Positions 1 through 64,000 of a stretch of 64,000 nucleotides of DNA are shown here, in pieces. Origin of the DNA: Chlorokybus atmophyticus (lineage: Eukaryota; Plantae; Mesostigma and Chlorokybus algae); assembly GCA_009103225.1 (NCBI GenBank), contig RHPI01001116.1:968861-1032860 (forward strand). The letters run 5' to 3'. Made by a program: the position numbers and the translations under genes. Under the pieces are notes generated by a model, which saw only the letters and a program-made list of their open reading frames with translations, did no database searches and was not told the origin of the DNA. How positions within the stretch are numbered: position 1 is the stretch's first letter; the number at the start of each line of letters is the position of its first letter.

Positions 1-2513
1 AGCAAATTAGGTGGACCGTTTTCATTGTGCTACAACGGTGATCTTGCTAAGTTGTGCTAATGGATTAAAGCAATCAGCGCCATAAGCAGCAGGACCAATT
101 ATTAAAGTATCGTATTGCTTTGATATTTATGTACAAAGCGGCCGCAGCGGCGGTTAAAGCTATACTGTTGAATTTGGTATAAGTTTTGAGAATATACCCA
201 GTCAATTCAAGGACGATAATATATGTTATATCGTGATCTGGAAATTTAGATAAAAAACGAATGCCCGTCAAGATTACGAATTTGCAAAAATCTCGTGGCT
301 ATGCTACACGTCACAACTTGCAGCTTTTTTGGATCTTACAACATTTAATGCTTTGCAACAGCCTTGCATTAGCCTGTCGAAGTGCACTTAAGCAGCGAAT
401 CTTCATCATATGCATCACCCAAAGAACTTTACACAGATTGCTCTGTCCACAAATAGATTTAAATTTAGAGGATTTTATACTGTGCGACACCACCATCATG
501 ATGGTCACATGGGAATATCGCAATGGATGCTGAGCCATGAGGAATCCGACCTATGCCCTCTAGCATCTCGGCCTCTAAAATGCGCAATTGCGGTTGTTCG
601 CAAGAAACCGTATTTACTCCGATAAGCCTCCCTTAGAGATTACAAACCCCCCACCTTTTTTTTTGTAAGAAAGGGGCTTTTTAAAATATGGGGTTTCAAT
701 TCAAGGGGAGGTGAANNNNNNNNNTGGGCGGGGGCGGGGGGTGTCTGGTTATGGCAACATCTTATGCCACACATGTACAGCATGGTTCAAACCAATATTG
801 CAGCAGAACTTTTGTAGCAGTGCTACTTATTGAAACGACAGGTTTAGCGGCCTGCTGCCGCCATTAAGGTGGTAGAATCTACCGTCGTCGTTGTCGGCGG
901 CAGTAAGATTGTACAGACAATTGTTAGTAACATGCAATACGGTAAGCAAGCGTTCAGCAAGAGTTAAATGGTTAAATACATACTGCCTGCTGCAAGATGA
1001 GCAATTTGCATCCACTTCACGCCAAGATGAAGCGAAAGCTATGTTGTTGCTCCAAAACGCATATATATATATATATATGTGCACATGCATAGTATGCACG
1101 TGCATAGGTCACGGCCATGGTCTTTGCAAAGTCTCCAACAAGACTGCAAGTGCCACTGCACTTGCATGTGCGTCGGACGTACCTGCACACGACAGCAGCA
1201 CTACAATAGGCTAGCAATGATTGGGTGAACACATGGTGCAAGTTAGTGGTTTAAGTATGGCAAAGGCAATAGCCATAGCAGTAGTGCATGTGCTGGGCCC
1301 CACAGCAGCACGGCGAGCAAATGTAGGCAACAACAACAGCAGCATCGCCTCACCTGGACAAAAGTGCATATACCAAGTATGTGTAAATAATAAATAATAA
1401 TTGCACATAATACTGCACATACGTTGTACCGTGTTTTGTCGAATACATCCCCCTTGCAAACAAAGCCCCCCCCCCCCCGCTCTCACAGTTGCGGGTGTTA
1501 TAATGGGAGGGAGCAGGGGGGTGGGGGGTGGGGTTGTATATATACAACAAAACACGATATGTGCACATATATACATGTCACATGTATGTATATACGTAAT
1601 TTATATGATGTAATTTACGTACATAGCCCATTGCGTCTATATTAATTGTACTTATTGCATGTTTATTTCCAGCATCATTGATGCTACAAGCTGTAATGTC
1701 AAACTTGTAAAGTATTGAATACTTTTCATGCAATCTTAATGTACGATATATATGCGACAAGCCTGGCGGCGGAGGCAGCATTGTCGCGGTTGTTGGGTAT
1801 TGGTACAATTATCGTCATCGTCGTCGTCACTCGTGTTTACTCATCTCTGCCCCTCCGCTCTGCCCTGTTTACATATTGCTAGTGGTGTACTACATACCTT
1901 TGCTCATTATTGCCTCTTTTGCTTGCCCCTGCTTGCATATGACCTAGCCCTTTATGTTTGTCGTGTATGAGTTGGTACAGTTTTTGTTGCTATTGTCACT
2001 TGCTTATGCATCTTGCTTCATTTTATTGATGTAGCACGCATGAGATACCCCATGGACGCTACCAACGTTGGTCCCGTTTCAAATCACAATGAAGGCATGA
2101 CATATAGAGGTGACTTTTAGAAACTTTTCAATTTCACACCTCGTCGAGTTGTTGAAAACTTTCAATCAATAGCCACATTGTTTATGGTTGTCCTGCACAA
2201 TTAAAACGCACAATAGTTACTCATGTTTAACATGCATCATACAATAATATGCAATTTTATACATTCAACTTGCTTTTCGTGTATGAAACGGAAACGGTTT
2301 TCATGTAATGTACATCATACATGCACACACATACAAATGTATGTATATATATGCGCATGTTATACATGATGCATATTGATTGTCATGGCATAATATGATG
2401 TAAATGCTGCACATATTTTTTAACAGGTTAATGTTCATAACGTATATATTCTTGAATTATAGACGTGATATATATGATATTGTTCACCTTTCTGATCATC
2501 AGACCTTCAAAGT

Positions 2514-2557
2514 CTAGAGTTTTCTTGCAGATGCATCAATCTGCAAGAAAACTCTAG
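2514..2557. repeat. Perfect inverted repeat (19-bp stem, 6-nt loop)
   Basis: CTAGAGTTTTCTTGCAGAT-gcatca-ATCTGCAAGAAAACTCTAG. Confidence 0.9.
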
Positions 2558-3369
2558 CTGAAATACTATGAGCATATTGAAACACAAGAACAAACAAACA
2601 CTGACATGAGACCTCGTAATGCGCTAAAAACAAGCATGCCGAGGTGAGTTGTCAATGTCAGTCAACTTATACTACAACCCCATGCCTATCAAGCTATCAA
2701 CCCGTTCCTGATGGGTCTTGTCAGTCACATTCAAGCTGCTGCGTCATTTAGCTGCGCCGCCAGTTCCCTTCCGTACGGTGACTGTCGGGTGCCTTCCCGG
2801 TCCAAGGCGCCGCCGACTTCGAACCGCCGTGCGATGAGCATCTTAGTTCGGGGAAACGGCATCATATCTTCGTCAATATTCCCCACCATCATGGTTAGGC
2901 ACGAACGTGTTTCGCTTGCAGAGGAACAAATGGGGACAAGAGCGACAGCTGTCCCACTGTTCCGTAAATCAATGCACTCCAGTGCAACCTCTCATGGCTA
3001 GACATGGCTATGGTACCTACAATAGGCTGTTTACCTGGTCCTTTCATGCGTACTGATCCCCGGTCAGTGCCGGTCGCCATTATGTCATGGCAATGCACGT
3101 ACAGTGGCATGTAATGATGCATGCCTAATGCAGCGGTGCATAAGTTCATGCATTGGAGTGGCGGCGCGGGCGGCGGGGGAAGCGGGGGAGGTGAAGAAGA
3201 AGATTCCCCTCCGGGGATCAGGGAGGGTGAGAGAGGGTAAATTAGTAGTAGGTGGAGCAGAAACAGGGAGCGAGTAGTATCAAGTTGAGGAGGAGGTGCG
3301 GGTGGAGGAGGAGGAGGAGGAGGAGGAGAAGGAGGAGGCGGAGTGGGAGGGGGCGTCAGGGTAGCCAGG

Positions 3370-6089
3370 ATGGAGAGCAAGCGGGCGGCGGAGGGCGCCA
3401 TGCAGGGCAACCCAGTGGAGGGATACGCTGGCGTCGTAAACTTTGAAGAGCATCCGGGCCAAACGACGGACGTCGTCATCAAGGGCGAGGTGGGCCCCAC
3501 TGACTGAGTGCACCTGCCTGCATCCATGCTATGTTCCTGAGTGCATGCCTGTGTGTGTGATGTGTCCCATTGCTGATGGCTGTGTGTGCGTGTGTTAACA
3601 GACCAAGCAATACTCTCGCAACCCCGTCGTGCACTTCGTGCAATGGGTGCTGAGCTTCGTTATCCCCGGCATGGGCATGTTCTCCGAAGCCTACTTTATC
3701 TTCGCCGTCGGCAACCTCACCAACATATGGAAGTCGGAGTATCCTGGTAAGTTGTCAATGGATGCACGTAGCACAAGCACCCGCTCACACACATCTCAAT
3801 GTCTTTACACACCCCACCAGCAACCACAACTTCCCTGCTGCCCACAGCCTGAGGCCGTTGCTCTCTGTGTCGCGGCTATGTTTGTTTTCAGTTCCACGAC
3901 CATCATGATGTCGTGAGGACAACTCTTAACCTGGACATGTGTGTTTGCAGAGTGCTGGGTGACCCACGCGGTGTGTCGCAAAAACCTCTCGGACGTGATC
4001 CAGTACTCTCAAATCGCTGGCATCATCGTCGGCATGCTGATCATCTCCTTCTTCGCCGACCGCCTCGGACGCAAGCTGGGCTCTGTCTTGACTGCCTCCA
4101 TCATGTTGGTGCGTGCGTGCGTCATGTGTGTGCGGGTACATACATAAACCATGTTGTAAGTCGCTGCGTGACACTGTGTTGTGCTTTGACTGCAGGTAGG
4201 CGCTGGTCTTATGACGGGCGCGGCGGGCAGGTCCACGAGCGGCCTCTTCATCATGTTCCTCGTGGCCCAGGTCAGCTGAGCACGCGCACGTGCACGCACT
4301 GCTTGTGTGAAATGCTCGCTGTGCCACCAACTGTCTTTACCCCCCACCCCCGCAGATCTGGTTCGGTTTTGGCGTGGGCGGTGAGTACCCGATCGCGTCC
4401 TCCTCGGCAGCTGAGCGTGCAGAGGCAGACTCCAGACTCGTGCAGCGAAGAGGGGAGACCGTCGTGTGCGTTTTCTCCATGCAGGGCTGGGGCAACTTCG
4501 TCAACACCTTGAACGTTGTATGGCTGCTCGCCGCCTTCGGAGAAAATGGCGCCCCTTACAACCCCGGTACTTGTATAGTGTAGTTAGTTTATGCCTGAGT
4601 GCATTGCTGTTCCCAAAGCCAACTCTCTCTCGCTGTCTCTCAGGCCACCTGAATGCTGTGTGGAGGATCTCCCTTGGGCTTGGCATCTTCCCCATCATCT
4701 TCATGCTCGGCTGGCGCATTTTCGTCCTCAAGGAGAGCGCCGTGTGGAAGGCAAAGCGTCAGTCCCTCGAGAAGAGCGGCGTGGGCGTGCGCTTTGACAA
4801 CCGCAAGCTCCTCCTTGTGTTCAAACACTATGGCCCGCGACTCGTGGGCACGTCCCTGTCGTGGTTCGTGTGGGACTTTGCCTTCTACGGAAATAAGCTC
4901 TTCCAGTCGACATTCATCAAGATCATCAACCCTGGTGCAGGCGTGCGCGAAGGTGCGCGTTTGTGGGAGCGTTGTTGACATACAATGGGTTCGTATTGAG
5001 TGCTGTGTGGCTGTGCACGCAACAACCAATCACATCTAAACACGCGTACACGCAGTCGCGCTGTGGACGTTGCTCAACTCGGGAGTGGCGCTGGTGGGCT
5101 ACTACTTTGCTGCGTTCACCATCGACAAGGTGAGTGGGTAGCAATCACACTATCACAGGAGCAAGCCTAGAGTGAGTACATATAGAGATGACAAACTCAC
5201 CCACATGCGCGCACGCATGCAGACGTGGATGGGTCGTCGTCGCATGCAGAACATGGGCTTCGTGTGGATGTTTGTGCTGTTTACCATCTGCGCGGCGGCC
5301 TACCACCACCTCCTCAAGCCCGGCTCCCCCATCCACTGGTTCCAGTTCATGTACTACTTCTCGTCCTTCTGGGGCCAGTGGGGTCCCAATGCGACCACGT
5401 GGCTGCTCGCCGGTGAGCTGTACCCGACGGAGGTGCGCGCCATGTGCCATGGTATCTCCGCAGCATGGGGCAAGGTGGGTGTGTGTCTGCAAGTGTTATC
5501 AATGGTAGCGGAGGGGAGTATGCTTACGCATCTGCTCTACTGCACAGTTGGGTGCGCTTGTGTCGGGCATCATCTTTGCGCATGTCTCGGACCGCGCCAA
5601 GTTCTGGGCCTCTGGCGTGTGCGGCCTCGTCGGCATCGTCGTCACAACCCTCTTCATCCCGGATTACACCGGTCTCGACTTGCGAGAGGCAGACAAGTAC
5701 GTACCGACAAACACATGTATACCCACACCACCACTAACCCTAGGACATCCTCGTGTCTGTCCCTCTCTCACACACGCGCGCACATGCATGCATGACTCAC
5801 AGTTATACCCATACCTATACCTGTACCCATATCTACGCACACACCTCACCCACCTTATCTACCCACCAGGTTGTGGTTGTATCGGGCTGAGAACCGCTCA
5901 GACCGGTACCACGGTGAGGCCATCAACCCGCGCCACTTGTCGTTGTTTGAGAGGTTGGTTTTCCGCACGGGTGCTGGCTACAACCCTGAGCTCGCCGCCA
6001 AGGCGCACGACAGCCAGGGGTACGGCACGTATGCCAACACCAAGAGTGGAAAGGAGTTGACGAATGTAAGCAAAACGGATGTTGCCTGA
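3370..6089 (+). CDS. PHT1: MFS H+/phosphate symporter (PHT1/Pho84/algal PTA family), multi-exon
   Basis: ATG 3370 (MESKRAAEG..), phase-0 intron 3490-3601, then exons reading IPGMGMFSEAYFIF, FGVGGEYPIASSSAAE, VFSMQGWG, LSWFVWDFAFYGNKLFQS, FWGQWGPNATTWLLAGELYPTEVRAMCHGISAA; stop TGA at 6089. These are characteristic PHT1/PTA motifs. Confidence 0.93.
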
Positions 6090-7765
6090 AGTCCTTGAGT
6101 TGAGTATTGGAAGGTTATACGATTGTATGTTAGTCATACTCCTAATGGTGTTGACAGTTTATTTGTTATCGTTGGTGTTCTAGTTGCGTGTAGTCATCTG
6201 CTGTTGCGTAAGGAACACGCATAGAGCTGGTCTGTTGTCTGTGCGGTTGTACATACATGTGTGACAGTTGTCATGCAAATGATGGTGATAGTCCCAGTAT
6301 ATAGAGCTGTAGTTCAGTACAGCAGCAGTAGTTATTTTGTGCTGTCTGAACATGCAGCATTCAATGTTCAGTGTTTTACCTTGGCCAGCATTGGTACAGC
6401 GTAGTGATTAGTTCCAACTCATGCATCTACACAAAATACACTTGTGCCTCGGGGTGAATAGCTAAGCGCATGCAATCAGATGTGCAGTGTAATAGACAGT
6501 AATGGCCAAGTATTCCGGCGATTTTGTAAGTAAATCCCTGACTGCAAACTGTATAGCTAGGTGAATAGGTTGTAGTAGAGTTTCGACGTGTGCTGACAGG
6601 TTTGGAGTGAGCCATCAAAGGCCAACGCAAATGCCTGCATAAGGAAAAATTGTGGCAAGACCATGGGTCGATACGCATCACCTACGTGGATTGTAATGGG
6701 TGGTATGGAAATTGCACAAACATTCGCAAACTGTCAACCCCCATGTCATCTCTGCTGTGTCAGGTGGTTGAAGCATAACAGAATTTGGATCCTGATGGGT
6801 TCCTCTACTGGTTGTATGCTATGCCATCCCGGCGTAATTCCAGCCTGCCTACCGTTGGTATGCACGCATATAGGAAACCAGCCCCTTAGCTAGCTTGATG
6901 TTGGTTGCCTTGTAGTGTTGATATACAATGTGCCTTGCTTTGCCCTGCCCTCGGTGCTGTGCTGTGCTGTGTGACTGGGGGGTTACCTCAATGCTATACG
7001 CTATGCATGGTGACTGCACATGCATTCACGTGCGCGCGTGCATGCGTGTGCCTGCGCATTGGTGCACACCACCACTTGTTGTCACCAAAGCTCTATGCGC
7101 ACACGTGGTCATAGCAACTTCGCCCACAAGTACAATGCGATGCGTGTGGCCAACCTGTACACAGCAGCCACACACAACCACATCCTCTAGAGCGCGCGAC
7201 ACTCAGTCGTCCTCGGATCGCGTCCCTCAATGTGGACTTGACTGTAGTGTTAGACACACACGCAGTTCTTGTGGCAACCACGCACAGACGCTCAAGTACG
7301 CAAGGCATGCATGCTCGCACCAGCAGCATGCTCCTGCACACCCAGCACAATGGCGGCCCACAATGTCCAAAACAGCAGGCATCGCCCCTCCCTCCAGCCA
7401 ACCCGGGTGGGAAAGTTATGCAGGTTACGCCTTTGAGTTCAATCATGCGGCCTGTCTGTCTCCGTCCAACCCTAACGCTGCATTCGCTTGCCGTAGCAGT
7501 CAAAGCGGACGAGGACACATCATCATGCACCATGCATGCCCCGTCAGCAGCAGCTCGGCCTGGACCTACCTCACCGCCACGGTGGCCCATTAAAAACACG
7601 CACGCCTGTTGACAACACTGCACGAATGCGTGTAACGCGGCTCACAGCATATGTCTATATCGCGGGCTAGCGTTTCAGCTCAAGCGCTTAGCGCGTCAAC
7701 TCAATTCAATTCAATTCAACAGTTCAAAAGTGAAGCCGCGCAAGCCCGCTGCTGACAAGGAGGAC

Positions 7766-9354
7766 ATGGCGACGGCGGTGGCGGTGGCGGCGGCGGGAGG
7801 AGGAGGAGGAGGAGGAGGAGCGAGGGAGGCGGCGAGGCAGGCAGGGAGGGATCTCCTCCAGGAATTTCGAGCCCGCCGGGCGCTGGCAGTGAGCCTCGCC
7901 GCCGCCGCCACCGCCGCCTCCGCTGAAGAGCGGGAGCCTCACAAGACTAAGCAGGAGGTGGTGGAAGGGGCGGAGGTTAAGGAGAAGGAGAAGGAGAAGG
8001 AGAAGGATGACCTGCTTGCTACGTGGAGGCGCGCACGTGCATCTTCCTCCTCCCGCCGCAGCATCGTCTCAGCCCCCCGGCATGAGGAGCAGCCAGGCCT
8101 GCTCCTGCGTCGGCCGCACGCAGTGGTAGGGTTGCTGCTGCCCCTGGCCGAGGCGGACGACAACAAGGACGCGCCACCGTCACCCGCCGCCGTCGTCTCC
8201 CCACTCCCGCCCCTGCCCTCCACCGCCGCCGCCTCCTCCTCCTCCTCTTCGTCCAGGCGTGGGCGGCGGAGCCTCGGCGTGCAGTGCGAGCCCACACCGC
8301 AGCAGGAGGAGGCGGCGGCGGCAGCAAGGCTGCCTCACGTTGAGGGTTGTTTGGGGTCACAGGAGGGGGTGACGTTAATAAGGTGAGGACGCAAGATCAC
8401 GATTGCGATTGAGTATGGTATGCATGTGCATGCATGCATGCATGCCAGTGTCCCCCTGTTGTGTTGTATAGTGCATGCAAGGTGCGTGTGCCAGTGTGTT
8501 TACAGCAGCAGCATTGACGACCCAATGTACGACAGCAGTCATGCGCACACGATTGTCATGCACATGCTGTTGCTGCTTGATGGTTATCATCATGTGGTCC
8601 CTCATAAACGCGTATCTGCATGGCACGTGTTCTGGCTGTCGTTGTGTTTTGGTCGCATTGCACCTCGCGCGTTGTTGCCATGCATGCTGAATGCAGAGGT
8701 TATATTGTTAACATCAGCGGCAGGCCCGAGCGGACAGTCCGCGAGGCGGGCACCAGCACAATAACACAAGAGGAAGAAGGCAGCATGGATCAACAGCCAC
8801 GCACGCCTCGGGTTGGAGCACAAGACGAACGCGACGTTCAGCAACTTGTGTCCAAGCTTGTGGACCTGGTCAGTAGCACCTTCATTGTGATGGTGATGAT
8901 GCCTAGGAGGGACTGTGAGAATCTACTCTCATGCTGTCATGTTGCAGACTGTTGTGGAGGCACTGTTTGATGACGCTGTGGAGGCATCCTGCCTCAGCCC
9001 GCACAACACCAATAAAAGCTCTCATGTGACGCGTGAAGCACCCGCAGGGTCAGAGCCTTGCCCTTTGCTTGGTTACTCTGGTCACCCGCAAATCGCTGTT
9101 GACAATAAAGCCACCCCTTCCCAAGCGTGTCAGGCAGAAAGGTAAGAGAAGCGAGCGTGCTGGAGAGCAGCAGAGTACTGGTTAGTACTTGCTCTTATTT
9201 GTTAATTGTGTATGTTGGTTGCAGTGACAGCGAGGATGATGATGAGTTTGAGAAGGATGAGCTTGTGCAGATGCTGCGCACTCGGGTCGAGTGGTATCGC
9301 GGTCAACTGCGCGAGAGCAGTCCACCCCATGCACAACCGAGGCTCGTGTGTTGA
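7766..9354 (+). CDS. Hypothetical low-complexity protein, 4 exons (weak PROSER3-like motifs)
   Basis: ATG 7766 (the track's 7730 start is GTG). Three GT-AG introns (after 8382, ~8870, ~9142) join ORF segments 7730, 8620, 8915 and 9127 with consistent phases (2,0,2). GC-rich exons; ends ..DDEFEKDELVQMLRTRVEWYRGQLRE..stop 9354. Confidence 0.65.
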
Positions 9355-10617
9355 CAACCATGCATAATTAATGACTGTAGTAGGGACTAGACAACATGCA
9401 TTTGCATAAGCGAGTCGCAGTTTAGCGAATTATGAGGACAGTTTGGCAATAAAATCACCGACTGCTTTACGCAACTGATGCTGCAGAGCCTGTACGACCA
9501 AGAGTTACAGCAATGCACACATAACAGCAGCCCGTGTGGGCAGGTAATAATAAACGTGCGCATGTACATGCATGTTTAACGGGGAAGGCTAGTAGCTGGT
9601 AGTTTAGTGCAGTAGATTAGGACCGGTGGTGACAACGGTGAAATGTATACTAGTGTGCATGTAATGCTTGAGTGGTTGTGATGCATTGCATGCGTGTGCC
9701 TAATAGCACGTCGTATAACCTGTACACTGATGATATGCTAGCATGCGTACCTGCCTATCTAGTACATTGCAGACACGCCCCCAACCATCAACTGGTGGAT
9801 AGGTAACAATTGGCGCAATCACCTTTCAATCTGTCAGCATGGGCAACAGTGTCAGCGGATGGTTTTACACACTAGAAGATCATAATCATGCAACTTGTGT
9901 CACCGCGAATGTGTAATGTTTGGTCGCTTATTCTCTACTGTCCGCGCCGTCGTTATTGATCAACCTCAGCACGCTCTGAACATGATGTTTAGCAGCAAAT
10001 TCGTGTCTTAACCAAGTGCCAATACCCCGAAATTTGTCTGTGTCTTGCGTCGTAAGTTGCAACTGCTCCATGCAGACAAAGCCAACCTGCACTTGGCGCA
10101 CAATACAGTAGCTTACTTCTTTGTCATGTAGCTAGACACGTAGGCTAGTATGCCAGCTTAGTGCCATGACACCATCCTTGCATACTACATTATACACCTC
10201 CCCAAAGCCAATGATATATGTACTGACTGAAACATTGCAATGTGACAAACCGTGTACTGTAACAGTTCTTGTTTCCATTATTCCCACTGATCAGCACAAA
10301 AAACCCGACATGAAACATTATTTCAAAAGGTCAGCTGTTGTAAGTTGTTTTTATCTTCCACGTATGTACTTGCAACTTGCCTCTCTTTACATACTTTGCC
10401 TAATCACACAAGGCACACCAAACCAAGGTGACAGCTGCGATACACAATCCCACCAGGCACGGCACTGCACATGGCATGTACACATATTGACACATCAGCC
10501 TGAGCACACATCCAGCAGTCACCTACACCACACTTTTGGCGCGTGCATATACTGCAATATGGTTATATGAACAATCCCAGGGATGAGTGTTCTACAGGGA
10601 GGGGTAACCAACTAAAT

Positions 10618-11971
10618 CTAAGCGATGGTGAAAGAGTCAAAGACGGGCCTGACAGCGCGGTCAGTGCCCTTGAACCAGCGCTTGTCTCCGGCCTGAATCT
10701 TGAGGACATACAGGTTGCCATCCTTGACAGCAGCGTTGATCAGCTGGTGCCTGCCACCCTCATCGCCATCGGCTGCGGAGAACAAGTTAAGAATATTCAG
10801 CAAACCACAGTGCATACAACCATATATGATCAACTCAGTATTCTCAACATACCGGTGGTGGTGAGCATCTCGTATTTGTAGTAAGTGGTGCCGTTCCTGT
10901 CCTTGGTGGTATTCACGTCCAGGAGAGCGGTCTTGGCAACCTTGCCAGAGGCAAAGCCACCCTCTGAGCGGGTCTCACCAGAATACACCTGAAAGAGGTC
11001 ATCACCCAACGTCAACCACCAATCCGGAAAATCCTTCCTGAACGAGGTATACATGAAGCATACTCAACATGAAGTCCAACTGCCCAAGGACCCATGCAAC
11101 ACCAACGGGGTAGCTACCTGCTGACCGAGGAAGAAGGAGATCTGGTCCAGGAAGGTCTCAGGGCTGCCGTAGTCCGTAACAGAGCTCTTGGTGGTGGGGG
11201 TCTTGGTCACAACCATGTTGGAGACGGCATCGAAGTTGTCCTCGAAGCTGCCAGCCAACACCCAAGATGTCAGTGCTTGATCTGCTGTGTACTGTGACAA
11301 TTGAAGGACCACTGCAGCGGCAACTTACCGAGCCTGTGTGTTGGGGAAGTCCTGCTCCTTAGATGTGTTCCACTTGGCGGGGACAGCGACGGTGAAGCCA
11401 GCACCCTTGAACACGCGGAAGCCTGCGACGCACAGACAACACCATCAGCTTTATAGATGCAACCGTGCATGGAGGCGATGAAGATTGAACCTCCTGCTAC
11501 GATTGAAAAGGATTCTTCTTACCGGTGTTGGGGGTGGCAGAGCCGAAGACGTTGGCGCGCTCGCCGTAGGCGGCGAGGGCGGGCTTGTCGGCGAGCGTGG
11601 CAGCGGCGAGGGTGGTGGCGACCAGGCCCAGGGCGGCGCGCCGGGAGATGCTGTCCTCCTCGATATGGCACACGGTCGAGCGCTGCACAGCAACATCGTG
11701 AGCAACACAATCATTAAACCTCAGCCACACCACTGCCACTGCCAGCCAGTGCCAGCTCCCTTTGCATGCTGGCCAGTATGCAAAGTGTTGAACAAGCCAT
11801 CAAGGTGTGCTAACCATGAGCAACTGTAACGTGTGACCCAAAATGAACTAGCATGCTCACCTTGGCAGCGCAGACCGGCGCGGCGGCACGGGCGCGGCGA
11901 GTCTCCTTGAGCTCTGAGCCCAAGAAGGAGGTCTTGGGTGCCGAGACGGCGGCAGCGGTGGACAACGCCAT
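10618..11971 (-). CDS. PSBP: Photosystem II oxygen-evolving enhancer protein 2 (PsbP), plastid-targeted
   Basis: ATG 11971 [13 protein letters not shown] (transit peptide), [23 protein letters not shown] (lumenal signal), [60 protein letters not shown]; stop TAA 10618. Confidence 0.96.
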
Positions 11972-12533
11972 TGCAACCACACGCAAGAAGCTGGCAACCA
12001 CCGCTACCTGCACGTCCTCCTCCTCCTCCTGCTCACCACTGACGCCGCCCCCTTTCTCTTCACTTGCTGACAGGCGCTGCGGGCAGAGTGATGGCTGCGG
12101 TGATGACTATGACGGACTGCCGTGTGCGGACCAATCAAATACCGGCATTCCCGACCAATCCTGACCAGCCATTCCCGATAAGGAGGGGGCGGACGCACCC
12201 GCGGCACAGGGCTACAATCCACACACTTCTTCGGAGGGTCTGGATCCGGCTTCGAACTGGACTCTATTTGACTCCGCTCGATCGACCTGGATAAAACTTT
12301 GAGATACCGTATGAGATATCGTACAGTAATACGCGGTACAGTGCGTGTCGTAGGTGACGGTTCGGTGAGTTATGCTCGTAACGTAGCCGGCGGCGGCGGC
12401 GGCGGCGGTGGTGGCGGGAAGGACGCTGCGCTGGTGCTGGCGGCGGCAGTGGCGTAGTTGGGGACGTGGCGGTGGTACTGCTGGTGGTGGTGCTTGAGCG
12501 GATGGTGTGAGAGGTGGTGTTTGTCTTGGCGTG

Positions 12534-15500
12534 ATGGCGAAGCGGAAGGCGCCTGGTGCCGGAGGCGGCGGTGCGGGCCTGAACGGCGAGGAGGATTTCC
12601 CTCGAGGTGTGTGTTGTTACTGCTGCTTGTTGCGCAAGTAACAATTGCCATGACGATTGTTCTGGCTTAGCTTCAATTGTGACATTGGTCGCATGCAAAT
12701 CCTCTGTCAAGAGCTGCGTATCATGCTCGTCTGCATGGTGCAACAGGGCTTTCACACTGTTTTGCTTTGCTTTGCTTTGCTGATTTACCGCGCCTTTGAG
12801 CTCACCCAGTGTTCGCATGCACTTTGTCCTTGTCCTGTTAAGCGAAAGAGCGACTTACGTCTCATCTCGTTGCTGGGTTCATCACGTGTCAACGATGTTG
12901 TGTGACAACGTCGTGTTGTTGTGTTACTGTTGTAAAGTGGGAAGTGACAGTGCTTTACTTTTAATCTAATTGAAAGTTAGATTTCAAGAAACGTACTGCC
13001 TGTATGTATACAAGCTGCAAGTGCATGCTGTGTGTGAGTTGCCATTGAGGCTGCAGCTTCACAACAAGCACGCCCATGTAGCTATTCCATCATCGTCATC
13101 GTCGTCATCAACATCATCACCTCCACCATCGTCATTACCATCATCATCCTCATCATCTTTCAGGTGGTGCTAGTGTGTTGACTCCCCTTGAGCTTCGCGA
13201 GGCCCGCGAGGAGGCCGAGCGCGACTTCTTCCGTTCCGCTGGCGGCGCGGCAGAGGCCGGCGCGGGCGTCAAGCGCAGGAAGAAGAAGGAAATGACTCTT
13301 GATGACGATGGTGGTGACGCCGCGGTGGATGCCGACGACGGCGCGTTCTTAAGCAGCATCGGAGCGAAGCTGCCAAAACACGTCGGATTGCTCACGTTCA
13401 AGGTACATTGGGTTGGCGCGAGTTCGTGGAAGTTTGTTCAGTTGGGTATATCAACTTAACAACGTGTTGTTGTGCTTGAGCAGGGGCTTGCTGTTGGGAT
13501 GAAGCTGTGGGGCATTATCGCCGACATCAGCCGCAATGACCTGACCATCAGCCTGCCCAACGGGTTGCGCGGATTCGTGCCTTACAAGATGGCGTCGGAC
13601 GTGCTAGCAAACGCACGCAATGACGACGACGACGAGGTGCGCGCGAGTACCACATACCCAACATAACATGCATTTCCACTCTTACCCATGTGTTGTTGAC
13701 TCTTACCCATGTGCAGGAGTCTGCCCCAAAGCTGGCAGAGCTGTTCAGAGATGGCCAGCTTGTGCAGTGCGTTGTGGTCGGGTTGGGTGAGACGAAGCCG
13801 AAGAAGAAAGAAAGCAGCAAAGGAGACGGGAGAAAGGCCGGCAAACGCATCGAGTTATCAATGCTACTATCTGCTGTCAATGATGGTCTCAGCTTTGACA
13901 CTCTCCACCAAGACATGGTAAGGGTGTTTCACTGTAATGTGTATGTGCGCTTGTTGGGTTGGTTGCTCACATGTATGTGTTGATCTTGTTCAGGTTGTTA
14001 CTGCGTGCGTGAAGAGTGTGGAGGATCACGGGTGCGTGCTGGCTTTCGGGCCGCCGAAGATTACGGGCTTTTTACTCAACAGCGATCGCCAGCCGTCGGC
14101 AGGTATTGTGTCGCACACACGTAAGCCAGCATTGTTGACAGTCTGCATGCCTGATGTCGGTTTGCTTGCACAGATACGACCGTGCCATCGCCACTGCAAG
14201 AAGGCCAGCTGGTGTCTGTCATCATCAAGAGCGTCGACAAGGCCAAGAGGCTCGTCTCTGTGCGAGAGGACGTCAAAGCCGCAGCAAGCACAGCTGTAAG
14301 TGAGCGTGTGCGTGTAAGTGAGCGTGTGCGTGTGCGTGTGTTGTGCAACTCAGTGCGACATCCCTGCAGGTCAAAGAAGTGGAGGGGTTGACGCTTCAGT
14401 CGCTCACGCCGGGCATGCTTGTCAATGCGCGCGTACGCGCGGTTCTCCCCGATGGGTTGTTGTGCCTCTTCCTGACTTACTTCACCGGAACAGTAAGACA
14501 ACATGGTTTTATGACACAAGAAGTGTATGTTATCCCTCACAGTTTGCTGACCCTCCACTCATCAGGTGGACATCTATCATCTTGACGACGTGTGCCCGAC
14601 TCAAAGCCTGAGTCAGAAGTTTGCAGTCAATCAGCGACTGCGAGCGCGCATTCTATACATTGACGTCTTGACAAAAAGAATCGGGCTCACATTGCAACCG
14701 CGCCTGCTCAATCTCTCACCGATCCCACAGGTTTGTTACTCATCACGCTTTTGATAGTTTGCACGCAATGGCCTTGTAACATGTGGGGTTTGTTGTAACA
14801 GCGGTTGCCGATCGGTGCAATGGTGGAGAACGCGGTGATAAAGAGGATCGACGCAGATGTGGGTATGTTGTTGGAGGCGCCCGATCGCGTGGGTGCATAC
14901 GTCCACATATCCAATGTGTCGGATGAGAAGGTGGATAAGCTTGACAAGCAGTATAAAAAGGGTCAGAAGGTAAAGGGTAGAGTCATTGGCTTCCGCCCGA
15001 TGGACAACCTCCTCAACGTGGCGTTGAAACCATCCGTAGTTGAACAAAACATATTATCAATAGCCGACATGAAACCCGGGATGATGATGAAGGCGAGTGT
15101 GGCATCGGTGCACCCTTTCGGCGTGTTCTTCGCCCTCACCGATGGCGTGAAGGCGTTGTGTCCGTTGACTCACCTATCCGACGTGCCGATGCTGAAGCCG
15201 AGTTCGAAGTTCAAAGCGGGCGCGAAGATGAAAGTGCGCGTGCTGTCGGTAGAGCCTATTGAAAAAAAGGTTGTGGTTACGCATAAGAAGACACTCATGA
15301 ACTCCAAGTTGCCCGTCCTCGCGGATTATGCACACGCCATGGAGGGCGTCGTCACGCACGGCGTCATCACCGGCGTGCAAGAGTACGGATGCTTCGTATC
15401 CTTATACGGCAACGTCAGGGGCCTCGCACACAGGTATAATGTTGGCACGCTGCGTCAAACACAAAATAGTTGCTTCTCTCTGATAGTGTAACCTTTTGTT

Positions 15501-18500
15501 CGCAGCTCTGAGTTGGGTATCGGGGCAACGGACAACCCGGCAGACTGCTTCAAGGTGGGTCAGGTTGTCAAATGTCGTGTCGTGCGTGCCAACCCGCAAG
15601 AAGAGCGCATCGCGTTGTCCTTCATGACCACGCGCACCACCGACAACAATGGCACAACAACAAACCCACAATCCAGCGCATTGCATGACATTGAGGTGGG
15701 GTCGATCGTGTCGGGTACGGTGCGTGCGATGAAAGCCGATAGAGACAGGTTGGTTGTCAACGTCCCCGCCGGCGATGTGTTCGTGAAAGGCGTGTTGTTG
15801 TTTAGCCACTTGTCGGACAACAAAGAGCACGCCGAGGCGATGTCGCAGCTGCTTAGAGTGGGCGATGAGTTGCCGAGGCTGCTCGTGGTGCACAAAGATG
15901 AGAGCAAAGGGATGCTACACCTCAGCATGAAACCGCTGCTCATCGCGTCTGCCACAACCATGCCCAAGTCTGTGTCTGACCTCCGCCAACGCGGCATATA
16001 CCATGTAAGCCACACGGCATTGCACTTGCGTGCATCGCTGAGACTGATTATTGTTTTGTTCTCAATTTAAAGGGGTTTGCTGCGAGCATCAATTCGCATG
16101 GCGTGTTCGTTCGCTTCCTCAACAATGTCACTGGCCTCGCCACAATCGGCCAGGTACAGCACACACAAGCGCGCGAGTGTGCACACATACACATACATGC
16201 CCGTATCATTATGCATGTTCTGATTATCAAGTCGGTGTGTGCAGTTGGCGGACACGTTTGTGAGCGACGTGTCGCAGCACTTTAGCGCCGGCCAGACTGT
16301 GCGTGCTCAAGTGTTGGAGGTCGACGAGTCCACGCACAAGTTCCAGCTCAGTCTGAAGCAATCCGCATGCGCTTCATCCGACGCCAGATTAATGGAACAC
16401 TATTTCGCCGAAGAGAGGCGCATAGCTGAGCTGAAAGCGCGTGCCGAAGAGGGTGGGGAGGAGGGGTCTTTAGATTGGGAGAGAGAGTTTCATGTTGGGG
16501 AGATGAAAGAAGCCGTCGTGCGTGAGGTGTTGGATTATGGCATTGTGCTGGACTTCCCCACGCACGGCGACCTGGTTGGGTTCGCCGCGCGACACCAGGT
16601 GGAGGATGATGTTGATGCGGGTGATAAAGTGGTGACGCGCGTGCTGGATGTGAACCTGAGGGAAGGAATTGTTGATGTGAGCTTGAAGAAGAAGCTTGTC
16701 ACGGCAGCAGGTAAGCTATGGTCAGAAGCCGTGCTATTACGCGTGTGCGTGCACACATGTGTGCGTCCGCGTGTGCATATGTGCATGTATGTGCGTGCGT
16801 GCGTGCGTGCGTGCGCGTGACGGCGTGTGAGTGAGATGTATCATTCATCGCAGGTGGGAGTAAGAGGAAGGCTAGTGCGAAGCTGCAGGGCATAGTCCAG
16901 GGCGTTGTGGAGTTGGTGAAGGCCGATTACTTGGTGTTGTCTCTGCCAGAGTACGAGCACAAGATCGCTTTCGCCGCCACGAAGGACTACAACCTCCAGC
17001 TGGTGGACGCGCACACGCGCTTCCACCCCGGCCAACACTTGCAGGCGGCCGTGCACACAATCGGCGATCGTGTCCTCGTGCACATAACGGTGGCGAGCGA
17101 CAAGCCTGTGCAGAGCAACAAGTCTCCCGGTGGCCGTCGTGTGAGGAACACCCCTCCCGTGCACTCGCTGGTGGAGTGCAAGGTCACCGCCCTCCACGCC
17201 CTCTACGCGGACGTCATCGTCGGGTACCACATACGCGGGCGGATACACGTGTCCGAGGCCACGGACGAGCCAGAACCCAACACAAACCCACTCGCATCTT
17301 TACTCAAGTCGGGACAGACCGTCACAGCCAAGGTGCTCGGCCTCGTCGGCAACCCGGCCAGCAACCCCGCCAAGCACGACGCACGCCTGGAACTCACCAT
17401 CAAAAGCTCAGAGCTTGCCACCGCTACCATGCCAGCCGTGGACGCGGATGTTAACGTCGACAACAACAATGATGCAGATGCAGATGCAGATGCTGATGCT
17501 GATGCTGATGCAGATGCTGCAGGCAACATCGGCGTGTCGCTTGAAACTATTGCCGTCGGGCAACGCATCTGGGGCTTTGTACAGGTAAAGAGGGGGAGTC
17601 CACATCAGGTGTTGTGTTTCTCAGGTGGTGCTTGTGGAAACTGAGTCTGTGCATGAATGTCAGGAACTGTCGGACAATTGGCTTTGGGTTGTGTTGTCTC
17701 CCCACGTGCGTGGCCGCATGCGTCCTCCCAAGCATGCGTCAAAGACTAGTCTCGATCCCGGATCCGCGCTGAAGTGTCGCGTGACGGGTCGCGACCTCTC
17801 CCGTCGCACGCTGGACTTGACCCTCGCGGACGACGACGACGCCGCCCGCATGGGAGGCACGGCCGCCGCCAGCGACGAGCAGGTGGTGCCCGGAGCCGTG
17901 CTCACGGGACAGGTCACGAAGGTGAACCACGGGGACGGAGTCATCGTGCAGATCAGTCCCAACAGGTTTGGACGAGTGCACGTCACGGATGTAGCGGACA
18001 AGTACTGGAATAGGCCACTCAATGGATGCGCGCCGGGACGCTTCTTCCGTTGCGTCGTGCTGCAGGTGAGTGTGTTGTGGGGTGTGCGTTTATAAGCCTC
18101 CGAAAGTCGTGCTCAATGAGGGTTTGCGTTGCGTCGGGGTACACATATAAGCACACAGATGCATGCGCGCGCTAGAGCAACGCGCGCGCGCATGCACGCA
18201 TCTGTGCATAAACGCATGCGCAACGGGTTTAACAAGTCAGCGTGCGCATGCACACAATGACTCGTTGAACCTGTTATTGATGCGGGCGACATCGTGCACT
18301 CGATTCCCATCCTCGTGTTCTTCTCAGGTGGCTGGGGATAATAAGGTGGATTTGTCGTCGAGAGTGTCGTTGGGCGGTTGCGGCGGCGCGATGGCATTGG
18401 AGCCTCATGACGCAAAGGACGAGGTGGAGCCGACACGGGTTCAGTCGATATCCGACCTGCGTCCTGGGATGAAAGTCCACGGCTTTGTGAAATCCAGCAC

Positions 18501-20675
18501 CGGCGTGGGTTGTTTCGTCCACCTGTCGCGCGACATCACCGCCCGCGTGAAGATATCGGAGCTGTCGGACCTCTTTATACCCGACCCCGTATCGGAGTTT
18601 CCGCCGGGCACACTTGTGTGTGGGACAGTCCTTAGTGCCGACACGTTGTCCAACCGCGTGGAGTTGACGCTCAAGTCAAAGTCCACATCACACATGAGTT
18701 TGAAGGATTTGACTCCCGGGCAGCGTGTGAAGGGTGTCGTGCGAAGGGTCGAGTCGTACGGCGTGTTCATCACCGTGTTGGACACGTCTCTCACGGGACT
18801 CTGCCACATATCCGAAGCGGGAGACACGTTCATCAAAGACTTGCAGTCCAAGTTCAAGCCTGGCGATAGAGTCGATGCCGTCGTCGTGCAAGTTGATGTG
18901 GACGCGAATAGGCTTTCGTTCTCGATGAAGCCTTCGAAGATGCGTGACGATGAGGATGAGGTGGATGATGAGGACATGGATGATGAGGTGATGCGTGACG
19001 AGGGTGCTGTTGAGCTTGATCTTGAAGAGGATGTTGATGAGGAGGAAGAGGAAGAGGCCGATGCCTTGCATGACGAAGAGGAGGTGGTCGATGCTGACGG
19101 TGATGCTGCTCAGACTGACGAGGTATGCGCCATGCTAATGTGACGTATGTGTTTGTGCGCGGGCGCGTGGCACAAGCTGAGCTATGGATGGTCACAAGCA
19201 GGACGAGGAGGAGGAGGACGAGGAGGATGAAGCTGATGTGCATGGAGCCAAAGGTGCCGATGACGACGATGTTGCACCTTTAGAGGTTGATCTGGAAGAC
19301 CACGCAATTGACGGTAACCGACAAAAAGAAGAAGACGATCACAACGATGCCACTGATGATGATGATGGGGCCGATGCCGCGAAGAAGAAGCGTTCTCGGC
19401 GTGTGAAGCTTCGCGAGCGGGAAGAAAGGGAGGCCGCGATACGTGCGGCCGAACAGGCGCGTCTCGATGGGGCCGCTCCCGCCACGACCGAAGATTACGA
19501 GAGGCTCGTGGCGGCATCGCCCAACTCGTCGTACGTGTGGATCCGCTACATGGCGTTCCTCATCTCACTCACGGAAGTGGACAAGGCTCGCGCCGTGGCT
19601 GAGCGCGCACTCAACACGATACACTACAGGTAGGTGTGAGTGTGCATGTGCATGTGCATGGGCGTGTGCGTGTGTGGCGGTGGAAGGGCACGTATGTGTG
19701 TTGTTTGTTGATGTTGGGTTGTATGAGAGTCGTTATGAAATGGTGTATGAGAGTCTTATTGATATGGTACATGTGTTCATCAGAGAGGAGGAGGAGAAGA
19801 TGAACGTTTGGGTCGCGTACCTGAACCTTGAGAACACGTACGGGTCTCCACCAAAGGAGGCCGTGATGAAGCTGTTCCAGAGGGCGACGCAGCAGACCGA
19901 CCCGAAGAAGGTCCACCTGGCGCTGATCGGTATCTTCGAACGCACCCAACAACCTGACATGGCCCTGCAGATGCTAACAGCCGCCACAAAGAAGTTCAAC
20001 ACCAGTGCGAAGGTAAGTGTGTCAAGTTGTTGAACAAACCCGTCATGTGGTATTGCATAGTCACTTGTGGCCTAACAGCAAACTTCCTCAGGTATGGTTG
20101 CGTTTGATTGCATTTCATCTCAAGCAAGGCGACGGTGATGCTGGGAAGAAGGTGTTGGAGAGGTCACTCGCTTCCCTACCGAAGCGCAAGCACGTGAAGG
20201 TCATATCCCGTGCGGGTGTGCTGGAGTATAAGCAGGGTTCGCCTGACCGCGCACGTGCCATCTTTGAAGGCATACTGCAAAACTACCCCAAGCGCGTGGA
20301 CTTGTGGAGCATCTACCTGGATCAGGTTTGTGTTTGTCCACCAAAGGGTGGGAACCATACAGCACAACAATGCATGTCTTATAAACATGTCTGCTTATGC
20401 AGGAGATACGGCTGGGAGACCAGCAGCTCATTAGGCTGCTGTTTGAGAGGGCGACAAGCCTGGAGTTGGCACCCAAAAAGATGAAGGTGAGAGGGTTTGG
20501 CGTTGTTGGCACTTTAGTTTGTGTGCTTGCTTGGTGCTCACTACTGCTTTGTGTTTGCCGGCAGTTTTTGTTCAAGCGCTATCTGGAATACGAAAAGGCG
20601 CATGGTGATGCAACCAGCATGGAACTTGTGAAGACGAAAGCAATGGAGTATGTCGAGAGCAAGGTTGCCACGTAA
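12534..20675 (+). CDS. RRP5: rRNA biogenesis protein RRP5 (multiple S1 domains + C-terminal HAT/TPR), ~19 exons
   Basis: ATG 12534; exon 1/2 splice gives EEDFPRG|GASVLTPLE (RRP5 N-terminal motif). Repeated S1 motifs (GVFFAL..LCPLTHLSD, GCFVHLSRDITARVKISELSD), acidic linker, SPNSSYVWIRYMAFLI, EEKMNVWVAYLNLENTYG, KRVDLWSIYLDQ, FLFKRYLEYEK; stop TAA 20675. Confidence 0.96.
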
Positions 20676-21193
20676 CAGGTTGTGTTGTTGGTTGGCGTGC
20701 TGTTCAATGATATGGTTGACAGCATGTACGAGCTGTATTATGTTGACTGGTTACTGCGGCCATGGGATGGTGTCGGGCGCTTGCTCAGGAAAATTGCATG
20801 TTTAACAATGCTCAGTTATCAGTTGTGGCCAACAAGTATGGTACACAGCATAACCCTGCTGTCCACTGAGTCGCTAAAGAAGTCGCTTGCTTGAGTTCTA
20901 CCTTACTTAATTGCTGAGGCGACGCTTCAGCACTGGGCTCTGGTTGGGATACGACAAGCAAGAATCACACAGTTACCTGTTGTGTCACTTCTTGTCACCA
21001 AAACACGTGTTGAACCTCACCATGCACAGCAGTAGTAGTGCTGTTTAAATGGGACACTTGCCAGGCATAGCCTGATTAGCATAAATCAATGACGGCATTT
21101 GCTCAACCACTGTCAGGCTTCTACCACCAATTATTGCACCACTGCAGCAAAGCTGACAGCACAACAGGAAAAGCGAGTAAAAGTAGCTGCGGG

Positions 21194-24100
21194 CTATTGC
21201 AGCATGTGCACCATCTGACTGTTCACAAGTGCAGCATAAGCACCGCCGCGAATGAGTAGCTCTTGATGAGAGCCGATCTCGGCCACTTTGCCCGCATCCA
21301 TCACAACAATTTGGTCAGCTGACTGCACAGTGGACAGCCGGTGGGCGATGATCACAGTTGTCCTGCCCTTGACAAGCCTGTCCAGCGCTTGCTGCACAAG
21401 GCGCTCGCTGCGCGAGTCCAGTGCACTGGTGGCTTCATCCAAAACAAGAATGGGAGAATCCTGCGCGACACAGCTCGCAGTGAGACACAGTGTTGCTGAC
21501 AACTTGTTGTACCAGATGCTCCATGAGTGCAACACAAGCTCACGCAGCATGAGGGTCAAGGTACCTTCAGGAGTGCTCTTGCAATGGCAACGCGTTGCCT
21601 CTGACCGCCACTCAACAGTGAGCCTCGCTCGCCTACGACGGTGTCGTACCCTTGAGGGAGTTTGGTAATGAATTCATGCGCATTGGCGGCTGTTGCTGCT
21701 CTTATAACATCTTCGCGAGTACATTGTCCCCGGAAAGCGCCGTACGCAATGTTATCTGCAACGCTCATCGCAAACAACACCGGCTCCTGGCTCACGAATG
21801 CTACAGCCTCAGCCCACTCAGCGGAGTCAAATGCCGTGATGTCTATACCGCTTAGCGTGATGCGGCCACCTTGAGTCTGCACGTACAGCATTTTGCACAT
21901 TTTGTACATAGAGCAAGCTGCATTTATAAGCCAGTTGCATGAAGATGCGAAATGCTCATCAACGCCAACTGCACAACCATCCCAACAGGTGTAAAAAGTA
22001 ACATCCAGCAACTGAAATTGTGACCTACCTCGTAGAAGCGGGCGATAAGCTGCGCCACAGTGGACTTGCCTGCGCCACTCGCACCAACCAGGGCGGTCAC
22101 TTTACCATTGGGGAATGTTAGGTCATAGCTGTTCAGTGCTGGAGCTGATGGTCGCAAAGGATATGTGAAACGCACAGACTGGAACACCAGGTCGCCCTGC
22201 GCAGCAACACCATGTAGTTTATTATGCAGCAGGAAATGGCATGACATGCGGCATGCTGTTGGAGTTCTGCGGCAGATGCATACCTGAATAGCCGCTTGAC
22301 ATGCCCGATTCTGCATGTTTATTCCGCCGCAAAAGAAGCCGACATCTACACATGATCGCTTCTCTTCACCTATGACGCTTTTAGCAAGCAACTTGTTCGT
22401 TGCTTGCACCTGTTGCAACAGCATTAATGAAAAGCTGTGCAACAAGTGCAAGTGATGTACGGCATACATACCTCTAAGCTTGCGCGCTTGAGACCGCGTT
22501 TAATCCCAGTTGCAGTTAGCCCTGAAGTAGTGTCGTTGATGCGCGCAATAGCGAGGGAAGCCCGCCGAGCATCAGAAAACGTAGTAATAAGACCCTGCAA
22601 TCAGCAATGAGTTGTCCGCTGCCAGGTGCTTCACACAATCACACAACCAGATGTTGATTTCATAAGGACCACAATTGCATTGCTGGTTTCGACTTAGTCG
22701 AGTGAAACATACCATATTCAACATGCATGTAACTTGGCACTCACCTGTACTGCAAATGTGAGCGTAAAGGTGTACCCAATAAACGACACCAGAACTGATA
22801 CAGGTAGCTGTCCAGCCTTTACTAGCCTTGAGCCTAGCATGTACAGCGCAAAGATGGACACATAAACTGCGCTCCTGTTGAAGGCCTCCAGTTGTGACTG
22901 CACACATTGAACCAATGATCAGCTTGTGATGCAACACTGCTTCTGCAACATCTAATCAGAGGTAAAGACCCAAGCAAGATGTACCCGCAGCGGCACACAA
23001 GGCTTGAGAGTGTAGCAAACAACCATACAAATATGTTTTGCAACACCGCACCTTGAGCCTGCCAATCTGCAGCTGAGCTTGATAGAGAGCATTCACACGC
23101 TTATCGTAGCGCTGAAACTCCAGCACTTCGCCTGCATAGGAGCGAATCGTTCTGACCGCAGAGAAGCTCTCCCCGGCCGTCTGCACCAAATCCGAAGCAG
23201 CCACCGATGCTTGCTTGAACACGCCCAAAACCGACTTGGAGTACACCGCTGCAGACAATTGCTAACATGTCAACACTAGACTGTAAGGGCATAAGAAGGC
23301 CTTCTATGTCTATACGATAGATGCTGTGCTGCACGAATGCTGGGCAATAACTGTTGCAAATCATAACCAATTGCTATACACCTGCCGCTCCTGCAACAGT
23401 GATGATGAGGGAAGCCAGGACTGGGGCCAGCTGCGGCGCCAAAGCAAACAGCCAGAATATGACGCCAACACCTTCAAGAAGCGCCCTGAAACCGCGGTCC
23501 TTGCCGAGATTGTCGACCAATACTTCTTTGATTCGCTGCACGTCTTCTGAGAGCAACGCTTGCAACTCCCCCACCTTGTGCCTGTCAAAGAACTCCACCT
23601 GAGAGAACGATGCTTCCGTTATGTACACTACTGCTGAGACAAGTGAAGATCCGCTGTTGAATGTCTCAACAATGATGCAAGTGCTGAAAGTGATTGCGTT
23701 GCAACATGCGTGTACCTTTTGTGTTAGTATGGAGCGAAAGACTCTTGAACGAACACCCGCCATGACATGCTCTGCGGCGGACGAAGTGCACCGTACATAA
23801 ACTAGCGTGCTCAGTGGCTCACATATGTACAACACTGCTAGCCTCTGTAGCAGAGGAGCAATTGGCGTTGGCCTGACACCAGCCAGTGCCTCAAACAGGC
23901 GTCCTGCATGTATGACAACACTCAACTACACAAGTCGTACAGCAATGCTGTTGCACAGGTTAAATTGCGAACTTGCAGGCCTAAGCATACACTACATTAC
24001 TTGAAACAGCGCAGAGCCGCTGCGCTGTTTCAAGTAATGTAGTGTATGCTTTGCTGCAAGCATGAACTTCATAAATTGTCATCAAGCTGTGCACCTGACG

Positions 24101-25382
24101 TTATTGGCAGGAGAAGTGTGCAAACGGCGCCAACTGCGGCAGCCACCGCTGCTGCTAACAATTTTGGCCACTGATTCCTGCACCAACATGGACCGTGTCA
24201 TGGACTAGACTATATGCGACCGGGACAATATTGCAACAGGGAGCCCACCTTGCCAAACACCAAAAGAAGTAACGGGTAAGCTGAGGCGTTTGGCGAAACT
24301 CTTCGCGGCCTTCTGCTTCCACCTGAGGTTGCGAAGGATATGAAGGCAAAAATCAGCGCACTGTCCCCGCCGCCCCCNTCCTCCACCCCCCGCCTCCCTC
24401 CCTCCCCCTTCCAGGAACATGTCTCGGATTTCGATGAATTGCTAGCTCCATAATAGTGCTATGAGCTGTACTGAGCGCGGTTACGTGCGTATGACAAGCT
24501 ATACCGACAGCATGCACAGGCCAAACGGAGCAACAAATCAACCATTGTCCTGTTCCAGGTGCCACCCAGGATTGGTGTGCAGCAATCTGCAGGCTACTCA
24601 CAGACTGTACATCCAATATAATGCAGACCACTGCAGCAACTCGCGTGATACCTTGTTGGCAAGCGTGCAGAATGCCTTACTGTGTTACTACAAGTCTACT
24701 TCGTGGCTGCACAGCATCGCGATTCGCAGCCGGTAGCAACGGTGTGAGCGATCTGACCCAGCATGCCATGCCAAGCTGCTCGATGCTGGTGAAGCAAAGC
24801 ATAGCGACAAGAATGCGCTGCCAAACCCGCCATCAGGCACATGCAGATGCACTACTTGACAAAGCATGCTGTGGCAGATGACATTGGTGGCGGCTTGCCT
24901 CGTATGACATCACACAAGCATACTCTTGCTACAATCATACTCTTACTGCTTTGCATGCATTGTGTACCCCTCCAGTGCACTACAGACTGAGTATACCTCC
25001 TGAAGAAAGTCCAACGAGGGTTGAAATTGTCCATTGCCAAAGTCCAGCAGGTCCGGTCCAGCGGGCGTAGCAGCGCCAGCAACAGCAAACACTGTGCCGG
25101 AGTGTTCCCTTCTCAGCGTTGGTGCCTGCCGACACCTGCTCTTGCGCAACTGGCTTTGGCTGAATTGCAATCTGCAGTACAATTGCACAATTAGCGGCCT
25201 GCAGCATTGGCCGGTGAGAGAAGAGTGTTAGATAGGCTGAGCAGCACTTACGGGTGAGTGAGACAAGAAGAGGACAGCCGGGAGCTGCGTTGAAGTACTT
25301 GAGCCTGGCGCCGGTTTTGTTGTGATGGGCAGCTAGCAAGCGTTGCACTCACGCAGACTGGCTTCAATGAGACAGACGCCAT
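21194..25382 (-). CDS. ABCB28: ABC-B half transporter, ABCB28/NAP8-like, probably plastid-targeted; start approximate
   Basis: Exons give [51 protein letters not shown], Walker [46 protein letters not shown]; stop 21194. Start inferred at 25382 ([18 protein letters not shown].., transit-like). Confidence 0.88.
23983..24051. repeat. Perfect intronic inverted repeat (32-bp stem, 5-nt loop) in ABCB28
   Basis: 23983-24014 is the exact reverse complement of 24020-24051; imperfect extension (CTTGCAG/CTGCAAG) to ~23972-24060. Confidence 0.95.
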
Positions 25383-25898
25383 CTCTCCGCGTGGATAACA
25401 GAAGCTTACGCCTGTCGCTCTAGCACCATTCTGACAGTGCTAAGCAGTGCTAAGCAATCAAAGGTAAACCCTCACACCCAGGCTTCCAAGCAGGCCTTCT
25501 TGCTGCTTGCTTGCTGCAATCGCATGCACCAGACTTGGCTGTCAGGAAAGCCCGATTCTGGCTCCCAGCCGCAGCGCATGCACAGCCTTTCAACAGCACG
25601 TCCGCTGTTGAAGGAACTCTCTGTCTTTGGGACCAGCGCCTCCGCAGAGCTCGCTCACCAGCTCGCCCGCCGCCACGCCCGCCGCCACGCAAAGTAGCGG
25701 CACTGGCTCTGCCAGCTGGCGTGGCAGTGACATCAATATTGTGCTTGTTGAAGTTGATGCTCGTGCCAAGTCATCACTGCTGCGGCTATGGTGATATCAC
25801 TTATACCTGCGATATATCGCACAAATTAGGGCTACAAACTTTGACCAAATATCTCAGACTAACCCTGCGGCGGCGTTGCCGCCCGCGTTGGGCGCCGC

Positions 25899-28800
25899 AT
25901 GGGCGGCATGGCTCGCATGGGGAGGGCGCTGTCTGAGGATGACGAGGAAGAGGAGATGGATGACCAGGAGGACGATGAGCAGTATGAGAAGGAGATGTTG
26001 TTAGGAGAGGGTGACGAGCAGGATGAGGAGTTGGAGGACATGCAGGAGCATGAACAGGACGAGCAAGAGGGGGAGGAGGAGGAGGAGGAGGAGGAGGAGG
26101 ACGAGGACGAGGGTGAGGATGAGGAGGATGTTGATGCAAACAAAAATAAGCATGACAATGCAGACAAAGAGGCTGGTGTGCCTGCTGTCAGCTCTTCGGC
26201 GTACGTCGACGCCGGCATACGCGCCAGGCTTGTAACGGCTGAGGCTACGGCACCGCTGTTCTCTTTGGGGTTGCCAGCAGCAGTCACTGCCCCTGCTTTG
26301 GCGTATGATGCCGAGAAGGATAGCGCCCAGCCTGAATTTGGAAAAATTCCTCAAACAAAGCAGGTCCTTGTGCTAGGACAGGCAAGCGAAACACTGCGAC
26401 AAGTGCTGCAAGACTTGGACTCGGGCGACACAGACACCATTATGTCAGGTGCTGAAAGGAATTGAGTGCGCTGTGCCAATGCATTCACATTCACACAAGT
26501 TTGAGATGCTTGATATATTGTTTGCATAATTTAGTTTGAACAGATCAAGCATGCACACTAGCACATGCACCCGGCTTGTGCTTGTGCTAATGCATGATTA
26601 CGTGCTGCATGCATTGACGCATGCAGGCAGTCTCCTGCTCGGGCGAGAGGTTGATTTAGACTGCTTGCAGTGGACAACTGTTTGGCATGTAGCTACTTGC
26701 ATTTGAGTGCATGCCTTGTGGTGTATGTTAGCTGTGGCTCTTCTGGTTTATTCAGCCGCATACAACATGCTGTGTCCGAGCAGGTCTCGCGGCGTTCCGC
26801 AACAGCATTTTGTCCGATGAGACCTCCGCCATCTTGCAGGAGTACTTGTCGTTGTCACCAGATTGCGCTGAGCTTGACACTCTCTGGGACGCGCTTCACG
26901 CGGTATGTTCTGTTGGCTTCCACTGCCGCGTGACACGCTTATCAATGTATGGTACAGGCTGTCATACACCAACCTTTCATGCAGGCGAGCATTCACAGAG
27001 CAACTGTCCCGCTATACCTGCTGATCGCCAGCATGTGCAACTGGAAAGTTGATGCAAAGGGAAGCTCCCAGTTGTTGGCTGCAGGTCTGCAGATTGACAC
27101 CTTTGCACGCAAGGTAAACACTAGCACCGTGTATTAAACCGGCTTTCTTTAATAAAACCTCATGGGCGGGGGAGTGCAGTCTGGTTTCAACCGCCTTCAG
27201 GATTACTCTACATTTTCAGCTGCCCTCAGTGCTTAACAAGTTGGCATCATGTTTGCTTTTCAACCCCTGCTAGGATCAGTCCTAGCACGCATGCCATTGT
27301 ATCAAGGACAATCAACACAGCTTTTTGGCGAGCCTGTGCGTTGTTACTCCATGTGCTGCAACTCTCTTGACGTTTGCAGATACTGCGACGCCACATGAAG
27401 CAACTGTACAGCCATCTGTCCAGCAACCAGCGGCCTCGCGTAAACTCGGCACTTGCACTTCTTGTGGCATTTGTGTCGCGGAACCGTACGGTACGTCTAC
27501 CTCCTGCATGCATGCATTGTTCAGTGTGAAGGCAACATTACGCATGCATGCATTGTTCCGTGTCGGCAACACCATGTACAGCCATTGTCCAGTAGTGCAC
27601 ACACAGTTCTACAATTCAGGCCTGACAGCATGTTGTTCAACACAGCTTGCAAGAGAGGTTGCGGCATCTTTCAACTTCACCCTCTCAGCCATTACGCGAA
27701 TAGCTGCGCCCCCTTCCAAGCAGGCCGCTAGCAGTGCAAACCCTGAGGACCCACTGCGATTGTCAACACGTGCCATGCTGTGGAAGCTTGGTACGACTCT
27801 GTGCTGTGCTCTCACTGCGGATCGGGTCAGTGCAGTGTTGGTTGGGCAAGTACCAACTTGTGTGTCCACCCTTTCAACACTGACCCAAAGCAAAAACAAA
27901 CTGTGGCTAGACACCATGCTGCTATTTTGGCTGCATGGTCACTGCCACAGCCACATTGCCATGTGTAATGCTGGCACCAGGCTTGAGCAGGTTCTCAGTG
28001 TTGTCTTTTGCAGGTTTGTGTTTATTACGAAGCGGGGACGCAGTTCTCACCAGGAGCATGTTGAATAAGCGAACACTGTATGGACCTCTCATCCACCGCA
28101 TATCAAGCGACTCGGATAAGTCAGTACTTGATGTGCTGCACACCTTGGAACGGCATGTGCTATCGGCCGGTGCTGCTGTTCCGGCCAGGCTTCAAGCCAT
28201 ATTCTTTGATGACACCTTTGTGGAGCAACTTGCTCAAGTGACGGCCGCTGAGGGTGTTGAGTCAGATGTGTCTAGTGCGGCACTAGATTTGCTCTCCCGG
28301 CTGCTCACATCTCCCATGCATGGAATCTGTCCCACGCAAGATGCTGCACTTGAACCTGAACAGCAGCTCAAAACCAAGGCTACGAAAGGCAGCCGCCACA
28401 CTCGCTTGCTGGTCAAGCTCAAAGCCACAGAAGTTAAGCAGCATGCTGGCATTGTGCTGAAAGCTGCAGCGGTGCATCCCGCAATAGCCAGGGCGTATTT
28501 GGAGGCACTGCCTTACTCTCTGGAGCCCCGAGCGTCCATGCGGTGGTAAGTGTCATACAAAGTGTCATGACTGGCTGTTTGTGCCATTGCTGCTATCCAG
28601 CAAGTTGAGGTGTATGAAGCGTCGTTGTTGCACAACTAGGTTTGCAGCCATGTCTTTGGTCGGTAAAGTCTTGCAGCTGGCGCACGAGGCGCCTGACTTC
28701 CGTCGCCTCGCGCAACAGGGGACTGCCCCGCCTCCCCTGGGAAGTACGGAAGTCCGTGGATTGCTTCGGAAATTGTCACCACCATGCCTGCCGAAAGCGC

Positions 28801-31800
28801 TCTTAAGCAGAGGGGTGCAACACAGCAGTCCTGTGGTAAAGGTGAGGTTTACCTCTGATCGAGTACTTACGGATGATAGCTGAGTTGCACTTGTATATAC
28901 TTGTGGCATCCAGCTAAACTTGTGCAACATCTGCAGTATGTCACTGTATGCGTATTGCTTCAACTCTTCAAAGGGATTGCGGCAGCTCTTGATGCCATCA
29001 AGCAAGCTACATCCGGCGATGGTTCCAGCATAGCAGGCTCTGATCATCCTCGTGATGATCAGTGGCAGTCGTTTGGTCGCAGCATTGCTTTGGCATTGCG
29101 AGCATACCTTCCCGATCCACAAACACTGCTCGCCTTGCATGCCTGGGTGGAATCCAAGGAGAGAGTTGATAGCACTGCACAGTCTACCAATCTTGATGAT
29201 ACCCAAAACAACGCTGGTGACAACATTGGGCGTGGAGCATTGCAGTTGCTGCATACTCGCCTTGTGGAGCTGCTTGCACAGTACCAGGTAATTTGTTACT
29301 ATCAGGCTGTGAATTGGTGGTAGTTTCAACCTTGTGCCATGGATGCATAATCGGTCACGGTGTTTGTACCTTTTGATTCTCGATGCGTGTCCTGTATATG
29401 TGGTTTTGTTAGCTGACTTGTTTTTGGCAGATGTACCTCCCAGAGGCTATGCTGGATGCCAAGTTTGATGCAACGCGCTTGCTGCCGGCTGACCCGAGGT
29501 CGATCTCAGTGCCACTGCAGCATGCCGTGCTGAAGGTTGTTGCTGCTGCTGTAATTGATGGGTCCCATAATGCTTATGCAGGTGAGTAGGCTCATTTTAC
29601 AGCTGTAAGGTACAGCTGCTTGTGCCGCATAAGTGACTGCTACAGCACTTAATGCTAGTTTTCATTTGCTCCAGGGACTGGAAACACAGGTTGTCTGTTG
29701 CCATTGTTGAGGTTGCTTATGTCCACAAAAGCTCCTGAAGTTAGATATCAGGCACGCTCCATTGCACAGCACTTATTGGTCAGCCTGGGAGATTTTGCTC
29801 CTGGATCTCTGGAACCTTTACTCTGGCTGGAGCACCTGCCCTCCTCACAACTGCCTGATGAAGCTGCCGATCAACAGCTCAAAGCGGCGGCGCCAGCAGC
29901 AGGTGCCAGGTTTGTTGCTGTGCCCTTGGAACGTGAAAAGCACAAGGTTGACATTAAAATCGTTTTCACCCACCAGTTGTTTGCAGATGCCGTTGCAGTG
30001 TTCTTGGCAACAGCTGTAACTACCGTTGTGAGGAAGCCATACAAGTACCTCAGTGGGATGCAGACAATGTTGCAAGCGACTTGTCCAGAAGTGAACGAGC
30101 TTTCTCAGCTAGAATTTGGGACATTGGTGTTGGTAGCATTGGAGAGCTGCGCCAAGGTGCTGCAGTCGAACTCCATGACTATAACTCAGCGCACATCCGT
30201 CGGCTGCTATGTTGCTGGAGTTTTAGCTGCACTGATCCAGGTTCAGGTAGGCAACACACTGACTCTATTCGCTTCTCCATTCATCTCTCATCTCACAACA
30301 ATGTGTGCCCTTGCACATATCCTGCAGGGCATACCAAAGCATCTGTCATCAGTTGTGACGAGTGTTTTGTCACCTTTGCTGGTGGACAGCACCAAGCATG
30401 ACTTTGCTTGGTTGCCATTGTCGGAGCTGCGTCACTTTGCGTCTTCCATTCTTAGCAATGCTCCCAGCCAGGTTTCTTCAGACAGTGGTGATGTAGAGAG
30501 CACGCGCGCTGTTCTTGCAAGTCTGCCAGCTCTCCGGGCTGCTGATCAAGGTCCGGAGGCAGATTACGCATACAGTCACGCATTGAGCGCCGCTTTGCTA
30601 TCCTCCACACCCGACACGGTGTCAATTCTCCTCCCACAAACTGCAGAGGCCTGCACCCATTTACCTGGGAAGAACTTCGCACCGTTGAAGCAGTATTGCC
30701 TTGGGCATCCCATGTTTCAGTTCCAGCGTAACCATCTGGTCCAAGCTGTGCAGCTGCTAGGTGACGAGGATGTTCCGAAAGGAATGCATTCGCAGGCACT
30801 TCAGACAGCATCTGTTGCCCAGTTCTTGCTGTCAATGTCACTTCTGCAGTGGACAACCATCCTCGCCAAGTCGACTGATAGCTCTCTGCCGGTGATTGCC
30901 TTTCCCGCTCTGTCGTCTTTGGCACAGCGTGTACCGGATGAGCTTCGTCCTCTTTGCGCAAGGATGCTCTTGTTCTGGATGGCACGGATATCATTGCTGA
31001 TGACGGATGACATCACCAACCATCTGCGGGCTTGCTTCAGTCTGCTCGAGGTTCTGATGTTTAGAGCGCACGGTTCTGCAGCTTCTGACACTACTGCTGT
31101 CCCGCAAGTGACGTTGATGCCGGACTTGCAACTGCTCCAAACAGTGCTCAAGCACCCCTTCTTGTTGCGCACGTTTTGCGCCGCCCCGACAGATTCACAT
31201 ATCGTTCGTATGCCAGCTCAGCAAGCTGTCATTGACCTGCATGTTGCATCCCTTGTGCAACGGCTTCTGAAGACCTGTGTATCTATCAGCACACATGGCG
31301 GGTCGGCTTTTCATGACTTTGTGCAGCTATGCAAAAGCCTGTGTGCTCCATACGTGCAATGCGCCGTTGCCGGCTTGATATATGCATTGGAGCGGGGAGC
31401 TCTCCTTCAAGACATGCCCGCGGGGTTGCCGCCCCATCTGCTCTGTGGTTATGCGCTTGCAGAGCATAGCTCGCCTGACATGTTGAGCAGGTTGCTGCGG
31501 TTTGTGTTTCCCATGAAAAGCAATGTGGCATCTCGCAAGGCCGCTTATACTTCTCTGGCTCTCCAGTTAGCACACGCAGTGTCGCAGTCAGATGCTGCTA
31601 TCGTTGGAGATATGGTACCTGTTGCTTATAAAGGCGCGCTGCAGCTGTTCAACACTGTACCAGCCTCGCCCTCAGCTTCAGAGTGTCTGCTTGGTTTTCT
31701 GCTGAACTCTTCATATGACCTAGCCGCTGTTACACCACTAGCGTCGCTGCACTCCGCCAGTATGCATCCGCAGAGCGTAACCACTGCGATTGTCGTTCAC

Positions 31801-34800
31801 CTCATGAAGAGTTCAAGGGCCTTCTTCATGAAGTTTGCTGAGACCATGCAGAAAACACCACAAGCCACTCCAATACTTCTTCCTGCTGTTGACACATGGC
31901 TGGCGTTGCGAGACAGCAACGGTGAGGAAGCTTCATCATGGGTTGAACAGTTGGTGAGCCGTCTGGCATTGGGTACAGATTGGGCCCATGGAGTTGCAGC
32001 AGACCTGTTTCCATCATTGTTATCAGCACTTGAGCAATATCTGAAGCTGCAGCCCGATGCCTCCATCAGGTATGGCTTGTATTCTCTACAGGCTTTCTCT
32101 TATTTAACAAAGCATAACTGTAATTCGTCCTGGCAGGCGCAAACTCCTCAAGCGTGTGCTACCCGCCAAAGCATGGCCTGTCAATCAGCCTGTAGCTGCA
32201 CAGCAGTGCATGGAGCTTGCAGAACTGCTTGTCGCTGAGGGCGCTGATGAAACTCAGAGCACAGCAGTGGTGCGGTTATTGAAGGCAGCTATGGCATCCC
32301 TCGGTTTGGTATACAGCTCAAAGCGCCAGGAAATGCCTTCACCATCACAGAAGGCTTGTTTTGGGTCTACACTGCTGCGCAGTTTGGGTGCGCTGACCTT
32401 GTTGTAACTCTGATCTGCGCTGCTCACACTGTGTTTGTATATACTGTATTAACTGTTTGCGATGTATGATATGACTGGGGTCCGCACTTGCAGATAAAAC
32501 TTCTGCAATGCTATCATTGGAGTCTCTACAACACCTGGCTGTGACCACCGTCAAGTCCTACATTGTGGCTACTCTGCGATACCAATTCGGTTCTGCCAGC
32601 AGCCTCAGGGCATTGCGCAGGTTGCTGCAGCAGTTGCTGCGACTGTTGAAGGTATGCTTGTATACGAGGGGAGTATCAAGCCTTGCACAGCTTCTTACGC
32701 TTCATCTGCAAACATTGATATGCATCAGTGCTGTTGCACTGCACTGGCTGTGCTGCATCCGGAGTAAGATTTAGACTCCTTACAGGATGGCAGCAGTGCG
32801 CTTGTCCAGCAGTATGCGGAGGCCGCGGCTGAAGCTGTGGAGCTGGTCACATCCCACTCTCAGTTTGTTCATGCGATGTTCTCCTCTCCCGCGCCAGCAG
32901 TGCCCGCCTTGGCAAGGGTTAGCTCCGGTTCATTCTCCAGCTTCCTGCCTTTGGCTGACTTCTTGGGCTCACAGCAGCCAAGAAGGTGCGCTACATACCT
33001 TTGTCTCTCTATCTGTACCTCTGTTGTCGTCAGTGCAGGCTCCTGAGTTGGCATGCATGCAGTCATGTGGCACCGGCCTTGGGGCATGACCCGTCTGGAG
33101 GGGGAGCCAAGTGCAAGCTAGAGTTGGTTCAGCTGTTACGTGTGCTGCTCACGCTGCGCAGCTGTCACGCCGCTCCTATGGACAAGCTCGACGCGCACCT
33201 GCTGCCGCTGCTGCTCGCAGCATACAGCGGGACGGTGTCCACGCTGGATTGCTGCCTGCTGGATCTGATACTCACCGTGGACATGGTAAACGGCGGTGGT
33301 GGACTCGTGGCTCACAGCTACTTATTCGGAGAGGCCGCCAAGCAGGCGCATGTTGAGTCGGGAGCTGAGACAGACCTTCAACACGGAACTTCTGATGCTG
33401 CTATGCAGTCGGGGCAATTTCGCGAGTTGGCTCCCATTGATGCCGCACGTTGCGGGCTCACTTGTGCATATTTCCCACGTGAACGTGACATTCCCGCTGC
33501 TCCGCCTTTGCTCGACCATGACATGATACCCGAACCTGTTGTAGGCTCAGAAGAAGGTCAGTGCTGGTGGCTGTGTTCTGGCATGCTTTCAACAGTGCTT
33601 TTGATAGTGGTCTCCAATGACGTAATTGTCGATGCAGAGTTGAGGCAGTGTGCGTACGATCCCTCGTTTCTGCTGCCAGCAGCCGCGCACGCTCTCACGC
33701 ACAAGCTCATTGAGGCGTCTGATTTTGCCAAAGGGGGTTTGCTGTCTGTCACATTGTGTGCGCTGGCCAGTAAGAATCAGGGCATCCGCATGGTGGCGTA
33801 TGAGCTGTTGGGGCTGTATATGGAACTGCTGGAGGTACTGCTTTGCCACTGCTTTTATGCATTAAGCATGTGGAGTTAATAGCTCACAAATCCATTCGGC
33901 CGGTCTGCTAGCAGGCTCAAGAGATAACAAGTGAGCAGGCTGATGAACACACGCCGCAGCGAAGCAGTTTCAAAGAGCGTTTGCAGGTATGCATGCATCA
34001 GCATGCGTCAACTGGTGCAACCAAGACATGTGCGCGCGTGTCATGCAAGCAGTGTGTGATGGGTTGGGTTGTTGTTAATCTTCTCAGGTTAGCATGCTGT
34101 TGGACTGCTTGAAAGCCGCCATAACAGACTCATTCCAGCGCGTGCCCGCCATCACGGCCACGTTTGCCGCGGAGGCTGTGTTGGTCCTGCAGCATCCTGA
34201 GCATCCCCTGTGCACAACAATCTACAAGTTTTTGGCCAAGAAGCCCGCATTAGACTTGCATGACGTGCCTCTGTTCCTGCCTCTGCTTCACAGCGGATCG
34301 CCCAAACACCGCGCGGAGCGCCTGTGGCTGCTGCGCCTGCTACTGGCGTCCACGCAGTCGGCCAAAGACGGCGCTGTGTTCCGACGACGCTTTGTCTTTG
34401 AGCTGCTTGCCAGCTTCGTGGACTCATCGTTGTGTGATGCATTCCAAAGGCGACTCATCTTGCAGGTTGGCATGTCAACAGCTGTGTGTTGGCTGTTCAG
34501 CACTATCAACTTGTGCGTCCTGTCGCACTTTTGTTGGTGGAAGCACTGTTACATGCTGAGCTGACCACTTACTGGTGGAATCCTGTATGTAGACAGTGTG
34601 CAAAGCGACACGCATCCCAACCTGTGCGCTGGATCTAGTGGCGAATGCGGGCTTGCTGCAGTGGCTCCTCAGCAGCGCAGAGACCGCGCTTGGCGCATGC
34701 CATGCTGGCGAAATTTCTCACAATGAAGCTGTCACGACCATTGGCTTGGTGGTTCGGTCGCTTCAGGAGCTGATAAATCTGAAGCCGCTGAGACGCACCG

Positions 34801-36305
34801 ACACGGCCATGGAGCACGTACACAGCTTCGCTCACAGCGCAGTCAAGCTGCTGACGGCTTTAGGTAACATGTGGTCTGTCTTTTCCATTGGTCATGAGGC
34901 CAGTAACAATCTTGCTGCACCATAGAGTCAATCCTGCTACTGAGTGGTTAGTATAGTGTGGCTTGCACGCTGTGACATATTTCGTTTTGCCTGAATGGTG
35001 TCTGCATACCATCACGACATTGCCACCTGGTTCAAGGATGCATACTGGCTATGTGGTGAATCAACTCGACATGTGGCAGTGTCACGGACGACACCTCAAG
35101 ACGTTGTTGCCGGCGTAAGCGAGTGCGTGCTTCAGTATGCCGCATCCGTGTACAAGACGCATCAGCGGCACCGCTTCGCAGAGTGCCTCACTCTTCCCCT
35201 ACCTCTTGCAACCGATGTGATTGCGCACTTTGACTCGCATCAACAACTACTCGTGCTGGAGCTTCTGCTCAGTGCGCGGCCGCCCGGAAAGGCCGCTGCT
35301 ACAACGCAAGCTGGATTTCTATCAGAAATTCTGCATTGGGTTCTGAGTACCGCAGCAGCGCAACCTGAGAGTGACAACAAAGCACCAGCCGGCACACAGC
35401 TGACAAAGAAAGAAAGTTGGGCTGAAAAGGCGCTTCGTTGGGCAGCGGCCGCCTTGGCTGCTGGAGGGCCTGTGCTGGTGTTGAAGCTGGTAGGTGTTGA
35501 TGTGTTTGTGTCTTCATTTTGGCCGAGCATGTTGGGTGCATGTGTTGGCCAACGTGTTGTGGTGAGTTGTGGTTCAGGAGCCCCAGTTCAATGCGCTATT
35601 GCAAGCACTACTGAAAGCCCACGTCAGTGTTCCAGCCGCGCAGAGCATGCGAGCATTAACCCCGTTGGCAGCGGCATTGACGCTGCTCTCCGGGCCAAAG
35701 ATTGCTGGCAGCCTTGCCGCCGATGCCCTCATGATCTTGCTGGATGTCATTCCGCTACCATTGGAAGTTGATGAGAAGTTCAAGTGGCAGTTTGAAGCCA
35801 CTCGAACCCCAACAGAGCTCGACCGGTTTTATCAAAGCATTGCAAGCATAATTGTGCTTCTGCTGCGGGGGTCGCTTGCAGGTGGGTGCAAGGTAGCAAC
35901 CTTACCAGTGTACTTATGCGTGGTGCGTATGTTGAGTTGTGTGTTCTGGCAGGGGTGCATGACGACCAAACTCTGTATCTGATGCGGCGCTATTCAAGCG
36001 CATTACCAGATGCGCAAACAGAATGGCGCGCACGCCTAAGTGAAGTGTGTCGGCAAGTGGAAGAAGTGTTGCTGCGGATAGCGGGTTTGCCAACATCACC
36101 AGAATCATTGGCACGCAACAAAGTGAAAATTGCAAATGGACATCAGGATGCAACAACACCAGCTCCAAGCAATGATACAATTGTTGCCAAGCGTAAGGCC
36201 ATCAACCACCGAGTAGAGCAAAATGGAGTTACCGACAAGAAGCGCACAAAGTTTACTGGTCATCCCACATCGAAGCCGAATAGTTCAAAGCAGGCAGTCA
36301 ATTGA
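25899..36305 (+). CDS. URB1: Nucleolar pre-ribosomal-associated protein 1 (URB1/Npa1), multi-exon
   Basis: Acidic N-terminus, then long helical protein with TRSMLNKR, LEALPYSLEPRASMRW, YLPEAMLDAKFD, LLAAYSGTVSTLD, CAYDPSFLLP, LLDCLKAAIT..RVPAITATFAAEA, IYKFLAKKPALDLHDVPLF, RAERLWLLRLL (NopRA1-like); stop 36305. Confidence 0.85.
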
Positions 36306-36698
36306 TAGTCTCATGATGTTGCAACAATGGATGCACTCTATTGCAGTGATCAACTGCGCACTAGTTATCAGTGCAGCATGGTTGTAACTGAGTGCTTGCT
36401 GTGGTGTTCTCGTAATCCTGGCAATGTTTCGCGCTGTAACTACATCGATCGGATGTGCGAGTGTGTATGCAATTGAGATAAAAGTGGCATACATGAGAAA
36501 CAGCCTGCTCATCGTGCATGCTCACGCAACCAGCAAGCAGAGGCAGTGCTGCAGCATGTATATGCAAGCCGTGTAACATGCTTTACTCATCACAATGTAC
36601 CTATACACCTATACATATTGGATCCCACTGCCCTCAGCCACAACACACCACAACGTGGTTCCTCCCGCAGGTAGCGCAAGTCGCACAGTCGTTATGTA

Positions 36699-37782
36699 TC
36701 ACCCCATTCGCCACTGCATGGCGGGTCCGTCGCGGCCGGAATATTGTGGCGGTTCAGGTTTGGGTCTTGAGGACTGCTCTTCCTTGAGTCGGGCCACCTG
36801 GGCTGCGCTTTTGATGCCGCGCGACTCGTTCTGCTTCTGCCGCGCCTCTGCCGCCGCAAGCACGCGATCGCGCTGATCCGCCGCCGCCACCTCCGCTACA
36901 GCCTGTTGCTCGGCCAATCGCTCCTGCTTCGCCTACACAAGGTGCAACATGCACGAATCAGAGACATGCAAACAACACAGGTGGGGGGATGGTAGAAGTA
37001 GCAGGCTACGTGCGAATAGGCAGCATATAGGTGTGGCAGCCCGGTAAGCCATGCATGCGTGTTGAGGTGTGAGTGTGAACGTTAGTCAATGTCGTAAAGG
37101 TTGTGTATGCCACTCAGAACCAGCATGTGCAACGTATGCAAAGCATTCAAGTGCATGCTGGAGTTGTGCTTTCAATTTCCTGCAGACATGCATTCACACA
37201 AGCACGCACATGCACGTACGCACACATGTGCATGCACACCCATTACGCACGTACATGTGCCCCCACACACACACATGGACATGTGCGCATACGCATGTCT
37301 GTGCTTGCTTCTGCTTGCAACGCGCACGACAGGTGCATAGCTTGCTTACATATAAGCAGGCAGAGACAATGCCAGCGCCATACCGCAGCAATGTGCGGGT
37401 GCCTTCAGGCCATAATGGCCCGAAAGCACCCGCACGGCAGCACAATGATGACTGAAACCGCCCGTGCACATATTGGTTGATGGTGAACAAACTACAGTGT
37501 CAACTCTGCAGCTCAGATTAGTGTCAACTCAGCATAGATGCAGCTCACATGACCACGACAGAATACAACGAAGTAAAGCAGAGCCGGCCCTTTGGCACTT
37601 GCGGCCATTATGCATGGCACTTCACACCAAGCCCGCGTCATAAGTAACGCTCAGCCAAATTCTGCATGCGTGTGCGTGTGCGTACAAACCCTAAGGCGGC
37701 GGCAAACAACAAAAGGAAGTAAAACAGCGCCCTTCACAAGAAAGACGAGTAACCGCACCTCTGTGCTGCCGCAACAACCCAT
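36699..37782 (-). CDS. Small SVIP-like (small VCP/p97-interacting) lipid-anchored protein
   Basis: 24-nt first exon 37782-37759 (MGCCGSTE, GT donor) spliced in phase 0 to the exon from 36932 (AKQERLAEQQ..RDRVLAAAEARQKQNESRGIKS..DGPAMQWRMG*). The pattern resembles SVIP (MG-C start, AAERRQK..SRG, terminal G.L.W). Confidence 0.7.
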
Positions 37783-39060
37783 CGCCCGGAGCTGAAAACC
37801 AAGACGCTCCTGAACACAACGGCTTTGACGGCGAGCGCCAGCGCCACGGCCGCCGCCGCAACGAGCACCGCCGCCTCCGCCGCCACCTTTGCCGCCGCCG
37901 CCGCTGCTGCGGCAGGAAATACACGTGTCGCTTGCTGATGCGTGGTAGAGACCGGGGCCAAAAAACGCGACGTTGCGAACAGTTCGAATCGCGCGGGAAA
38001 GCTGCTGTTCTGACCTCAGATCACCATGGACATGAAGCGCTTGCTACTACTACCAAATGAATCTGCTCTCCGTCACGGTGTACAGCCAACTCTTTTTGCA
38101 TAGACAATTGGGCCTGCGTACCCGGTGGATGTTAATGGCGACATTTCACATGCATTTGCAACACATTCCACACGCATACCGTATTTATGCGAATACAACC
38201 CCCTCTTACCCCCCCCCCCCCCCCCNNNNNNNNNNNNNNNNNNNNCCCCCCCCCCCATTCGAAAGGGGGCGTTTCAAGCGCGCAGAGAGGGGTCCATTTG
38301 CACAAATACAGTAGGCTTGCAATTATTGGATGCAAGAGATCATGCTCAACCGCACACGCATGCACCAGCAAAAAGTGAGGCGACAAGAAACAATAAGTAC
38401 AGGCAATTAGCAAAAAAGCAGGGGCAATCATTGGTTTACATGCACCAGTCCAAGTGCATGCAAGGCGAGGCGTGACAAGTGAACATGACACAGGCACTGC
38501 AAGGTTCAATCGACATGTAGGCCTAGGGTAAATGTCCCTAACTTGGGGAGATTTTGAGGTTTTAAGGGTGTAGCGGGCGGGGTAGTTGTTATTTGGCGGA
38601 CATGTATGTGTGTTTTGTGTAGCTTAGGTTTTTCCCTACACAGCCATATTTTTTTTGGATTTTATGACCCATCATAGCGTGAGATACAGCGCGCCAAAGT
38701 TGGGGTGTGAGGGGCGTCAGTTGAAAAGTCCTCAAGCCCTAACTTGGGGACTCGAGACAGCTGCCAAAGGGTGTCAGCCTGTGCCAGCCTTTGGTGATGG
38801 CTATCACCTTGCACTTCCGCAGCCATTTCGAAGCGGCTGGGGCCTGCTGTGGCAGGCTAGGGTGGCAGGCGCTTCACAACCTTGATTGCTGTGATGTGCA
38901 GGCCATCCCCTTGCAGGCATTCTTTGCCGGCAAGGCGTTGGCTTTGGCGGCAAACAATGCTCAGTCTCTGCAAGGTTGCATGCAAGGCGGCACTTGCATG
39001 AGGGAGTGGGCGTCCTGCTTAGAGGCGGCATGCATGAGGGAGCGGCATGCATGAGGTTCA

Positions 39061-39062
<2 letters not shown>

Positions 39063-39124
<62 letters not shown>
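39063..39124. repeat. (GT)n microsatellite inside the pogo element
   Basis: Directly visible ~31 GT units. Confidence 0.97.
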
Positions 39125-39126
<2 letters not shown>

Positions 39127-39174
39127 AAGGAATGAGAGTGAAGCAGCTGTTCCTGTCTACCTAGTCCTAGCTGT

Positions 39175-41269
39175 CTAGGTAAGGGTGCTCAAGTGTCTTG
39201 GCCGGTTTGGCCTTGTTCTCCAGCGTGCGCCCGCCTCCTTGGCCTGTGGGTTGGGGCTAGGATCAACACGCAGGTGGCGCTCGGCGAATGCTTCTGCATA
39301 ATCCCACAGGGGGTCGCCCAACTGGTTCTCACACATTATTGGGTTCCACTCGTAGCGCATGATAATCTCTGCGGCTTCTCTGGCTGTCCTCTCTCTCTGT
39401 TCCAGCTCTGCTCGCCTTGCTTGTTCTTGTGCTGCTTGCTTCTCTGCTGCTTCACGCTTTTCCTCAGCTTGTTCTTCAGCCCTTGCTTGCTTGCGCTGCT
39501 CTTTCTCCCTCTCTTTCAGCATCTTCTTGAGCGCAGATGCCTTCTTTTTTGCTGCTGTTTTCTCTGCCCTGGCTGCAGCTTCTTGCTCTGGTTGTGTCTT
39601 GCATTACTTGGCTGCCTCTTTGCGTGCTTGAATTGCTTCAACTTTTGCTGCCTTCTCTGCATCCTGCCTCTCCAGCTCCTCAGCGATCTCATGAGCAGTC
39701 AACAGCTGTGCTGTCGTCGCACCCCTCCTTTTCTTGGCTGGTGCCTCTGTGTTGAGTGTGCTGTCCTCTGGGGCGTTGGGGTTGTTGTTTTCAGTTGCAT
39801 CTCCTGCCTCTATCGCCTCCAGGAGGCATGAGAGGCCTGGGGGTGGTGGGGGTGCCTCTGTGTCCGTAAAGTACTTGTCCAATGCATGCTTGTTGAGCGG
39901 CCACAATCCACAAGCTCGAAAGCCTGCGATGATGTTGGCAGGGGACAGTCCAGCGTAGTAGGGGTTGACGAGGAGCCTGAGGAATTCTTTGCGGTTGAGC
40001 TCGAAGTTATACCTGGTTTTCATCCGCTTCCTATACTCCTTGCTGTATGCTTCCTTGAAAGGGTGGAAGCATGAAACGTCCAACACTTGCAGGCGGTGTG
40101 TTGTGTGTGGTGGCAAGACAAGGATGTGAAGTCCCTTGTCTTGTGCATAGCGGATCATGCGGGGGTTGTACCTTGAAACGTGACCATCCACCACTAACAG
40201 CGCAGGCCTGGAAGGACTCACCCCTCCAGGAAACCACTTAACAACTTTGCGGATCCAGAGCTCAAAGGATATCAGTTGTCATCTAGGCGTTCTCCTGCGC
40301 GGCAAACCTGGCTCCTGGGACGTCAAAGTCCTTGGCATCAACAGTAAGCCTCTGTCCTTTGATGATCACAAGAGGAGGTACTGCAAGTCCTGTGACTGCG
40401 CACATCAACGTGATGTGCTCTCTGCTGCCCGTGGTTGAACATTGTGCCCACTTGGCTCCACTGCATGCAACAGCACAATCAGCATTGCATGCTTGCATAT
40501 GCATCTAAGTGGGTAATGCATGTGTGCATACTTATGCGTAAGCAAAGCAACTGTTTACCTTTCGCAGATGATTCTTTGGTTTTGCATGCTAGTGTCTGGC
40601 TCTATCCCAACCTCGTCCGCTGATATGATACGCTCAGGTCCAACCCCCAGTTTGGTGACAGTCTCGGCCAGAAGCTCAAAGTAGTGGTACACAATGTCCT
40701 TGCGCAGGGAGACCCTCCTGGACTTATCAAGGGGTTCTGCCTTCCTGCTGGTCAACCCCTTCCTCCTTCTCAAACCAGAAAACCACTTCAGACCAGGTAC
40801 TCCATTCTTGAACAGGCTTGCTCTTTAATCACCCACAAGACGCTTGCCTGCCTCGATGCACACCTCCGTCCATGTTACTCCTCTCCCTCACTTATTGCGG
40901 AATATCACCCACTCTGCTAAGTCATTCTCTTCTGCCTCCGTAAAGATGGTGGCAGCACCTGGTCCCCTATTGTGCATACACTTGTATTACACCCTATTGA
41001 CTAACACTTCAGCTGGCAGTGCATAAGAAAGGGGCTTACTTGTAAAGGGAGAGGTCTGATTGAGCCAGGAACCTGCGCATGGTGGTGTCGGGGATGCCAA
41101 GATCTTTCACAGCATCACTGACTTGCATGCAGCCCTGGTTGATGGAGGAGACAGCCCTCTGAATGTCCTCCATCCGGTCCTGGTATGTGGTGTAGTAACG
41201 CTTGCGCTTGTTGGCAGATGGGGTTTTGGCCTTCACTCGCTTGCCCTGGCCGAGTGCAGCAGAGTGCAT
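39175..41269 (-). pseudogene. pogo/DDE_1 transposase pseudogene with introns
   Basis: psq-like HTH (IQRAVSSI..AVKDLGIPDTTMRR), CENP-B-like HTH (FTEAEENDLAEWV..FKNGVPGLKWF), ISADEVG, LLVVDGHVSR, LPPHTTHRLQVLDVSCFHPFK. In-frame stops at 40888-90 (TGA), 40825-27 (TAA), 40283-85 (TAG), 39604 (TAA) and a +1 frameshift near 40265. Confidence 0.9.
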
Positions 41270-42882
41270 CAGCACAAGGATGCAAACGAGGGTGGTCTGA
41301 GTGGCAACTGTCACAGTGATGACAAACATGCCAATGCATGTGCAACACCCACCCTTGCAGAGCTGCGAGTCACCATGCCCCATGTTGTAGAAGTGGTAGA
41401 GTAGTTGTAGAGGTGGTAGAGTAGTTGTAACTTTGCTGCAGTAGCACTCTAATTGTGTAATGCAACTCTGTTTGTCTCTCTCGGACTGCCACACATGCAC
41501 TTTGCCTTCACACTCTCACTTGCTTGCCCTCTCCACACCCTCCCCGCTAACCTCACAGAAGCATGACCTCACACCAACTGCAACACACACTCCACCAGTG
41601 AGTGATTGTGGGTGTGCAAAGTGCACTGCAACAACCAACAACACGCCCCACCAAGTTACAGCATCCACAATAGCCATTTCTACAACTTCACTTTTTGATC
41701 AATGCGTTGCGCGTTATCCCCAAAAATAGGGTCATGCTAACTCTCTCATTTTCGCGTGAAACTTCATGGAACTTGGTAAACAAGCTCTTAAATCCTACCA
41801 AAACCGAACAAAAAAAACACCATATCAACTGGCGTTTATACAAGAGAGTTATGATCAAACAAAATATAGTAAGACAACACCCCGTTTGAATCAGCATAAT
41901 TATTTAATTTGAAAATTCAAAACTCCCGCTCTACTTGGCCGTTTGGCAAGGTCTTAGGTTCGTTAGGTAGCTCTCGGCCAGCGCTATCCCGGCCTATATT
42001 TTGGCCGGCAAAGACCAACTAGACCGCCAGTTATGGCCAAAAAACGGCCAATCCCCAAGTTAGGGCCCATTCCCAAGTTAGGGACATTTACCCTAGCATA
42101 CACAGGGCTTTTCACGCGCGGACCAGTTGGAGGCGGCGCGCAGACCACGTCTGGTACGCAACGGCGTACCAGTGCCGCGGCTGGTCCGGCGTGACCGGAC
42201 CACTGGTGGTCCGGCCCCGGAGCTGGACGCCATGGTCCGATCAACCGAACTAGGGCTGGTCGCGTGCCCCGCGGCCTGTGGACCGGCACAGCACTGGTAT
42301 GGTATGCGATCCACACGGTAGGACCAGGGCTAATCGCGACTTACGAACCACAGCAGCACTGGTACATGTGAACAGGGGGACCAAGACTGGTGCAAGCTAC
42401 ACTGTAGTACACTGATGTACGACCGTGCATACCATAGATGGTACGCATTGCACTAGATGCACGGTGCTGCACCAAGCACGGTGCCGTGGCTGTCTCAGCG
42501 TACGGACCGGTCCTTGCACACGTCAGCAAGTAGGCTAAGATGAGTTCAAGCCAGCCGGAAAGCCCGAGGGGGTTTCAGTGTCTCAAAAACGTTGACTGCA
42601 GGCGACTGCGATTAACACCGTTCGCCGTCTGTTGACGCTCCCAAGAGTAGATTTGGTCGACAAGAGTCGGCTGATGTCGACGCTTAACGGCGTCTGTGTG
42701 GACACTGAAGATTGATACTGGTTGCTCCAAGTCGACGTTATGGTCGCTGCAACGGTATCAACCTGAGCGCGCTCATTTTGCAAAATTCAAACGTGTTGAT
42801 GTCATTGGCAGGGTGTGGAGCTCATTGTTCGGGGGGGCGGTAATAGCGAGTACTGGGTTGGCGGTGGCCGCAGGGGCGCGAG

Positions 42883-43380
42883 ATGGGTAGTCATGGTGGT
42901 CATCGTGGTGAGGGTGGGGACGATAGGGGTGGTGGCTTGTTTGGGTCTCCTGCTAACGATGAGGTTAGCGGGGATGCTGGGGAGCGCTGTGAGGACGCAT
43001 CTCAGGCCGACGCTGGCCGTGAACGTGGGCGCGAGGTTGCTGAGGAGCGCACTGCGAGTTCACCTGCTGATGAGGCTGCTAAGAAGCGGCGTAGGCTCCA
43101 GCAGGCTGCATCGGCCCGGAAGTACAGAGCCAAGAGGAAGGATGTGATCGAGACATTGCGTGCCGACCTCAACCTGTCTGATGGTATGCCAGACAGTGAG
43201 GTGCTCATCCAAGTTGCCTGTTCGGGGCGGTGCTGGAAGTTGCAGTCTGATCGCCGCACTCTGGTGATGTTGAATGTAAGTTATGCAGTAATGTTAGCTG
43301 TGGTTGCATGTAAGTTGTTTCACTCACTTGCGCATACTCAAGGTTCTGAAGGGTCTTGGTTTGCAGGGTGTGCATCCTGA
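42883..43380 (+). CDS. ORF/gene fragment with bZIP-like basic region
   Basis: KKRRRLQQAASARKYRAKRKDVIETL (43081-43158) fits Q-x7-R-x9-L (bZIP N-x7-R/K-x9-L with N>Q); zipper not continued; gene structure uncertain. Confidence 0.4.
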   Translation: MGSHGGHRGEGGDDRGGGLFGSPANDEVSGDAGERCEDASQADAGRERGREVAEERTASSPADEAAKKRRRLQQAASARKYRAKRKDVIETLRADLNLSDGMPDSEVLIQVACSGRCWKLQSDRRTLVMLNVSYAVMLAVVACKLFHSLAHTQGSEGSWFAGCAS

Positions 43381-43758
43381 GTGGCGTCTGCCTGGCTCTG
43401 CTGGCTCGCAAGAAGCTAATGCGGCATGAGTTCAAGCCTGAAGCCGGCCAGACAACGGCAGGCATTGCCTTGCCGGCTGGAGTTATCCTAAGCGTTGGCA
43501 GCAGTGTTTGCTGCCGCAGCACTGCTTGCTGCCGCAGCACTGCCTCGGCTGCTGCCGACAACAAGGTAAAGGCGGCGGAGTTGGCGCCTGGTTGCTGACC
43601 GCGCAGCTTACCAGCAGCCCCAGGCCGATGAGATTTATGGCGTTTTTACATTGTCACTTAGCGTGTAGGACACGGTGAGCGCTGATGTCCAGCAAACAAC
43701 GCATTCTACATGTATGCTTCCACACCGCTCATGAGGAAGCATGCAAGTAAGCGGCTGG

Positions 43759-43813
43759 TGCAATCTCACTGTAGTTTCTCACTGTTTCAGTGAGAAACTA
43801 CAGTGAGATTGCA
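43759..43813. repeat. Perfect inverted repeat (26-bp stem, 3-nt loop)
   Basis: TGCAATCTCACTGTAGTTTCTCACTG-ttt-CAGTGAGAAACTACAGTGAGATTGCA. Confidence 0.95.
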
Positions 43814-44172
43814 TTTCAATAGTTTCACTGTCATTCTGCTGCTTAAAAGGGTGGGAGATCCCCACAGCTTCCCCGCCGTTGCTTGCTGGTTGTTGCTGTT
43901 GCATGCCCAGTTGATGCTGCCGCTGCTGCAGCCTGGCATGGCTTGGCGTGATTTGTTTTTACTATGGTTTTGACATTGCCGTAAGCTTAGCTTAGCTTGC
44001 AGCTGTCATTCTTCAATGGTCATGCAGTATGCCGTGGCTGTATGCACAGCCGCTGCTTCAGCGGGAGCAGAGGTTGGTTGTTGGTTAGGGTTAGTTGATG
44101 ATGTTAACTGTTTTCGTGCTGTTTTTGCTGTCTTCCTGCTGCTGTCGTGCTTTGAGACAAACACATGGAGAC

Positions 44173-44402
<230 letters not shown>

Positions 44403-45716
44403 TCCCTATCCCTAGGGACCACCTTACGGTACACGGTGCCGGAGGAGCTTGTCCATTAGGCCGTTTACGAGCGCTGGGAGCAACGGCCGGTGAGACCACA
44501 ACGAGCCCACACATTTGGCAAGTAGCATATAACTTTGTTAAGCATACAAGGCAAGTACACACGCACAGCTGGCTTGCACGTGTATTTCAGTGGTACTGTA
44601 ATGTACACCCGTGCATGCATGCGTCAAACTGCCCAACCAGCTTAGGGACGTGTTCGTTTACTCCCACAGCCACAAGTACTATGTACACATGCCTGCTTCA
44701 CGCACTCACCCACCCACTGCTGCACCCACTCACCTTCTTACGTACATGCTTGCAAGCGCACGCACAAGCGCACGGGCATGCGCGCACGGGCATGCGCGTT
44801 CACGCACGCATGTGCTCTGTGTCACGCATACATATGCACTCAAACAAACAATTTTGAGGATCTGGCTATGGATCGGTAGCAACTGCTTCATAGGCACAGT
44901 CCAGTGCAGCTCATGAAGCAGTTGCTATCAGTGGGCTCATTGCGCTCAGATTATTGTGATTAATGCGGCAAAGTCCGTGTGGTTGACTAATGCGCATGCA
45001 TACCTTTCTTCTTATGCAGCCAGACCAAGTCGGCAATTATTGCTGCTAGCTTAATCACTTAATAGCTGAGCTAATGCAACTGTGCATGTTGACTTCTCAG
45101 CTGCGTCACGCATGGTGCCTCCGCAGCTGTGCATTGGCTATGGGTTGTTCAAACGCCGGCGCTTTGCATGATTGCTATTGCAAGCTGACTTGCTGAGTCG
45201 TGCAGGTTGCCAATATAAAGTGCCAACCACGTGGATGGTGTCTTATTACCAAGCAGCTGCACAATGCCTACTTCACAGTCCCGTAGGAGTGAGCACATGT
45301 GTTTTTGTGCATAAGGTACACTCACACAATGCAGGCGCGCACGTGCGTGTGCATAGGCATGCATGTGTTTTGCATAGGTATGCATGTGTGCGCATGTATG
45401 TTTATGTGTGTGTGCGTGTGCATGTGCACGCAGGTGCGTGCGTCCGCTTGTGGTTAGGCGTGTGCATGACTGTTTGTGCGCAGGTCACCCTGGGCATCAT
45501 TGTCGGTGGGGGAAGCCCGATGCGACTCTGCTCAGAGCGCGGGGTTGGGGGGGTGCTGCAACTAGGTGCACCCGCTGGACCTCAAGGGGAGCGGAGGGAA
45601 GGGGTAATGAAAGTATGTGCTTGCGCATGCATGTGCATTTGCATGCGCATGTATATGCGCGTGCATGTGACATGTGCTTGTTGTGACACACGCACATACA
45701 CACATTTGTTGAATGG

Positions 45717-47210
45717 GGCTCATAGACCGCACTGTTGCCATAGGCTGGCTCATAGGCTGCAGTGTCCGCACTGTCCAGTGCAGCCTATGAGCGTTTGCCA
45801 TATGCGGGCTCATAGGCTGTACTGTCTAGTGCAGCGTATGAGGCGGTTGGTATAGTAGGGCGCATAGGCACCGCACTGATTAGAGCCGCCTATGAGAGCG
45901 GTTTGACACTTTGTTTGTTGGTTTGCTATCAAGCAAGCAAGGGCACGAAGCAATGCAATGCAACACATACTTATACATGTGTGTGCAGGCTGTGTATAGT
46001 TGCACAACTGTTGTATAGAGGAGCATGTACCCCCTCCACACCGTTGCAACGCCTCGCCAGGCGATAGCTGCAAGGAGCGTCTCAGGCATATGGTGCAGGT
46101 GCATGCGTGCGTAGTTGTGTTCATGCTTGCGTGTGAATCTGTCGGCAACTTTACATGTATACAAATACACGTTTGCTCACTCACCTGTCCCCTAAACAAA
46201 ACATTGCCAGCCCACCACGCCCTGGACGCTGCGCAAGGCCAGCAGCGCGGTGGTGAACCGGGGTTGCAGGCCTTACCATCGGTGGGAAAAGCCTGATGCT
46301 ACTGCGCTTGTCAGGGCGCGCGAGGGGGCTGCTACACTGAGATTCAACTGCTGAAACGCAGGTGAGCGGAGGGGGAAGGGAAACGGAAACGGAAGGGCGA
46401 GGGGGCTCGCACGCGCAAAGCGCACAGGCATGTGCGTGTGCAATTATGCATGTGCGTGCAAGTATGCATGTGCTTTTTATTACGCATGCATGCATTTACA
46501 CACATGCACACATTTGTTACAATCGACTCATAGACTGCATTGAACAGTGCGGCCTACGAGCAAGTTGCTGTAGACTGGCTCGTAGACCGCACTTCAATGC
46601 GGTCTATGAGGCAGTTTTGCATGTACAGTATGCATGTGAACGGTGTGCCCCCCCTCCCCCCCCGCCCCCGCCCCCCGCTTCCTTATTCAAGAGATGTGCG
46701 CACGCACACACATGCAAGCACGCACGCATGCGCATGGACTCATGCACATGTTAGCGCTTGCGCGCAGGTATGTGAACACGTGCAGGTCAGCAAACAGCAA
46801 CCCAAGCTGGCAGTCAGCCCGCTGCTGACAAGAGAGAAGTTGTAGTGCACGGCGCTCAGCGGCTGCATATGCAAGCACTACGTTGCTCGAACTTCCCCCG
46901 TGCTCCCACTTCAAGGTGCGCTGAGTGCGTGTGTGTGTTGTGAAACATAGCTCATGCGTGATTGAGTACACACCTATTCGGGCTTGTAGACCGCACTGCC
47001 CACACAGGCATGCGCAAGCATGCAAGGGCTTGTTGTCACGCACGCATGAACGTGTCATACATACATAGGCCTATGAGCGAACCTCATAGGCAAACCAAAT
47101 CGGGCTGCATGCATGCTACACAGATTATGAGGCTGCACTATCAAGTGCGCATGCGGACTATGGGCTGGCTCATAGGCCGCACTGGTCAGTGCGGTCGATA
47201 AGCCAACGAA
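45717..47210. repeat. Dispersed array of short palindromic units (GCTCATAGRCYGCACTG-N2-CAGTGCRGYCTATGAGC-like)
   Basis: Roughly ten full or half copies around 45717-45900, 46524-46610 and 46980-47210. Confidence 0.75.
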
Positions 47211-48023
47211 GTACAGTCATTAGAGTATCAGAGTTTTAGAAGTCATAGGCGGATGTGAGGAAGCGCCTGTATAGGCAGGCCTGCATACATGCATATGTCG
47301 GTAAGTGCATTCGGTTTGTTGCATGCACACGCAGACATCAATAGCTGACAATTGCACATGTGCGCGCATGCAAATTGCGCAAACCAGCAGGTGTGATGCA
47401 ATCACGAGGGGTAAAGAGCGCGTACTAAACCGGGCATCATGTACCACCCTGTGCTGTAAAACTCTAGGTGCGTGATTGTCTATGTGCGCGTGGGCGCGTG
47501 TACCATAGTTTGTTGTGCTTATAATATTTGTTTATGAGTTATTTGTCTTTTGCTTGCAGATTGTACGTGGGTGTGCCGATAGTACGTACGGTGTAGTGGT
47601 GGTTATAGCTTTATGATTGTATGCACAACACGAAGCAATGATGATAAACATCTGTTGATGTTCCTGTGGCTCTGTAAGCATTGAGTGCTGCTGCGTGCAT
47701 GCCGTTCGCATGCTTGATGAGCGCCATAGCCCTGTACATGACTACATGTAGTTGATTGGCACAATGTGGCATACTTCACAAGGGCAGGCAGTTAGCTCAG
47801 CATGTGCTCGTGGCTTTTGCACGTCATTAGGCCATGACGAGCAGACGCCCATTGGGCCATCTGATCGTCATGGCCTGGTGGGTGTTATGGCAACCGCAGC
47901 AGCGCCACAAGCCATGGGCTGGCTTGGGCGCCACCAGGCCAGCATGACCAGGCCAGCGGCGTGGCCTGGTGCTCTTGGTGTGGAGCACCAGGCCGCCCGC
48001 CAGGCCGCCAGCAGCGGCGGCCC

Positions 48024-48081
48024 AACTGCGGTCAGCTGCGGTAAGTAAATTGCGGCTTACTTGCCGCAGCTGACCGCAGTT
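48024..48081. repeat. Inverted repeat (25-bp stem with one G-U, 8-nt loop)
   Basis: AACTGCGGTCAGCTGCGGTAAGTAA-attgcggc-TTACTTGCCGCAGCTGACCGCAGTT. Confidence 0.9.
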
Positions 48082-50439
48082 AACCGCCCAAGCACATATA
48101 TTTGCATTTAATCAGTGCCGATCAATTGTTTATTTTTGCTCTATCATGCGACGCGCACCAGCCATGGTTTATAGGTACGGACCATGGCTCCATTCACAGG
48201 CAATCAGACTTGCCACAATGGTATTAGATTAATGCTGGTCCCTTCATTTAACACAAAGAACCATAGTCGGTGCGATTGGTATCGGTTTGTGACTGGAAGC
48301 AGCTCTAGCCCGATTTTGGGGGGGACCAAGCGTGACATTTACGTAACTTTTGCGCCAGCCCTGATCCCCACGCGCAAACCAGGGCAGGCGACCCTGGTCC
48401 GGACCCCAAGCCGCCCGGGCGTTTTGGCCCGAGTCCGTATGTGCGGACCAGGGCTGGTCCGTGGAAAAAATTCCGTGTGATAGAGGCTATATGTTGATGA
48501 TTGCGAAGCGCGGCGGTATGAGGACAAGCAGGAGCGTTCATTCATTAGCACGCATGATGTCGCAATCACCACCTGAGTGTGCTCCTAGCCACTCAATGCC
48601 AATGCAATGCAACTGCTCACCGCAACGCCGTCGCTTATGCCAGGGAATGCGGGGACATAAAATGCACTCGCATCACACAACCAGCACATACGTCTGCAAG
48701 TGGCAGCACACACATGCACAAGCTGTGTGCAATGATATTGTGCATGCACTTAGGCCATGCATGCCCTCAACATGCGAAGGGGATACACACATGCAATAGC
48801 AGTGTGTAAGACTACTGCATGCACACAGACATGCATGCTGACATATACAATAGTGTGTAAGGATGTTGCATGCACATGCACATGCATGCACACATAGCAG
48901 AACAAAACACACAAGAGCAGATGCGGCTGGGCAGGGGTTGTCCACAACAACAGGTAGTTCAGGAAGTGGGAGGCGCATGTTCTTCAATGCGAGCGTCAAC
49001 TAGAGGAAACACACCCCAAACCCTAGGTAGAACACCCAGAAACGCCCCCCCACACAGGAGGGTAATGAAGGCCCCTTTAACAGCTAAGCCAAGCACCCCA
49101 TACACACAGCAAGTGAGCACTAGGCTGAGTCAAAATGAACCTTTAACACCATGCTGGCCTAGCCTATTATACTCATCCATGTTGCCTTCCCACTTGGCCA
49201 TAGGTGAGATGAAAAGCCATTATGGCCTTTTCGCCAACACTGTGCTGACACATCAGATTCTCTTAGCCATACAGGTCTTCAAGAGGTACTATCATATGCA
49301 ACTGGCATATGCCAACATGGTGTGACATATGTCACCTCAGCCATGTTTATCAATGGCTACTGTACCACACACAATACACGGATGTGACACATGTCTCATC
49401 AATTCTCACATGTCTCATCAGCAACTTATTAATGGCATGTACACTGATCAACTTTATGGCTGCTGATTAGTGCCTTGTACAACTCATCTTGCCCAAGGCT
49501 CATGAGCTTAAGGACTTACTGCATAAGCAAACCACTTGGGTACTACAGACCCAAGCAGTTGAACTCCCATACAATCATGCTGTCAACACAGCTGTAGCAG
49601 CATGAGAGTGAGCATGCCGTGCCTGTTATGCGTGACACCGGCAGGCCGAGATTCAAGCGTAGCGGAGGTGCTGTGCTGTGCATTGTTCATCAATCGCATC
49701 ATGCGAGTCGCATGGCTATTATTATTCATCATGTTACAGTGTCAAGCAAACTGGAGGATATTGTGATAAGTAGAGCATAATTTCTTTTTATGCATGTGCG
49801 GCGCGAACGTTAGAATTCTATTATATGCGCCACAATCGCGCAAGCTTTGTCACATCTGGATGAGCATTCGCTCTATATTTGCTCGAGCAATGCTAGATTA
49901 GGCATTGACCGCTTTGTTTTAATATAATGGCGCACAATTAATGTGTTAATGTAGTATAAAATTTGATCTTGAAATGTTAACACACATATGTTAATCTTTG
50001 ATGTTTGTTATATCATCATGACATTGTGCAATCAATGAGACATACATTTGTACATGACATGTGAAGTGCTATGTATGTGAATTCTTAAGATTTAGATAAG
50101 CATTAGATGTGCTTAACACGATGTTAACTTGCAATGGTCACAATGTGCTTAATTCGAAGATGTCACACCTTGCTGCAAGCTCAAAAATAATGACGACCAA
50201 CGCTGCTTAAAGTTGAGGGTAGACTGTAATATATCGACTTGATATGCGTTACATTACAAATGTGCTAATTAATCATGCAGAAAAGGCAACATGTTTCACT
50301 GACGATGTGATGGCTTACGAAGAAGTTACGATTGCCGTGTGTACCGAGTATGCAGATGATCATATGTGATAAATAGCACTCATTTTGGCTGTAAACTTAT
50401 CGGCCGTATAGGCCGATGAAAGCCTCATGTGGCCCCGGC

Positions 50440-50445
50440 CACGTG
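50440..50445. promoter_or_regulatory. G-box CACGTG upstream of array gene A (also at 56039 and 60759)
   Basis: CCACGTGG conserved in all three units, ~0.9 kb upstream of each ATG; function not shown. Confidence 0.35.
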
Positions 50446-51378
50446 GCCGCCCGTGGCATCATATCGTTTAACATTGCTTATACAGAGTTCGGATGTAGCC
50501 CGCTTCACAGGCATAGGCCGGCAGCAAGTCAGCGGCGGCGTGGGGGGCGGCTTGCGGTTGGTTGTCGCTGTCGCTGGCAGGAGGGGTAGACGGAGAGGGT
50601 GAGGGCGCTGCGCTAGTCGTAATCGTAGGATAAAAAACCTGAGTGGTGACCGGTGGTTGGTGCCACAGCTGGGCGGCGCTTACGGGATTGGGGACTGACG
50701 TTGCGGAGGAGCGAGCAGCTGTTGGCCCCCCTTGGCAGACAGCCTTAGTCTCAGCTCGCTTGTGGCCTCGCCTGCAGCAGCTGAGGCGCCCCGTCGCTCT
50801 CTTCGTCCTTTGTCGTTGCATGTAAGTGCCAACCCTCCCCTTGCTGCCAAGTCACCCGTCTGGCTGTGCCGTGTTATTGTTGTGGCAACGTACTCGTGCT
50901 CTTTTCTGCTGGCTGCTGGGATTCAGTACTGGTGTGGCACCAGTAGTAGTAATAGTAGTGGTAAGTAGTTTACTGAGAGCGTCAAGCAGAAACCTGCTCC
51001 CCACCCGCTTCTGGCAATGCAACTGACATTGACAACGGGGGACAGATGTTGCCGAGCATTGTGTGCCGTCCACTCTGTGAACTTGAATGCGTCACCATCA
51101 CCTGACCTTCTGCAGACTCTGATGCAGAGAGTCGAGTGGTGGTGTTGCATTCAATGCAAGGCACTGGAAACCTTCCGCGGCAGGGAATGTAATGCAGGGT
51201 GTCCTTCATCTCTCATCTGTACGCATCCGTACGCATCAGCATGCAGGCGGATAGCGTCTCATCTGGCATGCTGCTTGTGCCTTCGAGTTACCTGCACCTG
51301 CCTACCGTATGTAGTGTCTTGGTTCTTACTTGCTTTTGTCTGTGCTGCCCAGCAACGACACCGAGTTCCAAACCTACA

Positions 51379-51879
51379 ATGGACGCTGCCGTGCGCTTTG
51401 GCGTGGCGTCTCATGAATGCAGCGTGGGCCAGCAAGTTCCTGCCCGCTTCCCGCTGCTGAAGTTTGATAGCACAGCACCAGGTCGGCTGAGAGTGCACAC
51501 CAGGCACATGGTCGCCACACTCCGGCAGTCACAGGCCCGCCGTCTAGTCGCTATGGCGCAGGACAGTCAGGGAGCCAATGCAGGTATGATGACCTTGCAC
51601 AGCAGATTCTCTCTCTATATATATACATGAACGCTGGACATCATGCTGATTTGTCTCATTGCAGAGGAGGAGCAGCCCCGATGGCTGCAGAACCTTCTTC
51701 AAGCAGTCGGTCGCGTCGAGGCAGGCCTAGCTGGGGTCAAGACAGAGGTAGCTGGCGTCAAGAAGGACGTAGCTGGGGTCGAGGTACAGCTTACACCTAT
51801 TCAGGAAGGCTGGGATGAGTTTTCTGGCGGTCTCAAACGGCTTGCTGGCAAAGACTTTGAGGACACCACTACTTATTAG
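51379..51879 (+). pseudogene. Array gene copy A: truncated 139-aa paralogue (transit-like peptide + coiled coil, no nuclease domain)
   Basis: Exons 51379-51583 and 51665-51879 (phase 1); ends ..GKDFEDTTTY-TAG. Confidence 0.75.
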
Positions 51880-54759
51880 TTGTGCTCGCCATCAGTCCTG
51901 TACAGCAACATAGTGCGTAAGGAGGCTTCATGGCAACTTCAGAGTCGAGTTGTGCTGGCGCGGGGGAAAGCTAGGGGCGTGTAGGCCAGAAATGCAATTG
52001 CCTTTGTGTATAAAGAAATGCGATGCAGGGTTTTGCAAATGGGTAGTGCGGTTCTCGAATGCTGATCTATCTGCGTAAGTGCGTGCATGGATGCTTATTG
52101 TCCCACAGCACACTATGCACATGTGCACGACCTAACAATTGTATGCAACAGTGATGCCAAGGGCTCCGCAGCGTGCGCAAGACCCCATTGACAACTGTGA
52201 GACTTGTGTTGCTTGGTTGCCACCTTGAAGAGTGAGCCGTGTTGTTGTTGCTTTCTGTAACAAGCGCAAGCTAGCTCAACAGGCTGCAACTGTTGTCTGC
52301 CCTCGCCACATTATCATATATGTTTGGTGGATTGATTAATGTGAAGTGGTCGGTGTACATGTATTAACGTATATGTCAATTGCTTTAGTTTGACTCTGTG
52401 TTCGCGTCACTCTCTCCTACACATGCCACCACCCACACCCTCACATGCTGACAGAGAGGCAGGGGTAGAGGAGAAGCGTGGGATAGAGGGGAGAGGGGGA
52501 GAGGGAGGGAGTGTAGTCCGCGTGCTCGTCTGGGCATTTGCTGTCACTGCCGTGTTGCCTGCTGTAAGACCAACCGATCGTTGTTGCTACATGTGTATGT
52601 ACAGGTGGAAGATTGCGTATGCACGTGCATAGCCTTTCCCATCGCAGCAAGGATGCAAAGATGAGCGCACAGCACCAACACAAGCGCAATCCAACAATGC
52701 GCACCCAATACAGCCAGGCAGAGCGGGGACAACTCTATCGTGACAGGGCAAGGCAATAGCTATGTAATTGTGTGCTTGTTCCCTTTGCTTGTGCACGTCG
52801 TAGGTAACGGTTTCTCTTACTATACTTTGGAGTTTGCTACATGCAACTCTTGTGTATTATCTGCGGTAACCAAGTGCGTGCAGTGTAGTGCGAGGGCGGG
52901 ATGTTGTTGGGCAAGGGCATGAGGTTATGAGATCGACATGAGCGCACAGGTGCCTGCGTGTCCAATCGTAGTAAAGGAGTGACGCAAAAAGAGTGTAACA
53001 GCCTGGTGGTGGTGTAAACCTTGTATGCTCGTATGCAATGCTTGCATGCTATGTCAACACTCTCATGCATGTTGCATAGCACCTTGCATATCATGTACAC
53101 ATGTCAAGTCAATCCCACGGCACCTTGCTCACCACAAATCTTGTTTGTAGGTGAGGCGCCGTGCTTGTTCTTGCCTCCTGCTACCTGATAGCTTGGCAAG
53201 CTGCAGAGGGGCCTAGCACACTCTTGCCCATTGCTCTCGGTTGCCGTTGCCTTTGTTGCCCATGCTTATGACTGCTTGTTCCTACCGCTCACTTGCTCAT
53301 GGTGCACGTGATTGACACTAGTGCTGCTGCTGGATTGCGTGTGCACTTGGCATTGCATTAGCGCATAGTCCAAACATTGTGAATGTTTATGCACGTACAG
53401 CATGCAGCCGTTGTTGAACAGCGGGCATATATCATGTATGCCCGCTGTCATGAGTCATGTATGAGCATGGTGGTGCACCCATGATGATGTGACACATGTC
53501 GAATTGATAGTGCACATGCATCATGCATGTGCACTATGCATGGCGCATGCACGTGACGTGCATGCGCCATACGGCACGCACATAGGGAGTCGATCTGCTA
53601 TGACTGCTGAGAGTCATGTACAGCATGCAGCCGATGTTGAACAGCGGGCATACATAATGTATGCGGGCATACATGAGTCGTACCAACCAATGTTGCGTTA
53701 ACCAGCAAGTTGTGCACATAAACCATTGTGCATGCATGCATGCCTACCCGGCTCGGGTGTAGGGTGGTAGTGATGTGGTAAATAGTATGTGAATTATGGA
53801 GCTATGAGCATAATTGTCACAGTTATGCTCATGGGGCACGGTGCCCAGTGGTTGCGTGAGCATGTCAACGAGGCGAGTGTGTGGTAAGTGACAAGTTGAG
53901 CGCATAAGCTTTTGCACACCTTACATACCCATATGCTTCACATGTGCTTGGCGCATTAACTGCCAGTCGATTGTAAAATTATAATTATCAAGCTGGAGGG
54001 CTTTGCTTGATGATCATATGTTTGCAACCAATGTATTTAAACATTGTATGGTGAATAAAACATGCTCTTCTGTACAATCTATATGTGATGACATTGTGCT
54101 TTTAATGCCATCATAATCATGTTCCACTGCACGATGATATACACAGCTGATATTGAGAATGAGCAAAAAAGATAACACGTTATACCATTTAATTTATATG
54201 AAGCGTGCAGGCTTTGCACCTTTGACACCCTTGATACATCACAGCTATGACATTACTTTGCTTACCAATCATATCTACAATGATGAGGTATGAGATGTGC
54301 AACTTGCCGCCATAAGACATTGAAACCAATCACATATTGGTAAACAGTATGCAATGTAATCATTAATACGGGTAATACGCTATTGCATACATTCAATGCT
54401 ACATACGACATTCACGTTGTTGTTGTTAAGCGGTGGAAATAGTCTACTGTCATGTACATACGTTTCGGTGGCGCAACGCATCGAACACGAAGGAGCTGGA
54501 GTCATATGTCATGAGTTTAGGCTTGGTTACGGTCAGCACATCTAGGTGAAGCACGTGTCAATGGCAAGTGTAGCAGCTCGCGTTAGAGTCTATGTTGGTT
54601 CAGACACCTGCTTGTTAATTGCCCTCAATAGTGATGCGTGCTTATTGTGAGTGTCGTATTATGTGTATGACTATGTACACTAGTGGGGCGGCTTTGGGAG
54701 GATCCTGAGTCAACATGTATGTATACATACATGCATGATAGACGCTTCACCGAGTAAAG

Positions 54760-55370
54760 GAGGGAGAAGGTGCATCATCATAGGGCCGTGACGAGTTGAT
54801 GGACGACATCATCAAGCAACGACGGGATTCGGCACGACATTATCGCATTGCAGTCAATAGCCACCAGAGTCTAAGTTGGAACAATCAAAGAAACCATTTT
54901 TGCTCCATAGCTCTGCGATCGCTGGCCCGAACTCCGTCCAAGCAAACTGTCTTCGATCCATGAAAAATCTCTCATTGAGGGCTTCCTTATTTGACTTGTT
55001 TTCTTTGGAACTTTGTGGCCTGACACTGCATGTACTCGAAGCTGAGCTAACATATATGGAACATAAATGTACATGCATGATGGACGCTACAACATGTGAA
55101 GAGGGAGAAGGTGCAGTATCACGGGGCCATGACGAGTTGGTGGACGACATCATCAAGCAACAATGGGATTCGGCATGATGCTACCGCATTGCAGTCCGTA
55201 CCCGAATGATTAATTCATTTTTTCTCAGTCACTTGCGGTAACTCTGCGATCGGTGGCCCAATCTCCGCTTAAGTCAACTTTCTTGGGCTTGTGAAGAAGC
55301 TCTCATTGGGAGCTTTTATATCGACTTACTTGTTTTCTTCGAAACTTTGTAGCTTGGCACTGCATGTACT
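54760..55370 (+). repeat. Internal ~340-bp diverged tandem duplication within unit A
   Basis: GAGGGAGAAGGTGCA..GACGAGTTG(A/G)TGGACGACATCATCAAGCAAC.. at ~54760 and ~55101; single copy in unit B (~59970-60200). Confidence 0.85.
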
Positions 55371-56987
55371 CGAGCACAAGCCCTCAATCTTATAATAAAG
55401 CTGATGGCCACCCTTCCGTGGGGTATAAACAAATGACAGCTCACCATCAGTTGGCTTGCATGTGTAGTGGCATGGTTACGATGTTATACGCACGTCCTCT
55501 ACACTCTGCAGGTTGCCCTTGTTGTGTGCTGCTTGCTGCCACACATAATGCTCCTTCCATTGCTCCATGCTACTCACAAACTTGTTGCTGCCTGAGGGTC
55601 CTAATTTCAGGGCCTAGCCACGTCTTGGTTTGTGTTGGTTTGTGTACTTAGCTCTGCTTTGGCCCCCATGTAAAGCCATGTTTGCTGCTGTGTCGATTGC
55701 ATTTGGCCCCGACAAGAGCTTGCTATATAGCAACGCTTATGCTGTTATGTACATTATGCATGATCACGTCATATAAGTGACCTCTGAGAGAGTACACTAC
55801 AAGAGTTTTGGAACAGGCTGCAATAAGCTACCATGTGGACAGTACTTCACAGCTGTGCAGCGCATGCTGACTGAGCATGCACGAAACGCAACTGTATACA
55901 GTAACGATGTGTGTAAATTGATGACTAGAAGCTTTAAATTGCCGTGTGTACATTCGCATACTCACACTGTGCTACCATCAGCAATCACTTTGTTTGCCCG
56001 TATCTCGGCTCGGCTTATGAAACCTGTTTGGCCCCGTCCACGTGGCATACCGTGGTAGTCCTGTCACAGGTCCTGTCACAGATCTCCAGGCAAACAACGC
56101 CCGGATGTGTCCCGCTAAGCTCACAGCAAGGCAGCGGCGGCGTGGGGGGCGGCTTGCGGTTGGTTGTCGCTGTCGCTGGCAGGAGGGGTAGACAGAGAGG
56201 GTGAGGGCGCTGCGCTAGTCGTAGTCGTAGGATAAAAGAACTGAGTGGTGACCGGTGGTTGGTGCCACAGCTGGGCGGCGCTTACGGGATTGGGGACTGA
56301 AGTTGCGGATTGCGAGCAGCTGTTGGCCCCCCTTGGCAGACAGCCTTAGTCTCATCTCGCTTGTGGCCTCGCCTGCAGCAGCTGAGGCGCCCCGTCGCTC
56401 TCTTCGTCGTCCTTGGTCGTTGCATGTAAGTGCCAACCCTCCCCTTGCTGCCAAGTCACCCGTCTGGCTGTGCCGTGTTATTGTTGTGGCAACGTACTAG
56501 TGCTCTTTTCTGCTGGCTGCTGGGATTCAGTACTGGTGTGGCACCAGTAGTAGTAATAGTAGTGGTAAGTAGTTTACTGAGAGCGTCAAGCAGTAACCTG
56601 CTCCCCACCCGCTTCTGGCAATGCAACTGACATTGACAACGGGGGACAGATGTTGCCGAGCATTGTGTGCCGTCCACTCTGTGAACTTGAATGCGTCACC
56701 ATCACCTGACCTTCTGCAGACTCTGATGCAGAGAGTCGAGTGGTGGTGTTGCATTCAATGCAAGGCATTGGAAACCTTCCGCAGCAGGGAATGTAATGCA
56801 GGGTGTCCTTCATCACATCTCTCATCTGTACGCATCCGTACGCATCAGCATGCAGGCGGATAGCGTCTCAATTGGCATGCTGCTTGTGCCTTCGAGTTAC
56901 CTGCACCTGCCTACCGTATGTAGTGTCTTGGTTCTTACTTGCTTTTGTCTGTGCTGCCCAGCAACGACACCGAGTTCCAAACCTGCA

Positions 56988-57328
56988 ATGGACGCTGCCG
57001 TGCGCTTTGGCGTGGCGTCTCATGGATGCAGCGTGGGCCAGCAAGTTCCTGCCCGCTTCCCGCTGCTGAAGTTTAATAGCACAGCACCAGGTCGGCCGAG
57101 AGTGCACACCAGGCACATGGTCGCCACACTCCGGCAGTCACAGGCCCGCCGTCTAGTCGCTATGGCGCAGGACAGTCAGGGAGCCAATGCAGGTATGATG
57201 ACCTTGCACAGCAGANNNNNNNNNNNNNNNNNNNNNNNNNNNNNNNNNNNNNNNNNNNNNNNNNNNNNNNNNNNNNNNNNNNNNNNNNNNNNNNNNNNNN
57301 NNNNNNNNNNNNNNNNNNNNNNNNNNNN

Positions 57329-57400
<72 letters not shown>

Positions 57401-57658
57401 CGTGTGTGAACGCTGGACATCATGCTGATTTGTCTCATGGCAGAGGAGGAGCAGCCCCAATGGCTGCAGAACCTACTTCAAGCAATAGCTCGCGTCGAGG
57501 CAGGCCTAGCTGGGGTCAAGGCAGACGTAGCTGGCGTCAAGACAGACGTAGCTGAGGTCGAGGCACACCTTAAACCTGTTCGAGAAGGTTGGGATGAGTT
57601 TTCTGGGGGTCTCAAACGGCTTGCTGGCAAAGACTTTGAGGACACCACGACTCATTAG
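56988..57658 (+). pseudogene. Array gene copy B: truncated 139-aa paralogue
   Basis: Exons 56988-57192 and 57444-57658; the intron contains an N gap and (CT)n; ends ..GKDFEDTTTH-TAG, followed in frame by an 80-codon open stretch. Confidence 0.75.
57216..57397. repeat. Assembly gap (N 57216-57328) followed by (CT)n microsatellite
   Basis: Direct; the corresponding intron in A and C has only a short CT/AT run. Confidence 0.95.
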
Positions 57659-60600
57659 TTGTGCTCGCCATCAGTCCTGTACAGCAACATCGAGCGTGGG
57701 GAGGCTTCATGGCCACTTTTGAGTCGAGTTGTGCTGGCGCGGAAGAAGTCTAGGGGCGTGCAGGCCGGAAATGCAATCGCCAGTGCGATGCAGGGTTTTG
57801 CAAATGTGTTGGTGCGGTTCTCAAACGCTGATCTATCCGCGCAAGTGCACCCATGGATGCTGATAGTCCAACAACACACTATGCACATATGCAAGACCTA
57901 ACAAATGTATGCAACAGCGTTGCCCAGTGCTCCGCAGCGTGCGCAAGACCCGGTTGACAACTGTGAGACTTGTGTTGCTTTGTTGCCACCTTCAATAGTG
58001 AGCCGTGTTGTTGCTTTTTGTTACAAGCGTAAGCTAGCTCAACAGGCTGCAACTGTCTTCTGCCCTCGCCACATTATCATGAATGTCTGGTGGATTGGGA
58101 ATATTGTGAAGAGGTCGGTGTGCATGTATTCGTCAATTGCTTTAGTTTGACTCTGTATTCGCGTCACTCTCTCTTACACATGCTACCATCCACACCCTCA
58201 CCTGCTGATAGAGAGGCAGGGGCCAAGGAGAAGAGTGGGAGAGGGGGGAGAGGGGGAGAGGGAGGGAGTGTAGTCCGCGTGCTCGTCTGGGTTTGCTGTC
58301 ACCACCGTGCTGCCTGCTGTGAGACCAACCGATTGTTGCTGCTACAGGTGAAAGATTGCGTATGCACATGCATAGCCTTTCCAATCACATCAATGATGCA
58401 AAGATGAGCGCACAGCACAAACACCAGCGTAATCCAACAATGCGCACCCAATACAGTCAGGCAGAGCGGGACAACTTTAACATGACAGGGCAAGGCAATA
58501 GCTATGTAACTGTGTGCTTATTCGCTTTGCTTGTGCACGCCGTACGTAACGGTTACCTTTACTATACTTTGGAGTTTGCTACATGCAACTCTTGTGTGTT
58601 ATATGCGGTAACCAGGTGCGTGCAGTGTAGTGCGAGGGCGAGGGATGTTGTTTGGCACGGGCATGAGTTTATGGGACCGACATGTGCGCACAGGTGCATG
58701 CATGTCTAACCGTAGTAAATGAGTGGCGCAAAGAGAGTGCAACGCCTTGGTGGTGATGTAAACCTTCTTTGCTTGTATGCTATGCTTGCATGCTACGTCA
58801 ACACTCTCATGCATGTTGCATAGCACCTTGCATATCATGTACACATGTCAAGTCAATCCCACGGCACCTTGCTCATCGCGAATCTTGTTTGTAGGTGAGG
58901 CGCCGTGCTTGTTCTTGCCTCTTGCTACCTGGTAGCTTGGCAAGCTGCAGAGGGGCCCAGCACACTCTTGCCCATTGCTCTCGGTTGCCGGTGCCTTTGA
59001 AGCCCATGCTTGTGACTTCTTGTGCCTACCGCTCACTTGCTCACGGTGCACTTGATTGACACTATTGCTATTGCTGCAACTGGATTGCGTGTGCACTTGG
59101 CATTGCATTAGCGCACATAGGGCATACACTATGTATGAACATGGTGAAGCACCCATCGCGGTATGACACATGTCGAATTAATATTACACATGCATACGGC
59201 ATGCGCACATAGGGAGTCGATCTACTATGACTGCTGAGAGTCATTCCAACCGATGTTACGCTAACTAGCTGCAAGTTGTGCGGATAAGCCATTGTGCATG
59301 CATGCCTACTCGGCTCGGGTGGGGTGGTAGTGATGTGGTGAATAGAATGTGACTTATAAAGCATATGAGAATAATTGTCACAGTTATGCTCATAGGGCAC
59401 GGCGCCCAATAGCAGCGTGAGCATGTCATCGAGGCGAGTGTGCGACCAGTCGAGCGCGCAAGCTTTTGCACACCTTACATACCCATATGCTTCAAATGTG
59501 CTTGGGGCAATAGCTGCCAGTCAATTGACACATATGATTATCAAGCCAAGGGGCTTTACTTAATGATCATGGGTTGCAACAAATGTATTCAAACATTGTA
59601 TGGTCAACAAAACATGCTGTTTTTAAAATCTATATAACATGCACATTGTGCTTTTGATTTTGTCGTAGTAATATTTGACATGACGATGAGTAGTATGAGT
59701 AATATTGAGAATGAGCAAAGCAGATAACGCGTTATACTATATGATTTATACAAAGCGTGCAAGCTTTGCACCTTCGTACATCACATTTGTGACATTGCTT
59801 TGCTTACCGATTATGTTTGCAATGAATGTGTTGATGAGGTATGAGGTTTGCAACTTGCCGCCATAAGACATTGAAACTGTTCATATATCGGTAAAAAGTA
59901 TGCAATCTATACTTTTTATAATGATAGTTTTATATTTGTATATAACTATGATCATATCATAGGCCATATCATGGGGCCATGACAACCTACAATGGGATTG
60001 GCATGATGCTACCGCATTGCAGTCAATACCCAAATGGTTAATTGATTTTTCCTCAGTCATTTGCGGTATCTCGGCGATTGGCGGCCCGATATCCACCCCG
60101 AAAAAACTCTCTTGGGCCTATGAAGAAGCTCTCATAAGGAGCTCTTATTTTGATGTACTTGTTTACTTCAAAACTTTGTAGCTTGGCATTGCATGTACTC
60201 AAATGCAAGCCCACAATCTTCAAAGAAAAACTGATGGCCACCCTCCCGTGGGGTATAAGCAAATGACAGCTCACCATCAGCTGGCTTGCATGTGTTACGG
60301 CATGCTTACGGTGTTACACGCACGTGCTCTACACTCTGCAGGTTGCCATTCGTTTTTGCGGCTTGCTGCCACACTAGTGCTCATTCCATTGCTCCCGGAG
60401 CATGGTCCATGCTACCTACAAACCTGTTGCTGCCTGAGGGTCCAAGTTTGTGGGCCTAGCCATGTCTTAGTTTGTGTGCTTAGCTATGCCTTGGTTCCCA
60501 TGTAAAGCCATGTGTGCTGCTATATGGCAACTCTTATGCTCTTATGTTTTGTAGTAAGTTGCAACAAATTACCATGTTGACAGCACTTCACAATTGTGCA

Positions 60601-61683
60601 GCGCATGCTGATTGAGCATGCACAAAACGCAACAGTATGAAGTGACGATGTGTGCATCTTGATGTGTAAAAGCTTGAGATTGCCATGTGTACATTCCCAT
60701 AATCACACTGTGCTACGAATAGCATTCATTTTGGCTGCCTCGGCTCATGAAACCCGTCCACGTGGCGTACCGTGGTAGTATGTGAGTCCTGTCACAGGTC
60801 CTGTCACAGGTCTCCAGGCAAACAACGCCCGGGTGTGTCCCGCTGAGCTTACAGCAAGGCAGCGGCGGCGTGGGGGGCGGCTTGCGGTTGGTTGTCGCTG
60901 TCGCTGGCAGGAGGGGTAGACGGAGAGGGTGAGGGCGCTGCGCTAGTCGTAGTCGTAGGATAAAAGAACTGAGTGGTGACCGGTGGTTGGTGCCACAGCT
61001 GGGCGGCGCTTACGGGATTGGGGACTGACGTTGCGGAGGAGCGAGCAGCTGTTGGCCCCCCTTGGCAGACAGCCTTAGCCTCATCTCGCTTGTGGCCTCG
61101 CCTGCAGCAGCTGAGGCGCCCCGTCGCTCTCTTCGTCCTTGGTCGTTGCATGTAAGTGTCAACCCTCCCGTTGCTGCCAAGTCACCCGTCTGGCTGTGCC
61201 GTGTTATTGTTGTGGCAACGTACTAGTGCTCTTTTCTGCTGGCTGCTGGGATTCAGTACTGGTGTGGCACCAGTCGTAGTACTAGTAGTGGTAAGTAGTA
61301 CTGAGAGCTTCAAACAGTAACCTGCTCCCCACCCGCTTCTGGCAATGCAACTGACATTGACAACGGGGGACAGGACATGTTGCCGAGCATTGTGTGCCGT
61401 CCACTCTGTGAAATCGAATGCGTCACCATCACCTGACCTTCTGCAGAATCTGATGCATGGCATTAGTAACCCTCCGCAGCAGGGAATGTAATGCAGGGTG
61501 TCCTTCATCACATCTCTCATCATGTATGCATCCGTACGCATCAGCATGCAGGCGGATAGCGTCTCATTTGGCATGCTGCTTGTGCCTTCGAGTTACCTGC
61601 ACCTGCCTACCGTACGTAGTGTCTTGGTTCTTACTTGCTTTTGTCTGTGCTGCCCAGCAACCACACCGACTTACAAACCTGCA

Positions 61684-62697
61684 ATGGACGCTGCCGTGCG
61701 CTTTGGCGTGGCGTCTCATGGATGCAGCGTGGGCCAGCAAGTTCCTGCCCGCTTCCCGCTGCTGAAGTTTGATAGCACAGCACCAGGTCGGCCGAGAGTG
61801 CACACCAGGCACATGGTCGCCACACTCCGGCAGTCACAGGCCCGCCGTCTAGTCGCTATGGCGCAGGACAGTCAGGGAGCCGATGCAGGTATGATGACCT
61901 TGCACAGCAGATTCTCTCTCTATATATATACATGAACGCTGGACATCATGCTGATTTGTCTCATTGCAGAGGAGGAGCAGCCCCGATGGCTGCAGAACCT
62001 TCTTCAAGCAGTCGGTCGCGTCGAGGCAGGCCTAGCTGGGGTCAAGACAGAGGTAGCTGGGGTCAAGAGAGACGTAGCTGGCGTCAAGACAGACGTAGCT
62101 GGCGTCAAGAAGGACGTAGCTGGGGTCGAGGTACAGCTTACACCTATTCAGGAAGGCTGGCCTTTGGTGTCTGGGTCCGTCAATCGGCTTGTCGGCAAGG
62201 AGTTTGAAGACAATGTCAAGCAGACACCGGGCATCTACCTTCGAGAACTGATGGCGGCCCCGGTGCTCTACTCCCAGAAAGACCTGGTGCTTGCTGCGAA
62301 TGTAGCGCAGGCATCGGGGGTCTTCACCTCTGATGAGTTACGCCAACTCCAAGAGTTGGATGCTGTCTTCATAGGGACGGTGGAGTTTGACTGGTCGGAA
62401 CGGTTTCCGGGGCGCTTGCGTAACGTTCCTCGCGTTTATACGTCGCCGATCCTTGTGATGGCAGCGACGGAGATCAGTGTGACGCTGGACGCCACTGACA
62501 TTGAGCGAGCAGCTCAACGTCGTGACATTTTGCAGAAGCTGCTACCTGTCACATCGGGCTACCGCCTTATGGCACTCGTGGTAGGTGACAAGCCACAGTT
62601 CACAGGTGATAAAGACAAAGAGCTGCTGGCGCTGGCGGAGCGGCTCAATGTGTTTGTTGTCGCCAACGCACAGCTGAAATGGCCACGGTATGCTTAG
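61684..62697 (+). CDS. Array gene copy C: 310-aa transit-like peptide + heptad coiled coil + putative PD-(D/E)XK-like nuclease-fold domain
   Basis: Exons 61684-61888 and 61970-62697 (GT-AG, phase 1, 933 nt). Motifs GKEFEDNV, ELDAVFIG, ATEISVTLDATDIERAAQRRDILQKL, LMALVVG. The CDS is well supported; the fold call is inferred. Confidence 0.75.
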
Positions 62698-64000
62698 GTT
62701 ATTAAAGTGTATGATTGCTAACATGCTTGCAATGTGCATGTCATTCATTATTTGTGCACGTGCGCAGGCCTGAACAGGACTTGAGCACATGAGGAGGCTT
62801 TGTGGCACATCTAGACCGGAGTTCAATTGGCAGTGGGAGATGTCCGGGGCGTGTAGGCCGGCGCCGGTGTGTGCACATGTGTTGGTGGCAATAATGGTAT
62901 CATTTAGCAGGCAGGAGAGGAGGTCAATACTTATTGGCTCCATGCTGTACCTATTTGCATAGTTGCTACGACTGAAGCACATCTTGATGCGTGCAATACT
63001 TGTTCATGTGTCACAACCATGATGCAAGGGGTGCAAAAGTTGATGCATTGTCTGCAGCATGGAACTTTCCTGCATCGCACTCGGAGTTTTTATCATCTTC
63101 TCCTCCAAGGACAGGGTATCAGGCTGGCAACGAGTGCATGGCAACATTCACACGCATGCAGCACATGCGTATGAATATTGTGCTTGCAAGAGTGTGACAC
63201 TCTTGCCAGCTTAACAGAACACATGCTGGCACGTACGCACATGCATGCGCGTACATGCGCGCGAAAACATGCGAGCACACAAACACACAGAAGGCACATA
63301 CTATGGGTGTGACACACATAACGCACAACACAATTGCTCTCCGTCCCTTGACAGTGCAGTCTTCTTTAACGCAAGCATACAGGTGCGCACACGCGTGCTG
63401 GCACTGTGCATGCATAAAGGTGCGCGCATGCACACATGCGCAATCAACATGTATCTATACATCACTCATGGAAACAAACACGGCTGGCGCAGCGCGCGCG
63501 CGGGGCAACGAATTATGCACCATTTTAAAGAGTCCCGCGAGGACGCCACGTTCGTGCACGACCACCGACAACAACCACCACTACCGCCAGCCCACAAACA
63601 CCGGCATCGAAAGGCGCTGCGCGAGCACACGCTTTACAATTTCTAGTTGCTGCTGACAAGGTGAGCATCATTGAAACCATGAAGTTATGGGGTGCATGGG
63701 TGAGCTAGCAAAGGTACAGATAGGTCTTGTTGTTGCAACAGCAATAGAATCACATGAACAATCGCTTTGACCGCTTGCGCATGTTCGTGCAAGGTGATAT
63801 GGTATGACACACGCATCGTTGCCTGCCGACCTATGTTGCCCAAGTGTCGCCTACGATGTTGCTCATCAGCTGGTTTAACACAGGTCTCATCCTCCACTCT
63901 TTCATAGGCATCCGCGCGCGATGCGGCTCTCAGACACGCGCAAGCAGCTGCAAGCCTTGTACGAGGTGAGAGCTTGACACATCAACACAACAATGCCAAC

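Follow-up and report, generated by a model that had tools for sequence, protein, structure and literature searches.

Coiled-coil stalks that carry nuclease-fold heads are known from prokaryotes, where DUF3782 (PF12644) constitutes the stalks of a PD-(D/E)XK endonuclease family (Hartmann et al. 2016, PMC4786415) and is combined with a PDDEXK_10 (PF07788, formerly DUF1626, COG5493) or a DUF8196 (PF26618) head. Stalked heads and variants of the fold are also treated in the PD-(D/E)XK survey of Steczkiewicz et al. 2012 (PMC3424549), in which sites with the Lys moved to the second core helix are documented, as in Pa4535 (1y0k), together with active enzymes lacking the Lys of the strand, and in which BstYI is among the variants shown. 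The long gene of the alga Chlorokybus atmophyticus described here has the same architecture as the DUF3782 proteins; its stalk is built of plain heptads, whereas the crenarchaeal DUF3782 proteins have nonad beta-layers. A literature search found nothing on the Chlorokybus gene, on DUF8196 or on the PDB entry 7o97, a Giovannonibacteria chain whose sequence matches the stalk at E 8e-5.

A resemblance to DUF3782-like proteins had been proposed in the original prediction for this DNA. It held for the architecture and the fold and failed for family membership, as the algal protein gave no match to the DUF3782, PDDEXK_10 or DUF8196 HMMs at E up to 10. The nearest named clusters were DUF8196, PDDEXK_10 and DUF3782 at a language-model similarity of 0.87-0.90, with TM 0.53-0.58 for DUF8196 and DUF3782. 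The window, i.e. the whole 64,000-nucleotide stretch of C. atmophyticus DNA that was analysed, has an even GC content throughout and contains three copies of the gene, two of them shortened, with starts approximately 5.6 and 4.7 kb apart. The reading that we favour, with some reserve, is that the gene was acquired from a bacterium and that its product is probably directed by a leader to an organelle, is bundled by a stalk and carries nuclease-fold heads which bind, and probably cut, nucleic acid.

Copy 3 proved to be an intact spliced nuclear gene with three coding exons. Its features are as follows.

61152-61657, + strand: probable 5'-UTR intron, GT..AG; tentative, the upstream non-coding exon ending near 61151
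61684-61888, + strand: coding exon 1, 205 nt, with the ATG at 61684, encoding a 68-aa basic leader
61889-61969, + strand: intron 1, 81 nt, GT..AG, phase 1, skipped in contigs of the runs X1, X2 and X3
61970-62193, + strand: stalk, comprising a P-R-W helix, the heptad array and a linker, aligning collinearly with the bacterial stalks
62194-62687, + strand: head with the predicted PD-(D/E)XK fold, its residues numbered from the G at 62194
62383-62448, + strand: alga-specific insertion of about 18 aa in the head, within the predicted hairpin that connects the D strand to the E-x-S strand, placed from alignments and a dip in pLDDT
62688-62767, + strand: intron 2, 80 nt, GT..AG, absent from X1 contig 3 (735 nt) and from X2 contig 10
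62768-62792, + strand: coding part of exon 3, the last 8 codons, with the TGA at 62790-62792

Exon 2 is in frame with exon 1 across the intron at 61889-61969. A spliced ORF of 310 aa had been predicted; the ORF, its ATG and intron 1 stood, and the length was corrected to 315 aa by the removal of a second intron that had been missed. Since intron 2 is skipped in contigs of two RNA-like runs, though not in the DNA run, the coding sequence does not stop at 62697 (...KWPRYA-stop) but continues beyond it, and the protein ends ...KWPR/PEQDLST-stop. The 3' UTR extends to at least 62980. All the motifs reported for the protein, GKEFEDNV, ELDAVFIG, EISVTLDATDIERAAQRRDILQKL and LMALVVG, were found in copy 3.

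The splicing was checked on contigs from four public runs (X1-X4) placed on positions 61300-63000; X1, X2 and X3 are small runs that behave as RNA and X4 is a DNA run. Intron 1, for which RNA evidence had been called for, was skipped in the contigs of X1, X2 and X3 and retained in X4, and the contigs that skip it possibly come from paralogues having the same part. At 61658 the loose end of an X3 contig reads like 61122-61151, in agreement with the tentative 5'-UTR intron; this contig too may come from a paralogue (2 mismatches). None of the contigs in the four assemblies contained leader, stalk and head together, and because the assemblies break within the heptad repeat the joined leader-stalk-head mRNA could only be inferred. 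The head is covered by the RNA-like 735-nt contig, which is 97 % alike. Eight of the 13 listed differences are silent and the five replacements lie outside the conserved columns, which indicates, as far as this comparison of sequences goes, that the head is under constraint irrespective of whether the contig represents the orthologue of another strain or a paralogue. Further stalk variants are transcribed, as revealed by loose contig ends.

Searches of Pfam, NCBIfam and the PDB sequences with the algal head gave no match. The PDB sequence matches obtained with the protein and with the family profile were rejected, being designed coiled coils and a chance P450 only, and so were the Pfam, NCBIfam, PADLOC and PHROGs matches of the alga and its bacterial relatives, which were coiled-coil noise. 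A word-indexed search with exon 2 returned matches to the stalk only, in the short Chlorokybus paralogues and in bacterial proteins with AGVKTD-type repeats. An exhaustive phmmer search with the head against 1.8 billion representatives gave a single match (E 7.6e-4), a fragmentary metagenomic bacterial protein that reads ...LDAIVRG...YLAVEISAKIDARDVERAA.

From this match more than 200 bacterial proteins of 160-290 aa were reached, in which the head contains no Pfam domain. They share one plan, in which a helix leads into a series of V-x-x-[LV]-K-x-D heptads that differs in length from member to member, and a head of about 138 aa follows; owing to the coil, members have been mislabelled as seryl-tRNA synthetase or FtsB by automatic pipelines. 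The family is mostly found in Chloroflexota, with further clusters in Latescibacterota and Armatimonadota; one named member is from Latescibacterota. Close members occur in genomes of Ca. Roseilinea, Anaerolineae and Thermoflexales, in up to four copies per MAG. Sub-threshold Pfam matches in the bacterial proteins were to PF07788 in 3 of 39 (best E 0.0047) and to DUF3782 in one (E 0.27). A shape search of the ESM Atlas likewise gave Chloroflexota hypotheticals as the nearest clusters (TM 0.72-0.73).

The bacterial neighbourhoods vary between lineages. Those of five relatives contained no conserved partner, defence island or immunity-like gene; the 258- and 269-aa proteins of one metagenome share a tk/mscL neighbourhood. 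PADLOC found nothing significant among the bacterial relatives. A role as a toxin or conflict system, which had been entertained for the algal gene, thus receives no support from the bacterial genes, which are solitary among housekeeping genes. The suggested likeness to Crinkler/RHS effectors was also abandoned: Pfam scans of either exon detected no such domain, and the bacterial stalked family accounts for the whole of exon 2.

A profile made of 19 bacterial heads, with the alga excluded, detected algal exon 2 with 43.2 bits (E 4.2e-6 at Z 1.8e9), and exon 2 is collinear with the bacterial protein minus its first ~37 residues. The Chloroflexota proteins (e.g. P0065, P0072, P0073) have, like the alga, a P-[DR]-W helix and variable heptads ahead of the head, and the head motifs G-D/K-x-[LF]-E, Y, L-D, E-[VI]-S, D-[VI]-E-R-A..R and V-V-x-G-[DE] are common to both. 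The E-(V/I)-S..D(V/I)ERA pattern, which the original prediction had given, turned out to be the exact signature of this family; the description of the protein as prokaryote-like with a heptad coil was equally apt, its only detectable relatives being prokaryotic heptad-stalk proteins. Identity between the alga and the Chloroflexota proteins is only 21-33 %. The alga differs from them in the 18-aa hairpin insertion, the loss of R6, Y8, R21 and R60 and of the first ~37 bacterial residues, and in having the 68-aa leader exon, the introns and a linker of about 20 aa absent from bacteria.

Neither the 5.8 billion nor the 1.8 billion protein set, EukProt included, contained a eukaryotic relative of the head. 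A phylogeny and the taxonomy of the best matches had been proposed as a check. The matches of the head were exclusively bacterial or metagenomic; in the tree no supported set contains the alga, whose end branch is 4.58 changes per site. The Thermoflexales/Roseilinea-type subfamily is pointed to as the nearest by an identity of 31-33 % and by the ...S-x-x-[IL]-D signature, both read from alignments.

It could be argued that no transfer took place and that the gene is either a bacterial contamination or an old eukaryotic gene lost everywhere else, and the failure of the tree to place the alga inside any bacterial clade would suit such an explanation. We consider it very improbable. Two to three spliceosomal introns were confirmed by contigs, the gene and algal paralogues that are 90 % alike form a tandem array on one scaffold, and the DNA of the locus is also present in the independent DNA run X4; these three observations exclude contamination. 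The absence of any eukaryotic relative of the head from the searched protein sets speaks against an old eukaryotic gene. Since contamination is excluded and the searched sets yielded no relative of the head from eukaryotes, the most likely origin is a horizontal transfer by which the alga received the gene from a bacterium, with introns and a basic leader gained later. Such an acquisition had been predicted, and the bacterial and metagenomic relatives of the head, the spliceosomal introns and the 5' exon without a bacterial counterpart all agree with it.

Searches and folding were run on the spliced gene model one exon at a time. An AlphaFold2 model of the head from the single sequence was discarded (pLDDT 40). 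With 32 bacterial heads as the alignment the model reached pLDDT 87.4 and pTM 0.83 and was weak only in the alga-specific insertion of ~18 aa (low confidence at model residues 64-85). Its elements are the helices 2-10 and 100-114 and the strands 21-25, 57-63, 86-97 and 124-133, with a core of helix, three strands, helix and strand and a mixed sheet. When the model was compared with the PDB by Foldseek, nothing scored below E 0.01 or reached the 0.001 level, and the weak list was dominated by restriction enzymes; the fold was assigned with VIA-align. Among 48,161 chains the first match was NucS/EndoMS 2vld (Z 9.9, rmsd 2.6 A, 104 residues) and the second AF1548 (Z 8.0), followed by an XisH-like protein, PaqCI, Can2, BsmI, Card1, NucC, FokI, Hjc and others; the best 50 matches were nearly all PD-(D/E)XK nucleases. 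The predicted head thus shows a restriction-endonuclease-like fold, as had been anticipated from sequence motifs. Sequence identity to its best structural matches, the C-terminal nuclease domain of NucS/EndoMS (2vld) and AF1548 (1y88), is 10 %, and the algal protein lacks both the N-terminal domain and the PCNA-binding tail of NucS.

The conserved residues of the head are E5, Y15, D56, E93-x-S95, D102, R105, R109 and G131. For the last third of the head MAFFT gave two solutions, and the one with the smaller gap (LMALVVGD against IPVVAGE) was used; the other would shift the fourth strand and leave the columns of the catalytic site unaffected. The alignment of 33 sequences has nine invariant columns, E5, Y15, E93, S95, D102, R105, R109, V129 and G131, all nine of which are kept in the alga; for D56 the conservation among the bacterial sequences is 97 %. 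When columns at least 85 % conserved in bacteria were counted, 15 of 29 were kept. The alga departs from the bacteria at four nearly invariant positions, three of them Arg (R6D, Y8V, R21A, R60I), and the loss of these residues may be relevant to nucleic-acid binding. E5 in the first helix (2-10), D56 ahead of strand 57-63 and E93 on the third strand take the canonical positions, as placed by secondary structure rather than by superposed coordinates.

The (D/E)-x-K of the third core strand is absent. The strand contains E93-I-S95, with Ser in 33 of 33 sequences. A replacement of the Lys by Ser had been taken as a sign that the algal protein might be catalytically altered: the Ser is there, but it is invariant in the whole family and hence not an algal alteration. 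The third strand of NucS reads E-x-K, as against E-x-S in the algal head, and BstYI reads E-x-S. Like the Pa4535-type variants, the algal head lacks the Lys of the strand and offers, in the helix that follows, R105 and R109 as invariant basic residues; unlike them, the candidate is an Arg and not a Lys. The Ser at the place of the canonical Lys in every family member was counted against the overall reading.

A head of the same origin and fold might also be a nucleic-acid-binding or structural module on the stalk rather than an enzyme, weakened further in the alga by the loss of Arg residues. We regard this as possible but not probable. S95 in all 33 aligned sequences is in line with it, as are the lack of R6, Y8, R21 and R60 in the alga and a family that has no member with a described activity and is covered by no Pfam or NCBIfam model. 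It has to be set against the three acidic residues at the canonical metal positions which, together with D102, R105 and R109, are kept across very distant members, an invariance that is difficult to account for unless there is a catalytic or ligand site, and against the active enzymes of the fold that lack the strand Lys (PMC3424549). If the heads are enzymes, as we prefer to read them, a putative metal site would be formed by E5 of the first helix, D56 where the second core strand begins, and E93 of the third strand, and an invariant Arg of the next helix, R105 or R109, would replace the missing Lys. Clustered heads would bind nucleic acid and probably cut it.

The head was found once in the window by tblastn. 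The other two copies and the stretch that relates them to copy 3 are listed below.

51379-51879, + strand: copy 1, short paralogue; exon 1 at 51379-51583 and exon 2 at 51665-51879; leader and stalk with 2+1 heptads, ending GKDFEDTTTY-stop
56988-57658, + strand: copy 2, short paralogue; exon 1 at 56988-57192 and exon 2 at 57444-57658, ending GKDFEDTTTH-stop
62745-62887, + strand: stretch homologous to the DNA that comes directly after the stops in copies 1 and 2 (63-65 % identity), marking the 3' edge of the deletion

The intron of copy 2 includes a (CT)n run as well as an assembly gap. Copies 1 and 2 have products that correspond to the JGI models Chlat1/5431 (copy 1) and Chlat1/5432 on scaffold Chrsp35. 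A fourth short paralogue, P0001, is located on Chrsp28 and is headless as well. DNA identity between copy 3 and the other two copies is about 90 %, in a match that begins roughly 1.1 kb ahead of the ATG and stops at 62212; exon 1 is 96-97 % alike. The tandem amplification predicted for the whole gene therefore applies to its 5' half (promoter, leader exon, intron and heptad stalk), present three times, and not to the single-copy head.

Copies 1 and 2 end directly after GKDFED. The homology to 62745-62887, a stretch in which the final 23 nt of intron 2 are followed by exon 3 and the first part of the 3' UTR, begins a few bases ahead of their stops, and its local alignment score is 35-42, compared with 14 +/- 1.4 in shuffles. 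Sequence comparison thus shows copies 1 and 2 to be deletion derivatives whose head was lost with approximately 530 bp (about 62213-62744). The stop codon of the short copies lies in former intron 2, and intron 2 therefore predates the deletion. That the 5' half is 90 % identical and the 3' flank only 64 % suggests that gene conversion has acted on the 5' half. Under the favoured reading the transfer would have been followed by intron gain, addition of the leader exon, tandem duplication and, finally, head loss by a deletion ending inside an intron.

Word depth in the RNA-like contigs was 6-15 in the head and about 1000 in the shared stalk, and contig depth reflects expression only poorly; with that limit it hints that the short forms dominate the transcripts. 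The low depth of the head, the long algal branch and the lost conserved residues were counted against the overall reading. The same three observations, and the lack of a head in two of the three window copies and in P0001 on another scaffold, would also suit a long gene that is a fading relic in an alga which uses the short leader-plus-stalk products, e.g. for a structural coiled coil inside an organelle. This seems unlikely to us, as the long gene has an intact reading frame, is spliced at both introns and retains every alignment-invariant residue, and silent changes outnumber replacements in the compared transcript.

The heptad array of copy 3, which had been noticed as a run of AGVKxDV-type heptads, corresponds to a 21-bp tandem unit in 4.5 copies at 62033-62127. 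The heptad form V-x-x-[LV]-K-x-D is common to the alga and its bacterial relatives, and the number of heptads varies from 2 to 5 among the algal paralogues and from 1 to about 9 among near-identical bacterial proteins. A bacterial stalk profile scored algal residues 4-60 at 28.8 bits, whereas 500 shuffles reached at most 6.7 bits. The stalk would bundle chains in parallel, and a trimer would be favoured by the Val at both core positions. Two long stalks modelled with one short paralogue gave a parallel in-register bundle with ipSAE 0.64 (best control 0.00); 51 of 78 solved complexes attained this mark, as did 2 of 108 mismatched pairs; contact agreement between runs was at least 89 % and partner pLDDT at least 75. 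Co-assembly of long and short stalks, in a putative trimer, is plausible on this model, a test that close coil paralogues are expected to pass.

Since leader and stalk are shared with the long form, the short and apparently far more abundant paralogues could enter the same bundles. It is tempting to assign them a regulatory role, although we advance it as a doubtful one: headless paralogues, their 5' halves kept alike by gene conversion, would co-assemble with the rare long form in a probably trimeric bundle and set the number of heads per particle. If this were true, they would act as a dominant-negative or dosage control, antitoxin-like, born by deletion of the head from a horizontally acquired gene.

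The leader had been described as basic and poor in acidic residues, and the composition agrees: its first 60 aa have a net charge of +7, contain no Glu and consist of 15 % Ala and 13 % Arg. Such a composition is typical of transit peptides. No counterpart of the exon 1 leader was seen among the bacterial relatives. To judge from its composition, the 68-aa basic leader exon would probably send the protein into an organelle.

On the favoured reading a bacterial gene has settled in one of the earliest-branching streptophyte algae, and the order of the events that followed can be read from the DNA. The locus also draws notice to a sizeable bacterial family without a Pfam model, characterized by an E-x-S head and by a stalk that differs from strain to strain by an integral number of heptads. 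Should the head indeed be an organelle-directed nuclease, it would represent a component of bacterial origin in the maintenance or turnover of organelle DNA in this lineage.

Copy 3 of the tandem gene family was compared with the two shorter copies 1 and 2, which lack the head domain. Over the 5' half of the repeat unit (60852-62212), copy 3 agrees with copies 1 and 2 at approximately 90 %, whereas the 3' flank past the deletion is just 63-65 % alike (62745-62887). This contrast suggests gene conversion that keeps the promoter, leader and stalk similar among the copies.

In copy 2 the intron includes an assembly gap of 113 N, after which comes a long (CT)n run (57216-57399). The corresponding JGI model, Chlat1/5432 (P0007), seems to be wrongly constructed, with a foreign N-terminus and a skipped stop codon. 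In the 5' region of copy 3 (61300-61687), one RNA-like contig of 562 nt from the public run X1 is unspliced across the putative 5'-UTR intron. This could mean that the intron was retained, that there is a second start site, or that the library contained DNA.

Inside the stalk (62058-62160) the RNA-like contigs diverge from the window sequence into other linkers. Since one of these loose ends, reading like ...EAKLQPIREG, matches none of the three copies in the window, additional stalk paralogues are transcribed from elsewhere in the genome.

The stalk (61972-62130) matched the Ca. Giovannonibacteria hypothetical protein in PDB 7o97 with an E value of 8e-5, as well as designed trimeric or tetrameric coils. 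AGVKTD-type heptad runs are present in many unrelated bacterial proteins (P0003-P0019), so the repeat motif is widespread outside the nuclease-fold family.

Bacterial loci carrying stalked-protein genes related to copy 3:
L001, L002, L003, L018 and L019; gene at 8001-8810, 4607-5416, 2007-2816, 5001-5777

Protein length in the bacterial stalked family varies between 214 and 284 aa, usually by increments of 7, and the tk / gene / mscL / trpC / sbcCD locus of one metagenome encodes stalked proteins of 258 and 269 aa, whose stalks are of unequal length. The stalk therefore gains or loses whole heptads from strain to strain.
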